Origin: Octopus vulgaris
Lineage: Eukaryota
Reading direction: 5' to 3'
Length of the DNA: 64,000 bases
NCBI GenBank assembly: GCA_951406725.2
Contig: OX597819.1
Location: forward strand, 44,206,001 to 44,270,000
The position numbers and the translations under genes are program-made. Shown here one piece after another: positions 1 to 64,000 of this stretch. The number at the start of each line of letters is the position of its first letter. Position 1 is the stretch's first letter. The notes under the pieces are model-generated. The model saw only the letters and a program-made list of their open reading frames with translations, was not told the DNA's origin and did no database searches.

Positions 1-13909: not shown

Positions 13910-14362
13910 CTTTTCTACTCTAGGCACAAGGCCCGAAATTTTAGGGGAAGGGACAGTCGATTTGATCGGCGTCAGTTCGCATCTGGTACTTAAGTTATCG
14001 ACTCCGAAAGGATGAAAGGCAAAATCGACCTCGGCAGAATTTGAATTCAGAACGTAAAGACAGATGAAATATCACTAAGCATTTCGCCCGGCGCGCTAAC
14101 GTTTCTGCCAGCTCACCGTCTTTAGAGAGAGAGAAGAGAAAGAGAAATTCTTTTCTACTCTAGGCACAAAGCCCGAAATTTTTGGGGGAGGGGGCCAGTC
14201 GGTTAGATCGACTCCAGTACGCAACTAGTACTTAATTTATCGACTCCGAAAGGAAGAAAGGCAAAGTCGACCACGGTGGAATTTGAACTCAGAACGTAAA
14301 GACACGAAATACCAGTAAACATTTGGCCCGGCGCGCTAACGATTCTACCAGCTCGCCGCCTT
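13910..14362 (-). mobile_element. Two tandem family C SINEs (tRNA-like head + Nin-domain-like core)
   Basis: Each copy reads, in reverse complement, 'ggc.g.gagctgg.agaa.cgttagcgcgccggg...ttctga.ttcaaatt...gcctttc.tcctttcggagtcgataa.ttaagtac.ag'. Confidence 0.8.
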
Positions 14363-16980
14363 CTGTTTTTTTTTTCATATCAGACGTCTCGTGTACGAAA
14401 CGTTGTAGCAAAAATCAGTGCTGGCTGTACTTTCTTAAAAATAGCTGTAGAGATAACTTTAACAAGTGATGTAATAGCAGTGCTAACACAGTAGAACATG
14501 GTATTGACTTATAAAAACATTTAATATACGTTATAGCGTATTATGGTTGCATAACGAAATACCATGTACCTACAAATCATCAATATCGAAGACTACAGAT
14601 CCAAGCAATCACGGGAACTGTAAAAATCTGTAATACTTTCCAGAAGTTCATCATTCAATTATATATGAGCATGTCTAGATATGCAAGTATATGCATGAGA
14701 AGACATACATAAGACAAAACTTACAAATCTGCACGTATACATACATACATACATACATACATACATACATACATACGTACATGCATGCATACATACATAC
14801 ATACATACATACATACATACATACATACATACATACGTACAAAAATACGCTGCTGTTGATGTTGAAATTCCAGCGAAGCAGCCTTGGATCTAGGTTAGAA
14901 ACCGGCTTTTTCTCTATTGGCAAGAAATCTTGAAGTAAAACTGAATAATGGCATACATATAAACCTACATACACGCATGCATACATACATACATACATAC
15001 ATACATACATACATACATACATACATACATACAGACAGACAGACAGACAGAGAGACAGACATACAGACGGACAGACATGCATACGAGCATACATACATGA
15101 ATGCATACACACACACATTTGTATACACATACAAATCACATACGTAGTTGTACAGAATCATTTGCATTTACAGGCATAGATGAACGTACATCTAGTTTCT
15201 CTGGCAGCGAACAGACAGATATGTTACCAATAAGGAGACACTGCCCTGCGGTATATTTAGCTAATGGAATTGATCTCTCATCCGGTTTAACTCCATCACG
15301 TGGCTCTTAGTTGCTTCATAGGAAGACCCTACTCTACGGCAAGTCTTCGGGCCAGGTCTTCTATCTGACGATTTCGTTCTAAACCTCACTTGATTTTAAG
15401 TCGCTTTAAAGGTAGTGATAATAAAGAAAAGTCATGAAAAATATAGGAATGCATACTTTACTATAGCAGTTGTATAGGCCACTGGTTAAGACATTTGCTT
15501 TGCTACCATTAGATTCCGGTTTCGATCCCACGGCGTGGTAAATTAAGTAAATGAGATTTCTTTTCTATAGATTTGTATGATGGGCTAAAATGGAAGGATA
15601 TTTGCCGGCTGTTTCCAATAGTTATCTCGACCTAGTAGAGACATTCTTATTGAGTTTTGGTGTTAGATATGGGGGACACCATAATGGTAGTAGTGGTGAT
15701 GGTGGTCGTAGTGGTGGTGGCAATAGTAGAGATGGTCGTAGTATTTGCGGAGTTGGTGGTGGCGTTAATTTTGGTGTTGGTGGTATTCATTGGTGATTTT
15801 ATTAGCGTTAGCAGCGGTGGTGCAGAGTTTGGTAATGTGTGTGTGTGTGTGTGTGGGGGGGGGGGGGTGATGGAATCGGTGTTGGCATTGGTGGTGGTTG
15901 TGGTGGTAGTGATGATGATGATGGTAGTCAAATTAGCGGGAAAACTCAAGGGAACGATGGTAGTATTTATGTTTAGCATTGATAGTAATCGTTTCTGTAT
16001 TAAGATAGTGGCTATGATGTGTACGCATGTGTCTATGTACGTATGTGTGCGCGCGTGTGTGTGTGTGTGTGCGCGTGTGTGTGCGCGCGTGATAGTCGTT
16101 CATGAGACGCGCATCTAAATCACCCACGACGTTGCGGGGGGTCTTCAGATTACAAGCAGACAGACAAACTAATATAAGCAAACGCCCGATAATTCTACTA
16201 GAAAATTCTAATAGGCCTTGCTTAATGAATAACAGGAACACAAGAAGGAAATGAGCAGCGATTTTTACTCATAAAAAATGACCAACACAGACCCTCCCTG
16301 CAACATCCACGCACGCAGTGAAGTGAGCGATCATGGCCGAGCTCAATACAAAGACCACCACTACGACTACCACCAGATTTACAACTAAGTTAACACTAAA
16401 TGTGTCCCTGGAATGTTCCAATTTAGATTAGTACGATTATTCATTGGTATCCAAATGCAATTAAGTAAGCATAGTCAATGGAATATTCTGTTTGTTCTAT
16501 TGCACATTTCCATGCTGCACTACAGACTAGATTATATAGCCTTTTCATACAGAGCCGTCTTAATTTCGTTGTTAATTACATACACCAGGCTTAATTACAT
16601 CAAACATAAATGCGACGGCATGGCAGTGATAGTATTGCTGCAAATTCCACGCTGCTCTTGGAGGTCTCTTGTGAAATCGTTTCGTTTTCGTTGCAAATTC
16701 TTTTCTTCTCTTCCTCTATATATCTCTCTATATCTCTATATCTGTTTGTATATTTCGATGCATACATACTCATATACATACATGCCAACACACACATACA
16801 CACACACACACACACACGCACATACATAATGTTTGCAAGTTTATATTTATACGTGTGTATATATAAATATATATGTATGTATATATATATATATATGTAT
16901 GTATATACAATTTACCGATACGAATATATATATGCATTATACATACATATATAGATATGTGTGTGCATGTGTTATCACAG

Positions 16981-17100
16981 TAGGTGCAGGCAGGGCTGTG
17001 TCGATAGAAGTTTGCTTCCCAACGACATGGTTCCGGGTTCAGTCCAACTGCATGACACCTTGGGAAAGTGTCTTCTACTATAGCTTTGGGCTGAACAAAA
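16981..17100 (+). mobile_element. SINE family B, 5' part
   Basis: 'ggtgcaggcagggctgtg...catggttccgggttcagtcc...ccttgggaaagtgtcttctactatagc'. Confidence 0.7.
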
Positions 17101-17102
17101 CC

Positions 17103-17166
<64 letters not shown>

Positions 17167-17500
17167 TGTTTGTGTTGACACTATTCTTGCTGCAATAGTG
17201 ATAACAAGAAAGTCTTCCATCCACTTGCTCTGTTAAAATATTTAAGAAAAATTATAATATATATCTTGTCTGTTGAAAATCCATATTTTCTGCAGCTGAA
17301 GATAGCGCTGTATTTAAATTGATGCAATGATTACATTGTTCAGTTAAATGGAGCCGCTTGAAACGGTCGCACTGCATTACTACTTGACATCCTGTTACTT
17401 ATTTGGATTTTATTCTCCTTACTTGAAGCTGTGCGGATAATACCGGACTAACTAGGTGCTTCAACTTAAGTACATAATTCAATTGGATCTTAATTACTCT

Positions 17501-17906
<406 letters not shown>

Positions 17907-18005
17907 ACGTACGTACATACATAAATACGTACATATATACATACATACATACATACATACATACATACATACATACATACATACATACAGACAGACAGAC
18001 AGATA

Positions 18006-18802
18006 CAGGGTGCGGTGAATAAACTGTCGTCTAAATTATGCAAAAATGAAAACACTGCCATCTCATTTTAACAGATATATTTACTAAAATTACATAAAAA
18101 TATCTTGAAATACTACAAGGAAAATGTATCCAATAAAATCGCCACCGGTTTCAACTACGGCCTCCAGACTACTTCGGAATCTCCTGGAAATCTTCTGGGC
18201 GGTCTCCTTGTTTAAGTTGCTGAATGCTGCCATAATGCTTGCCTTCAAAGAGTTTTGTTGGTTTCTCGCTGAACTGCGCTCCACACATAATAATCAAGGG
18301 GTTACAGTCTGGGGAGTTAGGTAACCAGATGTCAGGGGTGATACGGTCGCAGAAATAATCTGACAGCTATAACTGGGTTCTCCTGCTTGTATGACATGGT
18401 GGAGAGTCCTGTTACCAGACATAGGGTCATCTAGCAGCCACCCTCTTGACCCAGGGCAGCACAACTTCCGCTTGGCATTTAATGTAGGCTTTCACTAGTG
18501 ATCACTCCAAACACCATGATGTTGATTAGATGTTTAATTTTTATCACTCTCGGTACATGTCTTCAGATTGACACCCAAACACTCTGAAATATTCGTACTG
18601 GAACTTCCGGCGCGAATGCCAAGCCGTACAGCATGTCGTTTCCAAATTTCTGGCAGAGTGAATAGCACCATGGTGCTGTTTTTCTCACAGACGGTGTCCA
18701 ACTGACTCTACTACACTGTGCAGCCTTCAAAATCAAAAACAAACAATGCACATGCACAAAATTGAAAATACAAAATGGCGACAATTTACCCATCGCAACC
18801 TG
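18006..18802 (-). mobile_element. Internally deleted Tc1/mariner-superfamily DD37D (maT) transposon
   Basis: Minus-strand peptide QDSPPCHTSRRTQL*LSDYFCDRITPDIWLPNSPDCNPLDYYVW has 37 residues between the 2nd and 3rd catalytic D, with C-terminus RFRSSLEAVVETGGDFI. Imperfect 26-bp TIRs (cagggtgcggtgaataaactgtcgtc / caggttgcgatgggtaaattgtcgcc), with TA on the left flank. Confidence 0.85.
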
Positions 18803-18822
18803 CATATGTGTGTGTGTGTGTG

Positions 18823-18891
<69 letters not shown>

Positions 18892-19132
18892 TGCTTGGGT
18901 CGTGCGCGCGCGCTTGTCAGCGTGCGTGTGTGTATGGAGCAAATAAAAGATATACATACATGCATATATATAGCTACACACACACACACAAACACACACG
19001 CAAAATTGCTGGGAATGGGACCGAGTTTCTCTTTTTACTCTTAAATATAATAGCTCCTCCTCTGTAGATCGTTTATTATCAATGTTTTAAGATAATAACC
19101 AAAAACTAAGGCAGTCACACATATGTGCCTAG

Positions 19133-19232
<100 letters not shown>

Positions 19233-19293
19233 GTCTATCTGTGTTTCTGTCTGTCTGCCTGCCTGCCTGTCTGCCTGCCTGCCTGCCTGCCTG

Positions 19294-19339
<46 letters not shown>

Positions 19340-19447
19340 CATCTATCTGTCTGTCTGTCTGTCTGCCTCTGTCTTTCTGTCTGTCTTTATGTCTGTCTGC
19401 CTGCCTGTCTGTCTATCTGTCTGTCTATCTATCTATCTATCTATCTA

Positions 19448-19494
<47 letters not shown>

Positions 19495-19551
19495 TTCTGT
19501 CTGTCTTTCTGTCTTTATGACTGTCTGCCTGCCTGTCTGTCTATCTGTCTG

Positions 19552-19604
<53 letters not shown>

Positions 19605-20199
19605 ATTTTCCAAATCCCAATATTTCTGGCCTTGTTTCTCTGTGAAAAATTAATGTAATTTATTTATCATTATAGTTTTAATGAGCTGAATTAATTCGGT
19701 AATTCTTAGAAGTAACTTAGTTCAAATACAGTTTCGAAAAGGCTTACCAATGTACACTTCTCAATTTACATTTTTGCACATAATTTGCAAGTTATAACTC
19801 CTTGTCTGAAAGAGTATTCATATATTTTTTTTAAACGCACGAATTGTATTTATTTAGTTGGGATTACTCCTAATTTGCAATATATTACAAACCTCATACA
19901 GCATCAGTTTGAAAGGCCTTGATCTAGTATATCTAATAGTTTGATACTTCGAATTGGCGCAGTTCACTTTTATAACCAGTAGTTATCCATCTTCTTTGAT
20001 TTCGTGACGCCTCGGAAATCAGATGTAAAAAATATATGGCACAAGTCGCTTGTAACGTTAAAAAAAAGAAACTATTCTAATGGTAAAGATTTAAAAAATG
20101 TGCCCCAGCCCCTGGATAAAATCGATAAAAGAATAACTCATGTGCATATCATGTTTTATTAACCATATTTGTGTTTAACAAGGTTATGAACTATCATAA

Positions 20200-20700
20200 G
20201 ACGGCTAGCTGACAGAAACGTTAGCACGCCGGGCGAAATGCTTAGCGGTATTTCGTCTGCCGCTACGTTCTGAGTTCAAATTCGGCCGATGAAAAGCAAA
20301 GTCGACCTCGGCGGAATTTGAACTCACAACGTAACGCAGACGAAATACCGCTAAGCATTTCGCCCGGCGTGCTAACGTTTCTGCCAGCTCGCCGCCTTTA
20401 TACTTACTTAAACAAGTACCAGTTACGCACTGGTGTCGATGTAATCAACTTAATCCGTTTGTCTGTCCTTGTTTATTACCCCTGTGTTTAGCCCCTTGTG
20501 GGTAGTAAAGAAATAGGTATTTCGTCTACCGTTACGTTCTGAGTTCAAATTCCGCCGAGGTCGACTTTGCCTTTCATCTTTTCGGGGTCGATAAATTAAA
20601 TACCAGTTACGCAGTGGAGTTGATGTAATCGACTTAATCCCTTTGTCTGTCCTTGTTTTCCCCCTCTATGTTTAGCCCCTTGTTGGCAATAAAGACATAA
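20200..20700. mobile_element. Family C SINE cluster including an inverted pair
   Basis: 20203-20289 (+) and ~20308-20396 (-) are near-perfect complements. A further + copy lies at ~20517-20700. Confidence 0.85.
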
Positions 20701-21007
20701 GATTATAAACTATCATCTGTTTTTGGAAAAGCTCAAATATTAAAATGGAGGTTGTAAAGGCTCAAATTATATGTTCAAAATCCAACAGGACACCTAAATA
20801 GCTCCTGCAATACACTGTTTCAGAATTATGAGCCTAAACTAACCGCTTTGTCAATATATTTCGGTTAAAATACTCCTCCTTTTGTTTCAATTAATTTTAA
20901 AAGTAATAAAGAATAACTTTGTTGGTGTTTAGAACAATGTAAGTTTGACGGAAATCTTTAATTTCGCACACTATAAAACAGAACATTTGTATATCTAAGT
21001 ATGTATG

Positions 21008-21225
21008 TACGAGAAGTAATGAAAAGATCCCAACTTTAAGGTATCGCAAAAGGCCTGGTTGGTGGCCCAACCTGCCGAGATCTTTTACAAGGCTTAGAAA
21101 AATTGATTGAACACTGCAACAAGTGTGCGAATCTGAGAGGGGAATATGTTGAATAAAATCAAGATTAACTGATCCTCCTGTATTTTATTTTATCCAAAGC
21201 CTGGATCTTTTCAGCAATCATCATA
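21008..21225 (+). mobile_element. Mariner-derived MITE retaining the transposase C-terminus
   Basis: Encodes ...QGLEKLIEHCNKCANLRGEYVE*, like the mariner C-terminal 'GI.KL..RW.KC...G.Y.E'. Related copies lie at 38.8 and 59.7 kb. Confidence 0.7.
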
Positions 21226-21650
21226 TATATGTTTATGGTTGTGTGTTTTTGTGTTTTAAAACATAGTTTTATTGTTGAATAGAATCTGAAGATATATAGT
21301 AGAAGACACTCAAGGTACTACGCTGTGGGACTGAAACCCAAACCATCTGGTTGGGAAGCAAACTTTTTACCACACAACCACGTTTTTTTTTTTTTTTACG
21401 ATAGGTGAAATAAATTAGGATCTAAGAAGTGTCCTCCTGCTGAAATAATGAAATCTCGACCATTCTGTTAGCATTTCAGAGAATTACTACAGTGGAAATA
21501 TTTTACTCCGGGTCCACTTTAGATGCGTGTCTTTTGAAACAGGATAAACCCCCCAGAACACGGCAAATTATTTCAACGATCAATATCAACATAACGTATG
21601 ACATGCAAAGAAAAAGTAGCCAAATCTCCCTGACACAAAACCCTACCGTC

Positions 21651-21858
21651 TTGTTCCTTCCGAGTCATACAGACTCATAGGGGCTGGTTTCACGGTTCCT
21701 ATCACAGGATTACTTATTTTTGCCAGTTGAGTGGACTGGAGCAACGTGAAAATGAAGTGTTTTGCTCACAAATACAACGCGTCGCCCGGTCCAGGAATCG
21801 AAACCATAATCTTACGATCATGAGTCCAACACCCCTAACCACTTAGCCACGTGCCTCC
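21651..21858 (-). mobile_element. Family A SINE with 11-bp target-site duplication
   Basis: ACCCTACCGTC at 21640-21650 and 21859-21869. The head in reverse complement is 'ggcacgtggctaagtggttagg...ggtttcgattcc'. Confidence 0.85.
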
Positions 21859-21874
21859 ACCCTACCGTCATACA

Positions 21875-22098
21875 CAAAGAATCCCTCGCGATATCGGGGT
21901 TCACCTATCACGGTTTATTATTTAAGCTTAGGTCGATTCCTCTGTGGTGTTGTTTTGCATTTATCACAAAATAGATATATACGAATTATAAAAATAAAAT
22001 ATATATATATACAGTGCAGTACTGTTACAACTTCGCAGATTTTCATCTATCGCGGTGGGTTTTGGAACGTAAAATCCGCGATAGTCGAAGGATTATTG
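21875..22098. mobile_element. Tigger/pogo-like MITE
   Basis: Ends resemble CAGTAATCCCTCG / CGAGGGATTACTG-TA. Same family as 30913-31174, in the opposite orientation. Confidence 0.7.
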
Positions 22099-22779
22099 TA
22101 CATTGGTAATATACAGTGAACAATTCAATCCCTCGCATTAAAAAAAGGCGGGATGGTCATGGCTGGAAAACCTTTGTTCTTGTATTTGTTCGATCAGGCT
22201 TGACTTGGATATATATACAACACGATAACTAGCAGAAATATCAGGCCCCTCCATTGCCACTGCTTCCACCACGCCGCTACCATTATTTTTATAGTATCCA
22301 TATCAAAAGACGGCGATGAAAACCAATGCCGCCAGCTCCACCTCATCTCAGGAGACTCATGGGATTCCAATAAATGAACTAAATCTATCCAAATGCTTGA
22401 GTAGATTCCGTTATTTATATTTGCCTACCTATGAATGGTAATTCAAAACCAAAAAGCAAGTTCCATTATAAGAAAAAGATAACATTATTGACTCATATAT
22501 CTATAATAGACGTCGAGAAATGGATTCATGCGGTGATATGATATCGGTGAAACAAATACGCGGATCAATTTTGATTTATCTCTGGAACAATATTCCTCTT
22601 CCAGTGTGTGTAGCTGCTTGTTTCCACATGCAGAGATGCATACATCGACTCCGGGGCATATTCCGTGTCACTATGTATCGGGTAAAGTGGTTTCTGATTT
22701 AGGCAGAAAGGTCATCAGTTTTGAAGGGACGGGGTTAGTCAGTACATTCAAGTACAATTCAAGTATATACTTGATTGGT

Positions 22780-22933
22780 ACTAGTGTTAGCAGTGTGGTA
22801 AGAATCTTGCTTCTCAATCACCTGGTTCCTGTTTCAGTCCCACTGTGTGACACCTTGGGCAAGTGTCTTCTACTATATCCTCGGGCCGACCAAAGCCTTG
22901 TGAGTGGATTGGGTAGACGAAAGCTCGTTGCAC

Positions 22934-22980
<47 letters not shown>

Positions 22981-23215
22981 CGATGAGTGCGTGTTTGTGT
23001 TTGCACGTGTGTGTCATTGTATGTCCTTTTGCCTCCCACTACTGCTTGACAAAATGTGTTGGTGTGTTTACTTCCCCATAACATAGCAGCTCGGCAAAAG
23101 ATATCGATAGAATGAGTACCAGGCTTTTAAAAAACTAAGTCTAAGGGGTCGATCCATTCGACTAAAAATTCAAGGTGGTGCTCCAGCATGGCCGCAGTCA
23201 AATGACTGAAATAAA
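22780..23215 (+). mobile_element. SINE family B, near full length
   Basis: tRNA-like head, 'ccttgggcaagtgtcttctactata', internal (TG)n, and tail 'ggtggtgctccagcatggccgcagtcaaatgactgaaa'. Confidence 0.85.
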
Positions 23216-24294
23216 TAAATAAAACAATCCCGAAAGGAAGAAAGCACACTTGACAAGGAATTTGAACTCAGGTTTACTGACTCGGAACAAATAACGCAAG
23301 GCATTTTTTTCTGACGCTCTAAAGATTCTGTGTGAAGTGGCCAAGACATTTACCTCTTAGCGGCCAACTGACACCAGAAGTGGTGTGCAATTCACTTGGG
23401 AAATAACGATATTAACGAGCACAGGGATATGAACGAGTGTTTCTTTGGCTTGCAGTGTGTTATTTGCCCTCAAGGCAAGGTCGGATTGGTTACGGGTTAT
23501 TAATCTTAGTTTATCGAACTACAGACTTGATGTAAAATGCAGTGATAATATCCCGGATATTGCATGCTTTCACTAAGATGAGAATGATAAAGTACCTCCC
23601 TTCATGTTTTTGTTTAGTCTCTGGTATACTCAGATTTAGAATACCTATAATCTAAGGCATTTTAGCCTTATTCATTTCGTCTCGATTTCAGACATAAAGT
23701 ATCTAAAACTACATCTTACTACGTGCAGCTTTTTTGTTTTTTTTGTTTGTTTCCGATCTGCTTCAAATTACCTCTAATTTACATCGGTAAGGTGCAATTT
23801 GAAAGAGATCTGGCTACTATTTCTAGCGGATCGAGCGACCTATCAGAAAATAATACGGGTTATGTTGCACGCTGTCTCTAACGTCTTACATAACGAAGAA
23901 CATATCAAATTATTCAGTTCCTCGTGTACCAAAAGGACCGGCTCGCCTACGCTGGAGCACCTTTGATCGTTGATTTATTTGATCAGGGTTGATTTGTAGT
24001 TAAACAACAACAAAACAATAACAACAACAACAACAGCAACAGCAGCAGCAGCAGCAAAATAATCAGCAGCAACATAACTTCCTGCCACCGCCACAACAGC
24101 CACCAAGGCGAACTTTTACACAATTTTTAAAATCATAAACGGCAATGAAACTCAACCCCACTAACTCTACCAACGCCAAAACTCCTGGGATTTTAATATA
24201 ATTACTAAATCTACCCAGACACACGCTCGAGATGGTCCTGTTCATTATATTTGCTTACTTGTCATTGTTATTTTGTAAAAACATTCTCCATTAT

Positions 24295-24740
24295 AGCAGT
24301 AGCTGTGTGGTTAGAAGCTGGCTTCCCAACCACATGGTTCTGAGTTCAGTCGCTCTGCGTGGCACATTCGGCAAGTGTCTCCTATTATAGTCCTCGGGCC
24401 GACTAAAGCCTTGTGAATGGATTTGATAGACGGAAACTGAAAGAAGCCCGTCGTATATATGTATATATATATATATATATGTGTGTGTGTCTGTGTCTGT
24501 GTGTGTTCGTGTCTGTGTTTGTCCCGCACGTCCGCTAGACAACTGGTGTTGGTGTGTTTACGTCCACGTAAAGTAGCTGTTCAGCACGAGAGACCGCTAG
24601 AATAAGTACCAAGCTTAACAAAAAAAAAAAAAAAAAGTGCACTAAGGTCGATTGATTCGACTAAAAATTCAACAAGGCGTTGCCCCAGCATGGCCGAAGT
24701 CTAATGACCTAAACAAGTAAAAGATAAAAGATAAAAGATA
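24295..24740 (+). mobile_element. SINE family B, near full length
   Basis: Same architecture as 22780-23215, ending in (TAAAAGA)n. Confidence 0.85.
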
Positions 24741-25984
24741 TTGGTAAAAAAAATATTATTGACTGTGTAATATAATTCTGATATTAATGTTTGTCAAGGT
24801 ATTGACGTGGTAGAACCAGTTGACATTACTGTGTTTCATTAAGTTCCTTGATGCTTTCATTCAACAACTCGGGGTTATGTTTGTTTTTCATCTTTGTGAT
24901 GTAGGTAATACACTACAGAAATTGTAGTTGATCTTCTCTCCGATGTTCGTTGGGATTCAGAAAACGTTTAGTATAGTTCTGTTGAAATATATATTCAGAA
25001 ACGATTAGTATATTTCTGTTGTAAATGGAATGGGTGACTTAGCGTGAAACTATCACAGGCTGGTGTAGAACCTAGACTGAAGACTTTAACTTCACTTACG
25101 CCAGGTATGATCATGAAAAAAAAAATGCATGAACTCCACACACTCTCATTTCCCATCATAATAAAACGGAAGCGATTGATTAGATCAGAAATCAACATTA
25201 ATTCATGAATTAGTGTATATAGTACCCAACTCTATTAGTATTAATCCTTGTGGTAAAAATTACAAACGGAGAACAGTATTTAGTAATAAATACGCACATA
25301 CATCCACATATATACACTTTTCGTATACTCACATATACACTCACGCAAGCACGCGTGGGAGCAAGCAAACGCATTCGCACACATACACGCGCACACACAC
25401 ACATACGTACACGCACACACACCATCATTCTTCTACACACCACACACACAAACATACACATATGTTATCATCAATCATTCTTTTAACTAGATGAGTGCAT
25501 TCGCAACCTTTGAAGAGAGTTTCAAGTATCTTTATGCTTTTTCAAAGAACTGACTTTCATTTGATGCAACGGCTTTCTACATCAAAGTATTTAAAAGTAA
25601 ACCAGTAAATTTGCAGTCGATACTAAATTGGTATCAGATGAGAGAGAAACGGGTGAAATCTGAAAGAGTAGATCCCGAATTGGTGGAAACCCAGGTGCAC
25701 TACTTTCTATTTACCCTAGTGAGGTAAGAAAAAGAAGATAGAAAATAAAATAAAATCTCTTTTATTCGAATTTTGAGTCTGGCGGCATAGAGATAGTATT
25801 TCTGATTTCAGCAACTTTGTTCATTCGTGGTTGAACGCACGAACAGATTAGCGGACATGTGGGAATAAAATGAAATAACATAAAAGTAAAATATCCTGAA
25901 ATAAAATAAAATAAAAGAGAGAGACATGAATAAATATTTTGAAATTTCTTAATACTAAACAAGCACTGAGATTTGTGACACAAC

Positions 25985-26050
<66 letters not shown>

Positions 26051-26161
26051 ATATATATATTTGTATATATATATGTATATATATATAAATATATACTTAC
26101 ATATATATATATGCATATATATACTTACATATATATATATATACATTCATATATATACATG

Positions 26162-26201
<40 letters not shown>

Positions 26202-26466
26202 GTGTATATATAAACACACACACACACATATATATATACGTAAGTATAGTTAGTATCTGTAAGATAATGCGATAAAGTGTTCCCCTAAGGATCCGTTGTG
26301 ATTGAGCATCAAGTAGCACTTGGAACATCCAACGCAGGACTTTTAAACAACCACACAGTTGAAACGTACGTAGGAACAAACGCTATAATTTGTGTTTATC
26401 GCAATTCCTCTTATACATACATATTTACATGCATACATACATACAGTCATACATGCATATATACAT

Positions 26467-26503
<37 letters not shown>

Positions 26504-26621
26504 CACACATATGTAATGTAGCGATGTATATATACATATATACAGTTCTATATTTAAGAGATGAGGAATTATGTACATTATTTACAATTGACAGATATTT
26601 GTCCTCATCTTGCTTGTTGTT

Positions 26622-26667
26622 AACACAACGTTTCGGCTGATATACCTTCCAGCCTTCATCAGGTGTC
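26622..26667 (-). ncRNA. Minimal type I hammerhead ribozyme
   Basis: Reverse complement GACAC-CTGATGA-a-GGCTG(gaaggtatat)CAGCC-GAAA-cg-TT-GTGTT. The core is intact, stems I and II are 5 bp, and an AACGTT palindrome forms stem III. Confidence 0.85.
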
Positions 26668-26773
26668 TTGGGGAAATTTCGAGCCTGTGTTCTCATTCCT
26701 AAGGTATTTTTCGATGTTGTTATTGTTGTTGTTGTTGTTGTTATTATTATTATCATTATCATCATCATCATCA

Positions 26774-27012
<239 letters not shown>

Positions 27013-27013
<1 letters not shown>

Positions 27014-27160
27014 AAAAATACCTTAGGAATGAGAACTCAGGTTCGAAGCTTCCCCAAGACACTTGATGAAGGAGGGAGGGTATATCAGCCGAAAACTTGT
27101 GTTAACAACAAACAAGATGAGGACAAATATCTGTCAATTGTAAATAATGTAAATAATGTA
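27013..27160 (+). mobile_element. Inverted partial pLTR with degenerate hammerhead
   Basis: Reverse complement of ~26567-26713. The core is mutated (TTGATGA, stem II disrupted). An inverted 5' pLTR is a known PLE insertion signature. Confidence 0.85.
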
Positions 27161-27175
27161 TATACATATATATTT

Positions 27176-27300
27176 AACAATGAGGGAACAAGAAACACGG
27201 TGTATTAGTTTGGCGGTCAGTAAAAATGGAAGAATCTTTGATGTTTTAAGCCTAGGCTCTCCTTCAGAAATGAATTGAGAAAGAAAACAATGAAGAGAAG
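27176..27300 (-). mobile_element. Decayed pLTR fragment with degenerate hammerhead
   Basis: Reverse complement TTT-CTGAAGG-a-GAGC(ctag)GCTT-AAAA-ca-TC-AAA has the same layout as 5201-5235, with core substitutions. Confidence 0.55.
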
Positions 27301-27573
27301 AAAAAATTTAAATATACATACATACATACAGATATGTTCGTTGGTTTAAATACTTGTATGTAAATGTGTCTTTATGTGTATATATGCTCTAATACTCTCG
27401 GGAGTACAAATTGGAGTAGAGTTCATTCGGTTATTTTCTGAAAATCTATGACAACGTGAATTGAATAATAGTTTGTGGAAACTGTTGTCATTGTTGTTAG
27501 CACATATGTCGTTCCCTCGTATGTAAAAGAAAATAGAAATTATCTCTGTTATTTGATTTCTGTGCTGCGTTTA

Positions 27574-27604
<31 letters not shown>

Positions 27605-27684
27605 TGTATGTATGTATGTATGTATGTATGTATGTATGTCTGTGTATATGGATGTATGTATGCATGCATGTGTATATGTATGTA

Positions 27685-27716
<32 letters not shown>

Positions 27717-27847
27717 CATAGACAAACACACACACATATATACATACATATTTGATCGTACTATCTTGAATGCTTTTACATGAGCAAATGACAAACGTGT
27801 TTTAGTTAATGAGGCCTGGGCAATATTAGCACGATTCGAAAAGCAAT

Positions 27848-27897
<50 letters not shown>

Positions 27898-27932
27898 TAA
27901 CCACCAACATCACCACCACCATCGACAACATC

Positions 27933-27983
<51 letters not shown>

Positions 27984-28163
27984 ATTAATATTAATTAATA
28001 TTAATAGTAATAATGAAATTTGTAATGTTAATTGTTCTATTTTAGATATAGTATCCCCATTCCTCCATAAAATAAAATATTAAAAACGTCGCGAAATTAA
28101 GCTCAACGACGTCAATACTTATAACACACATACACTTACTACATATATATGTGTGTATATGTA

Positions 28164-28263
<100 letters not shown>

Positions 28264-28290
28264 AATATATACATATATATACATATATAT

Positions 28291-28321
<31 letters not shown>

Positions 28322-28404
28322 CATATACATACGTTTAAAAACGGTAGTTATAACGTTTCCTGCGAAATAGCCAAGATGAAGTGGCGATAAGCATTATCTC
28401 TCAG

Positions 28405-28578
<174 letters not shown>

Positions 28579-30712
28579 TATATATATAGATAGATAGATA
28601 TACATATATATATATACATACATACATACATACGTACATATATATATATATATATGTGTGTGTGTATGTATTATGTTTGTATGTGTATCATATAGAGTTA
28701 TTCTTGTGCATACATATGCTGCATACACATATACTTAGGAGAAAGGAAAACACTCGCATACACTCACACGTATACATTTATGAATGTATGTTCATTTTGT
28801 ACATATATGGATGCTACTATGTATATATAAATAGATACATATATACAACTCATATATATACACACACAATACACACAATACATATAGATACACATGCATT
28901 CGTACAAACACAGATAGACACTCACACGCTCATTGCAGATAGATGGATAAATAGACATATAGATAAATAAATTGATAGACAGACAGACAGAAAGACATTT
29001 GCGTGCATGCTTAAAATCTATACACACTTCCAAAGACAAACTATATACTACAGAGATGGAGATGAAGAACTGCGATAGCATAGTTGAATGATCGTACATG
29101 TACGGCGAATGGAAAAGGATAGGTTACATACAGCTTTTAATTTACATTTTCAAAGCTCACATATTTGGCACTAAGTAATTGCATTTACATATTTTAAAAG
29201 CAACAGATAAGAAGCCCAGTTTAAACGTAATGCATTATTTACTAGGCAGTCAGTCATCAATGGAGGTGATGTTTGAATTTCCGCTCATCGCTTCCGCCTT
29301 GTAACTTGTTGGCCGCCATTACCTGTGTACGCTCACTCGCTGATGTGAGGAGTTTGGTAGTCGTGGTGTCGTGGTGGCGATGATGGCAGAGGAAGATCTT
29401 CCTCGTTGGCACTACGTCTGATCTTTAAACTGATATCTATCTTTATATAGGTGTATGTATATGTATATATATATATATATATATAAATACCCCCCCACAC
29501 ACACGCACACGCACACATATATAAACGCATAAAGACGACACACATTTGCAAGTATTTATATATATACATATTTACATATTATACCTACACACATATATAC
29601 ATATATACGTACGTACATCCATAGTTATGCACAACACGCACATATATAGATGTTAGTGTGTGTGTGTATGTGTATTTGTTTGTGTGTGTATACGTGTGTG
29701 TGCTCCGGTGTGCGTGCATCCGTGTTTGTAGGTTCGTGGATATGTGCACGTTTGAGTAGGACTGTATTACTATCACACACACACACATATATAGATATGT
29801 TTATATAAATATATACCCACATATACATATGCATACATGCATTTACACAAACACAGCCATATACACATAGATATGCATGTAAGTACACACACACGCGCAT
29901 ACACACACACATACATATATATACACACGCACGCACACATTCATACAGAGAAGCTAAGTTGATTGAGTGCTTTGTCAACTACTGTTTACCGAGGATTTTA
30001 TGGTGCAGATTTATTAAACTGGCTTTTCAAATCCCTACAGAATTGGCAATAAATGGTGACAGAATTACAATCACACGCTGCGAGCAAGCAGCGCCTTCTT
30101 GGAGAGCCCAATCCACGATTCATGAATCTTGTCTGGAAACAACGTGCATGCGTTGCTGTTAAAATCAACTGAAAGATTCGCGCTGTGTGTTAACTTGTTT
30201 CTGCGACAGTAGTCTGGTCCCCCTCTTTGCTTTACATGGCGTTATCGTGCTAGCATAAAATCTAAGTTTAAACCAGTAAAAATCCACTGTGCTATGATTT
30301 GCAGGTTTCGGAGAATCCCATTGTTCGTATGACGCGGTTAAATAGCCTCCAGAGTGAAAGGAAATGGAGACTATTTCCAGTAAAGCTACAGAGGTGATAG
30401 ATACTACACAGGAGATAGAAGAGATTATAAATTTGGTCTAGAATAAACAGGCTGGACTGGGATGGATACAGGGGTGGATAAAAAATACATACTAGTATAG
30501 GGTGGGTGGTTAGTGAAAATGTGGGAGCGTTGGATGTAACGCCTTGTGGTAACTGTTGCGACTCTGTACGTTCCGAGTTCAAATCCCAGCTCGTCACTGA
30601 GAAAGCTGATACCTTTGCCAAATGAGTTTCTACCGAGAGCTAATGTCAGTAATTTGAAAAATAAATAATATAGTTTCCTTGGTTTGCTCGGAAGACTGAC
30701 TGTCCCCCCCCA

Positions 30713-30757
<45 letters not shown>

Positions 30758-30912
30758 TATCACCACTGGACTTACGTACAAGTACTTCCAATAATGTAGA
30801 AAAGTAAGGAAAATCTTCCAACGCGTTGTATGTTTCAAAGGTGCATAGAACTACTCTCGGCTTATACGGTGAAAGTATGGGATAAACATATGACTAGTAC
30901 AAAATGATAATA

Positions 30913-31174
30913 TAGCAATACCTCGATTATCGCGGGTGTTACGTTCTAAAACCTCACGCAATAGGTGAAAATCCGCGAAGTAGAAACAGTACTGTACTTA
31001 AATCCTTTAAAATGTTTTAGCCCGAAGGCCGCGGCCATGCTGGGGCACTATAATTTCTATATATTTATTTTATAAATGCAAAACAACACCACGGAGGAAT
31101 CGACGTAAGCTTAAATAATAAACCGCTGTAAGTGAACCGCGATAGGTGAACCGCGATATGGCGAGGGATTACTG
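30913..31174. mobile_element. Tigger/pogo-like MITE
   Basis: TA-tagcaatacctcg...cgagggattactg-TA. It contains a short SINE-tail insertion at ~31000-31050. Confidence 0.75.
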
Positions 31175-31193
31175 TAATGATAATAATTATATA

Positions 31194-32240
31194 AGGCGAC
31201 GAGTTGGCAGAATCGTTAGCACGCCGAGAAAAGTACTTAGCGACATTTTGTCTGTCTACGTTCTGAGTTCAAATTCTGCCGAGGTCAACTTTACTTCTCA
31301 TCTTTTGTGGTCGATAAAATAAGTACCAGTTGAGCACTAGGATCAATATAATCGCCTTACCTCTCCCCCGAAATTGCTGGCCTTAAGCCAAAATTTGAAA
31401 ACCAACAATAAGAGTTCTAATTATGGCTCAAAGCCAGCTGTTTTTTAATGGAAGTGGGTATTAACTTATCATCGACTCTCGTACTTGATTGGTACTTTAT
31501 ATTATTGACCTGGGAAAATGAAAAGCAACGTCAAATTCTGCCGAAGTCATCGCTTTTCATCCTTCCAGAATCGATACGATATAGCACCAATCATGCACTA
31601 GGTTTGATAGTAATGAGTTAACCCATTCCCCTCATAACTGCTGGCCTTGTGCCAAAATAAGAAAGATTCATTATTGTTATTAATTGTGTTTAAGGCGGCA
31701 AGCTGGCAGAATCGTTAGCGCGCTGGATGAAATGCTTAGCGGTACGTTCTGAGTTCAAATTCCACCGAGGTCGACTTTACCTTTCATCTTCTCGGAGTCG
31801 ATAAAATAAGTACCATTTAAACACTGGGGTCTATGTAATCGACTCATCCCCTACCCCAAAATTGCTGCCCTTGTGGCAAAATTTGAAACTATTATTAACT
31901 GTGCTTTCACCGGAGAAAATGCTAAGCGGCATTTCGTTTGTCTTTACGTTCAAATTCCACCGAATTCGACTTTGCCATTCATCCTTTCGCGGTCGATAAA
32001 ATAAGTAACAGTTGAGCACTGGGTTCCATTTGAACGACTAGCCACATACTTGAAATTGCTGGACTTATGCCAGAATTTTAAACCATTATTAATAGCGTTT
32101 CTGCGAGGCAAAATGTTTAGCTGCATTTCGTCTGTCTTTATGTTCTGAGTTCAAATTCCACCGAGGTCTACTTTGCCTTTCATCTTTTCGGGGTCGATAG
32201 AATTAGTACCAGTTTAAAACTGGGGTTGCTATAATCGACA
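31194..32240 (+). mobile_element. Array of ~5 family C SINE copies and fragments
   Basis: Repeated 'gttc(tgagttc)aaattc..ccga' and 'gtcgata' + 'agta.ca' units at ~31.2, 31.5, 31.7, 31.9 and 32.1 kb. Confidence 0.8.
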
Positions 32241-32596
32241 ATCTCTTCACATCCACTATAGTTGAAAAGATTATTAATAACTAGCTGGCTCAGTGCCGTC
32301 AGAAATGACGGCTAATTGTTGTATTTTATATATAAATATGGATTGTTATTCAAATTAATACACTTGTCAATGTTATCTAGTGGTTGTCTATTGAGATGTG
32401 ACATCGATCATTCTTTGATACCGAAAGAAAGCTGGTTTAAACTTACAAACATTCACACACTTCCCTTGTACACGAACGCACATACACACACATATACTCT
32501 CACAGAGTTGAAACGCTGTTTGATTTTTCTTTTCAGCGTTGAATTTTCCCCATCCTACTTCCATTGCACACACACACACGCACGCACATACACACA

Positions 32597-32661
<65 letters not shown>

Positions 32662-32852
32662 ACTCACACACACACAAACATTCACATACCTCCCTTTTAC
32701 ATACCCATACATATTCTCACACAGAGTTGAAACGCCCCCATTACCAGTTTGCCATCACCCCTTCCTTCTTTATTCATCTACCACCCCTTCCTTTCTCATT
32801 TTCTCATTCATATGTTGTGATGGAGAAAAACGCAAGAGTATTATTATAGTAG

Positions 32853-33162
32853 TAGAGGCACATGGCCTAGTGGTTAGAGCAGCGGACTCGCGGTCGAGGG
32901 ATCGCAGGTTCGAATCTCAGACTGTGTGATGTGTGTGTTTATGAGCGAAACACCTAAGCTCCACGTGGCTCCAGCAGAAGGTAATGGCGAACTTCTGCTG
33001 ACTCTTTCGCCACAACTTTCTCTCGCTCTTTCTTCCTGCATCTTGCAGCTCACCTGCGACGGACCGGTGTCCCGTCCAGGCGAGGAACTTATACGTCAAG
33101 GAAACCGGCAAACCGGCAAACCGGCCCTTATGAGCCAGGCGTGGCTCGAGAAGGAACAAACA
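32853..33162 (+). mobile_element. Intact tRNA(Arg)-like SINE with 13-bp TSD
   Basis: A box TGGCCTAGTGG and B box GGTTCGAATC. TSD ATTATTATAGTAG at 32840-32852 and 33163-33175. Confidence 0.88.
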
Positions 33163-33349
33163 ATTATTATAGTAGATGCTTTCTGCTTAACGCATAATGC
33201 CAACAAGTTTGAGGATCAGTCGAAACTATTGACCCCAGTACTACATTGGTGTTTAATTCATTGACCCCAGAATAGTGAAAGGAAAACTTGACCCCGTATG
33301 TATTTGAACTCTGAATGTAAAGACCCCAAAATTATGATGATAATAATAA

Positions 33350-33550
33350 TGGTTTCTGATTTAGGCACAAGATCAGCGACTATGGTGGTTGGGAGGTGCG
33401 GTAGTTGATCATGTTGGCTTCAGTGTTGACTGGTAATTATTTTCCCGACCCTGAAATGATGAAATGCAAAGGCGAACTTAGCGGAATTTGAACTCAGAAC
33501 GTAAAGAAATACCGCTAAGCAATTTGTCGGGTGTGCTAACGATTCTACCA
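33350..33550 (-). mobile_element. Family C SINE (decayed)
   Basis: 'gcggaatttgaactcagaacgtaaag...gctaacgattctaccag', as in 14150-14362. Confidence 0.7.
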
Positions 33551-33698
33551 GAAAATACACAAACTGTCTATAGGAACTAGAACAATATCAAGATGTCCAA
33601 AATTCTTCAAAATTGCCTAAATACATAATCTATTTATAAAACTATTAAAGGAATGGATGAGAACGTGAGAGAGCGCGAAAAACAAGAGAGGGAGAGAT

Positions 33699-33733
<35 letters not shown>

Positions 33734-34332
33734 TGAAAGAGGCAGTATCCCTCTCCTTTACCGCGCACCAGCAATATTGAATATCAATGTCTGCTTAGGC
33801 TTAATGTTGGACGATGAAAAACTAGCATAGATTAAGCAGGTTGTGAACATGGATTGTAAGCGTATCTCTGGTGCTCAACGAGAAATTAGCGAATGCTATC
33901 AGCAAACACACATGATATCTCTGTTGGAATATTTTCGACACGGATGTAATAAAACACTAACCAGCAACTCCAGGGACATACATACATACACACAAACTTA
34001 TATATATATATATATATGAATGTATATAATATATATGTATACACACACATATACATATATAAATATGTGAATCTATATACATATATGTATATATGTATAT
34101 GTAAATGCATATAAATGTAATATAGGTATATCTATCTATTTGTCTGTCTCCCTGTGTGCCTGCCTGTCTAGCTGACTGTCTACCTGCCTGTCTGTTTACC
34201 TACCTACCTACCTACCTACCTACCTACCTACCTACCTACCTACCTACCTACCTACCAACCTTCCTATCTATCTATCGATCTATCTTTCTCCCTCTCTCTA
34301 TTACTTTCTCTCTTTATATATATATATCGATA

Positions 34333-34366
<34 letters not shown>

Positions 34367-34371
34367 TAGAT

Positions 34372-34444
<73 letters not shown>

Positions 34445-34561
34445 CATACATACATACATACATACATACATACATTTATATATATGTGTACATATATGTT
34501 TGTATGAGTGTATGTATGTACGTATGTACAAATGAATGTATGTTTATATATATATATATAT

Positions 34562-34980
34562 CATGGAACAAAAATGGCGTACAGGACAATAAAATATTCG
34601 GACAGATGGACTATACAAATCGGACAGGTAAACGAACAATTAGAAGGACAGGCAAAAAAAAAAAAAATAAAAGATGTGTCATTCTTCGTCTTCTTTCCTC
34701 AGTCAAGTTACCAGAAGTCCTTACTGTTTCGGGCAGTTAAACTTGAGACAGTTCGATCAGGTTGCACCCCAAAATGTCTAAGCTAAGAGCATTAGATTAT
34801 TTTTTGTAAGAAAGCTAACGAATGTGTATGGCGACAGAAACAAAAAACGGTGAACATGGTGCAACACTACAAATACAAACAACAAGAATATAACAACAAG
34901 TGTCTTCCGACTGAGAACGAATCAAATTGGACTGGGGTGTATGAAGTGAAAGCCTAAGTGCAGGAACATAGGAGACGGAC
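34562..34980 (-). mobile_element. Short non-coding element in (TA)n (family D) carrying a rearranged hammerhead-like motif
   Basis: About 420 bp bounded by (TA)n on both sides, with a related truncated copy at 58065-58245. Confidence 0.6.
34696..34752 (-). ncRNA. Putative non-circularly permuted hammerhead ribozyme
   Basis: Reverse complement ACTGT-C-TCAAGTT-taactgccc-GAA-ACAGT-aaggacttctggt-AACTTGA-CTGAGGA. It shows a GUC site, a perfect 7-bp stem I, CUGANGA, and GAAA plus a 5-bp stem III partner inside loop I. No clear stem II. Confidence 0.5.
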
Positions 34981-34992
34981 ATATATATAAAT

Positions 34993-35084
<92 letters not shown>

Positions 35085-35173
35085 AATCCAAACGGGAAAA
35101 CAAAAAAACAACAACAGTGGAACAATTACAGTATTATTATTAATAGGCGCTCAGGAAATATGGAAGCAGGAAG

Positions 35174-35208
35174 GTATGACGTTTCGAGCGGAGCTCTTCG
35201 TCGGAAAT
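35174..35208 (-). ncRNA. Minimal hammerhead variant in the Neptune pLTR (U4C core, weak stem I)
   Basis: Reverse complement attt-CCGACGA-a-GAGC(tcc)GCTC-GAAA-cg-TC-atac. Stem II is identical to that of 5201-5235. Confidence 0.6.
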
Positions 35209-35659
35209 ATAAAGAAGGAAGAGAGAGGAAAGAAAGATCCCAAAGCGGGCAACAGGAGATGGAGAAAAAACGACTGGTGTTTACGAAGTACACATGGTGA
35301 AAGGCGTATGTAGCGTGCCAGCGTGTGTTGAGTAGTAGTGTGTGTGTGTGTCCAGTGTCGTGGTAGTATTAATGGCGAGTAGATTGAATGTGTGTAAGCG
35401 TAATGTATATATTTAAGCAATGTGTGTGTGTGAGTGGGTGTGTGTATGTGTGCGCGTGTGTGTAACAAAAAAGGGGGGGGGGTTAAGGAAAAAGGACTCC
35501 AGCTGAGGGGAAGATGGAAGAGTGGTCCCGCGGAGACGGGCGTGGGAGAACCCAACGACAGGCTACGGTCCCAGGAACGAGCGGGAGGTCTCGTCGGGTC
35601 CAAGAGCGAGGTGCATGCAGCGCGTATGCGTGCGCGAACCGGCGCAAGCGCGTGTGTGC

Positions 35660-37410
35660 GCGCGCCTGCGAGTATGCGCGTAAGTATGTATGTGTGTGGA
35701 TGTGTGAGTGTGTCTGTGTGTATGTCTGGGTGTCAGTGTGTCCGATGAATGTATGTGAGTATGTGTGTATATATGTGTGTGCATAGATGTATGTCCGTGT
35801 GTGTGTGTATGTGTATGAGTGTGTATGTATGTACGTGTGGGTGTGTGGAAGTGTGTGTATGTGCATGTGTGTGCGCGTACATACAGGTGTGTGAGTGAGT
35901 GTGTGTGTATGTATGTGTGAGTGTGTATGTATGTGTGTGTAGGATGCATGTATGTGTATGGGTGTATGTATGTGTGTGTGTATGTATGTATGTGTACGTG
36001 CGTGTGTGTGTGTGTATGCGTGTAGGTGTGCGCGTGTGCATGCATGCATGCATGTGCGTATGTGTGTGTGTGTGCATGTGTGTGGGTATATATGTATGTG
36101 CGTATATGTGTGTGTATGTGCGTACATGTGTGTGTGTGTATGCATGTGTGTGTATGTAGGTGTGTAGGCGTGTGTGTATAGGTGTATGTATGTAAGTATG
36201 TATGGGTGTGTCCGTGTATGTGTGTGTATGTATGTGTGTGTATGTAGGTGTGTGGGCGTGTGTATATAGGTGTATGTATGTATGTCTGGGTGTGTCCGTG
36301 CATGTTTGTGTGTGTGTGTGTATGCATGTGTATGTAGGTGTGTGTGTACGTGTGTAATGTATGTGTGTATGCGTGTGTGTGCGTGTGTATGCGTGCGTGT
36401 GTGTATGTAGGTGCGTATGTATGTGTGTGGGAGTGTAGGTGTGTGTGTGCGTGTGCGTGTTTATGTTGGTGTGTGCGTATGTGAGTGTGAGTGTATGGGT
36501 GTTTGTCATGCATGTGTGTGCGCGTGCAGGCGAGTGTGTGTGTAAGTATGTGTGTGTGTATGTTTGTGTGAGTGTGTATGTGTGTATGTCTGTGTGTATG
36601 TATGTGCGTATAGGAGTATGTAGGTATGTGTGTGTATGTGTATGGGTGTATGTATGTATGTATGTGTGTGTGTGCATGTGTATAAGTATATGTGTGTGTG
36701 CGTATGTGTGTGTATGTGTATGTGTGTGTGTTTATGTATGTGTGTATGTATGTGTGTAGGCGTGTGTGTGTAGATGTATGTATGTATGGGTGTGTGTCTG
36801 TGTGTGTTTGTGTGTGTGTGTAGGTATGTGTGTGTGTCTGAGTGAGAGTATGGCTGTGTAGGTGTGTGTGTGTATGAATGTAAGTGTGTGTGTGTACAAG
36901 TGTAATGTATGTATGTAGGTGTGTGTGTGTGTGTGTATGTGTACGTGTGCGTGTGTATGTGTGTGTGTGTATGCGTGTGAGTGTGAGTGTATGGGTGTAT
37001 GTCTGTGTGTGTGTATGTCTGAAGTAGGTATGTGTGTGTATGTCTGAAGTAGGTATGTGTGTGTATGTATGTATGTGTGTGCCTACATGTATGTGTGCAT
37101 GTGTGTGTGTGTGAAGTATGTACGTGCGGTGTGTGTGTGTGAGTGTGTGTGTATGTATGTGCGTATGTATGTGTGTATGTATGTGTGTATGTATGTCTGT
37201 GTGTGTGTGTGTGTGTGTAAGTATGTATGTGTGTGTGTGTATGTATGTGTGTGTGTATGTGCATGTTGGTTTGTATGTTAGTGTGTGCATGTATGTCTAT
37301 AAGTGTGTGTGATTAAATGTGTGAATGTATGTACGTAGATGGGTCTATGTATGTGTGTGTGTGAACAGGCGTGTGGGAGGTAGGTAGGTGTGTGTGTGTG
37401 TGTGGGTGGT
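35660..37410. repeat. ~1.75 kb scrambled (TG)/(TATG)/(TAGG) low-complexity tract between the PLE ORF and its pLTR
   Basis: Directly visible. It generates the spurious 575-aa H/T-rich ORF. Confidence 0.95.
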
Positions 37411-37450
37411 GTATCCGGGAAACAAAAAAAAAAAAAAAGAGAAGCGGACC

Positions 37451-38574
37451 TCAAGAGGAGGGGGCTGTGTTAAGTCCGTGTGGGGTAGTAGTTTGTAGGG
37501 TGAAGATGTAGCGTTGCTCCAAGTGGAGCCTGGAAAGTGGGCGACCATTGTGGGGGGCGAGACCAAACACTGAGATGTCATCTAGGGAATGGCCGGCCGA
37601 GCGGAAGTGGCGTGCGACGGGAGAAAAAGAGTGTAGGCGAACGTCCCTCAAATGTTCAGTGAAACGGTCGGACAACCGGCGTCCCGTCTGTCCTACATAC
37701 AGCATCCCGCATAGGTTGCATTTAATGCAGTAAATAAGGCCAGACGAGGTGCACGTAAAAGAGTGCCTAATGCGTACAGTATGCTGGTTGGAGCCGGTGA
37801 CAGCGGTGGTGTTGGTGATGAAGGGGCAAGTGTTGCAGCGGGATCTAGAGCAAGGGAATGATCCGTGTGGGGCTGAGGGGGAAGGAGAGAGGGTGCTGTG
37901 GACCAGGAGGTCACGCAGATTGCGGGCTCGTTTGAAGGAGGACAGGGGTGGGTTAGGGAAAATGGGGCGGGTGGTGGGATCAAGCTGGAGGCGACGGAAG
38001 GCACGTAGTATCTTGCGACGAAGGGGTAGGGTAGAGGGGTGGAAAAGGAGGGGGAAGGGGGTGCGGTTGGGGGGTGGGCGGGGGAAGGAGACAGGGCGGT
38101 AGTGCGGTCGATGCGACGGGCGCGGGTGAGGGCATCAGAGAGGAGTATGGGTGGGTAACCTCGGAGTCTGAACATGCGGGCCAGGTATTGAGATTGGGTC
38201 TCGAAATCCTGGTCGCGGCTGCACAAACGTCGGAGGCGGAGGAACTGGGAGTAGGGGATGGCTCGTTTGGTGTGGAAGGGGTGGGAGGAAGAGAAGTTGA
38301 GATAGAGGTGGGAATCCGTATGTTTAAAGAAGGCGGTGGTGGTGAGAGAGTTGGAGGGGTGATCGATGCGGAGAGAGATGTCAAGGAAGTTGACAGAGGT
38401 GTTGGAGATGGTGGAGGTGAATTGAAGAGAGGGGTGAAAGTTGGAAATGAAAGAGATGAATTGGCAGAGAAGTTCACGGGAAAGGGAGGTGGTACCTACG
38501 CAGTCGTCGATATAGCGACCGTATAGTTCGGGGGTCGGCCCAGAGAACTGGGAGAACACTTGGGCCTCAATGTA
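37451..38574 (-). pseudogene. PLE polyprotein fragment: RT (YGRYIDD) + thumb + Cys-rich linker + GIY-YIG endonuclease
   Basis: [41 protein letters not shown]. After one frameshift in a G/C run (~38075-38090) the frame is open through CSRSRCNTC, LIYCIKCNLCGMLYVGQTGRRLSDRFTEH, VARHF and LEQRYI..GLN to the stop at 37451. Confidence 0.95.
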
Positions 38575-38579
38575 ATACA

Positions 38580-38612
<33 letters not shown>

Positions 38613-38624
38613 GCATATGTATAC

Positions 38625-38662
<38 letters not shown>

Positions 38663-38842
38663 CAAACTACAAACTACGTATATACTGGGCGAATTTGAGC
38701 GCTCAATTTTAAATTTAAAATCATATATACCCAAACGCGCGCGCTCACACACACACATACACACACACATGTATATATACATATACACACGCACTTATAT
38801 ACCCATAGACATCGTTTGTTCATCTATCTGCCTATCTATCTA

Positions 38843-39036
38843 CAAGGGGGGGGGGGGCTGAAAACATCCTGTTTTTACGTGTACTGCGAAAGCCTGTGTT
38901 GGGGCCCAATCTTCCAAGTTCTTTTACAGGGCTTAGTAAAACTGAAGAATCGCTGCAATAAGCGTGTGAATGTGAGAGGGGAATATGTTGAAGCTAATTA
39001 ACCGATCCTCCTGTATGTTCTTTAATTCAGTCCCAC

Positions 39037-39037
<1 letters not shown>
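38843..39037 (+). mobile_element. Mariner-derived MITE
   Basis: QGLVKLKNRCNKRVNVRGEYVE, homologous to 21008-21225. Confidence 0.7.
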
Positions 39038-39114
<77 letters not shown>

Positions 39115-39944
39115 GCTCTTATGCATCTTTATGAAGACGCTTCACTGTAAAAATATGCACACATACAATACATGGTTAAGTGAAACACACAGGAAAAATG
39201 TCAGACACACTCACCCACATACTTTACACTAACACACATTTGCATACATGCAAGCAGACACACACAATACATACATATATGCATACTCCCAAATAATCAG
39301 ACGCACACGCAGAGAATGATAAACGCACACATGTGTCTATATAAACATTTATGAGAATAAACACAGTTGCTCCGCTCTATATTGGAACCGTCAGTTGTAA
39401 TTTATAAATGTATTCTGTGAAGACAATCAGAGATAAGACTGTGAGAGGACTGCAACTATGGCGAACAGTGAACAAGATCGAAATAACCATACACATAGAC
39501 ATGATGTATATGAGCATTCATAAATCCCTACATGCATACATAGATACATACATACATACATACATACATACATACAAATATACGTACATGCATACATACA
39601 TACATACATACATACATACATACATACATGCATGTAGGCATGCATACATACATACATACATACATACATACATACATACATGTAGGCATGCATACATATA
39701 TACATACATACATGTAGGCATGTAGGCATGCATACATATATACATACATATATGTAGGCATGCATACATACATACATACATACATACATACATACGTACA
39801 TACATACGTACATACATACATACATACATGCAGGCATGCATATATACATACATACATACATTCATACATACATTCGTACATACACACATACATACATTCA
39901 TACATGCATTCATACATACATTCGTACATACATACTCTGAGCTT

Positions 39945-40129
39945 AGAAGAAGAAGAAGAAGAAGAAGAAGAAGAAGAAGAAGAAGAAGAAGAAGAAGAAG
40001 AAGAAGAAGAAGAAGAAGAAGAAGAAGAAGAAGAAGAAGAAGAAGAAGAAGAAGAAGAAGAAGAAGAAGAAGAAGAAGAAGAAGAAGAAGAAGAAGAAGA
40101 AGAAGAAGAAGAAAAAGAAGAAGAAGAAG
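39945..40129. repeat. (GAA)n tract, ~60 units
   Basis: Nearly perfect repeat, directly visible. Confidence 0.98.
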
Positions 40130-40945
40130 GCGGCAATGAGGACATCGATGTTGTTGATAATAAACTAATACGAGGCTAAAAAATAATTTTCCGTTCACTA
40201 AGCAAACGAAATAGTAAAGATAACGTGAGTTTTTTTCGTGTATATATATATACACACGTGTATATATTTATACACATACATGCCTACATAGATACAGACA
40301 AACTCTTCACTCACATACTCAAAGACACACAGACATATACCCCACCCATAAACACATACAAATGGATAACTACCACATATTTGTGTGTATATACACATAT
40401 ATAGATATACGTTAGTATATATATATACATTTTGTTTTCATGTACGCATATATATACGTATATATATATATCTATATATATATATTTATATTTACATGTA
40501 TATGTATGTGTTCATGTGAGTGCGTATATATGTTTATATATGTGTGTGAGATTGCTTATATAGGTGTATATATCTGTATATGTGTGAGTATTGTGATGTG
40601 TGTGTGTGTATGTGTGTGTATATGTTCGTTTGTGGGTATGTGTGTAATTTCACGTCGTACATATCATTTAATACGATATCTATCAACAGCTGCAATATGA
40701 GAATGTTGATTCAGTGTTCTGTTATTCTTCTATTCTTACACATCGCTCTAGTTTCATTCGATCAGCGTTTATGATATTAGTGAAGTTATGCAGAGTTAAG
40801 AAAATTCTAAGTGAAAGTCAGTGGTGTATATACCTATATACCCTTTCCTACACACACAGACATACACAAACACACACCAAGAAATGCACATACACATTCA
40901 CATATACATGCAAACAAACGTAGAATATGATCATTTCATAATTAC

Positions 40946-40979
<34 letters not shown>

Positions 40980-41041
40980 GCACGTACAACCATATATACA
41001 TGCATATATATATATATATATATACGCACGTACAACTATAT

Positions 41042-41080
<39 letters not shown>

Positions 41081-41244
41081 CGCGTGTGTGTGTGTGAGTT
41101 TGTGTGTATGTATGCATATATGCCCGTATATATAGTTCTTGAACACGCCGAAACTATGCGAATTCTAGTCTACATGGCTGATGAGAGGAATTTTTTTCTA
41201 ACGTTTTCTGTTAATCGTTTCCGTGTTCTACTTCTATTTTTCTT

Positions 41245-41765
41245 ACATACATACATACATACATACATACACGCATACATACATACATACATACATACAT
41301 ACACACATAAATACATACATACACACATACATACATACATACACACACACATACATACATACATACATACATACATACATACATACATACATACATACAT
41401 ACATACATACATACATACATACACGCATACATACATACATACATACATACATACATACATACATACACGCATACACACATACATACATACATACATACAT
41501 ACATGCACACATACATACATGCATACATACATGCACACATACATACATACATGCACACATACATACATACATACACACATACATACATACATACACACAT
41601 ACACACATACATACATACATACATACATACATACATGCACACATACATACATACATACATACATACATACATGCACACATACATACATACATACATACAC
41701 ACATACATACATGCATACATACATACATACATACATGCACACATACATACATACATGCACACACA

Positions 41766-41798
<33 letters not shown>

Positions 41799-42056
41799 GC
41801 ACACATACATACATACATACATGCACACATACATACATACATGCACACATACATACATACATGCACACATACATACATACATACATACACACATACATAC
41901 ATACATGCACACATACATACATACATACATACATACATACATACATACATACATACATACATACATGCACACATACATACATACATACATACATGCACAC
42001 ATACATACATACATACATACATACATACATACATACAGACAGACAGACAGACAGAC
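41245..42056. repeat. (TACA)n tract with recurring TGCACA variants
   Basis: Directly visible, about 0.8 kb. Confidence 0.97.
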
Positions 42057-42489
42057 ATTCAGCTCACAACGTTCATATTTCCCACAAATCCTATGCTGTT
42101 TCTGACGGTTCCAATATGGAGTGGAGCAACTGTGTTTATTCGCATGTGTGCGTTTATCATTTCCTGCGTGTGCATTTCATTGATTGGGAGTATGCATATT
42201 TCCCACAACCCCTTTGCAGTATCTGTCCTCACGCTTACGTTTAGGCTTCTGAATTGGTCTTCACAAGACCTCAATGAAATAGACGTTCGAACTTGTAAGC
42301 TGCTCGTTGTTACATGTAGCGTCAATATCAGCGGAGATGTAGACAGGCAATGATAATGGCTACGGTCTCAAGTCTGTATTGGTGTCATACGAAACGTATA
42401 ATGGCACTGAAGCAACATGTGCAGCAGAGGAAAGTGACTAGTAAATAAATTGCTCGAGTTCGCGCCCTTGAAATTGCGCCTGTGTATAT

Positions 42490-42571
<82 letters not shown>

Positions 42572-42628
42572 GTGCTGATTTGTATGCATACGTGTGTGCG
42601 TGTGTATGCGTTTGAGGGAGAGAGATAA

Positions 42629-42705
<77 letters not shown>

Positions 42706-43325
42706 GAGAGAAAAAGAGAGACTGAGAGAGAGAGAGAGAGAAAATAGACTGAGAGAGTGTGAGAGATAGCAAAAGAGAGAGTGAGAGAGGGAGAAAAGAG
42801 AGAGTGCGAGAGAGTGTGAGTGAGAAAAAGTGAGACTGAGAGAGAGAGGGGGAGAGAACAAAGAGCGACTGAGAGAGAGTGAGAGAGAGGGAAAAAGAGA
42901 GACTGGGAGAGAGAGAGAGAGGGAGAGAGAAAGTGAGAAAGAGAGAGAGAGAGAGATTATGAAGGTTTTAACTACGTACTTTCTTTGCTGACGATTTCAG
43001 AAAGATTGGGAAACGAACGTTAACCACGTTGATGCTAGCCATTGCAAAAAGAAAGTAGAAATGAGGTGACTGTAAGAATAAAAAAAAATGTTCATATAAA
43101 GTTTGAGCAAGTTTGTATTATGCAAGCGGATGAACTTCTCTGGGAGATATTGCTTACGATTGGGAACAGCTAGTTTTTTTTTTATTGGAAGAGGATTTAA
43201 GGCAAGGTACTTATCAGGGATTTAGTTTAAAGGCGTAGAGGAACCTGTGTGTATTTTTAAGGGTTGGATATATTTGTGTCGTTTAATTTTGAAACGTTAT
43301 ATATTTAAACTAATATATATATATA

Positions 43326-43547
43326 CCGGAGTAAACACATAAATGTAAAACAAGGTGGAAAAAAAGAGTACTCAAATACCAGGGCTAGAGTAATATGGTT
43401 TATTTAAAAGCAGCAGAAATTCAACAAAACCTGTTACTCGGAGTTTCACGTTCCCGTTCGTCGGACATTTTAACAAAACTGTCCGACGAACGGGAACGTG
43501 AAACTCCGAGTAACAGGTTTTGTTGAATTTCTGCTGCTTTAAATAAA
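43326..43547. mobile_element. Inverted pair of PLE-type terminal repeats forming a ~69-bp-arm palindrome
   Basis: 43399-43467 is the reverse complement of 43480-43547 (one indel). (TA)n lies on both flanks, and each arm holds a hammerhead core. Confidence 0.9.
43475..43521 (+). ncRNA. Type I hammerhead (U4C variant), with a mirror copy on the minus strand at ~43427-43471
   Basis: AAAACTGT-CCGACGA-ACG(GGAA)CGT-GAAA-CTCCGAG-TA-ACAG(G)TTTT. Predicted GUA cleavage after 43512. Confidence 0.8.
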
Positions 43548-43548
43548 G

Positions 43549-43639
<91 letters not shown>

Positions 43640-43666
43640 TTTCATATTCCGTTCTGGACTAGAAGG

Positions 43667-43880
43667 AGGAGCCTGGCTTAGTGGTTAGGGTATTGGACTC
43701 ATGATCGTAAGATTGTGGTTTCGATTCCGGGACTGGGCAACGCGTTGTGTTCTTGTGCGAAACACTTCATTTCACGTTGCTCCAGTCCACTCAGCTGGCA
43801 AGAATGAGTTATCCTGTGGTGGACCGGCGTCCGGGAAACCGGGAAACCGGAAATCAGCCCTTATAAGTCCATGATTCAGG
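43667..43880 (+). mobile_element. Family A SINE
   Basis: TGGCTTAGTGG A box, GGTTTCGATTCC B box, the family A core, and an (ACTTT)n-like tail. Confidence 0.85.
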
Positions 43881-44261
43881 AAGAAACTTTACTTTACTTA
43901 CTATACTTGACTAGTGAATCTTGCCGAAAGGGAAAGATAGGTATGGTTTCCGATGGATCTTTCACAAGACTGATCCTGTTTTGGTGAAGATAAAAATCTT
44001 GATTTGGAAGTGAAGAATATATCATTATATGCGCCAGTGACTGAAGGTCTGCTTTGTAAAATATTTTTAATGAGTATCTGTTTGCAGAAAGTGATAAATT
44101 AAGTAACTGGTGTTAGTTGAACGGAGCTCACTGAAAATTCTGCTTCACACAAACCTACATGTGTGCAGTAGTGGAGAACGTATTAAAGGTGCCCTGGTGT
44201 CAGTGCTCTTGTAGTAGATAGCTTTGAATGCAATATAACCATCGAAAGAGAAGGTGGCAGT

Positions 44262-44293
<32 letters not shown>

Positions 44294-45769
44294 CGAGGAG
44301 GAGGAGAGAGAGACAGAGAGAAAGTAAGAGAAGGAAGAGATAATAAAGACAGACAACAAGAGGAATAGGATACTAAAGAAGAACAAAAGGGAAAAATAGT
44401 GAAGAAGAGAAAAAGATTAATGATGTAGGAAATTATGAAATGATATCTAGAAACGCAACTCTGCCATTATAGATACAATAGTCAATAAACAAAGCAAGGT
44501 TTAAGGCAATTAAATAACAATTGTTGATTTTTCACTATACTAAAAGCACTTATTTGATGAGAGACGAAAGTGCTGCCTGCTAGTAAGTCTATAGCATTCC
44601 ATTCATCTCTGTGCAATGAGATAAAAGATGATGGGATAGAGTGGATAGAGGGGAAGTTTCGAAGTGTGGGGGTAATATGTAAATTTAAACCTGGAAGTTA
44701 GGAAAATCTGTCTAGAACAGCAATCAGATCATTGTGGATATGATAGCTGGCCGATACATAGAGCAAAGATTAGGGCAATGTGGTTATTGTATGGGAAAAA
44801 GATCTGAGCAGGATTACACAGAATGTGGGGGTAATGAGAAATATTGATCTCAATTTGGAAAAAAGAAGACTTTCCCAAGTGTATTAAACAAGTTAGAGTA
44901 AATACTTGTAAATGAGATTCGAGATCAGATCCATGTTAAAGTTGCCCAAAGTGGAGCGTAAGTAACTGATTCAACAGAATTGATTTGTAAGGCTAAGGAA
45001 ATTATAGGAAGATGTTTATGTTTCTTCTCAAAAGCATTATTAATTATTAGCAACGAAAGTGGAGAGGTTCTAAGCAGAAATAAAAATCGGATCACTGTTA
45101 TAAATTTCGGTTGCTTTAAATAATATCGGCGAGGACGCGATCGACGATTAACTCGACCCAAGTATAATTCTGCTGCTTATTATATGAATATCAGAGATAA
45201 AACAAAATACAAAATAAAACAAAACGGTTAGAGTCAGAGGCGTGTCGACGAAAATAAACATATTCCAGCCTTGAAGTATGTAAAGTCATCTACATCATGC
45301 AAAAGTTCGAACTAATAAACGTTTCTTCTGATTAATCAGAGACACTTTATATATCAGGTAAAAGCATAATGGCAAGAAAAACGTTTATATAATTTCTCAG
45401 TGTATTGAAGAAAATAAAAATTTCGACCAGGAATCGACCTGGTGCCACCACCTGCGATTTTCAGTAACGGTTTTCTTATTTTATGAAGCTCGCCAAAAAG
45501 ATGTACTGAATATTAATTCTTACTTAAAAGAAAAGACCAAGTATGATTTCTTTCTAAGGGTGAATATCCTATGTTCCACAAAAGAAAGACTGATTGTCAC
45601 AGCAGGAACATCGTTAATCGTAGATCTATGACCAGCACTGACCTCAGACTAAATAACAATAAATATGATTTAATAATTTAATCGATCTCACCTATTTTTC
45701 TGCATCGATATCTCATCGTTTTAACGACATTCCAGATGTTATCAGCAGGATATCGTTTTTCCTTATCTC

Positions 45770-45965
45770 TTATCTTTAACTTTTTAGATTGCGGCCATGC
45801 TGGGGCACTACTTTGAAAAATTTTTAGTCGAATGTTTTGACTCCAGTAGCTATTTTTTAAAAGCTTGGTATCTATTTTATCGGCCCTTTTGCCAAACCGC
45901 TTAGTTACAGGGACCTAAACACACCGGGACTGGCTGTCAAGCGATAATTGGGGAACAGAACAAAC
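45770..45965 (-). mobile_element. SINE family B, 3' part
   Basis: 'gcggccatgctggggcac...tttgccaaaccgcttagttacagggac'. Confidence 0.7.
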
Positions 45966-46829
45966 AGCGTCCATCTACATTAGGATTAAGAGTGATTAAC
46001 ATTTTTTTCCCTTTTCTGCATGTCATTTGCATTTCATTTGAATATTTACTCCTTATTCTTTCTTTTGCGGGTTTTTCAGCGCTTAGAGTATTGACATGCA
46101 AACCCCATATGCACCCATTGAGGATTATCATCTAAACCACTCATGGACAAACTGCAGCTCACGAGACTAGCTGAAATGACATGCCTAACCAACAATTACC
46201 TTGTATTTTCTTAGTTGCTTCGGCTCGCCTCATAATGAACCATATCTCATACAGCCCGCTTCTAGAGAAAGGTTGACTTGATCTAAACACTGAATATGGA
46301 CTAAGTGCTAGGAATCAGAACGTTCACACATGTCACTGGTTCATGCTTTCAACAGTTACAGAGTCACATGTCCTCCGGGTGGCCATTTCAAAGTTATCGT
46401 TTGAGTGTAAAATTCCCGAAGGTTAAATCTTCAGGATTTCACCGCACCTATCTGTCATTGGTCTGTGCGACAAGAGACAACCTAGGGCTGAACATCAACG
46501 AAAATAACTTAAGACGGCAATATTTAGACATAAAACGAAACACGGGTTAACGTTACCGTAAATTCGATATTCTACTAAGATTACCATTTCGACCGATCTA
46601 AATTAAGATGGCGACCAACATGTGGAAATTTTAAATTCTTTAAAGACTCTGTTATTGGGCTGTATATATCTGCGCACGCGCATGTATATTATAGTTTTAT
46701 AGATAAACTTTTTATATGATATTGCAAGGGAATTTTATTTTTCAAAATGCATCATGTATCGCTTAAATATTTCCGCATACCGCTACTGACAGGCATGTCA
46801 TTGGTTCGCCATATTTAATTTAATACTTA

Positions 46830-47033
46830 TATTTTATGTTTTGCATGTTTCGGTGTAGAGCTGCGGTCATGCTGGAGCACTGCTTTGAAGGGTTTAGTGG
46901 CACAAACTGACCCCAGTACATTTTTTTGAAAAGACGGCTACTTATTCTCTCGGTGTCTTTTGCCGAACTACTAAGTTACGAGTACTTAAGTAAACTAACG
47001 CTGGTTGTTAACTGATAGGGGGAAAACAAAGAC

Positions 47034-47078
<45 letters not shown>

Positions 47079-47230
47079 CGCACATACGACTGGGTTCCAC
47101 ACTGTTTCCATCTCCCAGATTCACTAACACGGCATTGCTAGACCTGGAGCTATAGTAAAAGACACTTGCCCAAATTGCCGTGCGGTGGCACTGAACCCGG
47201 AACCACTTGCTTGCAAAGCGAGCTTCGTAG
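46830..47230 (-). mobile_element. SINE family B (diverged)
   Basis: 'gcggtcatgctggagcac...(CA)n...gacacttgcccaa...gaacccggaaccac'. Confidence 0.75.
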
Positions 47231-48024
47231 ACAAGGACTTTTGAAAAGATGGAGTTAAGAGTGTTTAATAACCATTGGATTAATAGCAGTCGTTAATGAT
47301 TCGATCCAACTTCGCGGCACTTTGAACAAGCATGTTCTAAAGTAGACAGGGGTTGATCCAAACTTTTTGAATGAAGAAAATTATAGACTCAAACTGTGTA
47401 GATGTCCAACTGATGAACTGTAATCGTACTTCGAAATATTCACCCTTATGAGACATAGCTGCATGATAATTCTACCTGACGATTATGTTGTGGTTACAAG
47501 TACATGCGGAATGTTCAGCCACTGATGCTCTATTTCAGTGAATAGGCAATTCGGTTGATCGAACAACTAGGGCTCTCTGCCATCAAATCTAATGTGATAT
47601 CTATACATTTTGCCACTAGCTAATCATTTTACCGATCCCGAATAATGGAGTTTCAGATCTGATTTTGACAAGAAGGCTTCCGCTAAACAGTAAAAAAAAA
47701 TAATAATCTGAGCAAAAGAATAGCCTAAAATGGCTGCCTCGAGATTTGACCATCTTGTACATATATGTTATTATTAGAATTATTATTGTTGTTGTTATTG
47801 TTAGCGTTACTTTCCATTCTTCTTTGCTACATTATTACTATTATTGCTTCAATACATATTTTTCTTAATACATATTTCAAGACCTTTGTGCAAATCCATC
47901 TCTCTTATTGTATTTCATATTGTCTTTTGTTTGTTCATATAGATTTGTTATATATCTTTACAGCGTTCATTTATTCGCTGTCTGTCTGTGTGTCTGTTTG
48001 ACTCTATCTCTCTTCCTTTCATAT

Positions 48025-49015
48025 TTACTCACTGACTCACTGACTCACTCACCCACTGACTGACTCACTGACTCACTGACTCACTCACTGACTCACTCAC
48101 TGACTGACTCACTCACTCACTCACTCACTCACACACTCACTCGCTCACTCAGTCAATCATTCATCCATTCCTTCACTCCTCCACTCAATCCCCCATTCAT
48201 CTATTTATTCACTCACTCATTCAGTCACTCACTCTCATTCATTCATTCACTCGTTTACTCATTCACTTATTCATCCGTTTATTCACTCATTCTCACTCAT
48301 TCAATCACTCATTGAATCACTCTCACTTATTCATTAACTCATTCAATCACTCTTGTTCACAGACTGACTGACTGGCTCACTCACTCACTCACTCATTCAT
48401 TCATTCATTCGCTCATTCATTCATTCATCCACTCAATCCATCATTCATCCATTTATTCATCCTCTCATTCTCTCACTCAATCTCATTCATACATTCACTC
48501 ATTTACTCACTCGTTCATTCATTCACTCATTCATCCATTTATTCACTCACATAATCACTCACTCATTCACTCATCCACTCGTTCACTCACTCACCCACCC
48601 ACTCACCACTCACTCACTCACTCACCCACCCACTCACCCACCCACTCACTCACTCACTCACTCACTCATTCATTTACTTACTCACCCACTCATTCACTCA
48701 CTTACTCACTCACTCGCTCACTCATCCACTCGTTCACTCATTCGTTCACTTACTCACTCACTCACCTACCCACTCACCCACTCACTCACTCACCCACTCA
48801 CCCACTCACCCACCCACTCACTCACCCACCCACTCATCCACTCACTTACTCACCCACTCACTCACTCACTCACCCACTCACCCACTCACTCACTCACCCA
48901 CTCATTCGCTCACTCACTCACTCACTCACTCACCCATTCACTCACTCACCCACTCACTCACCCACTCACTCACTCACTCACTCACGCACTCGCTTACACA
49001 TTCACACATATTCAC
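48025..49015. repeat. ~1 kb degenerate (ACTC)/(ATTC)/(ACCC)n tetranucleotide tract
   Basis: Directly visible. Confidence 0.95.
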
Positions 49016-49104
49016 TCTGTTTCTTTTATGTTTAAATACTTTCTACCTCTAATTCGATGCCAGTGGTGCTGTCTGTAAACCCACTAAATGTTTTGTTACG
49101 GGAA

Positions 49105-50160
49105 AGTTATTTGAGGTTGTCGATTCGTTCGTCTACCTTGGAAGCTCTGTTCAAAATGATGGAAATGTTGATACAGAAATACACCTGCGAATTCAAAGGG
49201 CAGCAAAAGCATTTGGTGGCTTGGAGTCATGCGTTTGGTGCCAGCGACATAAATAAGAATACAAAGCTGGCTCTTTACAAATTATTTCTCTTACCATCCC
49301 TGTTGTATTCCTGTGAAACTTAGACTTCTAATGAAAAGCATTTTGAATTGTTAGAACAATTCCAACAAAAATGTCTTCATCGCATTTAAAAAATTAAATG
49401 GAGTTATTTTACGCCAAACAGAGATGTCCTTGCATCTGCAGGTATCACCTCCATTAAAGATATGATTTTGAGGAACCAATTGAGATGGTGTGGCCATATT
49501 GTTCGAATGGCAGATGAACGCATGCCGAAACAGTTGTTTTATGGTGAGCTTGCAGAGGGGAAACGCTATCGGCGTAAACCTAAAAAAAGGGTTTAAGGAT
49601 GGCATAAGGACTATTATGAAGTCACTTGAAATGGTTCCAGAAGATATAGAAACCATTGCTTCGGATCGAGTTGGATGGCGAACAAAAGAGTGGAGTGGAG
49701 TGAAATCATATGAAGAGGCCAGGATAACACAAGGAAGACTCAAAAGAAATCTAAGGAAGAATGTAACGATCGAGAAGGTGAATGACAATGACCTTTTTGT
49801 GTGCAGTCTGTGGCAGAACATGCCTGTCTTTGGCAGACCTCAAATCTCATCCGCGAATGTATGGAAAACGAACCTCCACCAACTATTCAGACTATATGTC
49901 TGTGAACATATTTGAATGCAGTGTATTCCAGAAGGTTTGCAAATCCAACGGAGGCCACAGAAGACAAGTTAAGATCTGCAAAGAGCAGAACTTATCTGAC
50001 GGTATTGGCAGGTCCAAATTAGAGGTGCAATCTATGTGGGTGTCTTTTCAGAACATTGACTGGTTTAAAAAGCCACATCAGACGCCATGATGGTTCTAAG
50101 GTGTAGGTACAGGATGTGGTCAAGCTCTGTATAGGGAGTGGGCAACGACCATGTATGTAT
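49105..50160 (+). pseudogene. 5'-truncated RTE-clade LINE (ORF2 C-terminus with C2H2-like fingers, (ATGT)n tail)
   Basis: YLGSSVQNDGNVDTEIHLRIQRAAKAFG, TKLALYK..LLPSLLYSCET, NQLRWCGHIVRMADERMPKQLFYGEL, RFKD-like region, CAVCGRTCLSLADLKSH. Multiple stops and frameshifts. Confidence 0.9.
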
Positions 50161-51047
50161 GTCGTGTAAATACACATACAAAAACAGAAACACGCACATG
50201 CACATATATATGTTGTAAATATCGTGATGAGATGCTGTTTATTTCCTGTACATAAATCTAATAATCAAACACAGAAAGTCTTATAGAGTATCTTATATCA
50301 ATATATGGTGGCTATAGATATTTCCGTACGACGATTTTATGCTAGTATCAAGAAATTTAGATACAGCGTTAGCGTATAGTCATTGTCCTTTGAACGTAGT
50401 TCATGGAATGTAAGACAAAATGACACTTGATTTCACTAAGCTTTTATACCGCTCAAAAAATGAAGTAGCAGATATTTCCCCCTGTCGCTGCAAGTTGAAG
50501 TTAGTTCCTTTGTTTTGCTTCTCTGTTCATTGCGTTGACAGTTTAGGATATGAAGTTTCTCAGTTAAACTTATATTGCATGGTGTTTGGCAGATTACTGA
50601 AAAGATTGGTACTAACAACGATAGATCATGCAGAATCACCATTATTTTTCTAATTGTAATTCAAGATAGAAGTAATGCATTTTTTTGTGTGACGAGTGTG
50701 AAAGGAATTTAGTATTTATAAGACTTTACCTTTCATCCTTTCGGAGTCGGTAATATAAGTAACAGTCGAGTACTGGGGTTGATGTATTGGATTATCCCCC
50801 CGCTCCAAAATTGCACGCCTTGTGCCTATAGTAGAAAGGATTATTATGGCTATTATATGGTAAAACGTGATTTGAGGGAAATTTAGCTTCACTTACCAGT
50901 AAGTTGAGTGACTGCGCTGCAGTTCTCTCCTTGGTACCTGGACAAATCTGCGTGTATTAGGTTTAATCTATGACGGTGACGAAACCCAATGTTAAAGTCT
51001 AGGGTTATAATTTGCATTATTTAGCAATTATTTAATTGTTTGTATAA

Positions 51048-51286
51048 CCCTTTCACTGCCAAATTAAATTTCATGGTTATTCCAATAATGATGCTAAATA
51101 TTTACCAAAAACAGAAATGTTATTTTCTGCAAGTCAGTTGCCTTAATACATTTGACATATCTTTACAGAATTTTATTTCAAACATGACATTCCTCAACAA
51201 CAGGTAGATTGAAGTATAAAACTGTTTTTCGTGATTAAGGATAAAGAAATTTTGGGTGCATACATCTGCTTTCTGCAGTAAAAGGG
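51048..51286. mobile_element. piggyBac-like MITE
   Basis: TIRs CCCTTTCACTGC / GCAGTAAAAGGG (11 of 12 match), flanked by ATAA and TTAT (degenerate TTAA). Confidence 0.5.
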
Positions 51287-52020
51287 TTATGTCGTAAATA
51301 TTTTTGCTCCAGATCTCTTGTTACCCTTTAACGACTTCACCTTGTTTTCTTTCATCTATTGTAATCGCCACAATGTATTACGACAAAATCTTTATCTCCA
51401 TACCTATAACTCTCGGGAATTTAATCAGTGCCATCATTTCTCAACAGTTCTTACTTAACCTGCAGAAATTGAGACTAAACATCAATCACACGAGCCTCAG
51501 CAATCTAGACGAACCTCCATAATTCATGAGGATATCTTACCAAAACCCTTAGAAGACAAATGCGATGATAATCTCAATATACTTGGCGCACGTAAATAGA
51601 TTATTAAAAAGTAATACTGTCTAACTTCTTGTGTAAGTACTTAGTTATTCCATGTTGCAGTAATACAAAAAGTTATTCTTTTAAGACTTCTACTATCCTT
51701 CGTAGAACATTTTCCGTATGATAATTCCATCTAATTTTATACATATTTTGCTTTATCAATTTGTATTTTTTCCCATAGAGAACATGTCATATGCTAACCA
51801 TAACTTCAAATATTCTATGTCATCGGATAATGACACGGCAAGAAATGAATACAAACAACGAATGGAATTGAATACAAAATAATGTTTTACGTGTTAGAAC
51901 TGCGTAATTTTTCTGCGAGCACGTCCGTACACGTACACATACACGATGGCGCACGCACATTTAATTTGGAGCTCTGTATATGTATGCATGGGTGCATACA
52001 TACATACATACATACATACA

Positions 52021-52097
<77 letters not shown>

Positions 52098-52128
52098 TTT
52101 ATGTCAGATTACTCTTAGTGCTACTAGT

Positions 52129-52335
52129 AACAATATAATCCAATGTAGTCTGTCGCATTGTCAGACCACTACCGATTAAAACAGCAACTGCTTGGTAAGG
52201 AAGATGGTTTTCGTTCGACACTCTGCAGGACGGAAAAAAACCTGTCAAAAGGTGAATGAACTCAGCCGATCCACAGTTAGGAATGAGACACCCTTAGTCA
52301 TCTCCCTAGGCGAAGAAAGTCTTTGATGTTACACT
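52129..52335 (+). mobile_element. Diverged copy of the HDV-like-ribozyme-headed short element
   Basis: Aligns with the reverse complement of 17906-17611, e.g. 'tgcttggtaaggaag..gacactctgc..aaaacctgtcaaaagg' versus 'tgcttggtgaggagg..gacaccctgc..aaaacccgtcaaaggg'. AACAAT (52129-52134) pairs with ATTGTC (52157-52162). Confidence 0.6.
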
Positions 52336-52378
52336 TGCGACTTTTCATGCAATGATGTAGACAATTGTATGCGTATAT

Positions 52379-52423
<45 letters not shown>

Positions 52424-52431
52424 TGTATGTA

Positions 52432-52860
52432 AGAGATAAGGAATTATGTACATTATTTACATTTGACGGATATTTGTTCTCATTTTGTTTGTTGTTAACA
52501 TAACATTTCGGCTGATATACCCTCCAGCCTTCTTCAGGTGTCTTGGGAAAATTTCGAACCTGGATTCTCAGTCCTAAGGAATTTTTCGATGTTGTTATTA
52601 TTATTCAGGCCACTGCTTGGAATCGAACTCGGAATCTTGGGGCCAGTAACCCGCTCTTAACTACGCCATATGCCCGTGGGCAATTATGGAGTGAATTTTA
52701 GGGCTTATAAATCTAATATTTCCCTATCCTTCCTGGATACCGGTTCCCATATGCTACTCATATCTGCACTCGGTCTGCTTAGGAGGTTGTTGTGTCCTAG
52801 CATAGGTGCTGCTTCTTTTAGTTTTCGCATTTTGCAGTGGTGTTCTCTATCTATTATTTT
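52432..52860 (-). mobile_element. 3' end of a Poseidon/Penelope-type PLE: GIY-YIG tail, tRNA-like module, hammerhead pLTR
   Basis: 52860-52705 encodes KIIDREHHCKMRKLKEAAPMLGHNNLLSRPSADMSSIWEPVSRKDREILDL*, matching the PLE endonuclease end 'I.D.E....R..KEA......L.R.....IW.P'. The tRNA-like module is at 52676-52608 and the hammerhead at 52541-52498. Confidence 0.8.
52498..52541 (-). ncRNA. Minimal type I hammerhead (slightly decayed)
   Basis: Reverse complement ACAC-CTGAAGA-a-GGCTG(gagggtatat)CAGCC-GAAA-tg-TT-ATGT. Confidence 0.7.
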
Positions 52861-53587
52861 TTACGTGCATATACGTATACATGTCTATGTGCGAATGTAT
52901 ATGTGTGTATATGTATGTGTATCACTGTTGATCTGTATTCGGCCGAATACATATGTGTTACGAGTCTCACCTGGGGTTACAAAACGCAATGAACAACCAG
53001 AGCACCATTTGCAGAGGGCCGGACAAAATGATTCACGGTATTTGTTCCGGATCTCTTCGCTCATATTTCAAATTCTCTCTGAGATCAATTTAAAATTTTA
53101 CCCTTTTGGGGTTGCTTCAAAAATATTAGTTCCATGACACGCGAAGGACTGGCAAGTTTGCAAAGACCTCGAACCGAATGCTTTGCGGTGGTAGTTCCAG
53201 CTCTTTGCGCTTTGAGTGCAAATCTCACCAGAGTCTGAAAGGGAGTAGACGGGAACCGTCACTCACTTTAAGACCGCACGATACAGTTGGTACTATTATT
53301 GGAGGCTACTATGTTGTGATTATTCAGGTAAAAATTCTGATTTAAGGACACAGGCCTCCAATCTTCCACTTGTCTAGGAGGCTCTGTAACGGGTCAGGGA
53401 TGTTGCCCTTTTTTCTGACAAAAAGTAAGAAAAGAAAGCACAATGCTGATGGCCAGTGATCCATATATCCTTAGTTGTTCATCCAGTATGCTTATGTGCC
53501 GTCGGTGTATGTTCAATCAGATCTGACCCAGTGTTAAGAAAATGGAACAAAAACAAAAACAAAAAAACAAACAAACAACATATGACA

Positions 53588-53632
<45 letters not shown>

Positions 53633-54049
53633 GAAGAAACCCCACAAAACACACACTCGCATTCATACACGTATGCACATACATTCACAAAACAACAATG
53701 AACGATATAATGTATTTCGTTTATGAAAAAAAAAAAAAAAAAAAATTTAAAAAAAGATGGTGAGATAAAAATCACACTGCATCTTGTAGATATATTTTTC
53801 CATAAATAAATGGATAAGAAATTAAGTAACGACAGGAAGAGTTAGAATGGTAAGGAGAGGAAGGATGGTGGTGGTGGTGAAAATATGTTTTATTAAACTC
53901 AATATATCATTCCATTAAGAGGTAAAAAGAAAAATATATGTGGAACGATACATACAAACGAAAAAGGAAAGAAGGAAACAAAAATCATGTAAATTTAAAT
54001 TGTGTGATATCAAACAATTTAGTTTTCTAAACAGCAACAAATTTGATAA

Positions 54050-54109
54050 GGATGATGATAGTAATGATAACAGAGTAGTGTTAGTAGTAGCAGCAACAGC
54101 AGCAGCAGC

Positions 54110-54141
<32 letters not shown>

Positions 54142-54580
54142 CAGCAACAGCAACAGTGCCAGTGAAATTAATATCGTTGTTATCGTTAATATTATTATAA
54201 TTTGACTAGACCGAGACGATGATGATGATGATGATGATGACGACGACAACGACGACGGTGGTGATGGTGATATTGATGGGGGAGATGATGATGATAGAAA
54301 TGATGATGTTGATGATGATGGTGGTGGTGGTTCTGGTGGTGGTAGTGGTGGTGGTGGTGGTGGTGGTGGTGGTGGTGGTGGTGGTGGTGGTGAAGATGAT
54401 GATGATGATGGTGAACATCGTGATGATGATGATGATGGTGAAGATGATGATGATGATGATGATGAAGATGATGATGATGATGACTACAACGACGACGACG
54501 ATGTTGGTGATGATGATGACGATGATGATGAAGGGGATGAGGGTGAAGATGATTATGATGATGATGATGATAATAATACT

Positions 54581-54611
<31 letters not shown>

Positions 54612-55020
54612 TCAATGATAACGATGAAGATATATTAATGCTAAGAGCCAAAATTTATAATAAAATAATGATGATGATTATAATAATAATAATAACATTA
54701 ATAATAATAATATTATATCGCCATCTTTATTATCAACAAAAGTAACAATAAATATTATTATTATTATTATTATTGTTGTTGTTGTTATTATTATTGTTAA
54801 TAATAATATTATTATCATCATTATCGTTATTATCATTATTATACACATTAAAATAATTTTCAAAAATAATAAAAGCGAAAATAATAGCTATAATAACAAG
54901 AACAACAACAATAACAATAATAGTAAAATAATAATAATAATGATGATGATAATGATAATAGCAATAATAATGACAACAGTAGTAGTAGTAGTAGTAGCAG
55001 CAGCAGTAGTAGTAGTGGTA
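54050..55020. repeat. Compound trinucleotide block (AGT, GAT, GGT, AAT)
   Basis: Directly visible. Confidence 0.95.
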
Positions 55021-55487
55021 AAATAAATGTCAATGGAAAATGAAATTCAAATAAATGCTATCATATCATACGGGGGATGTAGAAGTCATGTTAGTAATAT
55101 ACTTAAGTGTAATACATTATAACAGCATAAAACTGTTTCGTACAGGAATCCATAGCAATTTTGAATTTTTATGTTAGAATTTATAAATTATAAATTTATC
55201 TAAAAACCGAATCTTCAGTTCTGATCTTGTAATAAAGTTGGCGATGTAAAAAGCAATTTGCATAAATTGGTCAAAGTGCTGCAATAAAAAAATTAATAAA
55301 AAAAAAATTAAAAAATTGGATTGAAAAAAAAATATTGTTAATGATGACGACGACGATGATGATGATGATGATGATAATAGTTATAATAAAGTATGGATGA
55401 CATTAATATTAATAATATCAATGCTTATAATAATCCTAATAATAACTTAGATATTGCTACTTACATACATGTGTATATTAATACGTA

Positions 55488-55523
<36 letters not shown>

Positions 55524-55529
55524 TACATA

Positions 55530-55622
<93 letters not shown>

Positions 55623-55643
55623 ATATATATACACATATATATA

Positions 55644-55696
<53 letters not shown>

Positions 55697-55713
55697 GTAT
55701 ATATACATATATG

Positions 55714-55788
<75 letters not shown>

Positions 55789-56381
55789 GCATATATGTAT
55801 ACATATATATGCATTCATGTATACGCACAAACTCAGTTATAACAGTAACAACAAAAAAACAAGAATAATAATGACTTCTCTATTATTAATAAAAATTATA
55901 TTAAAGAAAAATGATAATGATAAAAATAATATTAGCAATAATAATTTCTTTATTTGCCACATGGGCAATATTAAAGCATATCTACACAATACATATTTGT
56001 TTGTATGTAGGCAGACACACACACACACACACATACATACACACACATATACATATATACGTATGTAAGCTTATATAAATGTATTTTATATGTATATATT
56101 ATAAGAATCTATGTGTATATGTATGTATAAGTCTCTTTTTCGTGTGCGCGCGCGGCCTTGCGTGCGCGCGCGCATGCGTGTGGCTGTCTGTGTGCGTGTG
56201 TATAGAATATAGAAAGTGAGAAGGAACCTCTTTGATTCGTGTATACGTGCAAAACTAGATATATGATACAAAGGAAACTACGAGCTAGAACATAAATATG
56301 GAATTAAATGAGGAACTACAGCAATATATACCTTAAATATATCACACACATGCACAAACATACGTGTGCGTGTGAATATAT

Positions 56382-56447
<66 letters not shown>

Positions 56448-56551
56448 AAATACAGATGTTTATAAATTTATACATAAATATACATATATGTGAATATATA
56501 TAGATTCAGACGTAGATAATATATGCAAGTTTTTTTGAGGGAAACACGGAA

Positions 56552-56617
<66 letters not shown>

Positions 56618-57068
56618 GATGATGATGATGATGATGATGTTGATGATGATGATGACGACGACGACGACGATGATGATAATGACAACAACAACAGCAACAA
56701 TAATAACAACAGCAATGATAATAATAATAATAATATAGGTCTTTAAGCAGAGACTATGATAGCAATAGCACATTGGCCTAAATGATAATGATAATATAAC
56801 AACAACGTCAACAACAAAAACAACAACAACAGCAGCAACAATTTCGGCAGCACGGTATTAGAAAAATAAACGGCTGCAACAAAACTAATATTAAGATAAT
56901 AATTAAACCATTCAATAATTCATAACATATCGTCATCATCATAATCATCATAATCATCCACACCGCCGCACCACCACCACAACCACCACCACCACCACCA
57001 ACACCACCACCACCACCACCATCATCGTCGTCATCACCACCACCACAACCACCACCACAACCAACACC

Positions 57069-57102
<34 letters not shown>

Positions 57103-58064
57103 TCATCACCACCACCACCACCACCACCACGAACATCAACAACACAACATCAAGAATGACATTAGCATTTAACAGTAATGACAATGAATATGATAACTGC
57201 AATAATCGTTAGACTTGAAGCTAATTCCTGAATGTAAAGATACTTGAGATTGCGGTGATCCGATTGTTTTGGCGAGATTAACTACTGTATAATTTTTAAG
57301 CTATTTTATACATTTTTGCCAAATTGCCATTGTTTAAGATGACGATAATATCAAAAACTTCAGTTCAACGATAACTGAGTTGTATATTTTTTATATTAGT
57401 AATATCATATTATCTATGTGATCAGTAGGAAAATGATATCGAATTATATTAAATAAGAGACACTTTGCAGTGTTACAAATAATGTTGAAGTTGAAAGGTT
57501 TGAAAGACAGCACTATTACTGTCTTCCAGAGAGAGAGAGAGTAACCGGTTATAATTACTAAGTTACTGCAAATCTGTGCATTAATTATTTGAAAAGCTGC
57601 TTTTTAGGTTTCTGTGAAAAATACCATATTCTAACATAGACATTCAATCAGGTGAACTTAAAATTCGAATTCGTTTCTAAATGCCGTCAAGAAAGTAAAT
57701 TCCTAACGTACGTGATAACAAGCATAATAGTTTTTCTTTATAATATATAGTTCAGTCTCTGACTTGGCGGGCTCCACTTTCAAAAATACACATTCCGGCA
57801 TCCTTTTGTCACTGGTACCGACATTAATGCCTTGAATACTGTCCACACAAAATTACATTACAACTGCAATCCCGCATTTGTCCTAATATATCTGAATACG
57901 TTCTTTAATCATTTAATAATTCCCCCCACCACGAATATGGCTTTATGCTTGTTATCTTTTACCATCTAATATACATATATATGAATGTATATACATATAC
58001 ATGTATATAAATATATCCATGCATCTCACCACTTTTCATCTTTCTGACTCCCCTCCCTTGATAT

Positions 58065-58245
58065 ATATAAAATACAAAATGGGACAAGAACGCAAAACAC
58101 CGAAACATCCAGACAGCTAGGTGATACAAAAAAGGGACAACAAAACATCCAGATAGACGATACAAAGAAAACAAGGACGGGTCATCGAAGCCCTTTATCA
58201 TCAGTTAAGCATCAGATTATCTTCGCAATTTCGGCTGATTATTGT
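58065..58245 (-). mobile_element. Truncated family D element (partial rearranged hammerhead-like motif)
   Basis: Reverse complement atcag-cc-GAAA-ttgcgaagataat-ctgat-gcttaa-CTGATGA. It has the same 24-nt GAAA-to-CUGANGA spacing as the 34.7 kb copy, and TA-rich flanks. Confidence 0.55.
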
Positions 58246-58481
58246 TATATATGTATGTATATATATGTATATATATGTATAGTCGAAGACTGTTTGACGG
58301 CCATTTCTAATTTTTTCGGTATGTGGCTAAGCAACCTGTTGCCTGCCTCTTTTATTTATATACAAAATATATATTGAACTTTTATAGAAGTTCCTACCGT
58401 TAATGGTTATATTTACATGCCGAAATCTACCAGTAAATAATTGTTGGTTTTTTAAAAACCATTAAATATATTATTTACTCT

Positions 58482-58522
<41 letters not shown>

Positions 58523-59682
58523 GTACATATCTATTATATTTGAACATTAAATGTGCTCGAAACCCCAATATGCTGAATTATCAATGACAAAATAATCAAT
58601 ACGTATTATAATGTAGTGATTTATACAACTTGAAAGCGCTCATGACTGGATTAAGCTAGTTCGTAGTTATTTGTGAATTTAATATATTGTCACATGATAT
58701 ACCTTTCGATTTATAAATATATCACTGCCTCTGTTTGTGTAGTTAAGCTAAGGAGCCTGACATTACAGAAGCAAAATTATTCGTTAACACACTGTAATAT
58801 GATTGGATTTCGAAAAACCGATTAAAACTGTGTCATACATTTGTCTATTCAATTTTCATATGCAAATCACGAATTTTATTCATCTATTTGCGTGCAGAAT
58901 TATGTGGCATTTTTGCCCTCCGTGTTATATGTATAAATCACACATAAGCAAGGAAGATAGCTAATTACACTGTATATTTACGCGTTGATGAATAATTGCA
59001 AGCTTTTGTCAAGATATGGCATTATGGGGAAAATAACTAATTTTAACCATTTAGCTGTAGAATGTTTCTAAATATGTAGCCATCGAAGTGTTTGACGAAA
59101 TTTTTAAATTAGAGAAGGCTGTAATTGGATGTTATGTTTATCTGAAGTACAAAGATTACGTTCGGGAGTAATGACTGTTGGAAACGTCTTGACGTAACCG
59201 ATTTTATTATTTTTAATACTATCATCCTTGGAGCTCCCAACATATTTTGACAGTGTGGTAGAGAGGTATGCCTGTATTAATACAAATGTTGCAAGGTTAT
59301 TATTTCCACTGTAAAGTTCTTAGGGTTTATTGGTTCATGATTGTTTGTGAGAGAGAACTTGACGCGATAAACAAATACTTTTGAAAAATACATAACACTG
59401 AGCCGGAGATATCAGGATTCTTGAAAATATATTGAGAATGAGAGTTTTGCGTGTCAGTGCTGGAAAGTCTTCTGTTGATACTGGCTACAGAAGCAGTACA
59501 AAATTTTGGTACAGCTATAGCGGTGAATTAGTGGAATCATATGAAAATGGATTGAGGTGTCTTATGATAACTGATATAGATGTGTTCTGAGTTGAAATTC
59601 ACTCTTGACACTATATAAGTCTAGTAAGGCAAATCCTCAAAAAGAAAAAAAAAAAAAGAACAAAAACAAAATGATCGTTGTC

Positions 59683-59850
59683 CGAGGGACAACCTTCCGA
59701 GTTTCTTTTACAGAGCTTAGAAAAACTGAAGGACCGCTGCAATAAGTGTGTGAAATTGAGACGGGAATATATTGAATAAAATCATAATAAATCATAATTA
59801 ACTGATCTTCTTGTATATTCTTTTACTCAGTACCATGAAAGTTTCAGCAT
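59683..59850 (+). mobile_element. Mariner-derived MITE
   Basis: LEKLKDRCNKCVKLRREYIE*, homologous to 21008-21225. Confidence 0.65.
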
Positions 59851-59852
59851 AA

Positions 59853-59955
<103 letters not shown>

Positions 59956-59977
59956 TTATGCATGTATGTATGTATTA

Positions 59978-60021
<44 letters not shown>

Positions 60022-60026
60022 GCCTA

Positions 60027-60061
<35 letters not shown>

Positions 60062-60742
60062 ATCTATCTATCTGTGTGTGTGTGTGTAATATCAGTATAC
60101 ACACATATATATATACATACATGTATAGTGATACTTTTGAGAGAAAGAAACACAAATTAAATTTCATGTCTTCTACTCCTATGTTTGAAACAATGATAAA
60201 TCAATACACACAGACACAGGTACATATATACATACATATTTATAAATGGAATATATATATATATAAGTGCATATGCATGAGTGTGTACGTGTGTGTGTAT
60301 GAGTAAGTGTGTCTGTATACATCCAAACGCATGCATACGGAGTAATATAGAAAAAGAGATATATAGACATCATACACAAATACAGATATAATAGCAATGA
60401 TGTTGAGGTATACAGACAAGCAAATAGACAGATAAAACATACGGAAGTAGAAAGAGAAAGAAATGCATACAGTCTGTATAGAAGTGGGAGAGAAGTATAT
60501 ATGATCTGTAAATAATATAGAGTAGTGATGTTAAGTCGGACCGGTACCTAGAGAATGATGGTGTTGGCGACGAAACTTGGAGTTTCCTTATTTCTTTGTT
60601 GACAACAAGCAATTCACAGGCTTCCTATTGACTATTCTGGTATTCATAAGTTCTGGTATTCAGCTCAATATTCATTCTTTCCGTCTGTTTTAAATTCAAA
60701 CGTCGCCATGACTTTCTGATACACATTAATATATGTGTGCGT

Positions 60743-60783
<41 letters not shown>

Positions 60784-61137
60784 TAAATGTGCGTATATAC
60801 ATACATACATACATACACATCCACACAGACATACACGCAGACACAAATATATATATATATATATACATGCACATATATGTATACACTGACATATAGGCAT
60901 ATGTATGTATGTTCATTTCGCTTTTTAAGAATATGAAAAGAATATCTGCGTGAGCCACGTCATCATCTTTCCTTGTCTACCACTCTCTATTTTTGTTCTG
61001 CCATATTTCTTCTTTTTCTAATTCTTCTAATACTTTTTTGCGATTGTGTATGATTCAGAATACATGTAAAAATCTCAAAATATCTGTATGAAATATTGAC
61101 TATAGTTATGTATGCATGTGTGTGAGCGAATGTACTG

Positions 61138-61181
<44 letters not shown>

Positions 61182-61235
61182 CTTAATCACACACATACAG
61201 TATAAACTAGTAATCATGTATATATGTTGTGTGCA

Positions 61236-61381
<146 letters not shown>

Positions 61382-61802
61382 TGCGTAGGTATGTGAATTG
61401 TTGCAGCCTCATATACAGCTATGATATGCATAAGCACACAGGACCAACATAAAACAACAGCTTGTCATCCCTCAAGTTCTGGCCCTTCCCCTACATGCCA
61501 ACAAGCATGTATATCTAAAAATATATAGATTATTTGCAAAAGCCACCCTGCGCGCACACATATGATATTAATAGGTATAGGAAGATTTTAAATTTGCTAG
61601 TAGCTACACATACACACATACCCACACGCACACACTCACACGCACACACATACACACATATGTACGCATGTATGGATATGCATATCCACACATGTATTAA
61701 TCTATTCTCTAATATACATTTATATTTATATGTATGTATGTGCATATGAATGTATCTATCTATTTATGCATATATTTGTACACACACACACGCATATATG
61801 TG

Positions 61803-61891
<89 letters not shown>

Positions 61892-64000
61892 GTATACATA
61901 TAAATAAATGAATATATATTTCTATTTATATATATGACTATATATATATATGTATGCTAATCTGTATATTCCTACACCCTCACATACGTCAATATTCATA
62001 TACATGCATACATACGTACATACATACATACATACATATATATATAAACATACACGCGCACGCACACACACATGTATAGGCCATTTTACGTATATTATGC
62101 AAATAAAGGTATATAGGTTCTCATGTATATGAATAAGTAAATATATAAGTATACCTTGTATATGCAAGTAAGCATGCATACGCATGTGTAGACATAATTT
62201 ATGCATAAAAAGATGAACAATTTATGATCATGTCTCCGTTCATATGTGTATGCGTACCTCGATGAGTATGCACTGTATAAGTTTACGTGTGTTTCTATTG
62301 TGTTTTTCTTTGGTTTGTTAGTTTTTTGTTTGTTTGTTTAATACTCATTACTTTTGTGATAGTTTTCCTTTGGAAGTGCAGGCAAATATTGCTGATAAAA
62401 AGACACAACTGTACGTAGTAACATACTCAGCAGCCCCACCACCACCACCACCACCAGCAGCAGCACCACCACCACCACCACTGCCACCACACACATCAAA
62501 TGATAATGGTGAAGCTGGTCTCCAGGACAATATTTTCTAATGCGAACTTCCAAGTATTTAAGAAGTTAGGAGTTGTTCTGAGGGGCGGTTTGACTGCTTT
62601 TTGCAGCAGGTCGAGTGATTGCTTTGAAGCGCCTACATTTTCCTTCCGTATGAAGATGAGCTCCTGCACAAACAACAAAGAAACAATTATTATAAATGAA
62701 GCTGTACTGCTTTACAATATACTGTTCTTCACCCTGTTTCTTTTATTACATATAAAAAACTTAGCTTGTAATTATTCAGATCTTCAAGAGCGCTCTATTG
62801 TCTAAAGCGATAGATTAATGTTTGACTGCTGCTTTCTGCAACCAAATCTTGTGGAATTCAACCTTACCCTTCATCCTCGCGAGGTCGCTAAATGGAAATA
62901 TAATTCATTCAAAGGCTGGGCTTCAATGTTTTCGGTTATATTCGTCAAGTTTGAGGCATTGTGTCTATATTAAAAGTCAATCCTTCCAAACATTCGTTCT
63001 ATTTGTTTGAGTTGTTAAGAGCTATTTTTTTTTTCAAAAACGGAGCACTGGCAATAAAAAAATCTCCTAATTTATGCTACAATACCGAATGCATATCAAA
63101 TTGGTACCTGTCATCAATTAATCTACGGAATTTTATAGTTTTCTCTTTTAATGAATTAATGAAAAGAGGAAAGGTAATGCAATGATTGAAATCCTTTGCA
63201 CAGACATTGAGACGAATGCGAGAAAAGTAGAAAATTATCGTCGGGTGAGAAACTTGGCACGAATAATCGCAAACAATTGCACACACCAATGGTAGCCCGT
63301 GGGCATGTTGGTGATGTTAAATTGAGCAAGAATTTACGCATACCACCGAAAAACAAGAGCTGTTCCATTGACAGGGCTCATATAGAACTTTTGGCTCTCA
63401 AATTTGTCGAACCGTAGGGTAAAGGGGTAGATAAACACGAACTAAAAGGACTTATACAACACGCAGACACACACAGACAAGCACACAGATACAGACAGAC
63501 AGGCACACGTGCACACGCACAAGATACATTTGTAAAACCCAAATAAATGATAGCTGTCATATGCATATGCATGTGACCTGAGAAGCAAGGAGCATGATTT
63601 TGATAATTCTTTTAGGCAATTATCTAGAAGCGAGACAACATATATACCTTCTCAACTCTCGCGCCCTTACCCCAGCGAAACAGCTGGAGAGACTAAGGTT
63701 TGCACGGGACTGGTGTTCCTTTTCATGTCGGTAGAGTGGAGCAACGTAAAATGAAGTGCTTATCTTAAGAATACATCGTGCATCAGTCCACGAACATAAC
63801 CCGTGATTTTACATTCATAGGCCCTCACACTGGCCATTACGCCATGGATCTTCACAATGGTGTACACACACACACACATACACACACACACGCACACGCA
63901 CACACGCACAAACACATACACACACACACGCACACACATACACATTATTTCTATATATATTTATAGATGACATCTGACTTCTCAATGTTTTAAATTATAA

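Follow-up and report, generated by a model that had tools for sequence, protein, structure and literature searches.

A predicted split-core hammerhead motif of S-G-C order in Penelope-like repeats of Octopus vulgaris

Hammerhead ribozymes of type SGC (HRIMA-1 and its variants) have been validated in vitro and are, in the main text that describes them, known from metatranscriptomes alone and from no known organism (Eckert 2023, PMC10085705). According to the same text the CUGANGA segment never lies more than 1–2 nt from its stems and is assumed to be uninterruptible, and a further non-circularly permuted type, CSG, was published there from just two metagenomic sequences (PMC10085705). Naiads, a group of Penelope-like elements (PLEs) that insert into (TA)n targets, were reported to be without canonical hammerheads and sometimes to carry a 'half core' (Craig et al. 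2021, PMC8557442); in this account Naiad_Ovul is marked 'HHR_half_core'. Non-LTR retrozymes have been proposed as non-autonomous PLE derivatives (PMC7229834; bioRxiv 10.64898/2026.07.22.740005).

The window analysed here is the whole 64-kb stretch of Octopus vulgaris DNA, taken from a microsatellite-rich genome of 2.8 Gb in 227 contigs. A sequence-only reading had proposed a non-circularly permuted, pseudoknotted hammerhead on its minus strand, and all the pieces lie where that reading put them: ACUGU-C at 34752-34747, UCAAGUU at 34746-34740, GAA-ACAGU at 34730-34723, AACUUGA at 34709-34703 and CUGAGGA at 34702-34696. In hammerhead terms these belong to block S (stem III strand and GUC triplet, 34747..34752), with the predicted cut between 34747 and 34746, the stem I strand 3′ of the cut that runs into a 5-nt linker toward stem II (34740..34746), block G (stem II 3′ strand, GAAA and stem III strand, 34723..34735) and block C (stem I strand and CUGAGGA, 34696..34709). 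The order is thus S-G-C and not the cyclic C-G-S without a core pseudoknot, so that none of types I, II and III applies, as had been stated. The motif was also expected to be missed by standard models, and an Rfam scan of the window at gathering threshold indeed gave 0 matches. The strand order does not by itself make a new class, as had been supposed: S-G-C is the type SGC of Eckert 2023 (PMC10085705). A report of rearranged hammerheads in Xenopus, mentioned in the same reading, has 0 occurrences in the main text of PMC10085705, and a literature search yielded nothing relevant.

A descriptor of the core with stems I and III gave 100 matches in 1.99 Mb of fetched DNA, which is enriched for the family and contains overlapping loci, and 0 in the same DNA reversed. 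When the window was combined with 40 samples of 10 kb from fixed positions (464 kb in all), four S-G-C matches were obtained, one of which looks spurious, with 0 in the reversed set and 0 in each of three shuffles. In view of these controls the motif is not a chance occurrence. It lies in a non-coding, interspersed or tandem repeat copy of subfamily A (34563..34983, minus strand), which is 5′-truncated and ∼17% diverged and whose 3′ end abuts (TA)n. A copy of subfamily B (58062..58242, minus strand) is 5′-truncated ∼6 nt past the predicted cut site, and consequently block S and the strands upstream of it are missing there; its distance from GAAA to CUGANGA (58198-58239) is 24 nt, equal to that of the 34.7 kb motif, as the sequence-only reading had noted. 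A truncated copy of an older family, E (41140..41245, plus strand), has the same G-then-C order and spacing, the upstream half of this family being poorly resolved. Type I-like hammerheads of other repeat families with CUGANGA, stem II and GAAA were also seen in the window, on the plus strand at 5205, 5543 and 47410 and on the minus strand at 9865, 26662, 52537 and near 35205; the one at 5543 alone passed a strict descriptor, and Rfam reported none of them. Another multi-copy family is present as tandem or inverted pieces at 31177-32248, 13909-14378, 20195-20699, 33344-33551 and 50722-50846.

The motif-bearing repeat is non-coding, (TA)n-targeted and made of head-to-tail units of 730–860 bp, and it comprises at least nine subfamilies. 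Extrapolation from 10 copies in 800 kb of fixed-position samples gives ∼35,000 copies, with a wide error. The subfamily A remnant at 34.7 kb (420 bp) returned 2594 first-look candidates, of which 40 were scored; these span query positions 8-428 at 79–83% identity. The 58.2 kb copy, which belongs to subfamily B, returned 1734 first-look candidates as query. Copies of subfamily A share a common 3′ end at (TA)n and vary in their 5′ truncation, and the longest continue into the 3′ end of a preceding unit, with 732 bp from core to core (two loci) and a short tail after the unit end. At three loci the start of the subfamily A unit shows a donor-like AG|GTATGT after a tail of 30–40 bp, as expected for the 5′ UTR intron of a PLE. 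Sampling and one pattern search added subfamilies C, D1, D2, D3, D4, A2 and E as well as a single-locus variant. A further subfamily, seen on the plus strand of one locus, differs in the letters of stems I and III, and its 6-bp stem III is followed by a kink-turn-like loop. The search with other stem III letters gave 168 matches vs 94 in the control; many of the 30 loci returned are chance matches, and the useful ones are point-mutated copies of further subfamilies. In subfamily C, all 40 matches listed are identical over 181 bp with a complete core, and its arrays reach four tandem units of ∼845–860 bp each. Judged by its sequences subfamily C is the youngest, and very young.

The Penelope-like context suggested earlier is supported. 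The lack of an ORF, the common 3′ end, the 5′ truncation, the head-to-tail units, the short tail and the microsatellite target are all features of non-autonomous PLE derivatives. Like non-LTR retrozymes as they are described in PMC7229834 and bioRxiv 10.64898/2026.07.22.740005, the octopus repeat forms non-coding tandem units with one hammerhead each; those sources describe type I hammerheads in units of ∼300 bp, whereas the putative octopus ribozyme is permuted and split in its core and sits in units of 730–860 bp.

Base pairing in the predicted helices is preserved across the subfamilies. Stem III is ACUGU/ACAGU in A and GCAAU/AUUGC in B, i.e. three double changes in five pairs. This agrees with the earlier prediction that full-length GAAAUUGC copies, which proved to be subfamily B, carry GCAAU-H before stem I; the sequence found is GCAAU-C. 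Over the majorities of A, B, C, D2, D3 and N (a family described below), pairing holds in 95 of 96 helix cells of stems III, I and II, with two or more Watson–Crick types at 14 of 16 helix positions, as expected from compensatory change. The two invariant pairs are A15.1-U16.1 and G10.1-C11.1, as in hammerheads. When partner strands were swapped between families a mean of 67.8 cells paired vs the 95 observed; a value of 95 came up in 0.135% of 20,000 random permutations, as often as the identity permutation alone would produce it. The core (CUGANGA, GAAA and NUH) is identical in the six majorities and intact in the window copy. In total 14 core and kink-turn letters are identical, yet N shares just 2–6 of 24 helix letters with the other families. 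The majorities were built on 25 of 29 loci for A, 26 of 29 for B, 5 of 5 for C, 16 of 20 for D2, 17 of 25 for D3 and 20 of 20 for N; the pair count excludes A2, D1 and D4 (where the pattern forced position 15.2) and E, whose majority was poor. D2 and D3 were discovered via the core pattern, and the start of stem II was optimised per family. Since the subfamilies are related, the changes are not independent. The statistics, though not the pattern itself, are weakened by this kinship and by the way in which D2 and D3 were discovered.

The sequence-only reading had found no stem II, but this stem exists: its partner strand lies upstream of block S, at 34763-34767 in the window copy. When an insert of 0–2 nt is allowed after CUGANGA, as by Eckert 2023, the downstream strand offers a stem II of just 0–2 bp in every family, and the intact block C of type SGC, with a stem II strand within 0–2 nt of CUGANGA, was not found. 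The strand just upstream of block S forms a stem II of 5–6 bp in A, B, C, D2, D3 and N; its letters differ per subfamily, and G10.1-C11.1 is always kept. We compared the two strands with equal search windows in 70 distinct copies that had been chosen on core, stem I and stem III with stem II disregarded. Full 5/5 pairing was present with the upstream strand in 45 of them and with the downstream strand in nine, and pairing of at least 4/5 in 62 and 36, respectively, the latter after an insert of 4–5 nt.

Instead, pairing and folding assign the strand after CUGANGA to a helix with a strand still further upstream, P0 (5′ strand 34808..34824; 3′ strand 34680..34695, directly after A9; all minus strand). 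The gap between P0 and stem II is filled by a hairpin, P0b (34770..34806), in which different sequences pair in A, B, C, D2 and D3, and 0–2 unpaired nt remain at each step. From the upstream stem II strand (10.1–10.5, 34763..34767), P0 and P0b it is predicted that a four-way junction interrupts the chain between A9 and G10.1. P0b would be the second extra arm of this junction, which could also stack the other way. Unconstrained folding recovered P0 together with P0b in B, C and D2, and in C, D2 and D3 it recovered stem II with the upstream strand; P0 and P0b are weak in N. The idea that a downstream stretch 'CGAAUGAC...GUC' supplies another G/S block, for a type I ribozyme, was rejected, since position 15.1 would be U; the stretch can be explained by the P0 strand. 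The predicted break would adjoin the conserved metal site of the hammerhead core. No precedent for a break at A9/G10.1 was found in the literature. A description of the split-core architecture was likewise not found there, neither in literature searches nor in passages of PMC3088659, PMC10162972, PMC6765202 and PMC13725137; Weinberg et al. 2015 (PMC4509812), cited for hammerhead variants with additional helices, and the supplements of Eckert 2023 may bear on its novelty.

The ends of the structure appear to be tied by a further helix, P4, which joins the strand 3′ of stem II to the strand 5′ of stem I in a register that differs in C and D2; the linker between stems I and II is 2–5 nt. P4 is the counterpart of the 'interaction' helix between stems I and II in type SGC. 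In the window copy its 5′ strand is at 34755..34762, followed by the non-bulged GA of an internal loop (34753..34754), and the 3-nt bulge with GA and then the P4 3′ strand are at 34710..34722, all on the minus strand. Kink-turns follow the pattern of a 3-nt bulge and then tandem G-A/A-G pairs between two helices. In five of six families (A, B, D2, D3 and N) the stem III extension has a 3-nt bulge and GA opposite GA before P4, so that the loop between stem III and P4 fits the sequence pattern of a kink-turn. The exception is subfamily C, with a 7-bp stem III, TA in place of GA, a 4-nt bulge and no kink-turn pattern. In D2, D3 and N the bulged strand resembles box C (RUGAUGA), and a U-U pair comes first after the G-A tandem, which is also seen in box C/D kink-turns that depend on protein.

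With regard to the window copy, its core and stems I and III are intact, one mismatch is present in each of stem II and P4, and the P0 3′ strand carries three changes. The 7-bp stem I described before does exist in this copy, but its seventh pair is private to it, the family having 6 bp. Folding of the copy is no better than that of shuffles (z −0.28). An active master most likely left it behind as a neutral relic.

Compared with type SGC as presented in PMC10085705, the octopus repeat shares the S-G-C order, three mutually crossing stems, a short linker between stems I and II, a tying helix and a full core. It differs in that the stem II strand lies 5′ of block S and A9 enters the closing helix, where the SGC strand directly follows CUGANGA, and in that a kink-turn-like loop links stem III to this tying helix, the terms kink and k-turn having 0 mentions in the main text of PMC10085705. 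Furthermore, unlike the metatranscriptome finds reported there, the octopus version is a high-copy animal repeat. The second relative is type CSG. By eye, the 3′ ends of the nematode elements Naiad-1, -2 and -3_Nbra in the PMC8557442 supplement contain clean type CSG ribozymes whose stems I, II and III covary and in which a helix ties stems I and II. The octopus repeat has the same cyclic order C-S-G and the same tying helix, but the published CSG form has an intact block C and its chain is opened in the stem III extension. For the motif, the most fitting description in our view is a split-core circular permutation within the SGC/CSG class, carried by Penelope-like repeats.

In agreement with a Naiad connection, the 3′ UTRs of Naiad_Ovul and Naiad_Obim, as they are given in the published consensi, read as the same four-strand design, and exact matches to motifs of these consensi occur in the genome. 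The central 22-nt motif of the Naiad design, here family N, has 254 exact matches in the octopus genome and 0 in the control. Its helices hold in the majority of 20 loci, and in four of seven loci the motif is 950–1290 nt past the end of the Naiad ORF. RT-like ORF remnants precede family N, their RVT_1 match (E 2e-4) being below cutoff, and Pfam gave no RT match on two short Naiad ORF fragments. Diverged N-type variants were additionally seen after Naiad-like RT remnants at two loci. The split-core hammerhead is likely the ribozyme that Naiads were reported to lack. Other Naiads differ by eye in the consensi of the same source: Naiad_Esco shows the S-G-C order but no kink-turn, and nothing could be parsed in Naiad_Adux, Naiad_Omin and Naiad-1_Skow.

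Subfamilies A–D resemble the Naiads of PMC8557442 in their (TA)n targets, 5′ truncation, partial tandems and tail of 30–40 bp. They differ from those described there in being non-coding and not alignable to Naiad DNA, and no real DNA similarity was found between A–D and the Naiad loci. A linked PLE ORF, which the sequence-only reading had suggested looking for, was found for the same architecture in Naiad copies but not for subfamily A, where the upstream DNA is the previous tandem unit and holds no ORF. None was present in subfamilies A–D, the longest ATG frames being 65–70 aa, and the ORF with an N-terminal GIY-YIG and RT is absent from them; a search of family E for a linked ORF gave just two matches and no clear link. 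The young, identical copies of subfamily C imply that a recently active retrotransposon supplies the enzymes. The Naiad RT fragments found are mostly broken, whereas C is young, and among 7 + 20 loci no autonomous partner that shares its 3′ end with A–D was found. One young autonomous PLE family was found, with ∼96–99% identical copies of 4.6 kb, RVT_1 (E 5e-8) plus GIY-YIG at the C terminus (E 0.0015). It was rejected as the partner of A–D, as there is no shared 3′ end and no sign of a split-core ribozyme. This young PLE has a 753-aa RT and GIY-YIG frame, a separate upstream frame of 340–380 aa without a Pfam match and inverted, 5′-truncated copies, and by eye its short pseudo-LTR holds a minimal type I hammerhead with a U3-A8 core variant.

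Cleavage of the transcript might be expected to leave traces in the 5′ ends of genomic copies. Such ends were mapped in 90 of the 249 exact matches to a subfamily B motif located 121 nt past the predicted cut; these are the first copies listed, two tandem partners being skipped. Twenty of the 90 begin at 0..+15 after the predicted cut and three at −16..−1, where 3.3–4.7 are expected (Poisson P 5e-10 to 1e-7 for the excess at 0..+15), and the best 16-nt window, a length picked after the data were seen, begins exactly at the cut. Three of the 20 ends start at 0 and most lie a few nt past the cut; ends are mildly raised out to +45, and 50 of the 90 copies extend past the site. The 58.2 kb copy itself starts at ∼+6. 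This pile-up suggests a footprint of the predicted cleavage. Owing to the post-hoc window, the few ends at 0 and the copies that read through, it is suggestive and not proof.

In our judgement the motif is quite probably a degenerate copy of a conserved hammerhead-type RNA whose blocks run S-G-C and whose stem II strand lies upstream. This RNA likely folds as a monomer and likely cleaves, after NUH, the transcript of a retroelement that is non-autonomous and probably of Penelope/Naiad type. Three other explanations have to be weighed against it. The RNA could be an ordinary type SGC ribozyme in which the strand 3′ of CUGANGA forms stem II after the insert of 4–5 nt and the upstream pairing belongs to an inactive or alternative fold, possibly a switch. 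The downstream strand does keep some complementarity, as seen from the 36 of 70 copies that reach at least 4/5, and 4–5 bp are possible in B, C, D4 and N. This pairing shrinks to just 1–2 bp in A, D1, D2 and D3, B copies with AAAAC lose it with an unchanged G block, and in folding the strand is taken by P0, while the upstream strand covaries in all six families; we regard such an ordinary stem II as very unlikely. A pair of adjacent tandem units might instead form a domain-swapped dimer in the manner of minimal PLE hammerheads, an alternative raised by the sequence-only reading. The head-to-tail arrays would suit this, and a dimeric mode of action has been proposed for PLE hammerheads (PMC4209133). 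The dimers described there rescue a short palindromic stem III, however, and stem III here has 5–7 non-palindromic bp plus an extension. A single 72-nt unit holds all the strands, with helices of full length and short fixed linkers, and the units are 730–860 nt apart; the need for a dimer is not supported, the monomeric fold is favoured, and we give the swapped form hardly any credence.

The hammerhead-descended structure might also be conserved as a non-cutting cis-element, such as a loading or pausing signal for the RT, with the 5′ ends piling up because the polymerase stalls at the knot. The read-through copies, the smear of ends over +0..+15 with its mild rise to +45 and the interruption of the core at a sensitive place would all be in line with this. 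Against it, families that share 2–6 of 24 helix letters all retain every catalytic letter, with H17 (C or A) and N7 left free, and the pile-up ends abruptly at the cut bond even though there is more structure upstream. A purely structural role is improbable in our view.

For the favoured cleaving monomer, we propose a normal hammerhead active site in three dimensions, in which stem II would stack on G12-A9 though G10.1 is not joined to A9. The gap between A9 and G10.1 would be held by the four-way junction of core, P0, P0b and stem II. The internal loop, acting as a kink-turn, may fold back the extension of stem III and so allow P4 to tie the ends of stems I and II, in place of the usual contact of loops I and II. 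Tandem transcripts would be cut once per unit, ∼140–185 nt before the 3′ end of the element, and target-primed reverse transcription into (TA)n may use the cut RNA as one template, resulting in copies that begin at the cut. The design may have originated from a type CSG ribozyme, like those of nematode Naiads, by circular permutation via tandem duplication.

On balance, we lean towards a natural monomeric hammerhead that cuts in an animal and has a seventh connectivity outside the six-permutation scheme, its chain entering and leaving through a four-way junction inside the core at A9/G10.1 and its fold closed by a kink-turn, possibly in need of a host protein of the 15.5K/L7Ae type. It would belong to a wider non-circularly permuted set, with CSG forms in nematodes and split-core SGC forms in cephalopods, which would be the overlooked Naiad ribozymes. 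If this is true, CUGANGA could be separated from its stem II strand after all, against what had been assumed in print. A core that depends on a four-way junction and a kink-turn would also be a natural scaffold for ligand- or protein-switched cleavage. Non-circularly permuted hammerheads would move from unassigned environmental RNA to tens of thousands of copies in an animal genome, and there would be a direct answer to why Naiads, which are dominant in many invertebrate genomes, seem to be without the hammerhead of other Penelope-like elements.
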